A DNA stretch of 64,000 bases from the NCBI GenBank assembly GCA_965218095.1, contig OZ244587.1, positions 1,920,001-1,984,000 on the forward strand, given 5' to 3'. The stretch comes from Candidatus Poribacteria bacterium (GTDB taxonomy: Bacteria; Poribacteria; WGA-4E; PCPOR2b). This document shows positions 1 to 64,000 of the stretch, in pieces. A program made the position numbers and the translations under genes. A model generated the notes under the pieces. It did no database searches. It had not been told where the DNA came from and was given only the letters and a program-made list of their open reading frames with translations. Position 1 is the stretch's first letter. Every line of letters starts with the position of its first letter.

Positions 1-951
1 CCGAATAAACAGCAATGCGAGGACTAGCCCCATGAGAAATATCGGAATTCCCCCAAGGACTACCGGTGTGAAATGACGGAGGCTTCCATGAAGTGCGGCG
101 AAAAGAAGCGCACTGAGCAGGATGCCTTTCGCGCGACCAAATCGACCGGCGAAAGCGATATATGCAATGCCCCGGAATAGCATTTCTTCCCCCACTGGCA
201 TCAAAATTAACATAACAAAAACGAGGAGAACTACTGAACTATCTCCTAAGCTTTGCGGCATGCTGTTCAACCATTGCTGCTGTTCCTGCTGAATCAACGC
301 CTCCAGTGCGTTTGCAGATATGTGTCGGCTGAACCAGCCTATCCCCTGCGGGAGACCTTCCGAAATGAGAGCTAAAACAGGTGCGAGCAATAACGGCAGC
401 CCAAAACTGTTAAGGTCGCCATTATATCTCAGCCCTATAGTCGCAACAGTCCTCCGGTAGCGCACGGTTATGCAGAAAAAACACACACAAATGAGTATAT
501 TTCCGATAATCAGCTTAACAATCCAAAAGTGAGGCACTGAGAGGATGTACATATCCGGCGGTGTCTTCAGCGCCTCGAATCCTTCCGCAATCCACAGTGC
601 GATAGAACGTACAATTTCCTGAAACAAGAAGGTCACGATGAAAATGACAACCGGGTCTGACGGCTCAAAATAGCCGTGCAGCCTCGCAACGGTTTCTTCT
701 GCTGTATAAATCTGATTACAGCGTCCACATTTGCGTGACCACGCGTGGTTATCCCGTTGACATTTGGGGCAGATCCAGGTAAGTATGGGTATCTGATTCC
801 AAAAGTAGATTGGGAAGAATGCCTTTGGAATGAGAAAGGTGCCCAAAGCCCAAAGCACAGATCGCTCTTGCAACTTACTATCATGGTATACCCAAAGGGC
901 GAGTCCACCGTTTATAAGCCCAATTACAAACAGCCCGTATACCTCTTGCAT
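1..951 (-). CDS. CPBP (CAAX/Abi) family intramembrane glutamic endopeptidase with an N-terminal RanBP2-type zinc finger; runs off the window edge
   Basis: Not in the ORF track. Manual translation gives a stop-free frame from ATG 951 (or TTG 957) to base 1, with EEMLFRG and FAALH CPBP motifs, several TM segments and WICPKCQRDNHAWSRKCGRC. Confidence 0.85.
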   Translation of the reverse strand, partial: MQEVYGLFVIGLINGGLALWVYHDSKLQERSVLWALGTFLIPKAFFPIYFWNQIPILTWICPKCQRDNHAWSRKCGRCNQIYTAEETVARLHGYFEPSDPVVIFIVTFLFQEIVRSIALWIAEGFEALKTPPDMYILSVPHFWIVKLIIGNILICVCFFCITVRYRRTVATIGLRYNGDLNSFGLPLLLAPVLALISEGLPQGIGWFSRHISANALEALIQQEQQQWLNSMPQSLGDSSVVLLVFVMLILMPVGEEMLFRGIAYIAFAGRFGRAKGILLSALLFAALHGSLRHFTPVVLGGIPIFLMGLVLALLFIR

Positions 952-1080
952 TGGCAAAATTGCGTGCTCCTATTGACGATGATTTGACGGCATGGTAACA
1001 TATTCAAATTCCCTTGTCAATAATCATACGGCGAATCTAGAAATTTACAAAAGTTCAGGCTCAGATTTTAGGGTCATCAA

Positions 1081-1974
1081 ATGAAAACCTACAAAGACCT
1101 TCCCACCGACGGCGGATCTGACATCGTCGGGCAGGTGACTGAACAGGCTAACCGTTTACAGAAGCGGATGGCATCTATCCGTCATACGGTTGCGGTTATG
1201 AGCGGCAAAGGCGGGGTGGGCAAGAGCGCAATCACGGCAAACCTCGCTTCAGCCCTTGCGGTGCGTGGATGCGCCGTTGGCGTTGTTGATGCTGACATCA
1301 ATGGGCCATCGATCGCCAAAATGATGGGTGTGAGACGGGCGCAGATCGACTATGGCGCTGACGGTGTGAAACCCGCCATGAATCCACTGGGTATCAAGGT
1401 GATGTCGATGGATTTGTTTCTCACAGACGATGAAACGCCCACCCTCTGGAACACCCATACACAGAAGGACGCTTTTACCTGGCGTGGGACGATGGAAGTG
1501 ACAGCCCTCCGCGAATTCCTCTCCGACACCGAATGGAGAGTTCTTGATTATCTGCTGATTGATCTCCCGCCTGGCACAGATCGGCTGCCAAATCTCGTGG
1601 ATCTCCTGCCGGATCTTGGCGGCGCCATTGTTGTCACGATTCCCTCTGGGGTCTCGCAACTTGTCGTCAAAAAATCGCTGACGATGGCGAAGGAACTACT
1701 CAACATACCGGTGATCGGCGTCGTCGAAAATATGGCAGCCTACGTCTGTGCAGATTGTGGGAAAATAGAAGATCTGTTCCCATCTGGGCACACAGAGGAA
1801 ATGGCGCGTCAATTTGATGTCCCGCTGCTCGGCAAGATACCGTTCCATCCCCAAATCTCCATTTGCGCCGATGAGGGAACAACATTTGTTGCAGACTATG
1901 AAGATACACCCGCTGGCAGGGCGTTAATAGCAGTCACAGAGAAAATCCAAACATTCTTTAAGCATGAAATGTGA
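1081..1974 (+). CDS. mrp: Mrp/NBP35 (ApbC) Fe-S cluster carrier ATPase
   Basis: SGKGGVGKS deviant Walker A, DADINGPS, WRG, DLPPGT and ENMA..CxxC motifs. Confidence 0.9.
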   Translation: MKTYKDLPTDGGSDIVGQVTEQANRLQKRMASIRHTVAVMSGKGGVGKSAITANLASALAVRGCAVGVVDADINGPSIAKMMGVRRAQIDYGADGVKPAMNPLGIKVMSMDLFLTDDETPTLWNTHTQKDAFTWRGTMEVTALREFLSDTEWRVLDYLLIDLPPGTDRLPNLVDLLPDLGGAIVVTIPSGVSQLVVKKSLTMAKELLNIPVIGVVENMAAYVCADCGKIEDLFPSGHTEEMARQFDVPLLGKIPFHPQISICADEGTTFVADYEDTPAGRALIAVTEKIQTFFKHEM

Positions 1975-2115
1975 GGCGCCATTCAAGCGACTATACGGAG
2001 GTGCTGATGGGAGCGATTCAATGTGCGATTTGGCGGAAAAACTTGCTATACTACCCACCGCCAGAAACTGCGCTTTTCGGCTAAAAGCGCAATTTGACGC
2101 GGTGTTGAGTATAGA

Positions 2116-2430
2116 TTGAAAAATCTATGTCAAAATGGAGAGATCTCAGAGCATAAATTCCATCAGATGGCCCATCCGTTGGCTAAAAAACGCTATGAGC
2201 CGCTTCGGAAGTTCTTGATAGAACTCTTGGACTTTCCAAACGAAATACTTCGTTTGAATGCCGTACATCTGTTGGGTAGCCATTGGCCCGAAAAGCAAGA
2301 TATTGGAAGAAAACGGGTCGAATTACTGATAAACGATCCAAACGACGACGTCCGCATGCTCTTGGCCAGTGCATTATCTCATATCAAATATGTTGAAGCA
2401 CGAGGAAGTTCTGATGCAATGTGTCGATAA
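2116..2430 (+). pseudogene. HEAT-repeat protein fragment
   Basis: HEAT-like 'LLINDPNDDVRMLLASAL'; short, weak TTG start, ends abruptly. Confidence 0.45.
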
Positions 2431-2632
2431 CCCAAAAGAAGACCTTTTTGTAAAAGACAGTTGTATTGACGCAATACGTATCCTTGATGGAAAACCACAG
2501 CTCCAGATTCTTGGAGAATAGCTTAATTAGATCGCCACTGGAAGTCGTAAGAAGTGAATTTCTCCACCAACGAGACGAGGTTCCTTCACCATATACAACA
2601 AAAGTCAATCAATTTTCAAACGGAGTCAATCA

Positions 2633-3133
2633 ATGAAATTCCTATGTCTTGAATGTAACACAGCCATGCAATTTAAAGAGGCGGCAACACCCAATCAAGG
2701 CTCGTTGACCGCGATTTTCGAGTGCCCAGAATGCTTTGCTGAGTTTGCGATGCACATGAACCCGTGGGAAACCCAAATGCTGAAATCCCTCGATGTTCAG
2801 CTCGGTGGCAAAAGCGAAGCAGCCCAGCCGATGCAGATGGTACGTTCCTTCCTGAATCAAAAGAACCCGGACAATCTGACATCCGAAGCTCCAACGGTAT
2901 CCACTGAAGGCGGCGGAAAATGCCCGTTCACATCAGTTGTGGCACAGGCATTTCAAGAGCCGAAGCCGACCGGACCGGTATGGACACCGGAAGCGTTAGC
3001 GCGTTTGGAGTGCGTGCCGAGTTTCGTCCGCTTGATGGCGAAGACTGGCATCGAAGAGTTCGCCCGTGAAAATGGACATACCGAAATCACTGCCGAAGTG
3101 ATGGATACTGCACGCGGAAACTTTGGGATGTAG
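2633..3133 (+). CDS. Zinc-ribbon protein with C-terminal PCP_red (protochlorophyllide reductase C-terminal-like) domain
   Basis: CxxC...CxxC at the N-terminus, a central KCPF, and the C-terminal WTPEALARLECVPSFVR...IEEFARENG..EIT signature. Confidence 0.75.
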   Translation: MKFLCLECNTAMQFKEAATPNQGSLTAIFECPECFAEFAMHMNPWETQMLKSLDVQLGGKSEAAQPMQMVRSFLNQKNPDNLTSEAPTVSTEGGGKCPFTSVVAQAFQEPKPTGPVWTPEALARLECVPSFVRLMAKTGIEEFARENGHTEITAEVMDTARGNFGM

Positions 3134-3145
3134 GAGTTTATCACA

Positions 3146-5228
3146 GTGAAAACAGAAAAAATCCATATAACACAAACCGCAATAGACTCATCATCGTACC
3201 CAATTTCACTGTCAGCCATATCAGCGAAGGTTGCCCAAAAAAATGGCAGGCGGAAGCGACCCGAACGGGATGCACATCAACCCGCTCTGCTTGAACATCG
3301 GCCGATGGACAATGTTCGGAAGATTGTGAATCCATTTGGGGAGGAGGTTGTGCGGGTCGATGGCGAAATTCCTGTGGAGTTGGCCGTTAATGATGGCAAT
3401 AGATTTCTGTTTATTAGTTATGATCAGAGTCACCTCACTCACGGATTGCATAAGTATCCCGCCAAATTTTTTCCCGAATTACCGCGTTGGTTAATCAAAC
3501 GGTATTCTCAAGAAAACAATATGATACTCGATCCGTTTTCGGGGAGCGGGACGACAAATGTTGAAGCACTCTTGCTGAGACGAAACTCTGTTGGTATTGA
3601 TGTCGATCCATTTTCTCGATTCATTTCAAAAGTCAAGGTAACGCCCTTAGATGAAAAGGAACTCATCGCATCTCAAGAATCTCTGTTATGTGCCGTACTA
3701 AACTGAGGGGTGTGCATAAATATAGTTGACATAATCAAGCCAAAAGGGTTTCCTATTGTTATCATAGCAAAAGGAGCCCCAATATGGTACAAAGACCAAT
3801 GTTGGCTGATTATGTCACTCTTATTATGCAACTCTTTGAGCAGTTTATGCAACACCGTATTGACAAACCAGGTGTCACACACGCAAAACCATTGACATAT
3901 TCAACCACCTCGTTTATCATTTTCTTCATGTTGATGCAGTTTCACGGCATCTATGGCTTCAAAACGCAATGGCGGTGGCTAATCAATCACCCAGAAGTGT
4001 TACAAATGCTGGGGTGGCAACAGCCCCCTCATCGAACCACGATTGCACGTCGCTATAAGGCATTATATGAAGTGATAGAGGCATTTGTATTGTTTATCGG
4101 TCAGTATGCCACTGACTTGTCCCAACAATTCAACTTGGCTCATCTGGTAGCCGACAAAAGTTTATTTAAGGCACGAGGACCCGTCTGGCATCAAACTGAC
4201 CGCAAAGCAGGAAAAGCACCTAAACATCTACGCAACCTCGACACCGATGCCACGTGGAGCAAGAGTGGTTATCATGGCTGGGTCTATGGCTACGGACTTC
4301 ACATTATCTGCACACAAGGTGCGCTCCCAACACTGATAACTGTGCACCGTGCGTCGGTCTCCGAAAGTTGGGCGATAGATGCTAAAGCGTCTGAGATTCT
4401 GACACAACTTTCACCGCAGACACTCACTGCCGATGATGCCTATACCCAAGCAGACCGTATCCGTCGTTGGGCGAAAGCACAAGTCGCTTTGATTACCCCG
4501 GCACTTAGATGGACAAAGGGACGGTTTGCCAAGGCGTATCATCGATTTATCAACCAACCCAAGCAGCGTCTCTGTTTAAGCAAACGTCGCAGTTCGGTTG
4601 AACCGTTGTTTGACTTGATTGCTAAAGTGATAGGCACCACTCCTCAACAGAAGCAGTTACCGGTCAAGGGGTTTTTCAATGTACGCTGTTGTTTAGCTAT
4701 CGGGGTGTTATCAGTGCAAGTGGCTATGATTGCCAATGCCATATGGAAGTTACCTGCTCGCAATATCTCTCATATGGCGGCTGTTTTCCAATGAACTACT
4801 ATGCACACCCCTCAATTAACTACCAGCCCGCTCAGGTATCAGAATCGGATATACCGTCCTTCCCTTACAGGGATAATTGGTTCAACAGAAAAATTATCTT
4901 AGAACTGGCCTACCTCAAAAAGGCTATCGAATCTCTTGATAAAAGTGAGCGCGTTAAAGATTTCTTCAAAGTCTGTTTCTCCTCGATCATCCGTTCTGTG
5001 TCCAACGCCGATGACAATTGCACGAGGACTGTAATTCGGAAGCGACTGAACAAACAGGTTAATCCTTCCGATGCCCTGAAGAAATTTGCAGAAGTGGTGC
5101 TGGTCAATGTTCCCAAGATGGTAGAATTTTCTCAAAACGCTCCACAGGGCGTAGCTGTAAGTTTGCCAGAAAACATGGACGCACAGAATATCAAGCGAAG
5201 GGAAATGATTAAAAATGAAATGGAATGA
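3146..5228 (+). pseudogene. DNA methyltransferase (N4C/N6A type), split by an IS and truncated at the C-terminus
   Basis: THGLHKYPAKF...ILDPFSGSGTT motif. Removing 3701-4817 restores the frame (VLN|YQPAQ). The ORF ends before any (S/D)PPY motif. Confidence 0.85.
3701..4817 (+). mobile_element. IS element with DDE transposase (CDS 3784-4794); family uncertain (IS4/IS5/IS982-like)
   Basis: Terminal inverted repeats AA(C/T)TGAGGGGTGTGCATA at both ends; DDE_Tnp_1-like 'DATWSKSGYHGWVYGYGLH', ADDAY and RRSSVEPLF. Confidence 0.9.
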
Positions 5229-5964
5229 CTTGATTGAGTTAATAATGACGGAAAACAACGGAACCGCCTCTCTTAGTTTCTTATATGATTAGGCAGCTAA
5301 CTATAGGAATTTACCCTCTGGAGACTGGAGAAAAACACTGAGAGGAGTTTTGTATAGAAAGGTAAATAGAGGACGATTCAAGAAAATTGGGTTGGGAGTT
5401 TACACCTTATCTTCGTATCATGACCTTGCAAATTCTGCATACTCTTCTGCTCTGAACAACAGATTCGTCCACGAGTACCTGGCGAAGGTAAAAGATTACC
5501 ATAGTACAATTGAAGGAATGCTGATTGAAATTGGGAATCTCATGGAATATAAAACTTACACGAGCGATTTGAATAAAAGCTTCGATAGCAAGATATTAAA
5601 AGAATTGTGCGGGCTTACAGAAATTCCAGATTTCACATACACAGAATTGAAAGATGTCATTTCCAAATCAGATATAATATGGTTTAGTAAATCAAAATTG
5701 CCATTTCCGAAATTGATTTTTGAAGTTGAATCAACCACTAATTTTACCAACTCAATGTTTAAAATGTATCAAATGATAGATTTTGATACTAGATTTTTTC
5801 TTGTAGCATCAGAATCAAAGAAAAGAATATATTCAGATCGACTGGGCAAAGAGCCGTTTGTTACAGTCAAAAGTAAATTTGGATTCCGTTCTTTTGAAGA
5901 AGTAACACAGCTTTATTTCAGCTCTGTTGAACATTACGAACTAAAGTCGAAATTTCTATCCTAA
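5215..5964 (+). pseudogene. Putative type II restriction endonuclease (HTH + PD-(D/E)xK-like) with internal TAG at 5290-5292
   Basis: ATG 5215 is in frame with ORF 5350-5964 (MKWNDLIE...LYD*AANY...). 'SDIIWF...IFEVES' nuclease-like motif; AT-rich; adjacent to the MTase. Confidence 0.65.
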
Positions 5965-6020
5965 GATTGGAGGAAAAAATGGGTAGCTTAAAAGAAACGC
6001 AATTGAAACCGGTAGAGCAA

Positions 6021-6067
6021 TTAGGTTCTGTTGACATTTCAACGGAGCCATATAAGAGTGGAGACAA
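6021..6067 (-). mobile_element. IS5-family end remnant (same element as 62814-63634)
   Basis: TTAGGTTCTGTTGACATTTCAA..GGAGCCATATAAGA is nearly identical to the sequence starting at 62811. Confidence 0.85.
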
Positions 6068-7320
6068 TATAATGGTCCCCAATATTCGGGCCAGGAGTTA
6101 AGTAAGAAATAACGTCTAACTCCCGTCCACCAATGGAGGTCTGAATATGTCAACCAAACGGATTCGGCATACTGCCAAATTCAAGTTTCAAATAGCCGTT
6201 GAAGCCATCAAGCCCGATAAAACTATCAACCAATTGGCAAGCGAGCATCAGTTGCACCCAAGCCAAATCAGCCAATGGAAGAAACAGTTGCTTGAACAAG
6301 GTAGCGATATTTTCGCTACCAACCCGACCCAGCGACAGCGTGAGCAAAATGACAGGGAGTCGAGCCTGTATGAGCAAATGGGGCGGTTGAATATGGAACT
6401 CGACTGGTTGAAAAAAAAAGCTGCCTCAAGCCGCTGAACAGAGACGGGCACTCGTTGAACCCGACCACCTGAAACTGAGTATCCGTCGTCAGTGTGAATT
6501 GCTCGGTTTTTCCCGGTCAACCCTCTACTGTCAACCGGCTACAGAGTCAGCAGACAATCTGCATCTGATGAGACAAATAGATGAGCACTATCTGCAAACC
6601 CCTTTCTATGGGAGTCGTCGAATGACACAACATCTTAAGCGGCTTGGCTACCGTGTGAACCGCAAACGCATCCAGCGACTGATGCGTTTGATGGGTATAG
6701 AAGCGATTTATCCCAAACCCTCAGCCATCAACAGCGAGCATCGGATTTACCCATACCTATTACGGGACTATGAGGTGACCGCTGCCAATGAGGTCTGGTC
6801 GGCTGACATTACCTATATCCCGATGGATAAAGGGTTTATGTATCTGGTGGCGATACTCGACTGGTATAGTCGTTACGTCATCACTTGGGAGTTATCCAAT
6901 AGTCTATCAGGGCAGTTCTGTCTCGACGCTTTGCATCACGCATTATCTGGGGCAACCCCCATCATCTTCAATACTGACCAAGGTGTCCAGTTTACAGCCA
7001 ATGCTTTCACCGATACGGTCGAAGCCGATGGTATTGCTATGAGTATGGACAGCGTGGGGAGAGCCATTGACAACATTTACATTGAGCGGTTTTGGCGAAG
7101 CGTCAAGTATGAAGATGTTTATCACAAACTTTACCAAACAGGGCAAGCCCTGTTTGATGGATTAACTCAATATATCCGTTTCTATAATCAACAGCGACCT
7201 CACCAGAGTCTAAATTATGCTACCCCGGCTGAGGTCTATCTGAGCTAAAGCAGTGTCAGTTTATCTCAAATATCTTACTTATTTTTCCTGTATTTTGGCC
7301 TCGACAATGGGTCCACTTTA
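6068..7320 (+). mobile_element. IS3-family element (orfA 6147-6437, orfB about 6434-7248, -1 frameshift)
   Basis: HTH_Tnp_1 orfA; rve core 'WSADITYIP...FNTDQGVQF...IERFWRSVKYE'; A9G slippery run at 6411-6420; imperfect inverted ends. Confidence 0.92.
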
Positions 7321-7835
7321 TTCCCTTAATCTGTTTATGATACATTTCAGTACGTTGACACTAGGCAGGCTTTGCATAAAATGCTTTTTCTGCCTTCCTC
7401 TCCCATATCATCTTTAAGATGACTTAGGGACTCTTTTAATCTCACTAAATGTAATTTATAGATGACTTAGGTTCTGACTTTGCCCCGAAGCAATGGCTTA
7501 CCAGTGATATGAATTTCAAGCATATCACCTTTGGTTATGCGAATGTTAAGCGCATAACCCTATGCTTGTACTTTATTAGTTACAGGCTTTAGCTTGTAGA
7601 TTAACCTGCTCTAAGGTTACGAGGCTTCAAACATCAGTTCAATTTTCATTTTAACCTTATCATCCTCAGCCTGACGTTCCAGTCTCAAGGGTCTACTTTC
7701 CCTCTCAGGAATTCGCCATGTCCCTTTGCTTCCCACCCTGCCATTTCTGGCAACGCAGTTAAGGTGAGGCTTATGATTGTAAGCTATCATAGATGGAATC
7801 GCACCACCATTGCATTTAGTTACTTAAAAGCGCAC
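7321..7835 (-). mobile_element. Group II intron 5' fragment (domains I-III; no IEP, DV or DVI)
   Basis: Starts GTGCG at 7835. CTTTTAA/TTAAAAG closes DI, followed by DII (TCCC...GGGA), GAG and DIII (AGGCAG...CTGCCT). EBS1 TAACAT sits in a hairpin loop (7543-7548) and is complementary to the exon end ATGTTA. Confidence 0.8.
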
Positions 7836-8297
7836 TAACATCTCCTTAACGTAATCTAATTTGCTCTTGCCATCCCCCTGTGGATCGTACAGAAACGGTC
7901 TAAGGCGGGATTGACATAGACACAAGTCACCACACCGATACCGTTGCTTTCGCGTTTCCACTATACTGACGACGCACCAACGCGATGTTCCGGGCGTAGC
8001 GTTTGTCCAAAACGGTGTCATCAAAGATGACATTTTCCTGTTGGGTTTGCACAATGTGCGGTTTGACATTTTCCCATACCAAGCGAGGCGGGATACGCTC
8101 ACCGGCGAGATAACGGTTTATCATATCATGACTGAAACTTCTGCTATGGTCAGCGAAATGGGTTAAGGTATAGTTGATTGGGCTGCTGAGCAAATACTGA
8201 CAGTAGTCGAGTCGAGTGGGTTTGGCCATATTCACCTCCATGCTGCTCATTCTACTGCTTTTCACCGCTTGTGTCTATTTATTTTGCGTAAGTCCTA
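7836..8297 (-). pseudogene. IS701-family transposase 5' fragment, frameshifted and interrupted by the intron
   Basis: 'RLDYCQYLLSSPINYTLTHFADH...SHDMINRYL...IFDDTVLDK' and 'YDPQGDGKSKLD'; end sequence TAGGACTTACGCA at 8285-8297. Confidence 0.85.
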
Positions 8298-8402
8298 ATT
8301 ATAAAATTTTTGGGATTCAGTTGGGACGGATGATACCATTGTTTCTCGGACACTCAATTTCGTCGAAAGTCACCTCCCCTGCGGGTTTGTGTCACGCAGC
8401 GT

Positions 8403-8744
8403 TCACGTCGTTGGAATCGCGTCGTACAACTTCGCATTGAACCCGACGAAAAACGTATCTCCGAGCTGTAGCGTGGACGCGCGTAGGTTGCCACTTCGTC
8501 CGATGATCGCTTTGAGGATGGCGTCTCGTGAATTGACATTTGGGTCGAAAACATCGACTTTTTTGCCTTTGGCGACGCGAATGGATTGAGCGGTTTTGAT
8601 ACGCCCCCACACCTCGGTTGAATTCAACTTTTCCTTACGAGCCTCCGTTAGACTGTCTACCTGAATGTTGTTTGCGTCAAGAAACTCTCGCGCTTTTCGA
8701 CAGGAGGTTCAGCCGTTCCTGAAAAACATCCAATTCACTGTCAT
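8403..8744 (-). CDS. ArsC/Spx-like thioredoxin-fold selenoprotein (UxxC)
   Basis: RBS GGAGG, ATG 8744: MTVNWMFFRNG-TGA-TSCRKAREFL..., in frame with ORF 8403-8627 (GNLRASTL...VGFN); hairpin directly after the UGA. Confidence 0.8.
8676..8701 (-). promoter_or_regulatory. Putative bacterial SECIS element
   Basis: GTCGAAAAGC-GCGAGA-GTTTCTTGAC stem-loop just 3' of the in-frame UGA; the apical loop begins with G. Confidence 0.6.
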
Positions 8745-9074
8745 CAATTTCCTCCATTTTTCGTAATTTCTGTATAAGTCAACAGGAGGGTTTACACACG
8801 TTGCTGCTCCCGATGGATTGCCAAAACCATCGCCGAAGCCGTCAGTGTATACCATCTCCCTGACCATTACCGTTTTTCAAAATTTGAGTCAATTATAGCA
8901 TATTTTTGTTGGACCCTATTAGAAAATCGCGCAAAGAAAAAGCGACAAAACGCTATGATAGTGATAGATGCGCTTCAAAGGAGCTATACGAAAAATCGAA
9001 AATGTAGTATACTTGATTCTGGAGCGTTTTTATGGAAAATTTTCATCCCAATTGATAAAGAATGGAGAGTTTTT

Positions 9075-9866
9075 ATGAGCAGGGCTACAAAGTATGACAT
9101 GAATCAACTTATGGAGGAATGGCGGATCAATGGGTTCGTTGTTTTCGCAGATCTCATCCCAACAGAGAAGATTGACCGTATCCGCGAGGCCTGGGCACCG
9201 ATTCGAGACCGCGAAGACCGCGACATCGAGCGGCAGGGAAAGTATCCGTCACGCGGCTATCATCGCTATAACGTTCGAGTCCCATTCGAGCAACCTTTTG
9301 TCGACGAGGACCTCTTCGAGCATCCCGCTCTGGTTGAATTTCTGGAGCGCGTGATGGGCCCGGATTACGTGTGGACACACTTCGACTCGAACATACCTCT
9401 GCCAGGAACAGACTATCAAAAATGGCATCGGGACGGCATGGCTTCCCCCTTTCCAGGCATCATGACGCTGGCTTTCTGTGTCGGTGTTAAGTTTCCACTG
9501 GTTGATACCAGCGAAGAGAATGGCAGTTTTGAAGTTATCCTGGGCACGCAGTACGTCACCAATGACGAATTACCCCCGAATTTGGACGATGTCTTTGGTA
9601 CTAACACCGCCCAGCAGATACCACCCAATTCGTCTCAATCTCAAGAAGGGGTCGCTCTGGGTTCAGGATGGACGCGCTTTTCATCGCGGCATTCCCAATC
9701 AGACCATGCACGCGACGAACTATGTATGGCATTCAGCGTTCCCTGGCTATTCAGCCGGTGGCTGCATGAGTATACCGAGAAACATTTTCCACGAGACCTC
9801 TGGGAAAGCCTATCGCCTCACACGAAGCATATGCTGCGGTGGCAGCGAGTGAAAGATGCGTGCTGA
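9075..9866 (+). pseudogene. Phytanoyl-CoA dioxygenase (PhyH) family; open ORF but with two compensating frameshifts
   Basis: QKWHRD motif is in the main frame. The 'LNLKKGSLWVQDGRAFHRGIPN' segment with the distal His lies in the alternative frame at about 9610-9700. Confidence 0.7.
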
Positions 9867-9952
9867 AACGGTTCGTAAAATGTAAAACGTTGAATTATCC
9901 GCTTTCTTCAATCTCTCGTCTCCGAAACGCAACCCGTGAAGGAGGTTTGCTG

Positions 9953-10849
9953 ATGAACATTCTTGTGACTGGAGGCACCGGGCTCATTGGTTCCGCATTG
10001 GCGTCTGCTCTCGGCACCGGCGAACACCGCGTAACCCGTCTTGTCCGATCTGATCCGATTCCTAGCGAAGCCGAAGTCCGCTGGAATCCTGACGCCGGGG
10101 AAATTGATACCGGAAGCCTTGAAGGAGTAGACGCGGTAGTGCATCTCGCCGGGGAAAGCATTGCTGCTGGCAGATGGACGCCTGAGAGAAAAGCACGTAT
10201 CCGCGATAGTCGGGTAAAAGGCACCCAACTGCTTTGTGACGCCCTCGCAGCGCTCTCGCAGCCTCCCAAAATCTTGGCATGTGCGTCCGCTATCGGCTAC
10301 TATGGGAATCGCGGGTCGGAAACTCTTAACGAAGAGAGTGGGTCAGGAGATGGCTTTCTTGCTGAAGTCTGCCGCGAGTGGGAAGCCGCAATAGCACCGG
10401 CGGTTCAAAGTGGAATTCGCGTGGTAAATCTCCGGATCGGCGTTGTCCTCAGTGCAGCCGGTGGCGCACTCGCAAAAATGCTTCTGCCCTTCCGCATGGG
10501 TGTCGGCGGGCGGATCGGAAGTGGACGGCAATACATGAGTTGGGTCGCTTTAGATGACGTCGTGGGTGTCATTGAGTACGCGCTAATCACCAGCACGCTT
10601 CAAGGCCCAGTCAATGTGACCGCTCCCCGTCCCGTTACCAACAGCGAATTCACAAAGACCCTGGGGCGAGTTCTCCGACGCCCAACTCTGTTTCCTATGC
10701 CCGGCTTCGCTGCACGCCTTGCCTTCGGAGAGATGAGCGATGAATTGCTACTTGCCAGTACCCGTGTGGAGCCCGCCCGCCTCTTAGCGACAGGGTACGA
10801 ATTCCGCTACCCAACGCTCGAAGGGGCACTTCGGCATTTATTAACGTAA
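9953..10849 (+). CDS. TIGR01777 family NAD-dependent epimerase/oxidoreductase (YfcH-like)
   Basis: TGGTGLIG, HLAGESIA..RWT, SAIGYYG, DGFLAEVCREWE, GSGRQYMSW. Confidence 0.92.
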   Translation: MNILVTGGTGLIGSALASALGTGEHRVTRLVRSDPIPSEAEVRWNPDAGEIDTGSLEGVDAVVHLAGESIAAGRWTPERKARIRDSRVKGTQLLCDALAALSQPPKILACASAIGYYGNRGSETLNEESGSGDGFLAEVCREWEAAIAPAVQSGIRVVNLRIGVVLSAAGGALAKMLLPFRMGVGGRIGSGRQYMSWVALDDVVGVIEYALITSTLQGPVNVTAPRPVTNSEFTKTLGRVLRRPTLFPMPGFAARLAFGEMSDELLLASTRVEPARLLATGYEFRYPTLEGALRHLLT

Positions 10850-10873
10850 AACGTAATGCGTAAGGAGACCGCC

Positions 10874-12463
10874 ATGACCTCCAAATTTACAGGCTATGCA
10901 ACCGCACAAGCCACACAAGCCTTCGCGGATCGGATGCGAGCGCATCACCCTTCCTTCGAGGCGAGTGCGTATCGCCGGCTCACCGGCACAGACCTGATAA
11001 CATCCAAGATTGGCTACGGCACCTACCGCGTGCATGCCCAAAACGAGGTGCACGTTGAAACGCTCGAAGCCGCAATCGAGGCTGGTTGTAATCTGATTGA
11101 TACCTCCAGCAATTACACCGATGGCGGTAGCGAAACCTTGATCGGAAATGTCCTTAGGGATGTGATTTCTGCCGGCGAGGTTAAACGGGAAGAAATTATC
11201 GTTGTCTCCAAAGTCGGCTACATGCAGGGACAAAACCTCGACCAAGCACAACAACGAGAGGCAGCAGGTCATCCGTGGGGAGAGGTCGTCAAATATCAGG
11301 ATGGCTGCTGGCACTGCATCCACCCTGATTTTCTGGCAGACCAGTGGACTCGTAGCGCGGATCGACTGGGGCTGGAAACCATTGACGTTTACCTACTACA
11401 CAACCCGGAATACTTCCTTTCCGACGCCAAAAACCGAGCCCCTCAATCTAGTCGAGACGCAATTGGTGATACCTTCTATGACCGCGTCTACCGCGCCTTT
11501 GTGCAGATGGAACGGTTCGTGGTTGATGGAAAGATCCGCTACTACGGTATTTCGTCGAATACCTTCCCTTCCCCACAAACCGACTTCGAGCATGTCTCCC
11601 TCAATCGCGTTTATGAGGCGGCTGTCAAAGCGGCAGAGACTGTGTATAGTGCGCATGCAGCAAGTCACTTCAAGGTCATTCAGCTCCCATACAACCTGCT
11701 TGAACCCGAGGCATTGACTGAAGCGAATAACGAAATCGACGGAAAAAGCATCGCTGTCCTTGAGGCGGCGAAGTCGCTTGGACTTGGCGTTCTCGTGAAC
11801 CGCCCGCTCAACGCTTTCAAGAACAATCGGATGACCCGACTCGCACAATATCAGTATGACCCGGGCGCCGATTACCCAACGGTTGTTGCAATTGCAGAAG
11901 GGACGCTGACCCAGATCGAATCAACGCTCGAAAACACGCTGAAAAGTTGGGGGATTTTCGATTCGGTGCAAAATCAGGTGAATGTGAATCTCTTTTACAA
12001 CGTCGCTCAGCAACTCGGTGGATTTATGTCGCGTGTCCAAGACCGTGATCATTGGGAACAGATCTTACAGCAGCACCTGATTCCACAGATCAATGGCTAT
12101 CTGCGGCAGACCGGAATCGCCTGTCTGAATCAACACCAAGGGGAATGGGAAGGCTTGCTCGCTCAATATGTAGATGCACTGAACGCTTTGTTCGCAACCA
12201 TAACAGAAATCTTTAACCGTGTGGGTGCGGAAAAGGTTGAACCGATCTATCAGGCTTTGAACCCACACCTCTCCGACGACCAGGGTGCGTTAACGCTCTC
12301 TCAGGATGCGTTGAACTTCGTGACTTCATCGCCGGGGGTGTCCGCTGTCCTGAACGGGATGAAACGCGAAGAATATGTTGAGGACGCGATGAAGATTATG
12401 AAAGCGCCTGATTTCGCGCAGCCGCTTGCGCTGATCGAAAGCGTAGAGCGTTTTTTCGCTTGA
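10874..12463 (+). CDS. Aldo/keto reductase (long form)
   Basis: IGYGTYR, IDTSSNYTDGGSE, VSKVGY, YLLHNPEY, GISSN. Confidence 0.85.
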   Translation: MTSKFTGYATAQATQAFADRMRAHHPSFEASAYRRLTGTDLITSKIGYGTYRVHAQNEVHVETLEAAIEAGCNLIDTSSNYTDGGSETLIGNVLRDVISAGEVKREEIIVVSKVGYMQGQNLDQAQQREAAGHPWGEVVKYQDGCWHCIHPDFLADQWTRSADRLGLETIDVYLLHNPEYFLSDAKNRAPQSSRDAIGDTFYDRVYRAFVQMERFVVDGKIRYYGISSNTFPSPQTDFEHVSLNRVYEAAVKAAETVYSAHAASHFKVIQLPYNLLEPEALTEANNEIDGKSIAVLEAAKSLGLGVLVNRPLNAFKNNRMTRLAQYQYDPGADYPTVVAIAEGTLTQIESTLENTLKSWGIFDSVQNQVNVNLFYNVAQQLGGFMSRVQDRDHWEQILQQHLIPQINGYLRQTGIACLNQHQGEWEGLLAQYVDALNALFATITEIFNRVGAEKVEPIYQALNPHLSDDQGALTLSQDALNFVTSSPGVSAVLNGMKREEYVEDAMKIMKAPDFAQPLALIESVERFFA

Positions 12464-12628
12464 CTTCAAAACCGATCTCAGCGAAAGTGGAAGCGTCAAT
12501 TCTACCTGCGGGGATGTACAAATGAAGAAGCATAGTCCTGATGGTAAGGGCGCAAAAATAGAAGGTTGCGAAGCCATTGAATTACTTCGGCGAAAGTAAC
12601 TTTTTGTCATATTTCAAGGAGTTATCGT

Positions 12629-13582
12629 ATGGAGACAAACACAACATTATCCGTACCCCGCCGCCGCTTAGGGCGGACAGAGTTGAGCATCCCCGTCGTT
12701 CCCTTCGGGACGCAGGGGTTCGGTAACCACTTCGGTTTTGTTTCCAACGAGGATGCTGTCGCCCTCATGAAATACGCTGTCAGCATTGGCGTCAACCACT
12801 TCGACTGCGCACGTTGCTATGGGGATTCGATGCGTAAACTCGGCTTGGCGTTGAGGGAGATTCCACGCGAGGACGTGATTATCACCGGACGACTTTGCTG
12901 CCATTCCGGAGCGGAATGGGGTGGGTATGGCGAGGGAAGACCAGATTACTCTGCCGACCGCGTGATTGCGGATGTCGAAAATCAGTTAGAATTGCTCGGC
13001 ACAGACTATTTCGACGGCATGCTGATTCATGATCCGTCCGATATTGAGGCGACGCTTGGGAAGGGCGGGACGTTAGATGGCATCCTACAGTGTAAAGCCC
13101 GGGTTCTGGTTCACTTTGCCGGATACGGGATGCACCCGCACGAATTCCACGTCAAGACAATTGCCACCGGCGATGTCGATCTCCTCTTGTGTTTCAACAA
13201 TTATAACTTAGTTCGTCAGACCGCCGCGGATACTGTTCTACCCGCCGCCGCCGAAGCCGATGTCGGAATAATGAACGGTTGGTCAATTCTGCGTGGGTTG
13301 CTGACAGGGGTTAACATTGATGCGGAAGTGGAAAAAGGGCGATGGAAAAATCACGCCGACCCCGAACCTGTGAGAGCGAGATGGAAGTGGTGTCAGGAAG
13401 AGGGAGTCGATCTGCTCCAATTAGCCCTTCAGTTTTGCCTGCGGGACGAGCGGATCCATGGGAACAACATCGGTTCGTTGAACATCGAGCAGTTGGAAGC
13501 AAACGTGCGAGCGGCTAGCACGCCTCTCCCCGATGAGGTATGGGAGAAATACAAGGCGCGGTTCGGTGGTGGGATTGCCTGA
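12629..13582 (+). CDS. Aldo/keto reductase
   Basis: RRRLGRTEL, GVNHFDCARCYG, LLGTDYFD..LIHDP, QLALQFCL, QLEANV. Confidence 0.85.
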   Translation: METNTTLSVPRRRLGRTELSIPVVPFGTQGFGNHFGFVSNEDAVALMKYAVSIGVNHFDCARCYGDSMRKLGLALREIPREDVIITGRLCCHSGAEWGGYGEGRPDYSADRVIADVENQLELLGTDYFDGMLIHDPSDIEATLGKGGTLDGILQCKARVLVHFAGYGMHPHEFHVKTIATGDVDLLLCFNNYNLVRQTAADTVLPAAAEADVGIMNGWSILRGLLTGVNIDAEVEKGRWKNHADPEPVRARWKWCQEEGVDLLQLALQFCLRDERIHGNNIGSLNIEQLEANVRAASTPLPDEVWEKYKARFGGGIA

Positions 13583-13657
13583 TTCCCGTTTTTCATTACA
13601 CTTCAATCGAGTCATTGTCAAGCCAAACACAGTTGTTGGCATATATCAAAAACGCAC

Positions 13658-15925
13658 CTATTTGACGATTACCATCCGCTTTGTCCCAGTGAAATCATCC
13701 GTTTCCAACCGATAGAAATAGACGCCCGTCGCAACATGCTGTCCCAACGCATTGCGCCCATCCCAATACGCCGCACGATTTCGGGAAAGATAAATCCCTG
13801 CCGGCTGTCGCCCGAGCTTCAAAGTGCGTACCCGACGCCCCATGAGATCGTAGATGTGAATCCGTACCGACGAAGCGGCTGCAAGTTGATAGGGAATCCA
13901 TGTCTCTGGGTTGAATGGATTGGGATAATTTTGAAGCAGTGCATCTCTTTTGATGACTCCGAGTGGATTTAACTGCAACCCGCTCGGTTCGACAGCAACA
14001 GTAATGTCCTGGGGCAAATGCGGCAAAACGGTTTCGATTGGTAACAGATGGATGCGTCCATCATCGTGACCCACGGCAACGGTCTTTCCATCCGGACTAA
14101 AGATTACCTGCCAATACGGCTGAGGTAAATTCGTAACAAGTTTTCCTGTTTGTGTATCCCAGATCTGCACCCCAGGCGCTAAAGTATCCCTATCAGGGCC
14201 GCTAATACTTGTTGTGAACCATCTGCCATCCGGACTAAACTCAGCCGTTCGCACAACGCCCGTTGGAAGCTCGAGATCTATTTCTTCCGTCTCAATATTC
14301 CAAAATTTAATCTTGTATTCCGGCCGATCTGCATACCCCGCAATCCATCGGCTGTCGGGGCTGAATTCAATACCATTCCCGTAGTTGTGGCCAATTTTTC
14401 CAAGTCCGTTGACAATACGCTGTAGCGTGAAGCCCTGAGTTTCCCAGACCACAATTGCGCGAGCCCCCTCTGCCGCAAACCAATTGCCATCGGGACTGAA
14501 ACGGATTGAACCGCTTGAAAAGCCTGAACCGATATCTCTTTCGTGTAATCCTGCGATCTGCTCGCCGGTTTCGACATCCCACACCCGTATCAAGAATGAA
14601 AACGTCACAGCGGCAACCAGACGACTGTCGGGACTAAACGTGATGCCTCCTCGGTTCCATACCGCGCCGCGCAAAGCATGTTTGACAGTAGCGGTATCCA
14701 CATCCCAAACCGTGATACGCCGATCTCGATGCGTAATAGCGACATATTTACCATTGGGGCTCAGTGCTGCTGTATAACTTCCATTATCATACTGCATCTC
14801 AGCAATGATTTCCGTTGTGACGGTGTCCCAAACGCGGGCAACGCCCCCGAACGTGGCGAAGTGCTCACTGTCTGCGCTAAACCCAAGCATTTGTTGATAG
14901 CCGTAGCCCTCAAACCTGCCAATCAACTTTCCGGTGTCTATCTCCCAACGCCCAATGTTTGCGTAATGGTTCGCAAGGGCAACAACGGTTCGGCTGTCAC
15001 GGCTGAGGGTAAATAAGTCGGGCCAATATCGGTTTGTTTCCTCCCAACCTTTGAACTCCTCATCAGGTCTCGTCTTCGTGAGCCAAGATCGCATCCACTC
15101 TTGATTCGCCGTGTCCCAAACGGCGATGACGGCGTCGCCAAATCCAACAACCAGAGTTCTCCCATTGGGACCAAACGCAAGCGAATTAACCTCTACCTGT
15201 CCGCGGAGCCCCTCTACTTCTACATCATTTCCATCAATCATCTCAGTTCGATCGCATGTCTGTAGGGACCAGAATTCGATCTGTCCCTCCTCTGTCCCGA
15301 CCGCGAGTTGTATCCCATCAGAACGGAGTGCCAGCGTTGTCACGCGGGAATTCGTAAGAAATTTGCCCACGAGCTGTACTGTAGCAATATCCCAGATCTC
15401 CACATCAAACGCGCCAACGATTAATTGCCGCCCATCGTGAGAAAAGAGGAGAGAATACTTTCCTCGCCGAGCGGCTGCGTGGCGGAAGGTGAAAGCTTCC
15501 TGATGCTTCTCCCATAAGCGAACCACTCCCTGATTATTGATTGAAGCAATCTGTTTTCCGTCAGGGCTGTACGCCAAATCGCTGACACGATGCTCACCCC
15601 CAGTCAGCGTCCCGACTACCTGACCCGTGGTGCTGTCGAATCGATGCAATAGACGCCCATCCGCAACCATCACCTCCGCCCCGTTTGGGCTGAATTCAAG
15701 CGCGTCCACGTTCATCTCAATGGTGTGGACAAGCTGGGAGGTTTTCGCCTCGTACAGTTCAAGGATTGCCGATGTGCCAATCGCCAGCCGCCTGCCATCG
15801 GGCGAGAATTGGATTGCTCGGACTTTCCCTTTACCAATGAATCTCTCAGTTTGTCCATAGGCAACGATTGCTACTGAGAAGAGGGCTATCAACATAGACA
15901 GATAGCGTTGAAGCGTGTTTTTCAT
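13658..15925 (-). CDS. Secreted WD40-repeat beta-propeller protein with C-terminal FlgD-Ig/T9SS-like domain
   Basis: Signal peptide, many FSPDG/WD repeats, C-terminal LLQNYPNPFNPETWIPYQLA...WDGRN..G..VATGVYFY. Confidence 0.9.
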   Translation of the reverse strand: MKNTLQRYLSMLIALFSVAIVAYGQTERFIGKGKVRAIQFSPDGRRLAIGTSAILELYEAKTSQLVHTIEMNVDALEFSPNGAEVMVADGRLLHRFDSTTGQVVGTLTGGEHRVSDLAYSPDGKQIASINNQGVVRLWEKHQEAFTFRHAAARRGKYSLLFSHDGRQLIVGAFDVEIWDIATVQLVGKFLTNSRVTTLALRSDGIQLAVGTEEGQIEFWSLQTCDRTEMIDGNDVEVEGLRGQVEVNSLAFGPNGRTLVVGFGDAVIAVWDTANQEWMRSWLTKTRPDEEFKGWEETNRYWPDLFTLSRDSRTVVALANHYANIGRWEIDTGKLIGRFEGYGYQQMLGFSADSEHFATFGGVARVWDTVTTEIIAEMQYDNGSYTAALSPNGKYVAITHRDRRITVWDVDTATVKHALRGAVWNRGGITFSPDSRLVAAVTFSFLIRVWDVETGEQIAGLHERDIGSGFSSGSIRFSPDGNWFAAEGARAIVVWETQGFTLQRIVNGLGKIGHNYGNGIEFSPDSRWIAGYADRPEYKIKFWNIETEEIDLELPTGVVRTAEFSPDGRWFTTSISGPDRDTLAPGVQIWDTQTGKLVTNLPQPYWQVIFSPDGKTVAVGHDDGRIHLLPIETVLPHLPQDITVAVEPSGLQLNPLGVIKRDALLQNYPNPFNPETWIPYQLAAASSVRIHIYDLMGRRVRTLKLGRQPAGIYLSRNRAAYWDGRNALGQHVATGVYFYRLETDDFTGTKRMVIVK

Positions 15926-16088
15926 CCTTATGTTCCTTCCCAATTTGTGATGAATATCTTACGCTTAATACGTAGATCTGCTGCATTCGATCAAAATTTT
16001 TTCGGCCAGTCACGGGTGAATAGAGCACAGTCGTGAAAATCTGTGAATCAATGAACGTGTAAGTGCACTGAGTCAATCGACACAAAAT

Positions 16089-16129
16089 AAAAAAGCCGTC
16101 TCAGAAAAACCACTCCAAGACGGCTTTTC
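16089..16129. terminator. Bidirectional intrinsic terminator
   Basis: AAAAAGCCGTCT...AGACGGCTTTT hairpin flanked by A/T tracts. Confidence 0.65.
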
Positions 16130-16152
16130 TATTTCTGGAAAGGAATAACGCA

Positions 16153-16704
16153 CTATCTGATCGCGGATTTATCCGCGAGTACGTCCTTCACCTGACCTTG
16201 TCCTTGCAGTGCAATCAAGGCCTGCAACGTTTTCTTCAACTCTTTACGATAACTGTAGCTGAAAAGCACAAATTGGGCCTGTTGCTCGGCAGTCAAGATC
16301 TGATTAATCTCCCCCATGATCTTTTTTCTTTCGGCAATGAACCCATCCTCGACCTCGCGGTAGTGTGTTAAGGCAGCCTGTAACTCAGCCTGTTCTGCCT
16401 CAGAATCAATCGGGGTGGCTTGCAATTGCCTTAGCCGATTCATTCCCCGCCGGTGCTCTTGCCGATACTGCGTTTTTAACTTTTCCAGCTTGTTGAATTT
16501 AGTCAACAAAGGCACCTCCTGCTCCGACGTTGGCGAGACCGCATCAACCAACTTCCAAATTTTGAGGGCTTCAACCAATTCAGCCATCGCGCTTGGCGTT
16601 GCCCGTAGGGGAGGAGACGTGTCTGCTTTGATGAACGGAATCAAGAACACAAACGCGAGCACCACAGGAATTACCGTGAGCAACGGTAGATAACGACGTT
16701 TCAT
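16153..16704 (-). CDS. Periplasmic Spy/CpxP-like helical protein
   Basis: Signal peptide, coiled coil, 'ILTAEQQAQF' LTxxQ motif; third gene of an ECF operon. Confidence 0.65.
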   Translation of the reverse strand: MKRRYLPLLTVIPVVLAFVFLIPFIKADTSPPLRATPSAMAELVEALKIWKLVDAVSPTSEQEVPLLTKFNKLEKLKTQYRQEHRRGMNRLRQLQATPIDSEAEQAELQAALTHYREVEDGFIAERKKIMGEINQILTAEQQAQFVLFSYSYRKELKKTLQALIALQGQGQVKDVLADKSAIR

Positions 16705-16731
16705 AGATGGTATCCTCCTTTGGGAATTTCT

Positions 16732-17397
16732 TTAATCCAAAACGGTGAAAACAAATTGATCTTTTGTCGAAGGCACGAAATCGGTGAGGACTTCATCTCC
16801 AAAAGACTCGATGTTGATTTCGGAGTTAATGACGCGGAACAATTGGTTGACGAGGTCGGTGGACTCCACCGAATTTGGCAGGTCGATTTCATCGACAAGC
16901 GAACCCTCACCATCCCAAACCGAAGGAACATCTAGGCTTTGGAGTTCATGATTTAACTGTTCCTGCAACTGTTCTACAGGGATTTCAGCAATGAAACTTC
17001 GGGAGATTAGCACACCAAAAGTGGGAGTATCGATTGGGGCTTTGAGTTGGCGACTGTTGGAAAGTCCCCAAAGGCTTAAAAGGAGAGTCAGCACGCAAGC
17101 CACCCCTGCCATTTTCCATCCATGCGTCCTTACCCAAAGGGGAAGGCGATCTTTTTCAAATGCTTGACGCTGCGAAATTCTCATGCGGAGGTTGGGCCAA
17201 AACGCCTCCCATACTTCTGGAGAAGGATACTCAATCGGCAGATTGCTGGCAAGACGGATAGTTTTCTCAAAAGTTTCCAATCCCTTTTGGCAACGCAAAC
17301 AGTTGTCAATATGAAGCTCTAGTTGACGAACCCGCCCGAGAGACAGCGTTCCTTCAATATACTCCGGTAGCAATCGTTCGGCTGACTTACATTTCAT
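16732..17397 (-). CDS. Anti-sigma factor with zf-HC2 domain
   Basis: MKC...LLPEYIEGTL...HIDNCLRC, followed by one TM helix. Confidence 0.85.
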   Translation of the reverse strand: MKCKSAERLLPEYIEGTLSLGRVRQLELHIDNCLRCQKGLETFEKTIRLASNLPIEYPSPEVWEAFWPNLRMRISQRQAFEKDRLPLWVRTHGWKMAGVACVLTLLLSLWGLSNSRQLKAPIDTPTFGVLISRSFIAEIPVEQLQEQLNHELQSLDVPSVWDGEGSLVDEIDLPNSVESTDLVNQLFRVINSEINIESFGDEVLTDFVPSTKDQFVFTVLD

Positions 17398-17403
17398 GAT
17401 AAA

Positions 17404-17976
17404 TCAATCTTCCAGGTAAGGTGTAAGCAGGTCACGTAGTTTTCGCGTTGCGTTAAACAAATGGGCTTTGACGCTTCCAACGCGCAAATGGAGAACATCG
17501 GTAATTTCGCGAAGGGCTAATCCTTCATAGTGTCTCAAAATAAACACCTGCTTCTGACGAGGAGACAACTGTTGAATCGCTTTCTCGATTTCCCTTCCAA
17601 GTTCGATTTGTTCCAGGCAGTGCATTGTAACATCCTTGGAATCTCCTGGATGGAACAGGAAATCGTCAAACGGGAGTTCTTCGGTAAAAGCAATATCGGT
17701 ACGACCTGCCCGACGCCGCGTATAATCAATGCAGGCATTTTTAGCAATCCGATAAAGCCATGTGTAAAATGTGGATTTGTTTTCAAACTGCTTCAGTGCT
17801 TTGAAAGCTCTGAGGAAAATCTCCTGAGACAGATCATACGCATCTTCCGGGTTGTGAGTAAAGTTATAGGCAAGCTCATAAATTCGCTTTTGGTACTTCT
17901 GAACTAACTCACCAAAAGCCTGAGTATCCCCACTTTGTGCGCTCTCAACACAGTATCGATCTGGATCGGCTTTCAT
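17404..17976 (-). CDS. ECF RNA polymerase sigma-70 factor
   Basis: GDTQAFGELV, DAYDLSQEIF, FYTWLYRIAKN, region 4 HTH. Confidence 0.95.
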   Translation of the reverse strand: MKADPDRYCVESAQSGDTQAFGELVQKYQKRIYELAYNFTHNPEDAYDLSQEIFLRAFKALKQFENKSTFYTWLYRIAKNACIDYTRRRAGRTDIAFTEELPFDDFLFHPGDSKDVTMHCLEQIELGREIEKAIQQLSPRQKQVFILRHYEGLALREITDVLHLRVGSVKAHLFNATRKLRDLLTPYLED

Positions 17977-18105
17977 GGGTTTTTCCCGTTGTAGACGCGG
18001 TAAGGAGTGAAAAGTTTAGGTAGGCAAAGAGAAGAAATGAAAAAATTAATACGCCCTTGGTACCCGGGTTATAAGTTGAAGCAAGACATGGCAGAAATAA
18101 GTGGA

Positions 18106-18182
18106 TGGAGCCGGTGAGAGGATTTGAACCTCCGACCTGTTGATTACGAATCAACCGCTCTGACCAACTGAGCTACACCGGC
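18106..18182 (-). tRNA. tRNA-Thr(CGT)
   Basis: Cloverleaf with anticodon loop TT-CGT-AA, TTCAAAT T-loop and encoded CCA. Confidence 0.95.
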
Positions 18183-18234
18183 TTATAAGGAAAAACAGCC
18201 CCACCATGAGATGATGGGGCCATAAGCATAAGAA

Positions 18235-18307
18235 TGCCGAGGGGCAGAATTGAACTGCCGACACATGGATTTTCAGTCCACTGCTCTACCGACTGAGCTA
18301 CCTCGGC
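18235..18307 (-). tRNA. tRNA-Phe(GAA)
   Basis: GCCGAGG acceptor stem, anticodon loop CT-GAA-AA; CCA not encoded. Confidence 0.95.
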
Positions 18308-18372
18308 ATGATTGAAAGCGGGTAGAATAATACCAAATCAATGAAACAAATGTCAAATGTTTTTTATACGGG

Positions 18373-18500
18373 ATTAGGGCTATTTAACTCTCCAATCGGC
18401 CTACAGATAATCATGATTGAGATCCTTCGCAAAGCCTCAGGATGACTGAATCTGTCTAATAGAACGAAGTGAAGAATCTCAATAATTAAATGACCCTAAT
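18373..18500. repeat. MITE/REP-like palindromic element
   Basis: Inverted ends ATTAGGG.ATTTAA/TTAAAT.ACCCTAAT. The core GAGATCCTTCGCAAAGCCTCAGGATGAC is shared (inverted) with 31103-31129. Confidence 0.55.
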
Positions 18501-18577
18501 ACGAGGCGCGATATTGATTGGCCTTGCAGAAACACAGTCCAAACCACATCCATCTCGGAAGGCGATAACGTGCTTTA

Positions 18578-18865
18578 TCAGTAAGGAACGTTGGGAAATG
18601 GAACAACCTTGTACACTGTCTCACCAGGCTTAATGTAGCCAAGTCGCCGTGCAAGTTGCTCCTTTGTAAATTCGTTTGTTTTCAGTTTTTCCACCCGAAT
18701 TTTCAGTAGATCTCGCTCACGTTCAAGTTTTGCTAATTCTTCCAAAGAATGTTGTTTGATTCGGCGGGCTTCCTGCCAATTCTGAAGCCCTTCGACAAAT
18801 CGATACAAACCGATCAGTAACATGAAAAGGGCAAGAATAGATAGCCAGGATTGGATAACTCGCAT
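18578..18865 (-). CDS. ftsB: Septum formation initiator FtsB/DivIC
   Basis: TM + coiled coil + 'EQLARRLGYIKPGETVY'. Confidence 0.8.
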   Translation of the reverse strand: MRVIQSWLSILALFMLLIGLYRFVEGLQNWQEARRIKQHSLEELAKLERERDLLKIRVEKLKTNEFTKEQLARRLGYIKPGETVYKVVPFPNVPY

Positions 18866-19009
18866 GGTATGATCTCCTTATAAAACAGATAGGCGTAAAC
18901 ATCAAATACCTGAACTTGTCCGGTTATTATTATCACGCTTCAATCACTTCAAACGTTTCAGGGATTGACGAGAGATTGCGGAATGCAAATTCATGCTGCG
19001 ATGCCCTTC

Positions 19010-19528
19010 TTAATTCCCCGGCGATCCATACTTCTTCCTTAACATCTTCACAACGACCGGCGGAACCATCTTCAACAACTTTTCATCACTGACTTTTGCC
19101 CCTCCCATCTGCACGATTTCCACGACAAGTGTGGAGCTCAAATGTGCATACCTAGCATTTGCCATCATAAACAGCGTATCCACCTGTGGGGCAACTTGGC
19201 GATTCATGCGTGCCATCTGAAATTCGTACTCAAAATCGGAAAATTCTCGCAGCCCACGAATGATCGCGGTGGCGCCACACTCTTGTGCATACTGCGCAGT
19301 GAGTCCAGAATACTGATCAATCGTGACATGCGGATAAGACTGGATGACGGTTTTCAGCATTTCAATCCGTTCCTCCAATGTGAAACGGGGCGGCTTGGCA
19401 GGGTTGATACCGATGGCAATGACCAACTCATCGAAAATGCAGAGCTCAGAAACCCGATCTATGACATCCACATGACCGTTTGTAATGGGATCAAAACTAG
19501 CAGGAAAAATGGCAATTTTCTTCGGCAA
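19010..19528 (-). CDS. coaD: Phosphopantetheine adenylyltransferase
   Basis: FPASFDPITNGHVD, IIRGLR..SDFEYE, LSSTLV. Confidence 0.95.
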   Translation of the reverse strand: MPKKIAIFPASFDPITNGHVDVIDRVSELCIFDELVIAIGINPAKPPRFTLEERIEMLKTVIQSYPHVTIDQYSGLTAQYAQECGATAIIRGLREFSDFEYEFQMARMNRQVAPQVDTLFMMANARYAHLSSTLVVEIVQMGGAKVSDEKLLKMVPPVVVKMLRKKYGSPGN

Positions 19529-19830
19529 AGATCTGATTCCTTTCTAAAACTGGAGTATGCAATCGGCGCCCTACGTCAACCCCTCAAAACATCGAAATCT
19601 TAACACACCTGTATTGTGTCCGTCAACCTCAAAATTTCTCGAGTTTTCAGTTCATTTACCAGGGGAAGTACGCTAAAATGGGAAACTCCATCACTGTTCA
19701 GATTATGGCATACGGAAGGAAATCATGTATACCATCACGCTAACCAACACACTAAACTTTGGTGCGACGTCAAATAGTATCATTCCTTATCAGCAAGTTG
19801 CGCCTGGTGTTGTGGCGATGAGAATTTTCC

Positions 19831-22485
19831 TCACAGTGGTAGAGCAAAGTGAAACACCGAACCACTTCCAGGAACGCTCTCCGTCCATATCCCCCCGCCA
19901 TGTTGCAGCAAAATGTGCTTGGCAATCGACAGTCCGAGCCCCGTGCCTCCGCTTGCATCCCGATCAGAGATCGGGGCCATCTCACGCGAGCGCGCCTTAT
20001 CCACCCGGTAGAACCGTTCAAAAATTCGCGGCAGCGCGTCGGAGGGGATGCCGATTCCGGTATCTCTCACATGTACAATGACCTCAGATTCGCTGGCTTC
20101 TGCAAACACCGCGATGCAACCTCCCGCCGGCGTGTACTTAATCGCGTTGTCAATCAAGTTGACCAGAACTTGTCCAATAAGCCGTTTATCCGCAAGCAAG
20201 ACGGGCAGGTCGTCAGACGCCTCCCATTCAAACGTCAGATTGGATTCATCGAATGCGGCGCCAAAGAGGGTCAATATGGTATCTTGAAACTCTTTTATCT
20301 CGCAGAGTTCCAATTTAAGCACCACCTCTCCGGATTCAAGTCGAGACAAATCAAGGAGATCCGAGACCAATTGCGAAAGTTGTGACGACTGCTGGAGAAT
20401 CTTCTCCAAAAAGCGTTGGCTTGCGTCGGTGTCGTCCAAAGCGCCATTTAGCAGTGTTTCCGCATATCCCTGAATCGAGGTCAGCGGCGTGCGCATTTCG
20501 TGAGAAACGTTGGCGACGAAATCTACGCGAATCTGTTCTAATTTCCGCAACTGGCTTACATCGTGGAGACTTACCAGATACTCCCTACCAACAGGCACAA
20601 TAGTAATCTCTGTCTCGCCTTCCGTTATTCCCGCGAGGTTGATTTCCGCAAAGGCGGCTTCTTTTGTATCCGTTGCCTGCTCCAGGAGATGTCGCAAGGC
20701 TGGGGTATGGATGATTTCAATCAATGAACGCCCCTGGTAGTGAACAGGCAGATCCAGCATTGTGACCGCCGCCGAATTCGCATCAGTGATAGCAAACTGC
20801 TCATCAATCAGAAGGACACCCTCGATCATCTTCGATAGGATACTGTCCATCCGGTCGCGTTCCTGAGAGATTTCATGAATCTGCCCCTCAATGCGATCTG
20901 CCATCTGATTGAAATGGCGGGACAATTGCTCCAGTTCACCCGATGGTGTAACGGGAACTCGTGAGGTGAATTCACCCTCTGCAATTAATCTTGTGGCCTG
21001 GGTCAAGTCCCGAATCGGCTTCGTGGTAACTTCTGTGGTAATGATGCTGAACAAGATCGCGAAAACAAAGCCTGCACCGATTGCCAACAGTAGAAGCCAC
21101 CTGAGTTAATCGGTAGCCGTCTCAATTTCCTTCATTGGCAGCGCAACCCGACAGACGCCTATCAACTTCACTTGACGGCGGACCGGCAATGTAAGGTAAC
21201 GTAAGTTTGTTTTTACAGTAGTGCTATATCGATTGGCGATACCAGTCTCCCCCGACAGGGCGGTTTGTACCTCTGGACGATTTCGGTGGTTGTCCATTGC
21301 TCGTAAACTCTCCCCATCGCGCTCCGTATCTCCCCATACAATTCCGTCGCGCCCAATAAAGGTTAGACGCACATTACCCGTCATTCCCAGCCTATCCACA
21401 AAATTGTCTATGATGTCGTAACTATGGTAGATCTTAGAATTAATGGTACATTTGAATAATATCGTGAAGTGTGGTTTCGGGGTGATATTCTCGGTATCGC
21501 TTGATATTGGCAAAATCGTGTTCAATCGGATTGTAATCTGGAGAATAAGGCGGTAGGAACATCAGACTCGCTCCTGAAGCCTCTATCAACTCTCGGGTCC
21601 GAGGTGTTTTGTGAAGCCGCGCATTATCAAGGATTACAACCTGTTTTGAAGTCAAACGTGGACATAACTGTTCAGCTAACCAGTCATTGAAATCTACCGC
21701 TTTGCAGCTCCCTTTGAACACCCGTGCCGCAATAAGTGTCGCTGTCCGGGTGCGTTGGCTTGAGATAAGTCCAAAGACTTTTTCCCCTTTGGGTGCATAC
21801 CCATAACGTCTATAACTTTCGTCTCGAAACCCACTCTCATCGACATAAACAAAAGACTTACCAGAGGCTTTCACTTGTGCGAGTTGCTGAAGATACGCTT
21901 GTCGTTTTTCAGCGCATTGCTCCTTATATCCGAGACTTTTTTTTCGGGTGCAACCGATATTTTTCAGCCCATACCCGATACAAGACTTTGACACACCAAA
22001 ATGAGCTGCGCGCTCGGCGTAGGTCTGGTCTGGAAAATCAGCGACATGTTTTCTCAGCGCATCGGGGTCAAGGGTTCGCGGGCGACGGGGCCCTGGTTTC
22101 TGACGTTTGAGCGGGTCAGGCGCATTCAACCACTTATACAGCGTTGAGCGGGCGACGGAAAAACGGCGGCTCGCTTCGGTCTTGCCACCGCCAGCTACGA
22201 TAAAATCTAAGACGCGTTTGCGTAAATCTAAAGAATAGGCCATAATAACTATAGGATACCAGCAATATAAGAAAATGTCTACTTATTTATAGGGTTCGCC
22301 AGAAATGTGTCAGGCAGCATCTCCAGCAGAAATTCTCGTGTCAGATTTGCCTGTACCTTTAATTCCGTCGTGATTTGCTCACTCAGGTTCTGCTTCAATG
22401 AATGATCCAGATAACCATATATCGCCAGCAAAATGACCAGCACAATCCCCATATAATACAAAATCAATTTAGTTCGGATACTCAT
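19831..22485 (-). pseudogene. phoR: PhoR-type sensor histidine kinase disrupted by IS630 and an in-frame TAA (21106-21108)
   Basis: N-terminus MSIRTKL at 22485, periplasmic 'MDNHRNRPEV', HAMP-PAS, 'DFVANVSHEMRTPLTSIQGYAETL', 'RIFERFYRVDKARSR..GGTGLGL'. Confidence 0.88.
21423..22281 (-). mobile_element. IS630-family element (transposase 21440-22243)
   Basis: MAYSLDLRKRV, YVDESG, ILDNARLH, LPPYSPDYNPIE; TA at both ends. Confidence 0.92.
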
Positions 22486-22659
22486 AATCAACTCATCCTT
22501 CTTTGGTCGCGTCTGATTCGTTAGGCAATCATTGATAAAAATGTGCGCATCGGTAACGAGGTGGTGCTTGTCAACAAGGATGTCATTCAACACGCTGATA
22601 CCAAAAATTATTCCATTCGCGACTATATCATCACGCTGTGATTCCATCGGGAACGGTGA

Positions 22660-23428
22660 TATGATAGTTCAACAAAGTTGGCGTTGGGTGTGAACAACAA
22701 CAGCGGCTCGATCATCTGAAAGTTGGTCGGAAGAAATTGCCTTCGGACAGGGCTTACGCTTGAAGCGGTTGAACATCTAAAGCAGGCCGAAGCGGAGGAG
22801 ATAGATAAAATGGAGCCGCGAGCATTGTTAATCCTGGCTTACTCACATGCGCTTCCAACAAATAAATGATGCCCAATCGCACGGATTAAAACCAGAGTTC
22901 AAACGTGAACGAAGGCTGGCGGCGTTAGGGGAGAAGGAAGTGGAAAACATCCTTGAAATTCTGTCTGAACGTTCTCGCCTCCAAAAAGACGCAATGCAGA
23001 TACGAATCGACAAGAGAACTATCGCTGTTCCTGTACTCCTTGACGCGCTAGGCAAAGCCCAGTATCAAAACGTCCAAGGTGACATCATTGATATGTTGTA
23101 TGAAATCGGTCTTGAGGCGATTGACGCAATCGTCGCTGCGGTTCAGGACCTCAACACGTCAACTGCCGTGAAGATCGTGCTTGTTCGGCTAATCGGAAGG
23201 ATTGACGGGGGACGGGTTACTGGCGATTCAGAGACAATTCGCAATAGCACCGACGATGCCGGATTGGAGATGGAAATCAGCACAGCTCTCTACAAACTTG
23301 GGCAGACGGAATATCGGTCGGTGGTGGACTTACAACTGACCTACAACCTGGACCAATATTTTCAACACACAGAACAGAATGAACTGGTTAAAAGTGAGTT
23401 GAGACGTCTTCTTTTTGGGCTAGAATAA
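22660..23428 (+). pseudogene. HEAT-repeat protein, degraded at the 5' end
   Basis: Helical repeat-like ORF 22847-23428; upstream coding-like sequence is broken by stops and frameshifts. Confidence 0.45.
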
Positions 23429-23429
23429 G

Positions 23430-25061
23430 TCAAACTAATCGTTTATCCCTCAGATCCACTGTCAGATCCTTCACTTCCCGAATTATCTCTTTTTCTTTTT
23501 GGGCGAGTCCGTCAAAAAGTGCGGGAACAGTGACATCTTTCGTCTTTTCCGCGTAACGATCCGGAGTGATTCCCAGATATTTAACGGAAAGGTAATATTC
23601 TGGGTCTTGCCTCGTCACGGCGCCATCAAGAATATTTCCAGTTTCCCGCTTTCCATAGCTAACAGTGTAGCACCTGCCTGTTTTCTGGTTGACAACCGTA
23701 TACCCGCCCTCATCAATAGTCTCGTTCCAGCATTTCTCAAAACCACTTGCCGGCATCCTATCTCTCAGGTCTTGAGCGGAACGGATAACGACCTTTTCAT
23801 GAATTGGCTCTCTTATGACAATCAAGCCATCGTCTTTCACCCGCTGCGGGGATGGACCTTGCATCAGATACACGTTATCTACAGTATACACTACACCATT
23901 TTTTATGCCCTTTGCCAGGTTGAGATGTCTCTCGACAATATCCTCATTGAAGGGATGGAGCTGGTATTGGCCATTCGCGCTTAAAACCCACCGTAATTTT
24001 CTTCGGTATTCGATATCAGCAAACCTGTCATTTGGGAGGGGTACCGCTACCTTTAGATCGTAACCCACAAACAGGTCATTTGTCAGATTTAATCGAGATT
24101 CTCGTGTATCTGCCAAAAGCGTTAATCCGGTCTGACTTTTGGAGAGGACTCGACCAATGAGGCTACCCCGTCGTAATGCGCGGATTTCTTGAGAGATTAA
24201 TGCCAGCGTTTGCGGGGCCATATCCTCAACCATAATCTTATGTTCCCACCTTGTGCCTCTCTCGTGGGCAAGGAGTTGAAATTGTTGGGTGTCACCATCT
24301 GACCGAATATACCCGAGTACGGTCCACGGGTCAAAGGTGGTGCGGTATCCATCCGCTGCTCGCGAAACTGCACCCGCGAGGACGCAATCCCGTCTTTCAT
24401 ATCGTGAATATACCTCAAATTGAAATTCCAAATGGTTAAACGATTCTAATGTTTCTGAGAGATCTCTGGCAAACTCATCTCCACTGGGAAAGGGTTTAAA
24501 AATCGCTGCTGTTTGGGAAGGGTGGTTCAGGGCATCAAGAAATTTTCCGATTGGAATCCCCTCTATACCAAATCCCTGACCGAAGATCTTGGTTTTGGTT
24601 TTAAAAGGCGGTTGCCGCAAAAATAAATCGCGTTGCGAGACAAGCTGTAATGCCGGGTCTTCAGACAAATCTTCTATGGTAGAGGCATCTCCGAAAACCC
24701 TTTCTTGCAGCGTATTATCTACGCTTTTAGTCAGCTCGGTGCCTTGTTTGAGCTCCGCAAAATGGACGATGTCATTTACGGTATAACGAAGTGGCGCGCT
24801 GGAAGAGAGGTTGTCATAGTTAGAACGGTGGAACCGTATTCTTGGCTTAATCCGAAGGACAGGGATGAGACCGTAATCTCTCAATAAAGCATACAAAGTG
24901 ACTGTATAAGATTCGGCATGTATTTTTCGTTCTAAAATTCCATTTTGTGCAGGAATTTCCCTGGCTAAACCGTCTCCTCGAATTAAGTGTTCCTGGACGG
25001 AATCGCTGTCATTTCCAAAGATGATCATTCGGTGTTCTTCTCTGCTATCGTCTATCATCAA
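23430..25061 (-). CDS. Putative VTC/CYTH (triphosphate tunnel metalloenzyme)-like protein, possibly two domains
   Basis: LERKI...VTLY...KPRIR..Y...FAELK...YSRYERR...RTTFD...EHK...SKSQTG occur in the same order as VTC-domain motifs. Confidence 0.55.
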   Translation of the reverse strand: MMIDDSREEHRMIIFGNDSDSVQEHLIRGDGLAREIPAQNGILERKIHAESYTVTLYALLRDYGLIPVLRIKPRIRFHRSNYDNLSSSAPLRYTVNDIVHFAELKQGTELTKSVDNTLQERVFGDASTIEDLSEDPALQLVSQRDLFLRQPPFKTKTKIFGQGFGIEGIPIGKFLDALNHPSQTAAIFKPFPSGDEFARDLSETLESFNHLEFQFEVYSRYERRDCVLAGAVSRAADGYRTTFDPWTVLGYIRSDGDTQQFQLLAHERGTRWEHKIMVEDMAPQTLALISQEIRALRRGSLIGRVLSKSQTGLTLLADTRESRLNLTNDLFVGYDLKVAVPLPNDRFADIEYRRKLRWVLSANGQYQLHPFNEDIVERHLNLAKGIKNGVVYTVDNVYLMQGPSPQRVKDDGLIVIREPIHEKVVIRSAQDLRDRMPASGFEKCWNETIDEGGYTVVNQKTGRCYTVSYGKRETGNILDGAVTRQDPEYYLSVKYLGITPDRYAEKTKDVTVPALFDGLAQKEKEIIREVKDLTVDLRDKRLV

Positions 25062-25125
25062 TGGACACCTCCACTATTGAAAATCAGTAATATATTGAAA
25101 TCGAGAGAAATTATACCATGAAAAT

Positions 25126-25872
25126 CTAAAATGATAAAGTCAAGTTAACTTCTTTCCATAAATTCTGATATGACTTTGAGTCCATGGATTCGGGTGCAAA
25201 AACTATAACCGGCTCTCGCTCAATTCCCATTTTTTCGACGTGTGATAGATAAGGAATAGAACTCTGTAAAACACCATCGAATTCCTTCAACACTGTAGCC
25301 ATGAATTCATTGTGCATCTTTTTGCGCCTGTCAGCCATCGAAAAGAAAGTGTAAAACTTACCTGTGTCGTATTTATTCTTTTTGAGGAAAGAGAGTAATT
25401 GCTTATGACTTCGCACGGACAATGTCGTCGGAATCAGGGGAACAAGGATGTAATCGGCGGCGTTGAATATATTCTCTGCCAGGAGGCTGATGGTGGACGG
25501 ACAGTCCAGAATAATCAAATCATATTCGTCTCGGAGCGGATTCAAGATTTTATCCAGTCGCTGTTTTGAGCGCTTCACTTTATCAAAAGTGACAGCTAGA
25601 TTACGATGCGTGAAATCCGCTGGCAGTAAATCTAACTTTTCATAATCCGTGCCTTTGATACTTCTTTCAATGTGCTTCCCGCCCTTAATGAACCCCTTTG
25701 CTCGGGACTTGAGCTTGGGTTTGACTCGAAAATAATATGTTGTCGAACTTTGCGGATCCAGATCGCAGATGAGGGTTTTAATACCTGCCTGCGCTGCCAG
25801 AAAAGATAAATTGACGGCTGCCGCGGTTTTTCCGACTCCACCCTTATTACTATAGACTGCAAGCGTTTTCAT
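25126..25872 (-). CDS. ParA/Soj-family ATPase (no parB nearby)
   Basis: KGGVGKT, DLDPQ, IILDCP; start overlaps the CHAD stop (TGATG). Confidence 0.92.
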   Translation of the reverse strand: MKTLAVYSNKGGVGKTAAAVNLSFLAAQAGIKTLICDLDPQSSTTYYFRVKPKLKSRAKGFIKGGKHIERSIKGTDYEKLDLLPADFTHRNLAVTFDKVKRSKQRLDKILNPLRDEYDLIILDCPSTISLLAENIFNAADYILVPLIPTTLSVRSHKQLLSFLKKNKYDTGKFYTFFSMADRRKKMHNEFMATVLKEFDGVLQSSIPYLSHVEKMGIEREPVIVFAPESMDSKSYQNLWKEVNLTLSF

Positions 25873-27440
25873 CAAACCACCTTTCCCTTTTTGGCGGTGA
25901 ACAGTTCCCGACATAACTTTTTATTTGAAGGCGATGTGAAATCAGTGAAAATATTCGAAAATGAGTCCTTCAAGATCTGGCTTTCTTCGTCCAGCTTTCC
26001 AATCAGGCTGCCGATTGCCAAAATGGTGCTTCTGGACTGGGGGTCGATTATCGTCAGTTCTTCAGCGATGTGCGTGAGATATTCCTTCTGAACACGCAGA
26101 TTATTATAGTCGCCCAGGTTATCCTGCAATCTCTTTAATTGCTTAATCAAGATCGAGATTTTATCGTCGGGGAAAAGACTGGAAAAGAACTCCATCAGAT
26201 ACCGTAGTTTTTTACATTCGATTCTCAATTCGTGTAGTCGTCCATCCGTCGCGTTTTCAAGAATTTGGGCGCCAGTTTTTACAACCATCCGGTATACTTT
26301 ATAAATTCTTCTGCGTGCCAGGTCAATTGCTGGCACGTCAGCATTAGGTGCCCTTGGGGAATTCTCCGGCGGTTGGTTTAAGAATGTTTCCCAATCTTCC
26401 AAGATTTCTGAATATTGTTCGGAATTCAAGCCATTAGTGACGTCTTCTAACGCCTTAGACCGTTTTCCTCGTAAAAAGTCGAACAAGGGATCGATTTCGT
26501 CGCGCAAGGTCGCGGGGAGCATCGCTTTGTAGGCTTTCTCTGTAAGGAGGTAGACATCTAAATCCCGCAACAGATTTGAAAGTTTACCCAGTAAAGAAAA
26601 ATCTCTCCGAAATCGGTCGGTTGTTTCTGTTGGAAAGACATCTTTAATCTGACTTAAAGCGGAACGGGTACGGCGAATAGCGACGCGAAAATCATGCAAA
26701 AACTCTGTGTCGAGGTCTGCCTTGATGTAATTTTCATTGATTTTGATGGCTTTCAATAGAAAGCGCAGAATCACTTTAGCCGCTTCATCCGCACGCATAT
26801 CAGGGTCAAGTTGTAGCCTTAATTTTAAAGAATAATCGCCAGGCGTTTTATTGACGGTCTCAAGGGCCTTGAAATATATCTCATCTGTTTTGATTGTCGT
26901 AAATCCCAGTTCCTCAAGTTGGTTGACCAACTTTCGATAATATTTCGGATACCCCCTGACAGGTTTCAAGCATAGATGGGCAGCCAACATCGGCGTATGT
27001 GCTTGATGGGGCGGTCGAATTTCTTCATAGACGAATCGCACCACGGTTTTTTCATCTTGATTCAAAATGCGATAAGAAGTTGATTGAGAATGTATTTCAG
27101 CGAGTTTCAGAAGCGCCCGCATTTCTATGATTGGTGCCAACAACTCTTTGAATTCGCCATCAGGAAAATCCCATAGGAAAACAGGTTGAGAAGTGATTTT
27201 GCCATTCTGGATAATCGTGAGTCCGGACAATCGGCGCAGAATGAGATCGCTTTCGGAGGCATACAACACAAGCAATTTATTGAATAGCCGCCAGTCAAAT
27301 GTATCGTAGATGGCGAAACTCGCCGCAGTGAATGCCTCTCTTCTGACTAAATAATGGTTCGCCAATTCGCTAATGATTCGCCCCTCATCATACCCATCTG
27401 GTAACCTGAGTGGGACTTCATGAGGCTCTGTTTTCACCAT
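25872..27440 (-). CDS. CHAD-domain protein with degenerate CYTH-like N-terminus (polyphosphate-binding family)
   Basis: YDTFDWRL; EFLHDFRVAIRRTRS; RDLDV; LHELRIECKKLRY; LQDNLGDYN. Confidence 0.92.
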   Translation of the reverse strand: MVKTEPHEVPLRLPDGYDEGRIISELANHYLVRREAFTAASFAIYDTFDWRLFNKLLVLYASESDLILRRLSGLTIIQNGKITSQPVFLWDFPDGEFKELLAPIIEMRALLKLAEIHSQSTSYRILNQDEKTVVRFVYEEIRPPHQAHTPMLAAHLCLKPVRGYPKYYRKLVNQLEELGFTTIKTDEIYFKALETVNKTPGDYSLKLRLQLDPDMRADEAAKVILRFLLKAIKINENYIKADLDTEFLHDFRVAIRRTRSALSQIKDVFPTETTDRFRRDFSLLGKLSNLLRDLDVYLLTEKAYKAMLPATLRDEIDPLFDFLRGKRSKALEDVTNGLNSEQYSEILEDWETFLNQPPENSPRAPNADVPAIDLARRRIYKVYRMVVKTGAQILENATDGRLHELRIECKKLRYLMEFFSSLFPDDKISILIKQLKRLQDNLGDYNNLRVQKEYLTHIAEELTIIDPQSRSTILAIGSLIGKLDEESQILKDSFSNIFTDFTSPSNKKLCRELFTAKKGKVV

Positions 27441-27581
27441 GAAAGCTCCTTGAAATTCGGTTGATTGTCTGTCTTTCTACTCAGCCCTCAACTTACGACG
27501 ATTTTTGCATGTCTGCACACCCTCATTTTCGATATGGGCTTCCCTCTTATGATTGATTTGATAAGGGGTAAGATTCTACTA

Positions 27582-28042
27582 TTGTGATTTCTCTTTGTCA
27601 GCAGATTTTGTGACACGTAAAGTGTCCTATGGTGCGTACGCAATGCGACTGGGATTCTTCAAATTTATACCAATGCCCCTACTGGGGGATGATTGGCTCC
27701 GAGGCATGGAGAAAAGTGCACCCAAATCGGCTCTGACATTGAGGGATTTCGATTTGCCACAAAAAAGCTGAGAGAATGTCAAAATTTTGTAACATCCTCA
27801 AATTATACTTTTGTGATTTCTCTTTGTCAACAGATTTTGTGACAAGAAAGTGTCCTATGGTGCGTACGCAATGCGACTAGGATTCTTCAAATTTATACCA
27901 ATGCCCCTACTGGGGGATGATTGGCTCCGAGGCATGGAGAAAAGTGCACCCAAATCGGCTCTGACATTGAGGGATTTCGATTTGCCACAAAAAAGCTGAG
28001 AGAATGTCAAAATTTTGTAACATCCTCAAATTATACTTTTGT
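27582..28042. repeat. Tandem duplication of about 229 bp in the divergent CHAD/TonB-receptor promoter region
   Basis: Copies start at 27582 and 27811; near-identical, with a few substitutions and a 1-bp indel. Confidence 0.95.
27777..27794 (+). promoter_or_regulatory. Pho-box-like direct repeat (second copy at 28005-28022)
   Basis: TGTCA-N6-TGTAA with 11-bp spacing, upstream of the TonB-dependent receptor. Confidence 0.6.
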
Positions 28043-28155
28043 TTGTCATGATCAAGATGCAAGATTCAGACTCAGTTAGCGTTGTAGGTCGAGATTCCGA
28101 TCTCAACAGAATTAAAGAAACAGTTTCATACTTACTTGAAAGAAGAAAGACATCA

Positions 28156-30966
28156 ATGAAGTGGTTGCTTTTGTGTGCCTTTGTTGCGCGGCTTTGCGTG
28201 CCATTAACACTCACTGCGCAACAAGCCGGAAGAATTGAAGGGATGATTATCGATCAAGCGACGGAAGCGCCGATAGCAGGTGCAATTGTCATATTGAGCG
28301 CCACCAAACAGCGCGTATCAACGGATGGGGACGGGATGTTTATTCTCGAAGTACCCTTAGGCATGTACAACATCAGCGTCAGATTTCCTTTCTATCTCAC
28401 GCAGACAGTATCTGGAATTGAGGTCACCGAAGCACAGCCGACGCAGACCCTCCGTGTCGTCCTCATACCTCAAGTAATTAAGCTAGATCCTGTACACCTC
28501 CCCCTCCTTTTGAGTCAATCGAGTGAAGTCGGTCTTTTGGAGAAACGGCGACAGAGCTTTGTGGTTGAATATAGTATCAGCACGGAATTGATGGGCAAGC
28601 TCCCCGTTTCGGATGCCGGGGACGCGCTGAAACGGGTCACTGGCATCAGCATCGGCGGCGGGCAATATGTTTATGTACGCGGACTTGGAGAACGCTACAG
28701 TAACACTTTATTGAACAGTATCCAGATTCCAAGCCCTGAGCCAAATCGTCGGGTTGTGCCGATGGATATCTTTCCCGTCAATCTCCTAGAAAGTCTCCAG
28801 ACCGTCAAGACTTTTTCTCCCGATCAGCCGGGCAACTTCGCAGGCGGTTCAGTACAAGTTTTCACCAAAGACTTCCCGGAAGCCTTCACCACGTCGCTAT
28901 CAATGTCCATCAGCTTCAACACAGAAACGACGGGAAAGGATGTGCTGGCATATCCAGGTGGGGATTTAGACGCGCTTGGGTTTGATGACGGTACACGAGC
29001 GCTCCCCGATATTATTGCAGATAACGTGGAAGACACCCCCATCCGCGAACGAGGGCGTTTTACAACGAGCGGATTTACACCGAAAGAAATTCAGACATTT
29101 GGCAGAGCCTTTGACAACACCTGGTCGCCACAAAGGGATGAGGCGCAAGCCAATCAGGGTTACAAGTTCAACATTGGGAACACCACCCGACTCGCCGGAA
29201 AAGAATTCGGATATCTCGGCGTGATCTCGTACGGCAATGGTCATAGTTATCGCGCAGAAGAAGAACGCAATGCGTTTAGACTCGGTTTGAATGATGAACT
29301 CACGCCGGTGACTGCATATCTGGTGGAACGAAGCGCAAACGATGTCAGTTGGGGCGGGGTGCTGAACACAAGCATGCGCTTTTTGCCCGGACACAAGATG
29401 AGTGTGAGGACGCTCTATAGCCATACCGCCGAGGATGAAACGCGAACTTGGGAGGGATTCAATGCAGACCGTAATACCGACATGCGAAGTTCGCGTCTGC
29501 TCTATGTTGAGCGCGGACTCTTCTCGGGGCAACTCGCCGGCGACCACGGATTCAGATCGGAACTGGAAGCCGCGGAAGAAAGCGATGCAGAATCTGGTTT
29601 CAAACCTGCGCCAACACTGTCCTGGCGTTTGACGTTCTCTCGCGCAACGCGGAACGAGCCTGACACCCGTGAGATGGTCTATGAAAAACGCGGCGATGAC
29701 TGGTTCTTCCGTGACATTACCTAGAGCGGCAGTCGGTTCTTCTTTGATCTGAAGGACGACGACATCAGCAGCAGACTAGATTGGTCAATGCCGTTGGGTT
29801 CAAAAGGATTATTCAAAACAGGTGGAATGTGGCGCGATCGGGACAGAACCTTTGATGCCCATCGATTTCGGTTTCTGCCATTTGACAACGTTGACCGACT
29901 TGTAGATCTTTCCGTGCCGCCGGAAGCACTTTTTCAGATCGAGAATATCGCCCCTCGTGTTTTTGAACTTCGCGAGTCTACGCGGGCAACAGACAATTAC
30001 CTCGCTGCCCACGATGTGTGGGCTGGCTATGCCATGATCGATTTGCCTTTGTCAAAGAAGTTTCGTTTGACAGCCGGCGCTCGGCTGGAAGTCTCCGATC
30101 AGAACGTCACAACCTTTGACCCTTTCTCCCCTCAGGCAACGCCGATTGTTGCGGATTTGGACACAACCGATATTCTGCCAAGTCTGAATTTGACATACCG
30201 ACTGACAGACCAGATGAATCTTCGCCTGGCGAGGTCACGCACGGTGACACGACCAGACCTTCGGGAGCTTGCGCCCTTCGAATTTACGGACTTCGTCGGC
30301 GGCCGGACGATTTTCGGCAATCCAAACCTTGAGCGAACCTTGATTGACAACTACGATCTCCGCTGGGAGGTCTTCCCGGAATTGGGCGGGGTCGTGGCAA
30401 TCAGTGGGTTCTATAAAAAATTCCACAAACCGATTGAGCAGATTATCCAACCGGCGGCGGAAGTTCGGATTACCTACGAAAACGCAGAAGCTGCACGCAA
30501 TTATGGGGTTGAATTAGAATTACGCCAAAACTTGAGCGTCCTCTATTCGAGACTTCAGCACTTCTCTGTCAACACCAATGTCGCTTTCATCTCTTCGAGA
30601 GTTGAGTTGCCTGACGTTGGTATTCAGACCTCTTCCGAGCGTGCGCTTCAAGGTCAGTCGCCCTATGTTGTGAACGCAACCCTCGGTTATGACAACCCTG
30701 ATTGGGGAATAACCGCCGCACTTGCTTATCACGTCTTCGGGCATTGGATTGCAGAGGTAGGAAACCATGGCAATCCGGATGTGTTCGAGACGCCGCGTTC
30801 CCAATTGGACACGACATTTGGGAGACAACTGCTCCCATTTCTTCTTTTCAGTTTTTCAGCAAAGAATTTGCTGAATCCTGACGTCACCTTAGAACAAGGT
30901 GGCGAAACTTACGTGCACTATCGCACAGGTCGGACATTTTCGTTCGGCCTGAGTTACAGTCTCTGA
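28156..30966 (+). pseudogene. TonB-dependent receptor with internal TAG at 29722-29724
   Basis: Carboxypeptidase-like N-domain, plug 'YVYVRGLGERYSNTLLN', 'RPDLRELAPF..GNPNL', barrel end FGLSYSL; both ORFs are in one frame. Confidence 0.9.
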
Positions 30967-31070
30967 TTAAATCAGGGAACAGAGAGGCAGGAAACTGAAT
31001 GTCTCCTTGAGTCCGTGCATCTTTGCATTGATTGTTTTTGTTCCGTCGGTGAGGCAGTGTCCCACCGTCT

Positions 31071-31222
31071 TATACCAATTTGCACTAAAGCGGGTAATTT
31101 CTGTCATTCTGAGGCTTTGCGAAGAATCTGACTCAGAGATCCTTCGCGCAGTTTATCCCGATCGCAGATTGGGACTCAGGATGACAAGCGAAAGTTACTT
31201 CCTAAAACGCAAAATGGTATTA
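31071..31222. repeat. MITE-like palindromic element
   Basis: Ends TATACCAATTTGC / GCAAAATGGTATTA enclose GTCATTCTGAG...GAAGAATCT...AGATCCTTCG...CTCAGGATGAC. Confidence 0.6.
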
Positions 31223-31262
31223 CTACACCAAAAATCTAAACAAAAATAAGGAGTTCAATTCA

Positions 31263-32609
31263 ATGAATCACCGTTTGTTTTTCCGCTTTTTGTCCATCTT
31301 CTGCATCGTACTCGCCTTCGCATTCTTGGGGTGTGGCGACGATGATGATGACGATGACAATAATGATACAGATGGAATTACTCGAGTTGACCCAGATGGT
31401 GGCCCAGACATAGTGAGCGGCCCAAACATTCTTGAGGGAGAAATTATGGAAGACCTCACCCTCACAGCAGACCGTGAACACGTACTGCGGGGCGCCGTAT
31501 TTGTGAAAAATGGCGCCACACTCACGATTGAGCCGGGAACCACCATCTTTGGCGAAGGCGTCTCCAACGGCACGCCTATCGTTGCTCAGGGCGCCAAGAT
31601 TATCGCTGATGGAACCTCAGATCAGCCAATCGTTTTCACCAGCGATGCGCTCGACGGTTCATGAGGGCGTGGCCAATGGGGTGGGCTGATTATTAACGGT
31701 CGCGCTCCGACCAACCAGGGCGTCGCATTCGGCGAAGGGGATACGGGCACCTACGGTGGTAACGATCCCAACGACAACAGTGGAGTGCTTCGGTATGTCC
31801 GTGTCGAGTTCGCAGGCATTGAGTTTAGCCCTGACAACGAGTTAAACGGTATCGCTTTTCAAGGCGTCGGCGCCGGAACAACTGTCGATCACGTTCAGGT
31901 TCACTTCAACCAGGATGACGGAATCGAGATGTTTGGCGGGACGGTCAACATCAAGCACGCCCTCGTCACAGGCGCGCGGGACGATTCATTTGACTGGACG
32001 GATGGCTGGACAGGTAAAGGGCAGTTCTGGATTGCCCAGCAGCGTGGTGACGACGCCGATAACGGCTTTGAAATCGATAACAGCAAAAAGAATAACAAGG
32101 CGACACCACGAAGCGATGCGACTATCTACAATGTCACGCTCGTCGGCGATCTGGACAGGACGGAAAGTGATACGGGCATGTTGATTCGTGAAGGCGCAGC
32201 GGGTACATTTCGGAACATCATTGTACACGGCTTTAAAAACGGCGCTGGACTCGACATCAACACCGCCGCCAGTCATGCGCTTGCCCAAAACGGTGGGATC
32301 TCTATCCAGAACACTATCTTTTCTAACAACGGCCCCAGTAACTTTGTCGAACCGGAAGACGGTTTCGACGAAGGTGCATGGGCAACCCAAGGTGGCTTTA
32401 ATAACTTTGAGGATGATGCGAAGTTGCGTAACCCATTTGACCAGAATGCTCCAGATTTCCGACCGGCAGTCGATTCGCCTGCGGTGAATGGAAGCGTTCC
32501 GGTCGCATAGCTGCCTGCTGATGGCTTCTTCGAGCCGGTGAACTTTATCGGTGGAATTGGTCCAAACGACAACTAGACAGCCGGTTGGACAACAACCGCT
32601 CAACAATAA
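31263..32609 (+). pseudogene. Surface lipoprotein (beta-helix type, TBDR-associated) with three in-frame stops (31662, 32508, 32574)
   Basis: Lipobox FLGC followed by poly-Asp; 'WGGLIINGRAP...DNSGVLRYVRVEFAG...DDGIEMFGG'; one continuous frame. Confidence 0.88.
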
Positions 32610-32677
32610 TGAGTGACGAGTGGGGGGTGATGAACGTGACAAATCACTTATCACTCCTCACGCATCACATATTTACT

Positions 32678-33178
32678 ATGAAATGGCGAATCGCATTAGG
32701 AATTATTCTCCTCGTCCTATTGGGACTGTCAATAGGCTGGAACAGGGAGAGCGCATGGGATAGTCGCTTTGAGTCCCCGGCTGACCTTGGTCGCGCGGTC
32801 GTCAAGACGCTGAATCGTGGGGATGCCGATGGGTTGCATTGGCTGAGAGTGAATCGGGATGAATACTTCTCATGGATCTGGCCCGCTTTTCCTGCCAGCC
32901 GCCCACCCTATAATTTTACCGCTGATTTCGCATGGTCAAACCTCAATAAAAAGTGCATAATCGGCGTCGGCAAGTGGAACCGACGCTACGGATGTAAAAA
33001 TCTTGCCTTCGTGAACCTCCACTTTGAACGCCCGACAGAGGAATATGAAGGGTTCAAACTACTGCGCGGCACGGTGCTGACAGTACAAAAAACGAATGGT
33101 AAGAGTGCCGAATTAAGAATTCTCGGATCCATTGTCGAAAAAGATAATCGCTATAAACTTCTGAGTTATGAGGATTAA
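32678..33178 (+). CDS. Hypothetical exported protein
   Basis: N-terminal hydrophobic segment; in the operon with the TBDR and lipoprotein. Confidence 0.65.
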   Translation: MKWRIALGIILLVLLGLSIGWNRESAWDSRFESPADLGRAVVKTLNRGDADGLHWLRVNRDEYFSWIWPAFPASRPPYNFTADFAWSNLNKKCIIGVGKWNRRYGCKNLAFVNLHFERPTEEYEGFKLLRGTVLTVQKTNGKSAELRILGSIVEKDNRYKLLSYED

Positions 33179-33185
33179 ATAAACT

Positions 33186-34175
33186 ATGAGTAGTTATGTT
33201 TCCAATTATAGAGCGAACAAACGGGGCCAACAAAAAAAGAAAGCCAAACGCCGAAAGCTGATAGCAGCCGATCTGCCAGCTTCCGCACCCTTGAAAGCAA
33301 CCCCCAAACATAATCAGGTTGCTGCAATTCAAACGGCGCCGCATCAACAGTCGAAAAGGCAGGTTGGTACTTCTAAGGTCGTTACTTCTAAACGTTTCGC
33401 GTTTCTGTTCTCTGTTACCTTCCACGTTGTCGCGGCGGCTATTGGGACACTATATATCGTTCAAGAGACGATTATCGATGATGACGTGATCGTAGCGGAA
33501 GTGATGAAAGCCCCTCCCAAACCAAAACTCAAACGCCTTTCCCGTCCGCGTGTCGCCCGAACCCAAACCCCTCGAAAAACAGTAACCGCCCCAAAACCGC
33601 AATTAAATCAAGTCGTCACAACCAGTGCGAGATTTACAACCCCATCAAGCCTATCTATCGCGCCGCTTGGCGCTCCAGGTGACGCTGGGTTTGGGAGGAG
33701 GGGTTTATTCGTCGGAGAACGTCAAGCGCAAGTCGTCGCTGTGGCGCCTCAGTTTGAAGCGCCCAAGTTCCTAAATACATCAATAATCGGGAAGATTGAT
33801 AAGGAAACAAATATTGCGCAAATGGATTTTAATCCGGAGGCCATTGAGCTGATTACGGCGGACTTGAGAAATGCAACACAGTCGCTTTCAGAATTTCTCA
33901 AGGCAATTCGTGATAAGATTAAGCGGTCACAACGCTACCCGCAATCCGTGCGAGAATTGGTTGATGACAGCACGGTACAAGTGCAATTCACCATTCGGCA
34001 TGACGGCACGCTTGTCGACGCCAAAGTTGTCACCTCCTCTGGCTCGAGGGCGCTTGACGCCGCCGCACTGTCTGCAATTCGGGACGCTACGCCCTTCCCA
34101 CCCTTTCCTGGAGATCAAGCAGGCGAAACCCTCCGTTTGGAAATTCCTATCGTTTTCCAATTAAAGACCAACTGA
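33186..34175 (+). CDS. tonB: TonB energy transducer
   Basis: TM with SxxxH, Pro/Lys-rich linker, C-terminal YP...VQFTI..DG...SSG..ALD.AA..AI. Confidence 0.85.
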   Translation: MSSYVSNYRANKRGQQKKKAKRRKLIAADLPASAPLKATPKHNQVAAIQTAPHQQSKRQVGTSKVVTSKRFAFLFSVTFHVVAAAIGTLYIVQETIIDDDVIVAEVMKAPPKPKLKRLSRPRVARTQTPRKTVTAPKPQLNQVVTTSARFTTPSSLSIAPLGAPGDAGFGRRGLFVGERQAQVVAVAPQFEAPKFLNTSIIGKIDKETNIAQMDFNPEAIELITADLRNATQSLSEFLKAIRDKIKRSQRYPQSVRELVDDSTVQVQFTIRHDGTLVDAKVVTSSGSRALDAAALSAIRDATPFPPFPGDQAGETLRLEIPIVFQLKTN

Positions 34176-34407
34176 GCAACGAATTAGTAGAAGGCGTCGG
34201 CACATCAACATTGACAGAAGACTACCCCTTTACTACACTATATCTACTCTCAACTATAACTCGACAATGTTAGATTTCCTCGCAACCCAAAATTTTATCT
34301 TGGTTTCGAGTCGGTTGTCAACTTAGAAAGTTGGGTTACAACGGCATCCGCGTTCTAATTTAACACTGTCAAAATAATCAGAGATCTCAATTGAAAGGGG
34401 GGTCACA

Positions 34408-35102
34408 ATGTCATCCAAGCAAATCGAATACCCAATAGTTTCTCAAATCGTCTGCGAATATCTGGGTTCGCTGTTCTTGGTCATGGCGGCGATTTCACCG
34501 ATTATTCTTTTCAACCAGATTTTGGACGCTGGCATTGCTTTGGCGGTGCTCGCTGACGCCCTCGCCGTGGGGTTTATCCTCTTCGTCCTCATTGAAATGT
34601 TCGGCCCAATCAGCAGCGCGCATTTCAATCCCGCCGTGAGCATCGCCATGGCGGTCAGCGGTCAAATGAGATGGGGCGAGCGCCAATCTACATTCTCGCG
34701 CAGATTACCGGTGGCTTGACAGGGACGGTTTGTTCCCATCTCATGTTCTATCATAAAATCCCCGGGTTGACTGCTATTTCTGAGGTGACCCGATCTGGCG
34801 GGAACTATTTCTCGGAAATCTTGTGTACTTTTATCCTCGTTCTTGCTATTTTCCTTCTTGTACAGCATCAATCAGATAAAATCTTCCTCGTCGTTGGTCT
34901 GTTAGTCGGGGGAGAATTAATTGCAACATCAAGCACAATGTTCGCCAACCCACAAGTCACTCTGGCGCGGATATTCACCTATTCGGCAGCGGGTGTAAAG
35001 CCTCTGGATGGGATGGTATTCATCCTGATGGAGGTCATCGGCGCCGGGCTTGCCGTTTTTGTTTTCAAAGCAGTGAATCGAAACAGAAAACTGATTGAGT
35101 AA
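34408..35102 (+). pseudogene. MIP/aquaporin (AqpS-like), frameshifted near 34675
   Basis: AHFNPAVS in ORF 34408-34719 and STMFANPQVTLAR in ORF 34671-35102. Confidence 0.85.
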
Positions 35103-35184
35103 TAGCCTCCATTACAGACGTTATGATAGCTCTTCTGTCACGATTCACTTCATAACGCCTTTTGACACAATAAAGACAAAACTT

Positions 35185-35202
35185 TGTAACAATTTTGTAA
35201 CA
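35185..35202 (+). promoter_or_regulatory. Pho-box-like direct repeat upstream of the rrf2-porin-phoU-pst operon
   Basis: TGTAA-N6-TGTAA (11-bp period), same pattern as 27777 and 28005. Confidence 0.6.
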
Positions 35203-35240
35203 TTCCGATGATATATTTTCAAAGTTTATTGTGGGTTTTC

Positions 35241-35264
35241 ATTTTGGACATAAATGTCCAAAAT
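35241..35264. promoter_or_regulatory. Perfect 11-bp inverted repeat, candidate Rrf2 operator
   Basis: ATTTTGGACAT-AA-ATGTCCAAAAT, ending 27 bp before the rrf2 start. Confidence 0.6.
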
Positions 35265-35291
35265 CGGCAGTGACCATCGCAGAAAGGTGAT

Positions 35292-35681
35292 TTGAAGATG
35301 TTTTCACAATCTTGTAGATACGCACTTCAAGCACTTTTATACATTGCTGCCCCCCCATATTGGCGTCCGATTCCGTTGCAGGAAATCGCGAGAAGGTACA
35401 AATCACCGCGTCATTTCTTGAGCAAAGTTCTGCAAACGCTTGTTAAAAATGGGATCTTGAATTCTCAAAAAGGACCTTTGGGTGGATTCACACTCGCCAA
35501 ACCTACGAGCGAAATCACACTGCTCGAGGTCGTACGCGCGACGCAAGGTTCCCATTCACTAGAAGGCTGTTTGCTTGGCCCACCTTACAGTTGTGAATCT
35601 CATCTTTGTTCACTGCATGAAATCAAAGAAGACATCCACAACGCCCTTAGACGGCAAACCATTGCACAACTGATCGATTGA
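35292..35681 (+). CDS. Rrf2-family transcriptional regulator
   Basis: YALQAL...FLSKVLQTL..G...SQKGPLGGF.LAKP; three C-terminal Cys. Confidence 0.9.
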   Translation: MKMFSQSCRYALQALLYIAAPPYWRPIPLQEIARRYKSPRHFLSKVLQTLVKNGILNSQKGPLGGFTLAKPTSEITLLEVVRATQGSHSLEGCLLGPPYSCESHLCSLHEIKEDIHNALRRQTIAQLID

Positions 35682-35724
35682 GCCAAGGGACAGATTCACA
35701 AGTGTGTCAAAAAATGGAGGCTTT

Positions 35725-36771
35725 ATGAAAATACATCTTCGGTGGGGCTTCTTGCCCCTACTGTTCATATTGTGGAATTGTTATTCAATTTCCTGGGCGG
35801 AGGAAGGGAAGGTTAGCGGCTATTTCTTTGGAGATTACTACTACATGCTGAAATCGCACAATGCCGGTCTTGAAGACCGAAATGGATTTCAGTATCGGCG
35901 CGCCTACTTCACTTACGACAAGAACTTGTCGGAGGAACTTTCTGTGCGGTTTCGGCTGGAAATGAATAGCCGTTCATTTCCCACAGCCCGTGAGACAACA
36001 TCAAAATTAGAACCGTTTCTCAAACATGCCTATCTGAAATGGAAGCGGCCGGATTGGCGGACGAATATCTACTTTGGGCTATCCGGATCGCCGACCTGGA
36101 GCAATATCGAAAAAGTATGGGGCTATTGCTCTGTTGCGAAAACAACCCTTGATCTTCAAAAAATGGCTAGCAGCGCGGACTTTGGTGTATCGATTCAAGG
36201 CGACCTTGACACATCAAAGAAAATTAGCTATCACCTGATGGTCTCAAACGGCATGGGTACGAGCGCAGAGATCGACCAGAATAAGAAGGTCTCTTTGTCG
36301 CTTGCCGCCAGGCCGGTTGAAGGTATTATCCTTGAGGGCTATGTCGATCTAGAGAACGCCAAGGACAGAGATACACGGCACATCTTACAAGGTTTTCTCG
36401 GCTATCAACAAGAGCAATTTCGATTTGGCATCCAGCTTGCCAATCAGACCCGGCGGCAGAAGGACGCGGATGACCTTAACATTTTAGCGGGGTCCGTGTT
36501 CGGTGCGGTAAAATTGATCGAGAAGAAGGTGTAGGCTTTCGCTCGGTTTGATCGGTTGTTCGATCCGAATCCAGAGGCAAAGCGAATTGCTTACATCCCT
36601 TTTGATGAAACGGCGAAGTCGAATATAGTTCTGGTCGGGCTGGATTGGATGCCAATCGATGCCCTTCACATCATGCCCAATCTTGTCCTCGTCTTTTACG
36701 ATGAACCGGATAAAGATGACAGGCCAGATGAAACCATTATGCCCCGTTTGACGGCTTTCTTCACGTTTTAA
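35725..36771 (+). pseudogene. Outer-membrane porin (phosphate-porin-like) with TAG at 36532-36534
   Basis: Signal peptide, 'GFQYRRAYF...FLKHAYL', amphipathic strands, C-terminal Phe; ORF 36556-36771 is in the same frame. Confidence 0.75.
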
Positions 36772-36849
36772 GGCGTTGTACCTCGTTCCTCAGTGTGATA
36801 TACTACTTGCAACGAACTTCGGTTATCGCAAAATTGGAGGGGATGTGAT

Positions 36850-37977
36850 ATGCAATCTCATTTAGAAGAAAGCCTACAACAGGATATCGACCTGATTCGC
36901 AATAAGGTCATCGAAATGGGTGGTTTGGCTGAGAGTGCGCTAAAGACCAGTCTGGACGCGATTGAGAATAACGACCGCCAATTGGCGTATGCGGTGATCT
37001 TGAAAGACCACTATATTGATGAATTAGAGGAGGAACTGGAATCGCTCTGTCAGAAATTCCTGATTAAGCACCTGCCTGTCGCGGGTCAAATGCGCTTTGT
37101 TTATTCCGTCATCAAGATCAACACTGAATTGGAGCGCGTCGGCGATTATGCGAAAGCCATTGCACGGCGATTTTTGACTGTCAGTTCTTTAAACGCTCAG
37201 GTGTCCTACCCTAAGCTCACCGAAATTGTCAATCTGTCGATTCCGCTGCTCCGTAACGCCCTGCAAGCCTTCGCCGAAGGTAACGCAGAATTGGCGAAAG
37301 CAACAAGGGAGAAGGAAAAGGAAAAAACGATAGACACCCTGCGCTACGAGATTCATCGTGACTTAATCCAACTGCATAGTGATGGTGGATTACCATCAGA
37401 GGCGCTCGTGCCATTGATGACGATTGTCGATCGCTTGGAGCGCGTCGCCAATCAGGCCAGCAATATTTGTGAGGAAGTCCTGTACATGCGTACCGGTGAA
37501 GATCTGAGACATGACTACCAGCAGGTGCTGCGTGTACTTTTTGTCGCCGAGCGTGACGCCTGCCGGGGTCAGATGGCCGTCGGTATCGGTAACGGCCTTG
37601 GGTTGAAAAGGGTCCTGTTCAGCAGCGCCGGCGTTGCGCCCATCTCTGTGGACGCCAAAACCGTGCAATTCATGGCGAAAAAAGGGATCGATATTTCTGC
37701 ACAGACTTCCAAATATCTAAGCCAAACCTTAGATCCCAAAGATTATGAGGTCATTGTATTACTTTCGGAAGAAGCAGAAAGGGCTTTCCCACCAACGCCC
37801 TTGAAGACGGTCCAAATCAACTGGGAGATTCAAGATCCATCAAGACTTGAAGAGTCTGAAGCGGAGGTGGAAGCTGCTTATGAGAAGACATTTCGATTTT
37901 TAGATACACACATTCGAGATCTGGTTCAGGCGATTCTCGGTGATGATATTAAGAAGGAGGAGACCGATGTTCAATAA
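36850..37977 (+). CDS. phoU: PhoU fused to a low-molecular-weight phosphatase/ArsC-like domain
   Basis: Two PhoU repeats (ELERVGDYA; LERVANQASNI), then 'VLFVAERDACRGQMA...SSAG...GIDISAQTSK...WEIQDP'. Confidence 0.9.
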   Translation: MQSHLEESLQQDIDLIRNKVIEMGGLAESALKTSLDAIENNDRQLAYAVILKDHYIDELEEELESLCQKFLIKHLPVAGQMRFVYSVIKINTELERVGDYAKAIARRFLTVSSLNAQVSYPKLTEIVNLSIPLLRNALQAFAEGNAELAKATREKEKEKTIDTLRYEIHRDLIQLHSDGGLPSEALVPLMTIVDRLERVANQASNICEEVLYMRTGEDLRHDYQQVLRVLFVAERDACRGQMAVGIGNGLGLKRVLFSSAGVAPISVDAKTVQFMAKKGIDISAQTSKYLSQTLDPKDYEVIVLLSEEAERAFPPTPLKTVQINWEIQDPSRLEESEAEVEAAYEKTFRFLDTHIRDLVQAILGDDIKKEETDVQ

Positions 37978-38872
37978 AGTGTTGAGCGCCATCGTTGTGG
38001 TGGCGTTTTGCTTATCTTTAAGCGCATGTTCCAAGAAAGATGATAATGGCGGAAAAACTGAGAGTGGCGGAGCCGAAAGGTTTGTTATTCAAAACGCCGG
38101 TTCTGATACGATGGTCAATTTGGCGCAAGCCTGGGCTGAAGCGTACGCCGCAATTGAACCTGCCGTGTCAGTGGAAGTCTCCGGCGGAGGCTCTGGCACC
38201 GGCATCGCGGCGTTGATCAATGATACCGTTGATATTGCCAATTGTAGTCGCCAAGTGAAACCCGAAGAAATCGAAAGGGCCAAACAAAATACCGGCAAAG
38301 AACCACAGAAATTTGTCGTCGGCTATGACGCATTAGCGGTTTACGTTCATAAAGACAATCCGCTGGAGGAAGCCACGATTGAGCAACTTGCAGAGATCTA
38401 TGGCGAAGGTGGGGCCATAACGAAGTGGTCTCAACTGGGTATCAACCACCCCGACTGCTCAAGCGACGAAATCATCCGCGTCAGCCGGCAATCCAACTCA
38501 GGAACTTATTTTTATTTCCGCGAGGCCGTGTTAGGCAAAAAACGGGATTACAAACTGGGCTCAAGGGATTTGCACGGCTCCAAAGATGTTGTGGAATTGG
38601 TCGAGCGGACGCCCTGTGCAATTGGCTACAGCGGAATGGGGTACGCCACCGAGCATGTCACAATGTTAAAAATTGCGAAAAAAGCGGGCGACCCGCATTA
38701 CGCGCCAAACCTCGAAAATGCGCTCAGTGGTGCCTATCCCATTGCACGTCCGCTGTATATGTATTCGCTCGGCACACCCGGCGCGCAGGCGAAGAAATAC
38801 CTCGATTGGATTCTTTCTGATGCTGGCCAGCAGATTGTCGAGAAAGGCGGGTACGTACCATTGCCGAAATGA
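37967..38872 (+). CDS. pstS: Phosphate ABC transporter substrate-binding lipoprotein
   Basis: LSAC lipobox, GSDTM, GGGSGTGI, RQSNSGT, YPIARPLY. Confidence 0.95.
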   Translation: MFNKVLSAIVVVAFCLSLSACSKKDDNGGKTESGGAERFVIQNAGSDTMVNLAQAWAEAYAAIEPAVSVEVSGGGSGTGIAALINDTVDIANCSRQVKPEEIERAKQNTGKEPQKFVVGYDALAVYVHKDNPLEEATIEQLAEIYGEGGAITKWSQLGINHPDCSSDEIIRVSRQSNSGTYFYFREAVLGKKRDYKLGSRDLHGSKDVVELVERTPCAIGYSGMGYATEHVTMLKIAKKAGDPHYAPNLENALSGAYPIARPLYMYSLGTPGAQAKKYLDWILSDAGQQIVEKGGYVPLPK

Positions 38873-38966
38873 AGGTTGACCCAGGAGGTCCGCAGTCAAC
38901 AAATAGTATCAAATAAATTGTAAATGTGACCATACAACCGCCGCGGAGGCAATACAACAGATAATA

Positions 38967-39860
38967 ATGATAGACCGACACCGTTTGGAACGTTTTACCG
39001 AACCCATCATTGAGTGGGCGATTCGGTTATGTGGCATCAGTGCGATTCTGTTTGTTTTTGGGATTTTCTTCTTTGTCTTCCGGGAAGGTGCCGGTTTTCT
39101 TTTTGGGGGATTAAATCTCGGTGAATTTCTCACCAGCCCCGAATGGTACCCCACCTCTGTTAGCCACAAGCGCTACGGTGTTCTCGCCTTAATCGTTGGA
39201 ACCTTTAGCGTGACGATATTAGCCATGATGATCGCCATACCCTTTGGTCTGGGCGCGGCGATCTTTATTTCAGAATTCTGTGGTCCCAAACTGAAAGAGA
39301 CGGTTAAGATCGTCATCGAGCTGCTTGCAGCTATCCCGTCGGTGGTCTGGGGATTCATCGGTTTGACGGTAATGAATCAACTGATCATGGCTCTGTTTGA
39401 CGCCCCAATCGGCCTCACGGTGCTAAACGGCGGTATCATTCTCGCGCTCATGAGCGTGCCAATCATCGTTTCTATCGGCGAAGACGCCCTCAAAGCCGTT
39501 CCAGATTCTTATCGTGAAGCCGCTGAGGCGCTTGGCGCAACCCGCTGGCAAGTGGTTTACCGGGTGCTGGCGCCCGCAGCGAAAAACGGACTGTTGGCGG
39601 CGGTGCTGCTCGGTGTCGGTCGTGCGATTGGCGAAACGATGGCGGTGCTGATGGCAACCGGGCATGCTGTCCAAATCCCAAAGGGCCCGCTCGACTCGGT
39701 CAGAACACTGACGGCGACGATTGCCGCTGAACTCGGCGAAGCCTCCGTCGGATCAGACCACTATCGGGTGCTGTTCATTGTCGGCATTCTGCTTTTTTCA
39801 ATTACGTTCGTGGTGAATCTCGCAGCGGATTTGGTGATAAAAGGTATTCGGGAAGACTAA
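38967..39860 (+). CDS. pstC: Phosphate ABC transporter permease
   Basis: ELLAAIPSVVWG, EAAEALGATRW, GRAIGETMAV. Confidence 0.95.
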   Translation: MIDRHRLERFTEPIIEWAIRLCGISAILFVFGIFFFVFREGAGFLFGGLNLGEFLTSPEWYPTSVSHKRYGVLALIVGTFSVTILAMMIAIPFGLGAAIFISEFCGPKLKETVKIVIELLAAIPSVVWGFIGLTVMNQLIMALFDAPIGLTVLNGGIILALMSVPIIVSIGEDALKAVPDSYREAAEALGATRWQVVYRVLAPAAKNGLLAAVLLGVGRAIGETMAVLMATGHAVQIPKGPLDSVRTLTATIAAELGEASVGSDHYRVLFIVGILLFSITFVVNLAADLVIKGIRED

Positions 39861-39982
39861 CCCCGATTTTCGATCAGGGTTGATTAAGTCGAAAAGATTC
39901 GTTATCGGAGCGGCTGTCTCCCAAAAACCGTTCTCTTTTCTAAACAGAACCTTCTGAAGGTTCTACAGCTCGGAGATAATGA

Positions 39983-40930
39983 ATGGAGACCGAAAAACAG
40001 ATAGAGCGCGATGAACTGATCAAAACAGAATTCGACCACCAGCCGATCTTCACGGAAACCGCGTTGGGCCGGAAGAATAGGTGGACTGAAAACCTTGCCA
40101 AAAGCATTTTCCTCTTGATGACGGTGCTGATGATTTTACCCTTGCTTCTGATTGTCGGTTACCTTTTCTACAAAGCCTTGCCAGTGCTATCTATCGATTT
40201 CCTGTTTACCAATCCAATGCATGGCATGCGGGCGGGCGGCATCTGGGCACCATTTCTGGGGACGATGTATCTGGTCATCATTTCGCTGCTCGTTGCGGCA
40301 CCGGTTGGTGTGCTGGCAGCGGTGTATCTGAATGAATATGCACGCGATAATTGGTTCACGCGCATCATTAATCTGGCGGTGGTGAATCTCGCCGGCGTTC
40401 CGAGCATTGTCCATGCCCTATTTGGGTTGGGGGCTTTTGTGCTATTTGTGGGTATTGGTCGTTCCATTCTGGCAGCCTCCCTCACCCTGGCGATTATGAC
40501 GTTGCCTGTAATTATTGCCAGCACCAAGGAGGCGCTCGGCGCCGTGCCGCTGGCATTTCGTGAGGCCTGCTGGAATGTTGGCGCCACACGCTGGCAAACT
40601 ATCCGCCGCATTGTGTTGCCAAACTCCATCACTGGTATTTTGACTGGGGCGATCCTGCAAGTCTCGCGGGCGGCGGGGGAGACCGCACCAATTATGTTCA
40701 CCGGCACCGTTTTCTACAAAGCCATACGGGAGGGCGACATTTTCGCTTACGGCATATTTGATCAGTGCATGGCGCTATCAATGCACCTGTTCACGATCTC
40801 CACGCAAGTTCCCAATGTCCCCGACGCCTTGCCTTATGGGACTGCCGTTGTGCTTCTAGGGACTGTATTGATGGTCAACGCGCTAGCGATTGGGTTGCGG
40901 GTGTATCTGCGGTCTCGGAAGAAGTGGTAG
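39983..40930 (+). CDS. pstA: Phosphate ABC transporter permease
   Basis: YLNEY, NLAGVPSIV, SRAAGETAP. Confidence 0.95.
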   Translation: METEKQIERDELIKTEFDHQPIFTETALGRKNRWTENLAKSIFLLMTVLMILPLLLIVGYLFYKALPVLSIDFLFTNPMHGMRAGGIWAPFLGTMYLVIISLLVAAPVGVLAAVYLNEYARDNWFTRIINLAVVNLAGVPSIVHALFGLGAFVLFVGIGRSILAASLTLAIMTLPVIIASTKEALGAVPLAFREACWNVGATRWQTIRRIVLPNSITGILTGAILQVSRAAGETAPIMFTGTVFYKAIREGDIFAYGIFDQCMALSMHLFTISTQVPNVPDALPYGTAVVLLGTVLMVNALAIGLRVYLRSRKKW

Positions 40931-40983
40931 GGATTGAAATTGACGATTGACGATTGAAAATAGTCAATACGGGACAAACTGAC

Positions 40984-41748
40984 ATGGCCAATTCAACAAA
41001 GAAAATTGAGATCTCCGATCTCGCTGTCCGATACGGTCAGAAGGAAGCCCTCCAAGGGATCTCCTTCGATATATATGAGAACGAGATCCTTGGTATCATC
41101 GGACCAGGGCAATCCGGTAAAACGACGCTGCTGAAAACCATCAACCGCACCATAGAATTCGAGGTGGAAGCGCAGGTTCATGGTTCAGTGAAGATCGATG
41201 GCGAGGATGTGAAGGGACTTAAGAACGTCTACGAACTGCGTCGGCGGGTGGGGATGGTTTTCCCGCTGCCGGTTGGCTTGCCGTTGTCCATATACGATAA
41301 CGTCGCATTCGCGCCTCGGACTGCGGGCATTCGGAATCGGGCTGAATTGGATGCGCTTGTCGAGCGTTGCCTCCGACAGGCGGCGCTTTGGGACGAAGTG
41401 AGAAACCGCCTCGACAGTCTTGGGACCAAGCTGTCGGGCGGACAACAACAGCGCCTGACCATCGCCCGTGCCCTCTCGCATCAACCAGAGATTCTCTGCC
41501 TCGACGAATTTTCCATCGCGGTAGATCCGGTGACGACGATGCGAATCGAAGATGTCCTCAAAGAGTTGCAGGCGAATATCACAATCATCCTCGTTACCAA
41601 CCTGGTGCAACAGGCCCGGCGACTGGCAGACCGAACCGCTTTTATACTTGATGGCGAACTAATCGAAATTGATTCCAACGAAGTGATTTTCTCCGAGTCA
41701 CCAGCAAACAAACTAACTTACGACTATGTAAATGGGAACTTTGGATGA
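40984..41748 (+). CDS. pstB: Phosphate ABC transporter ATP-binding subunit 1 (degenerate Q- and H-loops)
   Basis: GPGQSGKT, MVFPLP, LSGGQQQR, LDEF, VTNL; C-terminal YVNGNFG. Confidence 0.9.
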   Translation: MANSTKKIEISDLAVRYGQKEALQGISFDIYENEILGIIGPGQSGKTTLLKTINRTIEFEVEAQVHGSVKIDGEDVKGLKNVYELRRRVGMVFPLPVGLPLSIYDNVAFAPRTAGIRNRAELDALVERCLRQAALWDEVRNRLDSLGTKLSGGQQQRLTIARALSHQPEILCLDEFSIAVDPVTTMRIEDVLKELQANITIILVTNLVQQARRLADRTAFILDGELIEIDSNEVIFSESPANKLTYDYVNGNFG

Positions 41749-42521
41749 GCAAGGACAAAAGGTACAGCATCGAAACCGATAGACTCAACCTGCGGTACGA
41801 CGATTTTCAGGCGCTTATCAATGTGAACGTGAAAGTTGTAGACGGTCTGATCACCGGACTCATTGGCCCGTCGGGCTGTGGCAAGACCACATTGCTGCGT
41901 TGTTTCAACCGCGTGAATGAACGCTACGGCAACGTCACGACGACTGGCGAGATTAAAATTCTCAATAAAAATATATACGATTCGGATGTTTCACTGCCAG
42001 AACTTCGTAAGACAGTCGGTATGGTTTTTCAGCGTCCGAATCCCTTGCCAATCTCCGTTTACGAAAATATCCTTTTCGGCTTGCGCGTTCACTCTGAACG
42101 TGGCAAAATCAAGAAATCAGAAACCGATGAGATTGTTGAACAATCGCTAAGAGATGTATCCCTCTGGAAAGATTTGAAAGATAAACTGAAGGTTAAGGCG
42201 ACCACGCTGCAGCTTGAACAGCAGCAGAAATTGTGCATTGCTCGCCTGCTGCCCCTGACGCCGCGAGTCATCTTGATGGATGAACCGTGTTCAACACTGG
42301 ACGCCGATGCAACCCGTGCGGTTGAAGAGCTAATGTTGAGTCTGGTGGAACGCTACACTATTCTGATTGTCACACACAATATGGCACAGGCCCGCCGTGT
42401 GAGTAATGAATGTATTTTCATGCTGCTCGGCAAAATTATGGAACACAGCCGCACCGAGGATTTATTTCTGACCCCTAAGAATCCGAAGACGGCGGACTAT
42501 ATCGAAGGACGGTATGGATAA
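41745..42521 (+). CDS. pstB: Phosphate ABC transporter ATP-binding subunit 2 (degenerate signature)
   Basis: GPSGCGKT, MVFQRPNP, LQLEQQQK, MDEP, VTHNMAQA; C-terminal YIEGRYG. Confidence 0.92.
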   Translation: MSKDKRYSIETDRLNLRYDDFQALINVNVKVVDGLITGLIGPSGCGKTTLLRCFNRVNERYGNVTTTGEIKILNKNIYDSDVSLPELRKTVGMVFQRPNPLPISVYENILFGLRVHSERGKIKKSETDEIVEQSLRDVSLWKDLKDKLKVKATTLQLEQQQKLCIARLLPLTPRVILMDEPCSTLDADATRAVEELMLSLVERYTILIVTHNMAQARRVSNECIFMLLGKIMEHSRTEDLFLTPKNPKTADYIEGRYG

Positions 42522-42535
42522 TATGAATTTGCCTC

Positions 42536-43216
42536 CTACTCTTTGAACCGATAGCCGACGCCATGCACCGTATCAATCTGCTCTCCGAAAGGTCCCAATT
42601 TGCGCCGCAGCCGACTCACATGTGTATCTACCGCGCGATCCACCCCGTAATACTCCTGTCCCCACACAGCATCCATCAGAACACTCCGCGTGAACACCCG
42701 ACCCGGAGTGCCGACGAACAACGTAAGCAGTTTGAACTCTGTGGCGGTGAGCTCAATTTCACCTGCCTCACTGAACACCTGATGCTTGGCCAAGTCAATT
42801 GTCAAGCCGCGTACCTTAATCTGGTTTGGGGTGGTAGTCTGGACAGCAGCACGACGTAGTATAGCACGTACCCGCAGCACAACCTCCCGCGGACTGAAGG
42901 GCTTGATGATGTAATCATCCGCTCCCAATTCCAACCCAACGATTCGATCAACTTCCTCCGCCTTCGCCGTCAACATAACTACCGGAATCGTTTCAGTTTT
43001 CGGATGGCGCTTCAGCAGCCGGCACACTTCAAGCCCGTCCACTTTAGGCAGCAATAGATCCAAAATGATGAGATCCGGCGGATTCTCTGTCGCTCGTTCA
43101 AGGGCGTCTGCGCCGTTGAAGACGGCCTCCGTTTCAAAGTCCGCCTGCCCCAGGTTGTACTCTAACAACTCGACAATATCCGGTTCATCTTCCACGATCA
43201 GGATTTTTGAAATCAT
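42536..43216 (-). CDS. phoB: OmpR/PhoB-family response regulator
   Basis: VEDE, LDLLLP, TAKAEEVDRIVGLELGADDY, winged helix; adjacent to the pst operon. Confidence 0.85.
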   Translation of the reverse strand: MISKILIVEDEPDIVELLEYNLGQADFETEAVFNGADALERATENPPDLIILDLLLPKVDGLEVCRLLKRHPKTETIPVVMLTAKAEEVDRIVGLELGADDYIIKPFSPREVVLRVRAILRRAAVQTTTPNQIKVRGLTIDLAKHQVFSEAGEIELTATEFKLLTLFVGTPGRVFTRSVLMDAVWGQEYYGVDRAVDTHVSRLRRKLGPFGEQIDTVHGVGYRFKE

Positions 43217-43334
43217 ACTTTATTCCTGTGATCAAATCTTTGCTTAGTTATCGTTCCCCGCGCTTGACTTGCACCCAATCGTACATATCAATGATGTGGC
43301 CTCGCATATAACTGCCCTTCGATCGGGGTTGATT

Positions 43335-43922
43335 TTACAGATATTCTTCCTCATCGTCCTCTGCCGGGTAGATATTGACATCTGATAGAGAGATTAACTC
43401 ACCGACATAGAAGGTCAACCAATTCCCGCAAAGTTCAACAGACATCATCCCTTCATCTTCGTTCGTGTATTCGTACAACTCTACATCGAATGTTTCCATT
43501 TCCAGGAGACTTACAACGGTCATCTTCGCCGGGACAATCTCTTGACGCACGTATTCAACCAAGATCTCTGCATCTTCGTCGTCAGGGTCGGGGTAATGGA
43601 GCGTGATGGTATCAGAGAGGTCTTCATCTAACTCCTCTTCACTGTCGATAATCCAGCGGGAAATCTCATACTCATTTGTGTTCCCGATCCGATCGACCCC
43701 CAAAACCACCTCCTCATCGCTGTCCCCAAGACGATACATGTAGCGCAGCAATCCGCTGCCTTCATACTTCTTCCGCCCCGTCAATTCAAACGTGCGGGAG
43801 GCTGCTTCGCTGGTTTCAAACGTAATCGGATCGGAAAGTTCAATCATACTTCCAAGCGGAATATCCAACAATTCGTGCCGCTTAGGTTTTTGTGCTTTCG
43901 ATTTACGGCCAAATAGTGCCAT
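43335..43922 (-). CDS. Acidic hypothetical protein (DUF4178-like)
   Basis: Beta-rich acidic ORF with 'LYEY...MSVEL...FYVGELI' pattern; co-oriented with the upstream gene. Confidence 0.55.
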   Translation of the reverse strand: MALFGRKSKAQKPKRHELLDIPLGSMIELSDPITFETSEAASRTFELTGRKKYEGSGLLRYMYRLGDSDEEVVLGVDRIGNTNEYEISRWIIDSEEELDEDLSDTITLHYPDPDDEDAEILVEYVRQEIVPAKMTVVSLLEMETFDVELYEYTNEDEGMMSVELCGNWLTFYVGELISLSDVNIYPAEDDEEEYL

Positions 43923-43942
43923 GTCTTTCACCTCTACATGGT

Positions 43943-45007
43943 TTAGAAGTATCCTTTATTGTATATTACCAAAACGATGATGCCAATAATTAGAATGCTG
44001 CCGAAAACAAGGACGAACCAGGTGCCGCCAGAGGTCTTTTTCTGAACAATAACCTTTGGGGGTTGTGCTTGGGTCGCTGATGTTGGTACAGCTTGTGTGC
44101 CGCCTGCCAAAACAATGTTACGGAGTGAATCTTCGTCTGGGAGTTCTTCGACCGTTACCGCTTCTTCGGCATTCGGTCCATAAAATTTGTCGGTGTTCTT
44201 ATCGACATGCAATTCCATGTAGTCCTCATCCCGATTGGTTCCGGGATCGACATAGCGCCGATCTGGCTGGATGCCTTGACTGTCGTAGTACGCTCGCCAA
44301 CGCTCATACTCCGACTGCCGCTCACGCGACCAATGTGATCGATCGTAATTCGAATGATGATAGTGCCAGAGCCAGCTATGGTGAAGACGATGGTTATAGT
44401 AATCGTGAAAATAAATTCCCGAAATTGCGTTTGCAAACACCATACTGGCAGTCAGGCTATAGATGGAGTAGCCCGGATTTGGGTAGTAGGAACCGAAATT
44501 GTTGACAGTAATTGGGGACTGGGCTTGACGCGCGTCGCGGCGTGCACGGGTAGTGTCTCGCTCTGCGCGTCTCACCTGGCGTTTGAGACTGCGATTTTCT
44601 GCCTTGAGGTTTCTGGTTGCCTTGTGCTGTTGAACTTTCAACCCTCGCTTTTGACTGCTTCTCATGTTTTTCGTGGAGACAGCAGAACCGGTCTTCACAC
44701 GGCTCGTCGCGATCTGTTTTTGTCGCACCGTACTACTCTGCCGTCCTGGGCTTCTTTGTGAGGATTTAACAGAACTCCGCCCATAGCTTTTGCTGCTGCT
44801 GTGTTGCCCAGTTGGTCGGACTGATGATGAACGGCCACTACTGCGCGACGGCTTTGAAGATGTTCGGCCGTAGCTCTTGCTAGAACTTCTGCTGCCGTAA
44901 CTTCTGCCACTGGATCTGAACCCTTTTGAAAAAACGTCAGGGCTTACACTGAATGTAAATAAAATAATGAGTGCCAGAATTGACACTTTTTGGAAAGTGC
45001 GTTTCAT
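43943..45007 (-). CDS. Hypothetical membrane-anchored protein with Ser/Arg-rich and His/Tyr/Trp-rich segments
   Basis: Signal peptide, low-complexity N-terminus, C-terminal TM helix, RBS GGAGG. Confidence 0.75.
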   Translation of the reverse strand: MKRTFQKVSILALIILFTFSVSPDVFSKGFRSSGRSYGSRSSSKSYGRTSSKPSRSSGRSSSVRPTGQHSSSKSYGRSSVKSSQRSPGRQSSTVRQKQIATSRVKTGSAVSTKNMRSSQKRGLKVQQHKATRNLKAENRSLKRQVRRAERDTTRARRDARQAQSPITVNNFGSYYPNPGYSIYSLTASMVFANAISGIYFHDYYNHRLHHSWLWHYHHSNYDRSHWSRERQSEYERWRAYYDSQGIQPDRRYVDPGTNRDEDYMELHVDKNTDKFYGPNAEEAVTVEELPDEDSLRNIVLAGGTQAVPTSATQAQPPKVIVQKKTSGGTWFVLVFGSILIIGIIVLVIYNKGYF

Positions 45008-45121
45008 CTTACCTTCCTCCCTAGCGAGTTGTGGTCAAATCCTCTGACCCGATTGAACACTCCTACCGCTAAAATTTGCTTGACAATTTGCGATAGATAC
45101 ATTATCATTACGATTCAAGGT

Positions 45122-45198
<77 letters not shown>

Positions 45199-45494
45199 TC
45201 CTCCCTTACTCTCCAAACCCTATCTTCTCTTCTTCATTTTCCACTCGGCGAGATCCCCGATTCCCATATCCAAACAGGACAATTATACTTCTTGTACGTA
45301 ACCACTGTCAATGATTTATGAAATAGAAATTCCCCACGCATAAGAAATAGGCAAGAAATAACCCCGATCTTCGATCGAGGTTGCTCATAAGGAATTTCTA
45401 TCCGTTACTGTGAGATTTACATCAAATGTGTTACCGCCCCTGCGCCGTTTTTTTGCTTGTATTATTTTGGGGGGTGTGATACCTTATCACGCAT

Positions 45495-45578
45495 GTAACG
45501 TAATGCGTAACGAGTAAAACGTAATACCTCAAACTTACTCCTTACGTTTCGCGTTTTACGCCTCACGTTTCACGTTCC
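45495..45578. repeat. Inverted array of heptamer repeats (CGTAANN / NNTTACG)
   Basis: gtaacgtaatgcgtaacgagtaaaacgtaa...ttacgtttcgcgttttacgcctcacgtttcacg; related arrays near 10843, 58966 and 62307. Confidence 0.7.
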
Positions 45579-45640
45579 CCATGGCGCTGTGGTGAGCAGG
45601 AGATTCGTTACTTCGCATCTAAAAGACAAAGGAGTCGTGT

Positions 45641-46525
45641 ATGAGTATTGACATTCGATTACCTGAATTGTTGGATCTAATTGATGCTGACGCTCAAATA
45701 GAACAGCTTGGGACCGGCTGCGAATTCACTGAGGGACCTGTCTGGAACGCTGAAGGCAGATTTCTGTTGTTTAGTGACATCCCAGCGAATCAGATGAAAA
45801 AGTGGACGCCTGAGTCCGGCATCACAAACTTCCGCGTCCCATCGGGTAAATCGAACGGTTTGACCTATGATAAGCAAGGTCGGCTTATCGCGTGTGAGCA
45901 TGCCAATCGACGGGTTTCACGAACAGAAGCTGATGGCACGGTTGTCGCAATTGCCTCGTATTACGACGGAAAACGGCTGAACAGCCCAAACGATGTGGTT
46001 GTGAAATCAGATGGAAGTATCTATTTTTCCGATCCGCCCTACGGTTTAACAGCCGCCTATGGTGCTGAAGGGGAACAAGAACTGGATTTTCAGGGGGTTT
46101 ATCGACTTGCTCCTGACGGTCAAACGTTGACGCTCTTAGTTGATGATTATGATCGCCCGAATGGTCTTTGCTTCTCGCCAGATGAGTCCACCCTTTACAT
46201 CAACGACACCGCTCGAATGCATGTCCGCGCTTTTGATGTCCAGCCGGATGGCACGATCGCAAATGGACGAGTCTTCACCGAAGAATCCGGTGAAGGTGGT
46301 GCTCCAGATGGTATGAAGGTCGATGGGCAAGGTAATGTCTATGTGACCGGGCCAGGCGGCATTTGGATCTTCAATCCGTCAGGGAAACACCTCGGCGTCA
46401 TTGAAACCCCTGAACCAACCGCCAATCTCGCCTGGGGTGGCGATGACTGGAAAACCCTTTTCATTACAGCAAGCACTTCGATCTATCGGCTGCAATGCAA
46501 GGTTGCGGGAATTCCTGTTCCATAA
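45641..46525 (+). CDS. SMP-30/gluconolactonase/LRE family protein
   Basis: FTEGPVW, SNGL, NSPND, PNGL.FSPDE, PDGMKVD. Confidence 0.93.
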   Translation: MSIDIRLPELLDLIDADAQIEQLGTGCEFTEGPVWNAEGRFLLFSDIPANQMKKWTPESGITNFRVPSGKSNGLTYDKQGRLIACEHANRRVSRTEADGTVVAIASYYDGKRLNSPNDVVVKSDGSIYFSDPPYGLTAAYGAEGEQELDFQGVYRLAPDGQTLTLLVDDYDRPNGLCFSPDESTLYINDTARMHVRAFDVQPDGTIANGRVFTEESGEGGAPDGMKVDGQGNVYVTGPGGIWIFNPSGKHLGVIETPEPTANLAWGGDDWKTLFITASTSIYRLQCKVAGIPVP

Positions 46526-46741
46526 ATGAATCCACGATGCTGTAATGCTTCGATTCTCGAAACGAACAGCATCGGGATCTTTGACCGAGAATCCGAGACC
46601 TCGATCAAAGATCGGGATTAAAATTATAGGAGACAACGAAAATGAAAAAGTTGACACGTTTGGCGATTTTGATCGTTATCATTTCTGTCTTGATATTCAG
46701 CGCAAATAAGTCCATCAACCCACAAAAGTGAGGAAAACAAA

Positions 46742-47128
46742 ATGGAAATGAAAATTTGGAAAATCGCACTACTGATAAGCGATATGAAAAAAGCGGAAGA
46801 CCTGTATGTCAATAAACTCGGACTCAAGGTGATTGATCGAATAGATCTCGGAGAGATCGGTGAGGTACTCTTCCTTGATGCCGGTAACGTAAATTTGGAA
46901 CTCATTCCTGCTGCTGCATTCGATGGCGTCTGGGGTTTAGACCGTCCCGGCGTACACCATATCTCTTTTAAGGCTGACGACGTTAAAGCCGGTACCGAAG
47001 AACTCCGCAAAAGAGGCGTTACGGTCAAAAAGGAGCCCTTCCAACCGCTCGAAGGGATGACCCTTGCGTTCTTCGACGGACTTGATGGCGTCAATCTGCA
47101 GCTCTTCAATTACGAAAAAGAGGAATGA
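46742..47128 (+). CDS. VOC/glyoxalase family protein
   Basis: LGLKV...LELI...GVHHISF...FFDGLDGVNLQL. Confidence 0.85.
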   Translation: MEMKIWKIALLISDMKKAEDLYVNKLGLKVIDRIDLGEIGEVLFLDAGNVNLELIPAAAFDGVWGLDRPGVHHISFKADDVKAGTEELRKRGVTVKKEPFQPLEGMTLAFFDGLDGVNLQLFNYEKEE

Positions 47129-47565
47129 TGAAAGTCAAAATCAAACGCCTTGACGAAGGGCTCCCACTGCCGCAGTATGAAACGGATGGTGCTGTCGGTT
47201 TTGATCTCCTTTGCCGTGAATCGATAACAATCGATCCACAGACAGTCGGGTTGATTTCTGCAAACGTCATTGTCGAAACGCCTCCGGGGTATATGTTAAT
47301 GGTGACGTTGCGCGGTAGTACGCCTCGCAAATGGGGACTGCTCATTCCGCATGGGGTCGGCGTCATCGATCAGGATTACTGCGGCAACGGCGATGAAATT
47401 AAGATCCAGGTCTATAATTTCACAAACCAGCCCGTCACGATTGAACGCGGCGATAAGATTGCGCAAGGGATCTTTGTGCGGGTGGATAGCGCCGAGTGGC
47501 TCGAGGTATCTAAGATGAGTTCAGAAACACGCGGCGGTTTCGGAAGCACCGACAACAGGAATTGA
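47125..47565 (+). CDS. dut: dUTP diphosphatase
   Basis: AVGFDL, GVIDQDY.G, GDKIAQ, RGGFGST. Confidence 0.93.
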   Translation: MMKVKIKRLDEGLPLPQYETDGAVGFDLLCRESITIDPQTVGLISANVIVETPPGYMLMVTLRGSTPRKWGLLIPHGVGVIDQDYCGNGDEIKIQVYNFTNQPVTIERGDKIAQGIFVRVDSAEWLEVSKMSSETRGGFGSTDNRN

Positions 47566-47666
47566 CGTAAATTATTCAAAGCCATTGATCAGGAATTCAA
47601 GGGGATTCAGAGATACAAATGTGTCCGTGTATCTCTGAATCCTCGTTTCATTAGAAGGAACAGACG

Positions 47667-48488
47667 ATGAGGCAGTATTTAGATGCATTGAAACAGATCG
47701 TAAATACGGGCGCAGACCGCGAGGGGCGCAATGGTTTCACTCGCGCTTTGTTCGGTATGCAGATGCGGTACGATATGACTGACGGTTTTCCCGCCGTTAC
47801 AACCAAAAAACTTGCGTTTAACACCGGCGTGAAAGCTGAACTTTTAGGATTTTTGAGAGGCTATTCCGACGTCAAAGACTTCCAGAAGTTGGGCTGTCAT
47901 GTCTGGGATGCGAATGCCGAGGCGGATTACTGGAAGCCAAAGGCGCGGTTTGAAGGCGATCTCGGGCGAATTTACGGCGTGCAGTGGCGGTTTTGGAAGA
48001 CCCCCGACGGGCAAACCGTAGACCAGCTTTCCAACGCCATTGAAGGGCTTAGAACTCAGCCCTACAGCCGCCGCCATGTCATAACGGCGTGGAATCCGGG
48101 GGAATTAGATCAGATGGCGCTTGAGCCGTGTCCTACGCTTTTCCAGTTTTTTGTGGCTGAAGGAAAACTATCGCTTCAGCTATATCAGCGGAGTTGTGAT
48201 ATGATTTTGGGCGTACCGTTCAACATCGCTTCGTATTCTCTGTTGTTGCACATGGCAGCACAAGTGACGGAGTTAGAGCCGGGCGAGTTTATCCACACCT
48301 TGGGTGACGCCCATATCTACCATGTCCATTTCGAGCAGGTAGAAACACAGTTGCAGCGGGAACCGCTCGAACTTCCAGAGCTTTACTTGAATCCGAAGAT
48401 AAAATCGATTGATGATTTCAAGATGCAGGACATCAAACTACACAACTACAAACACCATGGCGTTATTAAAGCGCCGATGGTCGTGTAA
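47667..48488 (+). CDS. thyA: Thymidylate synthase
   Basis: FPAVTTKKL, YGVQWR, AWNP, LYQRSCD..LGVPFNIASY, GDAHIY. Confidence 0.95.
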   Translation: MRQYLDALKQIVNTGADREGRNGFTRALFGMQMRYDMTDGFPAVTTKKLAFNTGVKAELLGFLRGYSDVKDFQKLGCHVWDANAEADYWKPKARFEGDLGRIYGVQWRFWKTPDGQTVDQLSNAIEGLRTQPYSRRHVITAWNPGELDQMALEPCPTLFQFFVAEGKLSLQLYQRSCDMILGVPFNIASYSLLLHMAAQVTELEPGEFIHTLGDAHIYHVHFEQVETQLQREPLELPELYLNPKIKSIDDFKMQDIKLHNYKHHGVIKAPMVV

Positions 48489-48500
48489 AAGGGCGTACAG

Positions 48501-48989
48501 ATGATTATCTCTATCATTGCGGGCATGGATAAAAATCGCCTGATTGGTCAAGACAATCGACTTCCCTGGAAGCTGCCCGCCGATATGAAACACTTCCGTC
48601 GAATGACCCTGGGCAAGCCTGTGTTGATGGGGCGTAAGACCTTTGAATCCATCGGCAAATTCCTGCCGAAGCGTACCAATATCATTTTGACACATGACCG
48701 CGAGTACCATGCCGAGGGCTGTGTTGTAACGCATTGCATTGAAGAAGCCTTAGTTGCTGCCAAGAATCACGAAGAGATCATGATCATCGGCGGTGCTTCG
48801 ATCTACGCCCTCTTTTTACCGCGTGCAGATCGTCTCTATCTGACGTTGATCCATCATTGTTTTGAAGGCAAAGTCTACTTTCCGGCGTTTAATCTGGCTG
48901 ACTGGCAGGAGGTCAAACGCATCGACTGCCAGGCGGATGAGAAAAATCCCTATTCATACAGTTTTCTGTTCCTCCACCGAAGGAGTTAA
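48501..48989 (+). CDS. folA: Dihydrofolate reductase
   Basis: IG..NRLPW.LPADMKHF, MGRKTFESI, IIGGA. Confidence 0.95.
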   Translation: MIISIIAGMDKNRLIGQDNRLPWKLPADMKHFRRMTLGKPVLMGRKTFESIGKFLPKRTNIILTHDREYHAEGCVVTHCIEEALVAAKNHEEIMIIGGASIYALFLPRADRLYLTLIHHCFEGKVYFPAFNLADWQEVKRIDCQADEKNPYSYSFLFLHRRS

Positions 48990-48991
48990 GT

Positions 48992-49198
48992 ATGCCCAAT
49001 AATCCGTTAAAACTTTGTATAATCTCCGGCTCTTTTGAATACGACCTAGACGCATCGCTCACCATTTTCCGAGATTATATCAAGCAACACTATCCGGTTC
49101 AATCAACCCTGATAATCTACCAGAATGGGGACGATGATCAATCCCTCGAACCGTTGGCTTTCACGCGCCGGCTGAATACCACATGGAAACTTCAATGA
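48992..49198 (+). pseudogene. ThuA/GATase1-like N-terminal remnant
   Basis: 'LCIISGSFEYD...SL' and 'FTRRL' resemble ThuA-like proteins; only 68 codons, apparently deleted internally and at the 3' end. Confidence 0.45.
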
Positions 49199-50454
49199 CA
49201 TCAAATGACGTAGCCCTTGCCATCATTGGCGGAGAAATTTACACGCCGACCTATCAGTCTACGGGAAACCTCTTTATCCGCGACGGTAAGATTGAATCCA
49301 TTCGCACTGATTCGTTTGAGCCCACAGGACACCCGTCAATTACGACAATCGACGCGAGGGGTTGCAAGGTCATTCCCGGTCTGATTGATGCGCTCGTTCA
49401 TGGGGGCGGGGGCTGCGGCACGGTGACAGGTAAAGTGGAAGACCTCGAAAAAGTCGTAAGCGCCCACGCAGCGCACGGTGTAACTTCGATTGTGCTTGGT
49501 GTCCCATCGGCAAGCATGGAGCGAATCAACGCCGCGTTGGAGGCAATCGGGTATGTAGCCGATAATCCTGTGAAAGGCGGTTCGCGGGTTCTCGGTTCTT
49601 ATGTTGAAGGGAAGTTTGGAAGTCATCCAAAGCGCGGCGCACAAAACCCCGAATACATCAGCCCGCCGAATTTTGAAGAATTCCACGCCATGTGGGCGGC
49701 ATCTAATGGCACACTCAAAGTAATCTCGATTGCCCCTGAAAACGATGAAGACCTCAAGTTCACCAAACATCTGGCGATTTACCGCGAAGACGCCTATAAC
49801 AACATCATCATCGCGATGGGACATACCAACGCGACGTATGATCAGGCGTTGGCCGCCATTGATGTCGGCATCACCCGTGCAACGCACACCTATAACGGCA
49901 TGAGTGGGCTGCACCACCGAGAACTTGGCACCATTGAAGCGATCTACTCCCATCCGGGGATTCACGCCGAACTGATCGCTGACGGACAGCACGTCAAACC
50001 GATCTGGGGGAAAACCCTGATCCGCTGGAAGGGTATTGAAGGAGTGGGGCTTGTCACCGATTGTCTCTCACTCGCAGGCGTCCCCAAAGCGAAGTGGCTG
50101 GAGGCGTATGTGTATGAACCCGCCCTTGATGCCTACCGATCGAAGCGTGAAGGCACCAAGCAGTATATCAAAAACGGTGCGATCTGGCTAAACCTTGGCA
50201 AAGCGGATGAAGTCCTCTACGGTGGAATGAACACCCTGATGGAATGTTTGCGGAATGTGGTCGGCTGGGGATACACGCTGGAGGAAGCCGTGACAATGGC
50301 GACCCTCACGCCCGCGAAAAATCTCGGCGTGGATAGACAAAAGGGCTCTATCGCGCCGGGCAAAGACGCAGACATCGTCATCCTAGACGCGGATTTGAAC
50401 CCTCAAGCGGTAATCATTGAGGGGGAAATCGCCAAAAATGAAATCGCCCATTGA
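49183..50454 (+). CDS. nagA: N-acetylglucosamine-6-phosphate deacetylase family amidohydrolase
   Basis: PGLID..VHGGGG, KRGAQ, IAPE, GHTNA, THTYNGM, IADGQHV, VTD, KGSI..GKDAD. Confidence 0.85.
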   Translation: METSMTSNDVALAIIGGEIYTPTYQSTGNLFIRDGKIESIRTDSFEPTGHPSITTIDARGCKVIPGLIDALVHGGGGCGTVTGKVEDLEKVVSAHAAHGVTSIVLGVPSASMERINAALEAIGYVADNPVKGGSRVLGSYVEGKFGSHPKRGAQNPEYISPPNFEEFHAMWAASNGTLKVISIAPENDEDLKFTKHLAIYREDAYNNIIIAMGHTNATYDQALAAIDVGITRATHTYNGMSGLHHRELGTIEAIYSHPGIHAELIADGQHVKPIWGKTLIRWKGIEGVGLVTDCLSLAGVPKAKWLEAYVYEPALDAYRSKREGTKQYIKNGAIWLNLGKADEVLYGGMNTLMECLRNVVGWGYTLEEAVTMATLTPAKNLGVDRQKGSIAPGKDADIVILDADLNPQAVIIEGEIAKNEIAH

Positions 50455-50640
50455 TGAAGCTTTAGTGGGTGATAAGGTGAAACGTGAACAAATTGTCATC
50501 AACTTCAACACCCCCGATACCGTCAAAAAATGTCCACTGAGCGAGTGGAGGAAATTCTTCGCTTCGCTTATAATGACAGGCATGCATCATTTCAATATCA
50601 CCAATAACTGTTTGGCAATGGCTGAAAGGAGTTTATTACT

Positions 50641-51825
50641 ATGCGTCCTAAACATTGGTTTTCGCTCATCTTATGTACTGTTTTCATTGGTTTGCTGTTC
50701 TCCCCACAAACGCAAGGGTTCATCCATCGGGAATTTACGATCCGTGAGATTCTCGATGGAAGCACAAACATCGTCTTTGGCAAGATTAAAAGTGTCAATA
50801 CCAAGAAGCTGAATACCATCATTGCGGTGGAAGAGGATGTCAAGGAGGAAAAAATTGATGAGATTAAGCTCAACATTGCCACCGGATGGTACGTCCGTGG
50901 GAGCTCCCCACAGAAAATGACCAAACTTCTCAAGGTTGGCATGCCTCTCATTCTTTTCTACCAGCAGACGCACAGAATCGAAGGTCTAGGGTATTTCGAT
51001 GGCACATGGTTTCGGACCCGCACTGGACACCCCGATGCGTGGTGGACTTTCACTCATCTGTGCCCATATATGCCACGCACATTTAGTGGCACGACCATGG
51101 AATTCCGGGAGGTCATCCGAGCGATCCTTGCCGGTGAGAAATGGGGTGCTGCCCCTGAAAACGCCGTGAAGGTGCTCGTCTTGACCGGTAATAGTACGGC
51201 AACCATGCCAGCCAACAGTCCTGTCCCTGTGCCGACGAATACAGTCAGCTATGAATATAACGCCATCAGATCTGTCCACGAGGCAGGTGAAAAGCCGATG
51301 GCTTATGAGTCCTCTCGCGATCGCTCGCTCCCGGATCTGGACACAGCAGATATCTTGTGGGTTGGTCATGGCGAGATCGCCTATCGGGGCTACTTGCTCA
51401 ACAAAGAAGCCGAGGAGAAAGTCAAAGCCTTTGTGGAAAATGGTGGGCTTGTAGTCGTCAGTGGTCAGGACGCAGATCGGGAAAAGCCCTTTGAAATCGG
51501 CTGGTTGGCGGGAAGTTTGAGCGGTATTGAACATCGCCCGACGCGGGATTTCGAGGTGACTGAACAAGGGAAGAGGCTGTTTGCCGAACCCAATCCGGTT
51601 GAATCAGGGCAACTGTATATTGATGACACCTGGACGGATTGGGATGGAGATTTTGAAGTGCTGGCGACCGCCAACGATGGAAAAGACTTCGTTGTTGGGG
51701 TTCGGAAACATGGCAAGGGGTTGTACATTATTACGAGCTTGCGTAATGATAAACAATCGACCGTCAAGGGGAATAAGAAGCTGATGGAGAATATCCTCTA
51801 TTACGCTGCGAACTGGTCGCAATAG
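50641..51825 (+). CDS. Hypothetical secreted protein with C-terminal class I glutamine amidotransferase-like domain
   Basis: Signal peptide; 'VKAFVENGGLVVV...GKGLYII...LMENIL'. Confidence 0.65.
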   Translation: MRPKHWFSLILCTVFIGLLFSPQTQGFIHREFTIREILDGSTNIVFGKIKSVNTKKLNTIIAVEEDVKEEKIDEIKLNIATGWYVRGSSPQKMTKLLKVGMPLILFYQQTHRIEGLGYFDGTWFRTRTGHPDAWWTFTHLCPYMPRTFSGTTMEFREVIRAILAGEKWGAAPENAVKVLVLTGNSTATMPANSPVPVPTNTVSYEYNAIRSVHEAGEKPMAYESSRDRSLPDLDTADILWVGHGEIAYRGYLLNKEAEEKVKAFVENGGLVVVSGQDADREKPFEIGWLAGSLSGIEHRPTRDFEVTEQGKRLFAEPNPVESGQLYIDDTWTDWDGDFEVLATANDGKDFVVGVRKHGKGLYIITSLRNDKQSTVKGNKKLMENILYYAANWSQ

Positions 51826-51836
51826 ATCAAAAAAGG

Positions 51837-52106
51837 CTAATCGGCTTCGTTGAAGCCTATTTCAATCAATTTCGACAATTCTTCGACGGCTTCTTTTTCG
51901 TCTGGACCTTCTGCGGTAATCGTCAGTTGTGTGCCTTTTCCCGCCGCTAACATCATAATTCCCATAATACTTTTTGCGTTTACTTTCATCAGGCCTTTCT
52001 GCATATAGATGTTGGACGAGAACTGATTTGCAGTTTCGGACAGTATTCCAGCGGGGCGTGCATGTAAGCCAAGCGAATTGCGAACTGTGACTACTTTTTC
52101 AAGCAT
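51837..52106 (-). CDS. ptsH: Phosphocarrier protein HPr
   Basis: GLHARPA and NAKSIMGIMML. Confidence 0.95.
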   Translation of the reverse strand: MLEKVVTVRNSLGLHARPAGILSETANQFSSNIYMQKGLMKVNAKSIMGIMMLAAGKGTQLTITAEGPDEKEAVEELSKLIEIGFNEAD

Positions 52107-52242
52107 GACGACCTTCCTTATCAGCTGATGGGCGATGGGGGTTTGACCGCTCACCTTTCACTATCCACAATCTGGAATCGGCGGATACGCGATAATGCCT
52201 GACTTACCACCTCCACAGGCACGAGCGGCTGGATGCTGAACG

Positions 52243-53262
52243 CTAAATTATTTTCGACCTGGTTGGATGCAGAATTTCACGATGAAGGGTGACATGTTGC
52301 CACTCGTCAAGCACCGTTTCAGCGTTTTGACTACGCATCTCGTCAATGAGGGCTGTGTTGAGGTCTTTTGCTGCGTGAAATCCCAATTTTTGTCCCCAGA
52401 GATTCATCGCTGCAGCTTCGATTAGATTGGAGATATTTCGCCCGGGCGCCACGGGGATGACAACATGCGGTATACGTTCGCTGTGAAAGCCGTAAACATC
52501 ATTATCAAGCCCCGTCCGATTGTACGCCTTATTTTCGTCCCAAAGTTCGAGCGTCACGACAAGCTCAACCTGCGTGCGATCTCCGACCGCAGTGACACCA
52601 AAGAGGGCAATCACATCAATAATTCCTAAGCCACGAACTTCCATGTAGTGCTTCAGCGGTTGGGCGCGCATCCCGAAAACACGGTGCCCTGATACGCGTT
52701 TCAAAAGAACGGTATCGTCGGCAATGAGGCGATGCCCCTTTTGCAGGAGTTCTAGGGCGCATTCGCTTTTGCCAATCCCACTTTCACCGAGGATTAACAC
52801 GCCAACCCCAAACACATCGACTAAATTCCCATGGAGATACTCCGACGGACCAAATTCATCTTCGAGGAATAGCAGCAGCCGTGTTGTAAAAATCGCAGAT
52901 GATAGGCGAGTGGTCAAGATTGGCACATGCGCTCCGTTACCAACGGCAATAAGTTCTGGAGAGGTTGGTAGACCGCTCGTGACAACGACACACGGGATGG
53001 GATATAAAAGCAATTTTTTTAATACGTCAGATCGGGCAGAAGAAGAAAGGCTTTCTAGATACGACATTTCCCCGTGTCCCAAAATCTGGACACGCTCATG
53101 CCCAAAGTGGTCATAATGTCCACAAAGAGCAAGTCCCGGACGATTTGATTCCGCTGTTTTGATTTCGCGATCTAGTCCATCATGCCCGGCGGCAATCTCA
53201 AGCTGCAGTTCATAACCCGCATATTTAATCAACTGATGAACTGTCATTATATGGTCTGGCAT
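52243..53262 (-). CDS. hprK: HPr kinase/phosphorylase
   Basis: NRPGLAL, GESGIGKSE.ALEL, HRLIADD, EVRGLGII, PVAPGRN. Confidence 0.95.
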   Translation of the reverse strand: MPDHIMTVHQLIKYAGYELQLEIAAGHDGLDREIKTAESNRPGLALCGHYDHFGHERVQILGHGEMSYLESLSSSARSDVLKKLLLYPIPCVVVTSGLPTSPELIAVGNGAHVPILTTRLSSAIFTTRLLLFLEDEFGPSEYLHGNLVDVFGVGVLILGESGIGKSECALELLQKGHRLIADDTVLLKRVSGHRVFGMRAQPLKHYMEVRGLGIIDVIALFGVTAVGDRTQVELVVTLELWDENKAYNRTGLDNDVYGFHSERIPHVVIPVAPGRNISNLIEAAAMNLWGQKLGFHAAKDLNTALIDEMRSQNAETVLDEWQHVTLHREILHPTRSKII

Positions 53263-53282
53263 TCGACCGTTCCTCTGGCAGA

Positions 53283-53852
53283 TTACGCAAACTGAGGTTC
53301 AACCCAGCCATATTCGCCATTGTCTTCTTCATACACAAGATTGACTTGATTCGTCTGAGCATTCAAGAAAAGAAGCAATGAGTCCCCGGAAATCCGGAGC
53401 TGCATCACAGCTTCTTCCAGGGTCATTGGCTTGGTTGCAAACTTCTCGGGGGCGCTGAAGAGAGAAAGCGACGCATCTGCCGAATCATCCGTATCAGATT
53501 TCAGTGGTACCACTTCCCCATCCCCACTGAGTTGAACCGCTACATCGCGCCGAGCCAGACGATGTCGACGGTCCTTTAGCCGTTCTTTATGACGGCGAAT
53601 CTGTTCCTCAACTTTGTTCATCACATCGTCGAGCGACGAAAACAGATCATGTGTTTCGGCTTCCGCATGGAAAGTCGCCTTTCGCGTTGCGAGCGTAATC
53701 TCAGTTGAGTAGCGGTGTTTCTCCAATTCTATAACAACCTGCAAATCAACAATACGCTTAAAGATCGCTTCAACTTTCCCGGCCCGCCTTTCAATATAAG
53801 CTCGAATATCATCCGTAATTTCAAGGTGACGACCGGTAATATGGGTGTGCAT
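53283..53852 (-). CDS. hpf: Ribosome hibernation promoting factor (long HPF)
   Basis: ITGRHLEITD, QIRRHKERL, KPMTLEEAVMQL. Confidence 0.92.
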   Translation of the reverse strand: MHTHITGRHLEITDDIRAYIERRAGKVEAIFKRIVDLQVVIELEKHRYSTEITLATRKATFHAEAETHDLFSSLDDVMNKVEEQIRRHKERLKDRRHRLARRDVAVQLSGDGEVVPLKSDTDDSADASLSLFSAPEKFATKPMTLEEAVMQLRISGDSLLLFLNAQTNQVNLVYEEDNGEYGWVEPQFA

Positions 53853-53927
53853 CTCAGGCCCCCTTTTATTGAATTGACACTTGATTATCGATTAAAGATT
53901 CGTCAATGACCAATTGTTGATTATCAG

Positions 53928-55631
53928 TTACCATTTTCGCTTTCTTTTGCTCGACGGGAGGATATCAAGTTCTTCGCGGTATTTTGCAACTGTTCGTCTT
54001 GCGGCACGGATGCCCTGGGCTTTCAACGCATCAGCGATTGCCCGATCACTCAACGGTTTCGCCAGATCTTCTTTCGCAATCATCTCCTTAATCTTCTCTT
54101 TGACTATGGTAGCAGACACATTCGACCCGGAGTCGGTCGGGAGTTCGCCGCTGAAAAAGTATTTCAACCTGTAGGTACCTTGAGGCGTTTCAACATACTT
54201 ATTCGATGTGACCCGGCTGACTGTTGATTCATGGACGCCAGCCATTTCTGCTATCTGCTTCAGCACTAAAGGTTTAAGCCCTTTAACGCCCTGTTCAAGG
54301 AAATCCGCTTGCACTTCAAAAATGGCTTCCGTTACCCTTGCTATCGTCTGGCGACGCTGGACAACACTTTGTAACAGGTCTCTTGCCTGGGCTCTACGAT
54401 TCTCTAGCCACCCTTTCGTTTCATCATCTAAGTTCTTCTTTCCATTCGTCATCCAATCAATATAGACTGGATTTAAACGAAGTCGAGGCATGCCGTCGTC
54501 ATTTGTTAGGACCCGGTATTTTCCGTCGACTTTTTCAATGATGACATCAGGTATGATTGCCTGGGGGGCCCTTGGATCTGTCGGATCCGAGAAGTGGCGT
54601 CCGGGATAAGGATCCAAGCGACTCATTGATTCACATGCTTCGACCACTTTACTGATCTCTATATCGAGTGCTTGGGCGATACGCTGCAGGTGATTATTCA
54701 ACAGATCATCAAAGTGATTCCTGATAATTTCTTCGCCGAGAGGATTATCAATCTGAGCGGCTTTCATCTGTATCAGAAGGGTTTCTGGAATTGTCCGGTA
54801 AGCGATGCCGGTGGGTTCAAAATTATTCTGGATGAAGTATAAGACATCTTCTACCTCATCGACTTCACAACCGACCGCAGTCGCAATGTCTTCGAGGGTG
54901 ATGTTGTAAATATTTAACTGATTATCCTCCTTCTTAACGGTGCAGGTCTGTTCATTGTCCTCATCAGTTATCAGCCATCCACTATCTTCAGATTTCACAG
55001 TAACAGTAACATTTTGAGACAGCGAAATCTTATTATTTTCAAGTGCCTTACGCAGCCCTTTTTCGATTTTTGTTCGCAGACTTTCTGAGAGAACGCCGCT
55101 GTCCAAATCACTTTGAAACTCCAAATCTATACTAAACAGAGGGACAACCTTGAACTGACCGTTATCGTCAAGATTGCCAATAATCTGCTCACCAATTCTC
55201 CGTTCCGTCTCTGAAAAGGGAGCGACATTGAGTTGCCCCATTAGAAAATCAGGCAGCGATTCAGGTTGAGCGATATCCACCGGACGCCCATCCGCGTTCT
55301 CCCAATGTTCAAACGTGGCTTTTTCACTCAAGTTAATCATGTCATCAAAGCAGTTTTCCCACTCAATATCTGGCTCCTTATCTTCACGGTCGACAATCTC
55401 TTCAGGTTCATTCCATTGGGTATCCGGATCGAGTCCTTCTAAATCCGTGATCTCTTCGATCTCGCCATCATCCGGTACCTCCTCTAAGAGCGGATTTTGC
55501 TCCAATTGCTGACTCAAGTGTTGCGTCAGATCCAGCCGTGACATCAGAAGTACCTGAATCGCTTGCTGTAGTTTGGGCGTCATGACCAGCCGGTGCTGTA
55601 AGCTCACGGTTTGTCTCATTCCAATGTTCAT
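53928..55631 (-). CDS. rpoN: RNA polymerase sigma-54 factor with an ~80-aa insertion
   Basis: Gln/Leu-rich region I, HESTVSR, RpoN box ARRTVAKYRE. Confidence 0.96.
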   Translation of the reverse strand: MNIGMRQTVSLQHRLVMTPKLQQAIQVLLMSRLDLTQHLSQQLEQNPLLEEVPDDGEIEEITDLEGLDPDTQWNEPEEIVDREDKEPDIEWENCFDDMINLSEKATFEHWENADGRPVDIAQPESLPDFLMGQLNVAPFSETERRIGEQIIGNLDDNGQFKVVPLFSIDLEFQSDLDSGVLSESLRTKIEKGLRKALENNKISLSQNVTVTVKSEDSGWLITDEDNEQTCTVKKEDNQLNIYNITLEDIATAVGCEVDEVEDVLYFIQNNFEPTGIAYRTIPETLLIQMKAAQIDNPLGEEIIRNHFDDLLNNHLQRIAQALDIEISKVVEACESMSRLDPYPGRHFSDPTDPRAPQAIIPDVIIEKVDGKYRVLTNDDGMPRLRLNPVYIDWMTNGKKNLDDETKGWLENRRAQARDLLQSVVQRRQTIARVTEAIFEVQADFLEQGVKGLKPLVLKQIAEMAGVHESTVSRVTSNKYVETPQGTYRLKYFFSGELPTDSGSNVSATIVKEKIKEMIAKEDLAKPLSDRAIADALKAQGIRAARRTVAKYREELDILPSSKRKRKW

Positions 55632-55682
55632 GACTTAATCTCCTCAACGGCCGCAACGCAACCTACTGCTTATGACTTTATA

Positions 55683-57038
55683 TCACAGCTGTTTTGCTAA
55701 AATGTAACCTATTAGCAGTCCTATGATTAACCAACCCCAACGTATTGCCATCAACTTTGATAATTTCTCCGAAAAAAATTGATTTGACTCACTTAGCGTG
55801 GTTTTCACCTCGCCTATTAGTGACGTTTCATTTTCGGATTCAGATCCAATCAATTTCTGGAATATGATTTTTACCTTCTTCTGAAGAAACTCTAGCTGCC
55901 TATTGGCTCTTAGTATTGGGTCTTCAATTTCATTAAATGGGACGTCACCATCTTCATCTGCAAACCATTCGGGATGTTCCTGCGTAAATCGTTCTACTTG
56001 CCACCTGAAGGCATTGGGATAGTCTAACTCGTGATGTGGATGTTTATAATCCCAACAACATCGATCCAACTCCTCCCGAACGGCCTTATTTATATAGAGT
56101 TCCGGATTATATAATGCTCCATCAAGAAATTTGTCATTGTCTTTTTCAAACAATTCCCTTACTTCTTCTGGTTTGTGTGCGCTGAACCTACGATAATATG
56201 ATTCTCTCAAAACAATGTCATCGCTGTCTTTTAACGACTCAAATTCGGATCCATATTCTTCGATCAGTCTAGCTAGGGCAAAACGGCAACGTTCAAAACA
56301 CCAATCGCTTCCTATATCCCATCTTTTTATTGTTGCAAACACATCCATGTCGTGAGGTCTGGATGGGATTAACTTGTTTCCGAGTTCAGAAAGTACGCCT
56401 ACAGAGTCGTTGTCTACTGGCAGAGTTTCAAACAGTTTCCAACTAGCGGTGAATACCGCGTCATATGACATCTCGCTCATAAAATCCTGTTCTCCATCAT
56501 ACGGGGTGCCAAGACGGGGATTAGAAGTAGTGTACTGTAATGCCATAAGCCATTGTAGATCTGTCAGACTTTCGAAAGGTGCTCGTCTTTCGTATAAGGA
56601 CACTAGCAACCTATCAGGAATAAATTTGTTTAACAAAAACGATTCCAGTAATTCCTGTTCATCATCAAAAGACTCTAGAATTTCCTTTAAGACTTCATGC
56701 AACCAAGTGCGTGAGAAAACACGCCCCGCAACGGAGGGACCGGCCAACACCGCTTTCTTTATCGTGCGGTCACCATTCCTAAAAAGGCTCAACGCTGTCT
56801 CTCCTGATAAATTTGCATACAATGCCAAACCTAGGTTTATTAAGGGCTCATGACGTTCAACTAGAACTTTTTCAATTTCTTCTGCTATCTTTACGGAGTA
56901 GTGTATTTCTGTTATACTTGCGTCGTGGTATTTCGACATGTTTTCTCTTAACCACTTAAAGACCACGTCCGCACTTGCATGAGAGAGCCAGTACGATGTA
57001 AATTCGTGATTTTCCATCATCTTATCTTTTTCCATCAC
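55683..57038 (-). CDS. Hypothetical helical protein with C-terminal TM anchor, inserted between lptB and rpoN
   Basis: 451-aa intact ORF, visibly more AT-rich than its neighbours. Confidence 0.7.
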   Translation of the reverse strand: MMEKDKMMENHEFTSYWLSHASADVVFKWLRENMSKYHDASITEIHYSVKIAEEIEKVLVERHEPLINLGLALYANLSGETALSLFRNGDRTIKKAVLAGPSVAGRVFSRTWLHEVLKEILESFDDEQELLESFLLNKFIPDRLLVSLYERRAPFESLTDLQWLMALQYTTSNPRLGTPYDGEQDFMSEMSYDAVFTASWKLFETLPVDNDSVGVLSELGNKLIPSRPHDMDVFATIKRWDIGSDWCFERCRFALARLIEEYGSEFESLKDSDDIVLRESYYRRFSAHKPEEVRELFEKDNDKFLDGALYNPELYINKAVREELDRCCWDYKHPHHELDYPNAFRWQVERFTQEHPEWFADEDGDVPFNEIEDPILRANRQLEFLQKKVKIIFQKLIGSESENETSLIGEVKTTLSESNQFFSEKLSKLMAIRWGWLIIGLLIGYILAKQL

Positions 57039-57095
57039 GCTGATAGTACCTTCTTTGTCCCATCGCTGTACGGCAGGTATCCGCAGATGATTGCG

Positions 57096-57839
57096 TTATA
57101 TCCGGTCTCGACGCAGTTCAAAGTTATGCCCGAAGTAAAGTTCCCTGGCAACTTCGTTTTCAACCAATGCCTCAGGGGCGCCATCAAGCGTGATTTTGCC
57201 ATCTGTAATCAGATAGGCGCGATCAACAATCCCCAAGGTCTCTGCTGCGTTGTGATCTGTTATTAAGATGCCCAGATTCCGATCGCGTAGGTGTAAAATC
57301 AGGCGCTTAATATCTTGAACCGCAAGTGGATCTATGCCCGAAAATGGCTCATCTAATAACATAAAAGACGGAGAAGCTGCAAGTGATCTGGCTATTTCAG
57401 CGCGGCGACATTCGCCCCCCGAAAGAGTATACGCTTTACGATTCGCTAACTGGGAAATGCCAAGTTCTTCCATCAGTTGTTCGCTTCGCTGTTCACGCTC
57501 GTCTTTGGGAATATCAAGCACCTCTAAAATAGCTTCGATGTTCTGTCTGACTGTCAGCTTCCGAAAGATTGAAGATTCTTGCGCGAGATACCCAATGCCT
57601 CGTCGTGAGCGTTTATACATCGGCAAAAATGTGATGTCTTCGCCATCATAAACAATCCGCCCTGCATTTGGGCGAATAAGCCCAACAACCATATAAAATG
57701 TGGTTGACTTTCCTGCCCCGTTTGGTCCGAGCAAACCAACAATCTCACCTGTTTGAACTTCAAGGCTCACTTGATTGACAACTATGGGCCCCCGCCTTGA
57801 ATAGCTTTTGACAAGTTCATGGGTTTGAAGTATCGACAT
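57096..57839 (-). CDS. lptB: LPS export ABC transporter ATP-binding protein
   Basis: GPNGAGKSTTFYM, YLAQESSIFRKL, DEPFSGIDP, ITDHN. Confidence 0.95.
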   Translation of the reverse strand: MSILQTHELVKSYSRRGPIVVNQVSLEVQTGEIVGLLGPNGAGKSTTFYMVVGLIRPNAGRIVYDGEDITFLPMYKRSRRGIGYLAQESSIFRKLTVRQNIEAILEVLDIPKDEREQRSEQLMEELGISQLANRKAYTLSGGECRRAEIARSLAASPSFMLLDEPFSGIDPLAVQDIKRLILHLRDRNLGILITDHNAAETLGIVDRAYLITDGKITLDGAPEALVENEVARELYFGHNFELRRDRI

Positions 57840-58446
57840 TATCTTCTTCCTTCTGGTCTGACTCGGATTTCTTTTTTTCCTTGACGCGAACCTTGAATTT
57901 TATGTTTCCTTTTCCTATCCGTTTACCGGTACGGCGGTTAAACGTGAAAAAATCTGCTTCCAATCGATCTTCATTTTGGAGAACGACAACGTTATCGTGA
58001 AGCTCTATCATATCAGTGATGTGGTCCAAGATCGCGTGCTCACAAGTGGCAAAGGTATCCCCATCGCGAAGCTCGACGTTTCCTTCAGCAACGGTTTGGG
58101 TCGTTTCATTCGTCTCAACATCTTCATAGATGGTCACTTTATTGGCATTTAGGAAACCGTCAGGTCGGTTGATTTTAACATTACCCGTTAAAATGGTCCA
58201 GCCTTCCCCTTCATTTTGCTCAAACTCATCTGATGTTCCTTCAATTGTATCTTCTTCGTCGATTTCGTCGGTACTGTTGTCGCTGTCTTCCTCCTGCGGT
58301 GGTAGAAATGTCTCTGGTTCATCAGTTTCAGCAGCGCCTTTGAGCAAAAAGGAGGAGATAAACGTCAAACTGATTGCGCAAAGCAACAGTGCGAGGTAAC
58401 GGGACATTTTTGCGAAATCAATTCTCTGTTGCATCGATCTTTTCAT
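57817..58446 (-). CDS. lptA: LptA/OstA family protein
   Basis: OstA beta-jellyroll pattern (LTGNVKI, AEGNVEL); lies between lptC and lptB. Confidence 0.8.
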   Translation of the reverse strand: MKRSMQQRIDFAKMSRYLALLLCAISLTFISSFLLKGAAETDEPETFLPPQEEDSDNSTDEIDEEDTIEGTSDEFEQNEGEGWTILTGNVKINRPDGFLNANKVTIYEDVETNETTQTVAEGNVELRDGDTFATCEHAILDHITDMIELHDNVVVLQNEDRLEADFFTFNRRTGKRIGKGNIKFKVRVKEKKKSESDQKEEDNVDTSNP

Positions 58447-58999
58447 CCTTTGGGTAGATTTTGAATTGGGTATTTTTCATCGTAACAACTTCAAGCGTAG
58501 GATCGGCTTCCATTTCTCGACCAACCATTGTTGAGTCGCCACGCACAATCCTGGATTCATTCGGGGCATACAATTTGCCATCTTGATTTCGCCAATGAAG
58601 TTCATCGGTGTACAGCACTCCATCTTGACTCGTCCCAACGACATTATCAAAGACGTTAATATCATTGCTCGACTGAATAATCTCGCCGCGATCGCCTGTC
58701 ACCGTAATTGCCCACTTGCCGTTTTGAAAAATCTGGAGTGTTGGTTTTTGAACATACCCAATCTCTTTCAGGAATTCTGCTGAATCCGCAGCGAGCGTCC
58801 ACCGCGTTATGCCTGCTTCCGTGTGTTTGGTCGAGAAGTTGTGTAGTATTTGTTGAGGAATTTCTTCGACAGGTTGCGTCGGTTCTTCGCGACTCTTATC
58901 ACAACCAATGCAGGGTAAAATCAACGCAACAATCAATGCGGCTGATACGAGAAAACGTGGGCCGTGATACGTAATGCGTAAAACGTAAGGTTCGTCCAT
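58418..58999 (-). CDS. lptC: LPS export periplasmic protein LptC
   Basis: TM, 'WTLAADSA', 'LYTDELHW...IVRG...VG..MEAD'. Confidence 0.82.
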   Translation of the reverse strand: MDEPYVLRITYHGPRFLVSAALIVALILPCIGCDKSREEPTQPVEEIPQQILHNFSTKHTEAGITRWTLAADSAEFLKEIGYVQKPTLQIFQNGKWAITVTGDRGEIIQSSNDINVFDNVVGTSQDGVLYTDELHWRNQDGKLYAPNESRIVRGDSTMVGREMEADPTLEVVTMKNTQFKIYPKDEKIDATEN

Positions 59000-59006
59000 T
59001 CGCCGA

Positions 59007-59894
59007 TTATTTAGGCTGTGTTTTCCAACGTTCATGCATCCAGATCCATTGCTCCGGGTAACGTCGAATATAAGATTCGATCACCTTTGTGAACCTCTGG
59101 GTGTTGACCAGGAGATCTTGCCCTCGATCGCCGCTCCATTGCAGGGGTAATGGGGCTTCGACAACTGCACGGTGTGAATCATCGGGTTGACGGATAATAA
59201 AAGTTGGCAAAATCGCAGCCCCCGTCTTGAGCGCAATAGCTGCGGGACTATAAGGCGTATAGGCAGGTCTGCCGAAAAAATCCACGAAAACCCCTTGGGT
59301 ACGTGTGTCTACATCCGCGAGAATGGCGATCAGTTCGTTCCGCTTCAAGCAGCGTAAGGCATCGCGAACTGATCTATCCCGATCTATGCCTTGCCATCCA
59401 ACCTTTTCCCGATAATCACTAACAATGGCGTCTAAACGCTTCGATCGTAACTGACGGGTGATGCCACGGATTGTATAGCTGTTTGCAAGGATGCTGGCAC
59501 CGAGAAGTTCCCAATTACCAAAATGTGCCGTCAGGATGATTGCGCCTTTACCTTGAGCGAGCGCGCGATCGATATGCTCTCTGCCTTCAAAGGTAACAAA
59601 CTGATGGATTTTCTCAGGAGACATGCAAGGAAACTGCATGAATTCCATCAAGTTTTTACCCATGTTGTGAAAACAATGTCGAACGAGTTGGCCTACTACA
59701 ATCGGGTCATCAAGCTGAAGGCTTTGTTTAAGATGCTTGTAGGCTCGATCCCTTTCGTGGCGCGAGAACCAAAAGACAATTGTTGCCAGATGAACACCGA
59801 TGGATAGCGCCATCTTACGAGGCAATCGAGCGATGCATCGACCTATACATTTTGCCGCAAATGCGTAACGGTAATCCTTGAGAGTACGCCACAT
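59007..59894 (-). CDS. Lipid A/lysophospholipid acyltransferase (LpxL/HtrB family)
   Basis: TAHFGNWE, FVDFFGRPA, PEQWIWMHERWK. Confidence 0.92.
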   Translation of the reverse strand: MWRTLKDYRYAFAAKCIGRCIARLPRKMALSIGVHLATIVFWFSRHERDRAYKHLKQSLQLDDPIVVGQLVRHCFHNMGKNLMEFMQFPCMSPEKIHQFVTFEGREHIDRALAQGKGAIILTAHFGNWELLGASILANSYTIRGITRQLRSKRLDAIVSDYREKVGWQGIDRDRSVRDALRCLKRNELIAILADVDTRTQGVFVDFFGRPAYTPYSPAAIALKTGAAILPTFIIRQPDDSHRAVVEAPLPLQWSGDRGQDLLVNTQRFTKVIESYIRRYPEQWIWMHERWKTQPK

Positions 59895-60378
59895 ACTTTG
59901 TATTTGGTAGGTGTATTATAGCAAATCCAACCTTCAATGACAAGGGAATTTATGGTGAATTGGGAGGAATTAGGGAACAGTTGGCATAAAATTTGATACT
60001 TGGCGTGATTCTTTCAATTTTTCTGATTCCCTTTTCGTTCCAACGGCGTTAAATCAAAAAAGGTGTCTTCGAAGAGAAAAGCTATCCCCTTTGAAAACGC
60101 TATCAGGAAGATTGTAGCAAACTTTCAGAGTTGCGTCGAGAAAATTATCCGAATTTTTTACTTAATCGTGGGGTTTAAGTTTGTTAGAATAATTTAATCT
60201 CCCTACATCATCAAATCGTCTCGAAAGGTGGTGCAAAGTCATGCGAGAAATGCTTAAACAGATCCGCTTTAGTGAACAAAATAGCATATCGGAAAATCAG
60301 GGAACTCGTCTTGACTCTGTCCATCTTTCTTTTGGGAGGGTTAGAACGGCTGCTTAAATCTCGTTTGGTGTAATGTAG

Positions 60379-60420
60379 AAAAGCCCGTAAGGCTGAGTTT
60401 CCTTGCGGGCTTTTTTATTT
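60379..60420 (+). terminator. Intrinsic terminator just upstream of rsgA
   Basis: AAGCCCGTAAGG-loop-CCTTGCGGGCTTTTTT. Confidence 0.75.
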
Positions 60421-60480
60421 GGCACCCTCAATCTGAGATGGGGTTGCATCTCAGATGGATACCTTGTGAGGTTATATTTT

Positions 60481-61482
60481 ATGGATGAAGGAATCGTTAT
60501 CAAAGCACACGGCGGGGTTTATGATGTTCAGGTCGAGGTTCAGCTTTATCACTGCTCATTGAGACATCATATTATCGAAGAAGATAAACGGCGGCGCGCG
60601 GAAACGAAGGAAGCGCCTTACGTCGATCTCGTTTCTGTCGGCGACCGGGTGTCGATCTCTCAGTCGCAGTCTGAATCTGATGTCGGTTATATTGAAGAAA
60701 TTCTCCCCCGTCAGACGCAATTTGGACGGACGCGGTTGGGCAAATTGCCACAGGTTATTGTGGTGAATCTCGATCTATTACTGATTATCTTTGCGGCGCG
60801 AAATCCCCAACTCAAATTACGGCTGTTGGATCGATTCCTCGTGACAGCAGAGGCATCAGGGATGTTACCGGTGATCTGTATCAACAAGATAGATCTGGTT
60901 AAACTGGAAAAGTTAAAAGCGCAGATGGCACTCTACGAGGTAATTGGTTATCACGTGATTTATACAAGTGTCATGACCGGCGCTGGAATCGACGAGATGC
61001 GTGCAGTGATGAAGGATAAAATCTCCGCCATTGTCGGATCTTCTGGTGTCGGAAAATCGTCGCTGCTCAACGTCATTCAGCCGGGCTTACGGTTGCGCAT
61101 TGGTGAGGTCGATGAGCGAATGCACAAAGGACGACACATAACAACGGAGGTCTCCCTCTTGCCGCTCCATTTCGGTGGATTCGTCGCAGACACACCGGGC
61201 ATCCGCACGCTTGGTTTGCTCGAAATTGATGAGGAGCAAGGGCTAGACATCTATTTCCCCGAAATGCGTCCCTATATTCCTGAATGCAAGTTTGCAGCGT
61301 GTACACATCATCATGAACCGGGGTGTGCAGTTAAACGTGCCGTAGCGCAGGGGGAAATTAGCGAGATGCGATACGACAGCTACGCGCGAATATCGGGCTC
61401 TAAGGAAGGAAGGTTTGAACGCGGCGCACCAAAGAAGGAACCGAGACGTTATGAGAGGAGGCATAAACGTGCGAAGAGATAA
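60481..61482 (+). CDS. rsgA: Ribosome small subunit-dependent GTPase
   Basis: VGDRV, NKIDL, GSSGVGKSS, DTPGIR, CKFAACTH..EPGC. Confidence 0.95.
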   Translation: MDEGIVIKAHGGVYDVQVEVQLYHCSLRHHIIEEDKRRRAETKEAPYVDLVSVGDRVSISQSQSESDVGYIEEILPRQTQFGRTRLGKLPQVIVVNLDLLLIIFAARNPQLKLRLLDRFLVTAEASGMLPVICINKIDLVKLEKLKAQMALYEVIGYHVIYTSVMTGAGIDEMRAVMKDKISAIVGSSGVGKSSLLNVIQPGLRLRIGEVDERMHKGRHITTEVSLLPLHFGGFVADTPGIRTLGLLEIDEEQGLDIYFPEMRPYIPECKFAACTHHHEPGCAVKRAVAQGEISEMRYDSYARISGSKEGRFERGAPKKEPRRYERRHKRAKR

Positions 61483-62305
61483 TGGACATCAAGTGATTGA
61501 AAGATTGAGGAAAATTATTGAGAAGAACGAGCAGAAGCTCGCATATTTTCAGAATCGGTTGAAGCAGGCTCAGTTCATTGATCGGCCGAACCGGCGCATG
61601 ATTGACGTGGCAGAAGGACAGACGAGCTCATATACTGACCAATTGGGCGCCTTATATAACGAACTGCGTGAGTTGGAACGGCTTTACGGGGGCGGCATAA
61701 AATTAAGAACGACGGAGGAACAGGATTTGCGGCAAACCTGGCGTTGGACAAATGAACCCGCGCTTCGCGAGCTCTTGCACGCTGAACCGATGTCATTCCA
61801 GGCTTACGTTGACAATTGGCATCGTTGGCTTGCTGACGAAGACATACATCCCTTCTCAATCGATTTGGCAAATGGTGAACTGATTGGCTTTATGCTGATT
61901 AAATGCACCGGCAGGGCGTGGGAAGCTCGCCACGCCTCACTTGAGTTTATCGTTATCCGCCCCGATTGCCGTTATCGTGGGTATGGCACGGAAGCAATGA
62001 AGCAGGCAATTGACTCCGCTTTTGAACATCTGAGTGTAGACACCTTCGGGCTTCGGGTCGATGCCGACAGTTATGGGGCCGTTCTGTGTTTCGAGAGAAG
62101 TGGATTGCAGTGTATTGATCGGGAACATTACACGGACTTAGAGCGCTATCGGATGGAGATACGCCGCGAAGTGTGGGAAGGCACAGATGCCCCTTCCACC
62201 GGATTCATACAAGAACACGAAGATAGTGCTGCTTCTGCGGAATCAAGTCCCTATCTCACCGCCAAGCTGCTGGCGCCGTTAAAAGAGCTCGTTTCAAACC
62301 ACTAG
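61469..62305 (+). CDS. GNAT (RimJ/RimL-like) acetyltransferase with N-terminal coiled coil
   Basis: GTG start after GGAGG; R.RGYGTEA acetyl-CoA motif; overlaps the rsgA stop. Confidence 0.8.
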   Translation: MRRDNGHQVIERLRKIIEKNEQKLAYFQNRLKQAQFIDRPNRRMIDVAEGQTSSYTDQLGALYNELRELERLYGGGIKLRTTEEQDLRQTWRWTNEPALRELLHAEPMSFQAYVDNWHRWLADEDIHPFSIDLANGELIGFMLIKCTGRAWEARHASLEFIVIRPDCRYRGYGTEAMKQAIDSAFEHLSVDTFGLRVDADSYGAVLCFERSGLQCIDREHYTDLERYRMEIRREVWEGTDAPSTGFIQEHEDSAASAESSPYLTAKLLAPLKELVSNH

Positions 62306-62400
62306 GCGTGAAACGTGAAAATCGGAAACCAGAAAGCTGATTTTTCGTTTTTACGGTTTACGTCTCACAATTCAATCCGAAATCGAATGAGGAGTCGTTG

Positions 62401-62811
62401 ATGAATAAAATCACCAAAGTTGCATTGGTCGGCGTCACACATCCCCACTCGACATCACACTTGAAAACACTCAACTAGATCGATCAGGTCACTGCTATCC
62501 CTGTCTTTGATTTAGATCCCGCTGCGCTCCGAGATTTTCGGGAGCAGGTTGACGGAAGGAAGCTGGAGGAGGATTATACAGACCTTGACGCGTTGCTGGA
62601 GCGTGATGATGTGCCGGTGGTGTTTGTCTATAAAGCCGGTCGCACGGCGCGCAAAGAAACTTGAGCCGGCACTGGCAGCTATGGAGAAAGCGGGCGTCAA
62701 GCTCACTGTATGCTTCTAAAATCGATACCATCCCATTTCACAGGGAATTCACAGGCTCGTAGGAGACGGTATCTTGGGACAGCCGATGAGAGCCAAATTT
62801 TTTACTCCTAT
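62401..62811 (+). pseudogene. Gfo/Idh/MocA oxidoreductase remnant
   Basis: MNKITKVALVGVTHPH...LN*(TAG 62476)...YTDLDALLERDDVPVVFV; then the frame breaks and IS5 follows. Confidence 0.7.
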
Positions 62812-62813
62812 TA

Positions 62814-63634
62814 GGTTCTGTTGACATTTCAAGGGAGCCATATAAGAAGTGGAGACAAAGCTGAGAAATCCAAAATAACGGATAGCTAACTTCTCGAACC
62901 GAGAGAAGATGCGGCGATACCATTTTATCTTGTTAATGAAACATTCAACCAGATGTCCCTCTTTGTACAGATGTTTGTCGTAATCTCTTTGATCCACACG
63001 ATGACTTTTTGGCGGTATCACCGCAATTGCTCCATTCGCCTCAATAACCGCGATAAAATTGTCGGAGTCATATCCCTTGTCTCCAATCACATACTCGCTT
63101 TTATATCCAAGTATCAACGCTTCTGCTTCCGCTATGTCGTTTCTTTGACCGGGCGTCAGATGTATTCTTAGGGGATTACCCAGGCCGTCAACGGTGATGT
63201 GAATTTTTGTACTGAATCCCCCGCGAGAGCAGCCTAACGCTTGGTTTTCAGTGCCACCCTTTTTTTTTCGGCACCCGCCGCACACGGGTGAGCGTGGCAG
63301 ATGGTACTGTCCACAATAAGCGACTCGATATCGGGGTCGGCGGCGAAGTGGGGGTGCATCTGTGTGAAGATACCTTTGTCGCACCACCGAGCAAAACGCT
63401 TATAGAGGGTGTTCGATTTACCATAGGTGTCTGGCAGAATCCGCCATTGAGCACCGCTACGGGTCGCCCAGAGAACAGCTTCGATAAAGCGGCGTGTTGT
63501 CGCTTCGTTGCCAACATAGATGGTGGGACAAGTTAGAAGAAACGAGTATATCTTTTTCCATTGGTCATCGGGTAAGGTTATTGGCATCATTCTTCTATTA
63601 TGCCACAACCTTATACTCAAATGTCAACAGAACC
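62814..63634 (-). mobile_element. IS5-family (IS427 group) element, two ORFs joined by frameshift
   Basis: Perfect 16-bp TIR GGTTCTGTTGACATTT, TA flanks, A9 slippery run near 63260-63268, 'GAQWRILP..YG', 'SRGGFSTKIH', 'GDKGYDSD'. Confidence 0.95.
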
Positions 63635-63840
63635 TAGTACAGTCCTACCTCTGATCTTACCCGAACGGTTCCAAATCCGTGAGCGTGTCACAACGGCGAC
63701 TCTGAGGTGATTATGGTCTGCCGCCACAGGCGGGGAAAAAGAACAGAAAAAGCCCTACCGACTGGAATCAGCAGGACTTTTTCTATAGAATCAAGATCGC
63801 TTCAGTTTGCCGCCAACGGCTGCGTCAGCCGTGATCTGAT

Positions 63841-64000
63841 TTACCGCTTCTCGTCGTCTTCATCTTCTTCAGAGTCTTCCTCGTCTTCATCAACCTCATC
63901 CACCTTCATCGTCACGTTCTGTTGAATGCCCACGCTTGTCCCGATACGACTCCGATTCGCGCTGAACCCGCTCTGAGTCGGGGAACCGTTCCCTCGCCCG
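63841..64000 (-). CDS. 3' end of a hypothetical protein with acidic tail (partial)
   Basis: Open frame to TAA at 63841: ...MKVDEVDEDEEDSEEDEDDEKR*. Confidence 0.55.
   Translation of the reverse strand, partial: GRGNGSPTQSGFSANRSRIGTSVGIQQNVTMKVDEVDEDEEDSEEDEDDEKR

Follow-up and report, generated by a model that had tools for sequence, protein, structure and literature searches.

How bacteria place their polyphosphate granules and pass them on is an open question. As presented in the cited parts of a 2026 paper (PMC13081873), the granule-organising mechanism is undefined in both E. coli and Caulobacter, and in Synechococcus the granules are organised independently of the only ParA-family ATPase of that organism. 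A 2025 review (PMC13052382), in the part cited here, lists a single protein for granule spacing, AlgP of Pseudomonas aeruginosa, and states that it is not clear if localising the granules costs energy. We asked of a locus in a Candidatus Poribacteria genome (GCA_965218095.1, contig OZ244587.1) whether a CHAD protein and an orphan ParA-type ATPase could be part of such a machinery. The window, that is, the whole stretch of 64,000 nucleotides that was analysed, covers contig positions 1,920,001-1,984,000. A sequence-only reading of it had proposed that three neighbouring genes form one module, with CHAD as the cargo adaptor, ParA as the ATPase that spaces the granules, and a third protein that makes or remodels polyphosphate.

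The locus and its surroundings

The reading described three co-oriented genes, a CHAD stop codon that overlaps the ParA start, and a third gene about 65 bp further on. All of this was borne out by the gene calls and by the junctions as read in the sequence (window positions):

27802..27830, minus strand: match to a sigma-70-like promoter (TTGACA, 17 nt spacer, TATAAT; 12/12), upstream of the CHAD gene
27573-27601: second promoter copy, from the same tandem duplication as 27802..27830 (10/12)
25872..27440, minus strand: CHAD-protein gene, 522 aa, tunnel-fold N-terminal domain plus CHAD
25126..25872, minus strand: ParA/MinD-family ATPase gene, 248 aa when begun at the ATG overlapping the CHAD stop
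25110..25137, minus strand: promoter-like sequence (TTATCA, 16 nt spacer, TATAAT with TG) where the ParA gene ends
23430..25061, minus strand: third gene, encoding an orphan protein of 543 aa from a TTG start

At the TGATG junction (ggtttgatgaaa, preceded by GGAAAGGTGG) the ParA ATG and the CHAD TGA have one base in common; the mechanical ParA ORF, which begins at an upstream ATG at 25914, would encode 262 aa. For the third gene, an alternative ATG at 25058 gives 542 aa and agrees with the MVDD start of its homologues, and the distance from the ParA stop is 64 bp to the TTG or 67 bp to the ATG. The predicted promoter at 25110..25137 could allow separate transcription of this gene; all promoter assignments here are consensus matches only, to a sigma-70-like consensus that may not be the Poribacteria promoter type. 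The trio is surrounded by phosphate genes (a PhoR-like kinase, a PhoU fusion, pstS/C/A/B/B, and a PhoB-like regulator), in line with the Pho island that had been described. The decay attributed to this island was visible in part of its genes, namely a TonB receptor split at 29724/29788, an MIP fragment, and an IS630 transposase.

Conservation of the pair and the family of its ATPase

We examined the linkage of the two genes in other genomes. A full-length CHAD gene and an adjacent ParA gene were present in 10 of the order's 41 genomes (Poribacteria), both in the same ten. Among the best 80 loci with relatives of this ParA (45-83% identity), 47 had a full-length CHAD gene directly upstream of the ParA gene on the same strand. 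These linked loci came from about ten phyla, with Poribacteria, Desulfobacterales/Desulfobulbaceae, Chloroflexota, Zixibacteria, Calditrichota, Lentisphaerota, KSB1, Ignavibacteriota, and Gammaproteobacteria represented, and stop and start overlapped by 4 or 1 nt in 24 of them. The neighbours of ParA in the linked loci were CHAD and polyphosphate genes: ppk1, ppk2, CYTH, SixA-like, or Nudix genes lay within about 6 kb in 22 of the 47, versus none of the 33 unlinked loci. In a quick tree of the ParAs, loss of the linkage was explained by three changes, one of which accounts for a single Chitinophagaceae-type clade of 31 rows without CHAD. Two ParAs (L064 and L080) fell inside the linked clade while their CHAD genes were located elsewhere in the genome. 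The CHAD and ParA genes are thus a conserved two-gene module, and a patchy one, found in 10 of 41 related genomes, unlinked in L064 and L080, and without CHAD throughout one whole clade.

The ATPase matched Pfam AAA_31 (E 9.5e-37; 127.1 bits, cut-off 27) and CbiA (52.8 bits, cut-off 25.4). An alignment of 30 orthologues contained a deviant Walker A motif, KGGVGKT, at residues 10-16 (K10, G11-G14, K15, and T16 invariant), and D37, D39, and D123, which we take to be the switch I/Walker A' aspartates and the Walker B aspartate, were invariant as well. The catalytic motifs of the ATPase are intact. A conserved C-terminal amphipathic helix was not evident in the same alignment.

Could this protein simply be a chromosome or plasmid partition ATPase that lies next to a CHAD gene by chance? 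Apart from MinD types, this is the one intact ParA-type gene found in the genome, the other partition-type copy being interrupted by a transposase, and the sole ParB_N match of the genome carries an in-frame TAG; in addition, published Acidithiobacillus figures name the neighbouring gene a partition protein (PMC6416229, PMC10892726). However, chance adjacency sits poorly with 47 linked loci in about ten phyla, often with overlapping codons, and with a complex prediction that passed its controls (see below). As the earlier reading had it, no parB lies alongside or anywhere in the window: the ParB_N match is found at contig positions 1,788,184-1,788,477, 130 kb outside. The best NCBIfam model, ParA_partition, scored 81.8 bits against an equivalog cut-off of 180 (RepA, 71.2 against 348), and Soj structures matched only part of the protein, at E 1e-13 to 1e-16, whereas linked orthologues from other phyla are 44-83% identical. 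We therefore regard an ordinary partition function as highly improbable, and by these comparisons the ATPase is not a Soj orthologue, a grouping that the sequence-only reading had named as counting against its proposal.

A folD-ppk-parA-CHAD cluster of Acidithiobacillus has already been drawn in print (PMC6416229, legend; PMC10892726, section 3.3). By the published description, ppk1, parA, and CYTH-CHAD are conserved side by side within that one genus. In the cited parts of these papers the ATPase is named a chromosome/plasmid partition protein and no granule role is proposed, nor do those parts describe the wide distribution of the pair, its interface, or its coupling.

The CHAD protein and its predicted contact with ParA

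Pfam CHAD (PF05235) matched residues 224-455 of the 522-aa protein (E 3.4e-55; 187.9 bits, cut-off 25.6). Structure comparison of the AF2 model (pLDDT 90.5) divided it into two domains:

Residues ~5-200: N-terminal domain with a predicted TTM/CYTH-like fold, without ExExK
Residues ~205-518: C-terminal CHAD domain

The C-terminal domain has a solved relative, CtCHAD, which comprises residues 208-522 of a C. tepidum protein that is itself 522 aa long (Q8KE09; PDB 3e0s, 6qv7, 6qva; PMC6537752). Residues 203-518 of the model aligned with 6qv7 at Z 37.2 and rmsd 1.7 (315/316 aligned, 38% identity), with both four-helix bundles superposing on the solved structure, and a profile of ParA-linked CHAD proteins matched CtCHAD at E 2e-102. 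H249, R252, R256, and R292 were invariant in 30 CHAD-protein sequences. With the offset of 4 from the structural alignment (203..518 to 207..522), they are the counterparts of CtCHAD H253, R256, R260, and R296, which bind polyphosphate according to mutational data (PMC6537752). The CtCHAD work, in the text of that paper cited here, concerns the CHAD part alone and does not describe the N-terminal 207 residues or the gene neighbours.

The N-terminal domain is predicted to have the eight-stranded tunnel fold, since residues 5-197 of the model aligned with the TTM proteins HpAC1, AtTTM3, and SaTTM at Z 12.0-12.8 (rmsd 3.7-3.9, 155-175 aligned). This fold raises the possibility that the protein is an enzyme or signalling protein, such as a triphosphatase or adenylate cyclase, with ParA regulating it or regulated by it. 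E. coli YgiF (PDB 5a60/5a61) has the same TTM plus CHAD architecture and an active tunnel domain, a short-chain polyphosphatase (PMC6537752), and the CYTH-CHAD protein encoded next to ppk and parA in Acidithiobacillus was treated as a cyclase (PMC6416229). The full-length CHAD protein matched YgiF at Z 18.2 with an rmsd of 18.6, so the domains match and their relative arrangement differs. ExExK is the motif of the CYTH/TTM triphosphate tunnel family. In the first strand of our N domain, however, VPLRL is found in its place (residues 9-12, VPLR), and the 30-sequence alignment contained no invariant glutamate in this domain. Pfam CYTH gave no match to the protein even at E 1, and a profile of 30 family members found no TTM structure at E 1. 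On the model, the N domain retains the tunnel fold and has lost the catalytic ExExK motif, and what it does keep invariant falls in part into the predicted ParA interface (K131 and Y164, plus G163). An enzymatic or signalling role is in our judgement improbable.

The predicted complex of the two proteins scored 0.69, 0.69, and 0.70 in three runs, versus 0.00 for the best control. Among solved complexes 116 of 157 reach the pass mark, and among mismatched pairs 2 of 215; these counts are a rough guide here because our own alignments were used. The three runs, modelled as a 1:1 complex (no ParA dimer) from shallow alignments of 30 rows, shared at least 91% of contacts, with a partner pLDDT of at least 84. 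ParA residues F48-V50, I72-D76, and D81 contacted R124, D129-T132, and V161-Y164 of the CHAD protein, an interface that includes two of the five invariant N-domain residues. R49 of ParA is Arg in 45 of the 47 linked ParAs versus 0 of 31 in the CHAD-less clade, and at K73 all 47 linked ParAs have Lys or Arg, versus 0 of 31. The model thus supports binding of the CHAD protein to ParA through invariant motifs of its N-terminal domain.

Because the pair has been retained in many phyla, it is a strong candidate for a polyphosphate-granule placing machinery. The linkage, the neighbouring polyphosphate genes, the non-Soj ParA, and the complex prediction likewise favour the earlier suggestion of CHAD as the protein on the cargo side, working with an orphan ParA that acts on polyphosphate. 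In the mechanism that we propose, the CHAD protein would bind polyphosphate through its CHAD domain and so sit on granules, while its N-terminal domain would dock on ParA beside the switch-I region. If this ParA works as other orphan ParAs do, its dimers would, when loaded with ATP, attach to a large polyanionic surface, for which the nucleoid is the most likely candidate. Hydrolysis of the ATP would be set off by CHAD protein on a granule, and the granules would be spaced or partitioned by the ParA gradient that arises in this way. We infer that the CHAD protein is on granules in this organism, that ParA binds DNA, that its ATPase activity is stimulated, and that granule position is affected; spacing on the nucleoid in particular is our guess. 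Altogether we consider it somewhat probable that the pair positions polyphosphate granules, with the third gene as a local tandem tunnel-fold neighbour.

Among the closest known parallels to this arrangement is McdA/McdB of carboxysome positioning, where an orphan ParA-type ATPase without ParB is likewise encoded beside the gene of a protein located on a cytoplasmic body for storage or metabolism, and the proposed logic is again an ATPase on a matrix with a cargo-bound activator. Here, however, the cargo would be polyphosphate granules, a role that genes and models suggest. The partner, a folded protein made up of a tunnel-fold and a CHAD domain, is not of McdB type, its gene comes first and overlaps that of the ATPase, and McdA structures matched our ParA only at E 3e-8. 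AlgP likewise bears on how polyphosphate granules are spaced along the nucleoid, but is a histone H1-like DNA-binding protein without an ATPase, which the pair would supply.

The pair might instead regulate granule assembly or turnover, with no nucleoid role: the ATPase would control when the CHAD protein attaches to granules and leaves them, set its oligomerisation, or recruit enzymes such as PPK2 or PPX. Some ParA/MinD-family ATPases, for example those of the BcsQ and FlhG types, act as assembly or localisation factors, and BcsQ models were among the weak NCBIfam matches of our ParA. The protein is also very basic (pI 9.5; residues 44-70, Lys/Arg-rich, with nine basic residues and one acidic) and therefore might itself bind polyphosphate rather than DNA. 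CtCHAD occurs as dimers and tetramers, and long polyphosphate moves it towards higher oligomers (PMC6537752). Linkage and interface evidence suit positioning and this alternative equally, and we consider the latter unlikely, if well short of negligible. The cited part of PMC13081873 (2026) reports that deletion of CHAD proteins in several organisms did not substantially disrupt granule formation, which counts against the granule-positioning reading. What the positioning reading would offer is a defined gene pair for the granule question, with a predicted interface of named residues and, for the cargo-binding domain, a tie to a crystal structure that has already been solved.

The third gene and polyphosphate supply

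Membership of the third gene in the module was not upheld. It was present in 0 of the best 80 ParA-relative loci, its homologues in other Poribacteria are located elsewhere, and two genera have the pair without it. This gene adjoins the pair in this genome only and therefore lies outside the conserved module. Its family comprises 31 clusters in 1.84 billion proteins and is nearly restricted to Poribacteria.

The VTC/CYTH-like motifs that had been ascribed to the protein found no counterpart at the sequence level, where no Pfam or NCBIfam family matched at E 1 and nothing among PDB sequences was better than E 0.7; by prediction, however, it folds as a triphosphate tunnel. We accordingly rejected it as a recognisable VTC or CYTH member, the likeness being one of fold only. 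In the AF2 model (pLDDT 64) an N half (~4-312) and a C half (~328-543) are both predicted tunnel-fold domains, and the C half matched the YgiF TTM domain at Z 10.5. The N half is large, with many invariant Arg, Lys, and Glu residues on its strands. Among 48,161 representative chains its best structural matches were the tunnel domains of yeast Vtc4 and of Vtc2 (3g3q, 5iiq; Z 7.0, rmsd 4.9-5.0, 212-213 aligned), a weak match given that pLDDT is mostly below 50 there and that Z 7 is also reached by unrelated models. Unlike Vtc4, the third protein has no SPX domain or membrane part, and there is no sequence similarity between the two.

The protein is probably a tandem tunnel-fold enzyme acting on tri- or polyphosphate. 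Most tunnel-fold enzymes are hydrolases, and that this one makes polyphosphate is a guess. PPK1 was found in none of the order's 41 genomes, and this genome has one PPK2; polyphosphate synthesis here would therefore rest on that single PPK2 or on an unknown enzyme, which also counts against the granule-positioning reading. As a long shot, the third gene could be a bacterial counterpart of the Vtc4 polymerase, next to the CHAD-ParA module in this genome. If so, granule synthesis, coating, and ATP-driven placement would be encoded in one 4-kb block, and polyphosphate would be made where PPK1 is missing. The identity of the polyphosphate maker is a side question of the Poribacteria case, and the role of the orphan tandem tunnel-fold protein is another, as this protein was seen to recur beside CHAD genes.

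The CHAD-ParA pair and its relatives

Three open reading frames follow one another head to tail on the minus strand of the window, which covers positions 1,920,001-1,984,000 of one 6.35-Mb contig, in the order CHAD gene, ParA and third gene. The sequence-only reading had described three co-oriented genes, a TGATG overlap between the first two and a third gene about 65 bp further on, and all of this was confirmed.

Genes of the block
25872..27440, minus strand: CHAD gene, 522 aa, Pfam CHAD match at residues 224-455 (E 3.4e-55)
25126..25872, minus strand: ParA gene, 248 aa from the ATG at 25872, ParA/MinD-family ATPase
23430..25061, minus strand: third gene, 543 aa, its start 64-67 bp after the ParA stop

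The mechanical ORF of ParA begins at an upstream ATG, at 25914. Since the ATG at 25872 is preceded by GGAAAGGTGG, shares one base with the stop codon of the CHAD gene (ggtttgatgaaa) and aligns with residue 1 of the orthologues, we took ParA to be the 248-aa product of 25126..25872. No variation was seen in its Walker A, switch I and Walker B residues. With a pI of 9.5 the protein is basic, and residues 44-70 form a Lys/Arg-rich stretch. Judged by its sequence, this ATPase is not a Soj orthologue, because it reached 81.8 bits against a partition equivalog model with a cut-off of 180, and because Soj structures were matched at E 1e-13 to 1e-16, while linked orthologues of other phyla are 44-83% identical. 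The grouping with chromosomal Soj that would have spoken against the earlier granule-positioning proposal was thus not what we found. Besides minCDE, the same genome has another ParA gene, of the partition type, that is interrupted by a transposase (G000:C1:3752900-3754900 in the source genome; 2400-4389 of locus L129, where the gene is split by an IS982-like element). No parB had been seen in the window, and indeed the one ParB_N match of the genome lies outside it, at G000:C1:1788184-1788477, with an in-frame TAG. Because of this stop and the interrupted ParA, the classical chromosome partition pair may have decayed in this genome.

The CHAD-ParA neighbourhood proved to be conserved, as the sequence-only reading required. 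ParA relatives at 70-100% identity were present in 10 of the 41 genomes of the order, and two more genomes had ParA matches of 31-33% only. A full-length CHAD protein was found in the identical set of 10/41 genomes, with coordinates that place both genes side by side. Scanning one genome per species across bacteria and archaea yielded 239 ParA relatives, the best 80 of which were taken; 47 of them have, directly upstream on the same strand, a gene for a full-length relative of the window's CHAD protein, and 33 loci were counted as unlinked, including 2 with insufficient upstream DNA for judging. The linked loci come from Poribacteria, Desulfobacterales, Desulfobulbaceae, Geopsychrobacteraceae, Chloroflexota, Zixibacteria, Calditrichota, a Victivallales bin, KSB1, Ignavibacteriota and Gammaproteobacteria, including lucinid clam symbionts, with labels that are mostly those of metagenome bins and as reliable as the binning. 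At 24/47 linked loci the CHAD stop codon and the ParA start codon share 4 or 1 nt.

Two variants of the CHAD gene were seen. In most Poribacteria relatives (e.g. L023 8684-9653, L024 3770-4838 and genomes G003-G024) CHAD occurs as two adjacent ORFs of ~160-190 aa, one matching the Pfam profile over its first half, the other over its last third to half; this looks like a true two-gene form rather than a sequencing error, because it recurs in many genomes. In a Chloroflexota bin (L057, 4460-6744) the CHAD gene is present as three frame-shifted pieces, the last of which continues into the ParA frame to give an ORF of 416 aa, through a fusion or through an assembly error.

We placed the ParAs on a quick maximum-likelihood tree, whose branch order is provisional. 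Its 86 rows are those of the 80 loci, the window's ParA, four more Poribacteria and the MinD of the same genome, on which the tree was rooted over a very long branch. The presence of an upstream CHAD gene needed three changes on this tree. One falls on a clade of 31 rows (support 97), nearly all Chitinophagaceae, and the other two on lone Chloroflexota rows, L064 and L080, whose genomes carry a CHAD protein elsewhere (open frames of 527 or 579 aa). Of three genomes of the Chitinophagaceae clade that were searched, two had a short CHAD only (open frames of 264 and 276 aa) and in the third no CHAD protein was found. Given these three changes, and a CHAD protein that is kept elsewhere, short or absent, linkage is the widespread state and seems to have been lost, with a change of job, in the Chitinophagaceae clade, both subject to the provisional branch order. 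In that clade (L085-L126) ParA is 45-48% identical and sits without a CHAD partner in a conserved uvrB - ParA - esterase - polA context.

To survey neighbours, three genes on each side of ParA were clustered, and annotated representatives were searched against all 80 loci.

Neighbours of ParA at the 47 linked loci (non-independent events; kin have common neighbourhoods)
PPK1: 9/47
PPK2: 10/47
CYTH protein: 7/47
SixA-like histidine phosphatase: 11/47
Nudix: 2/47
At least one of these: 22/47

The same search found none of these neighbours at the 33 unlinked loci (0/33). The PPK1 middle domain (PF02503) was detected in control genomes and in 0/41 genomes of the order, the source genome included. 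The latter has one PPK2 above the equivalog cut-off, two PPX/GppA and two CYTH genes, and the CHAD gene of the window is its single CHAD gene.

The CHAD protein and its predicted contact with ParA

For the 522-aa protein we used an alignment of 30 sequences, consisting of the window's protein and 29 from linked loci (35 of these loci have a clean ORF of 495-560 aa, and six near-duplicates were dropped), from which AF2 gave a model with a pLDDT of 90.5. Residues 203-518 of this model superpose on the CHAD crystal structure of C. tepidum with Z 37.2, an rmsd of 1.7 and 38% identity. That structure comprises residues 208-522 of a parent protein of, again, 522 aa; CtCHAD binds polyphosphate in the nanomolar to micromolar range, was solved in complex with a polyphosphate 9-mer, and lost binding when H253, R256, R260 and R296 were mutated (PMC6537752). 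The counterparts of these residues, H249, R252, R256 and R292, are invariant in the 30 sequences. Because of the mutational data and this invariance, polyphosphate binding by the CHAD domain of the subfamily is supported by experiment, on CtCHAD rather than on the window's protein itself.

The N-terminal part (residues 5-197) adopts a triphosphate-tunnel fold in the model, with Z 12-12.8 to HpAC1, AtTTM3 and SaTTM. This domain was revealed by fold search only: it gave no Pfam CYTH match, and a profile of the 30 ParA-linked CHAD proteins found no CYTH, YgiF or other tunnel-enzyme structure by sequence. Its first strand is without ExExK and none of its glutamates is invariant across the 30 sequences, and we read it as a tunnel domain that would no longer be catalytic.

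An AlphaFold-type complex had been put forward in the sequence-only reading as a check of CHAD-ParA binding, and binding was predicted: controlled runs with both alignments scored 0.69, 0.69 and 0.70 versus 0.00 for the best of three controls, with at least 91% of contacts in agreement between runs and a partner pLDDT of at least 84. The pass mark is met by 116/157 solved complexes and by 2/215 mismatched pairs, rates that are rough here as our own alignments were used. The complex was modeled 1:1, and a dimer-specific contact could go undetected. To our knowledge, no structure of a tunnel domain bound to a ParA has been solved, and it therefore seems unlikely that the prediction passed by memorization.

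In the predicted complex, F48, R49, V50, I72-D76 and D81 of ParA contact R124, D129-T132 and V161-Y164 of the partner. Three of just five invariant residues of the N-terminal domain (K131, G163 and Y164) are among these contacts. On the ParA side, position 49 is Arg in 45/47 linked ParAs versus 0/31 in the CHAD-less clade, and position 73 is Lys or Arg in 47/47 versus 0/31. This loss of contact residues, which coincides exactly with the loss of the partner, is independent of model confidence and makes the strongest single case for the interface. As a hypothesis, then, the docking element of the pair is the dead tunnel domain at the N-terminus of the CHAD protein, and the named interface residues make this docking testable.

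Altogether, the earlier reading of the first two genes, with CHAD on the cargo side and an orphan ParA that would act on polyphosphate granules, is well supported as a hypothesis, and this part of the earlier proposal was sharpened; its third gene has to be treated separately. In full-text searches for CHAD with ParA (subscription journals lie outside their coverage) we found no proposal of a granule-positioning ParA. A 2025 review gives AlgP as the sole protein for granule spacing and leaves energy use open (PMC13052382), and a 2026 paper describes the granule mechanism as undefined and Synechococcus granules as independent of McdA (PMC13081873). For Acidithiobacillus, a conserved folD-ppk-parA-CHAD cluster has been drawn, with the ATPase named a partition protein (PMC6416229, PMC10892726).

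The third gene

The sequence-only reading had combined all three genes into one module, and this did not hold. Of the 41 genomes of the order, 30 have a homologue of the third gene (57-72% identity), and this gene was rejected as a ParA partner because a homologue is present at 0 of the best 80 ParA loci. Since, in addition, none was found in genera g5 and g11, where every genome searched has the pair, and since pair and homologue lie on separate contigs in relative G005, the third gene is a local neighbour that adjoins the pair in this genome only, a separate puzzle attached to it here.

The VTC/CYTH-like motifs previously attributed to its product were not recovered by sequence: the 543-aa protein had no Pfam or NCBIfam match, no match among PDB sequences (best E 0.7) and no usable match in the ESM Atlas. 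An exhaustive profile search of 1.84 billion proteins returned its own narrow family only (31 clusters at 50% identity, ~5 of them full length), and the best 120 of 265 word-index matches contained no Pfam domain, the few named ones being Poribacteria hypothetical proteins. What stood was the tunnel-like character, as a predicted fold. The AF2 model has a pLDDT of 64, with a good C half and an N half mostly <50. Its C half (328-543) resembles the tunnel domain of YgiF, with Z 10.5 and an rmsd of 3.5 over 160-161 aligned residues, and RNA triphosphatases, with Z 8-10; these matches held both among re-examined Foldseek matches and in a Foldseek-independent search of 48,161 representatives. For the N half (4-312) the best matches were the Vtc4/Vtc2 tunnel domains, at a Z of 7.0 that unrelated models reach too. 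Most invariant charged residues lie in this half and alternate on predicted strands (RIKPRIRFHR 70-79, FKTKTK 153-158, YSRYERRD 218-225 and HERGTRWEHK 266-275), a pattern that would be expected of a tunnel lining.

In other genomes, too, the neighbours of the third gene suggest a link with polyphosphate. All 6 genomes of family f2 have it just downstream of a ROK glucokinase gene and a CHAD gene that is split into two halves; in genus g7 it directly follows a CHAD gene; and in family f4 it comes after a SixA-like phosphatase at 2/3 loci with an annotated upstream gene. From the fold matches, the charged strand pattern and these neighbours, we conclude that the third protein is a putative enzyme with a tunnel fold, acting in the metabolism of tri- or polyphosphate. 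By default this fold would suggest a hydrolase, and polymerase is the bold reading.

Surroundings of the block

The block is surrounded by phosphate genes (a PhoR-like kinase, a PhoU fusion, pstSCAB with two pstB and a PhoB-like regulator) and by a split TonB receptor, an MIP fragment and an IS630 transposase. Several signs of decay were seen, at 28039-30966, 34671-35102, 19831-21525 and 21440-22243: the TonB-dependent receptor is in two pieces, a Plug part and a barrel part, the MIP channel fragment covers profile positions 87-222 only, and a separate 139-aa ORF precedes the PhoR-like kinase. The IS630 transposase adjoins these genes. Just upstream of pstS, PhoU and a low-molecular-weight phosphotyrosine phosphatase (LMWPc) domain are fused in one 375-aa ORF (36850-37977).

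The GC content of the three genes (23400-27900) is 42-46%, compared with a genome value of 50.0% and a window value of 48.1%; this lower value is uninformative on function, and horizontal arrival of the block was dropped as an explanation of function. Short contigs at ≥99% identity, from four RNA libraries of a single sponge study, match stretches of the third gene (23420-23807, 24044-24419 and 24741-24990), of the CHAD gene (26240-26609 and 27241-27460) and of the region upstream, and none in those four libraries covers ParA. With a depth of 2-5, and from libraries that can contain DNA, these contigs, which as such do not demonstrate a transcript, prove neither transcription nor silence. Upstream of the CHAD gene, in intergenic DNA, there is a tandem duplication of 228-229 bp (27573-28042), with 99% identity over 196 nt and 90% over a further 48 nt. 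Both copies contain a putative sigma-70-like promoter match as well as a hairpin with a T run after it, and the start of the TonB-receptor ORF falls inside the second copy.
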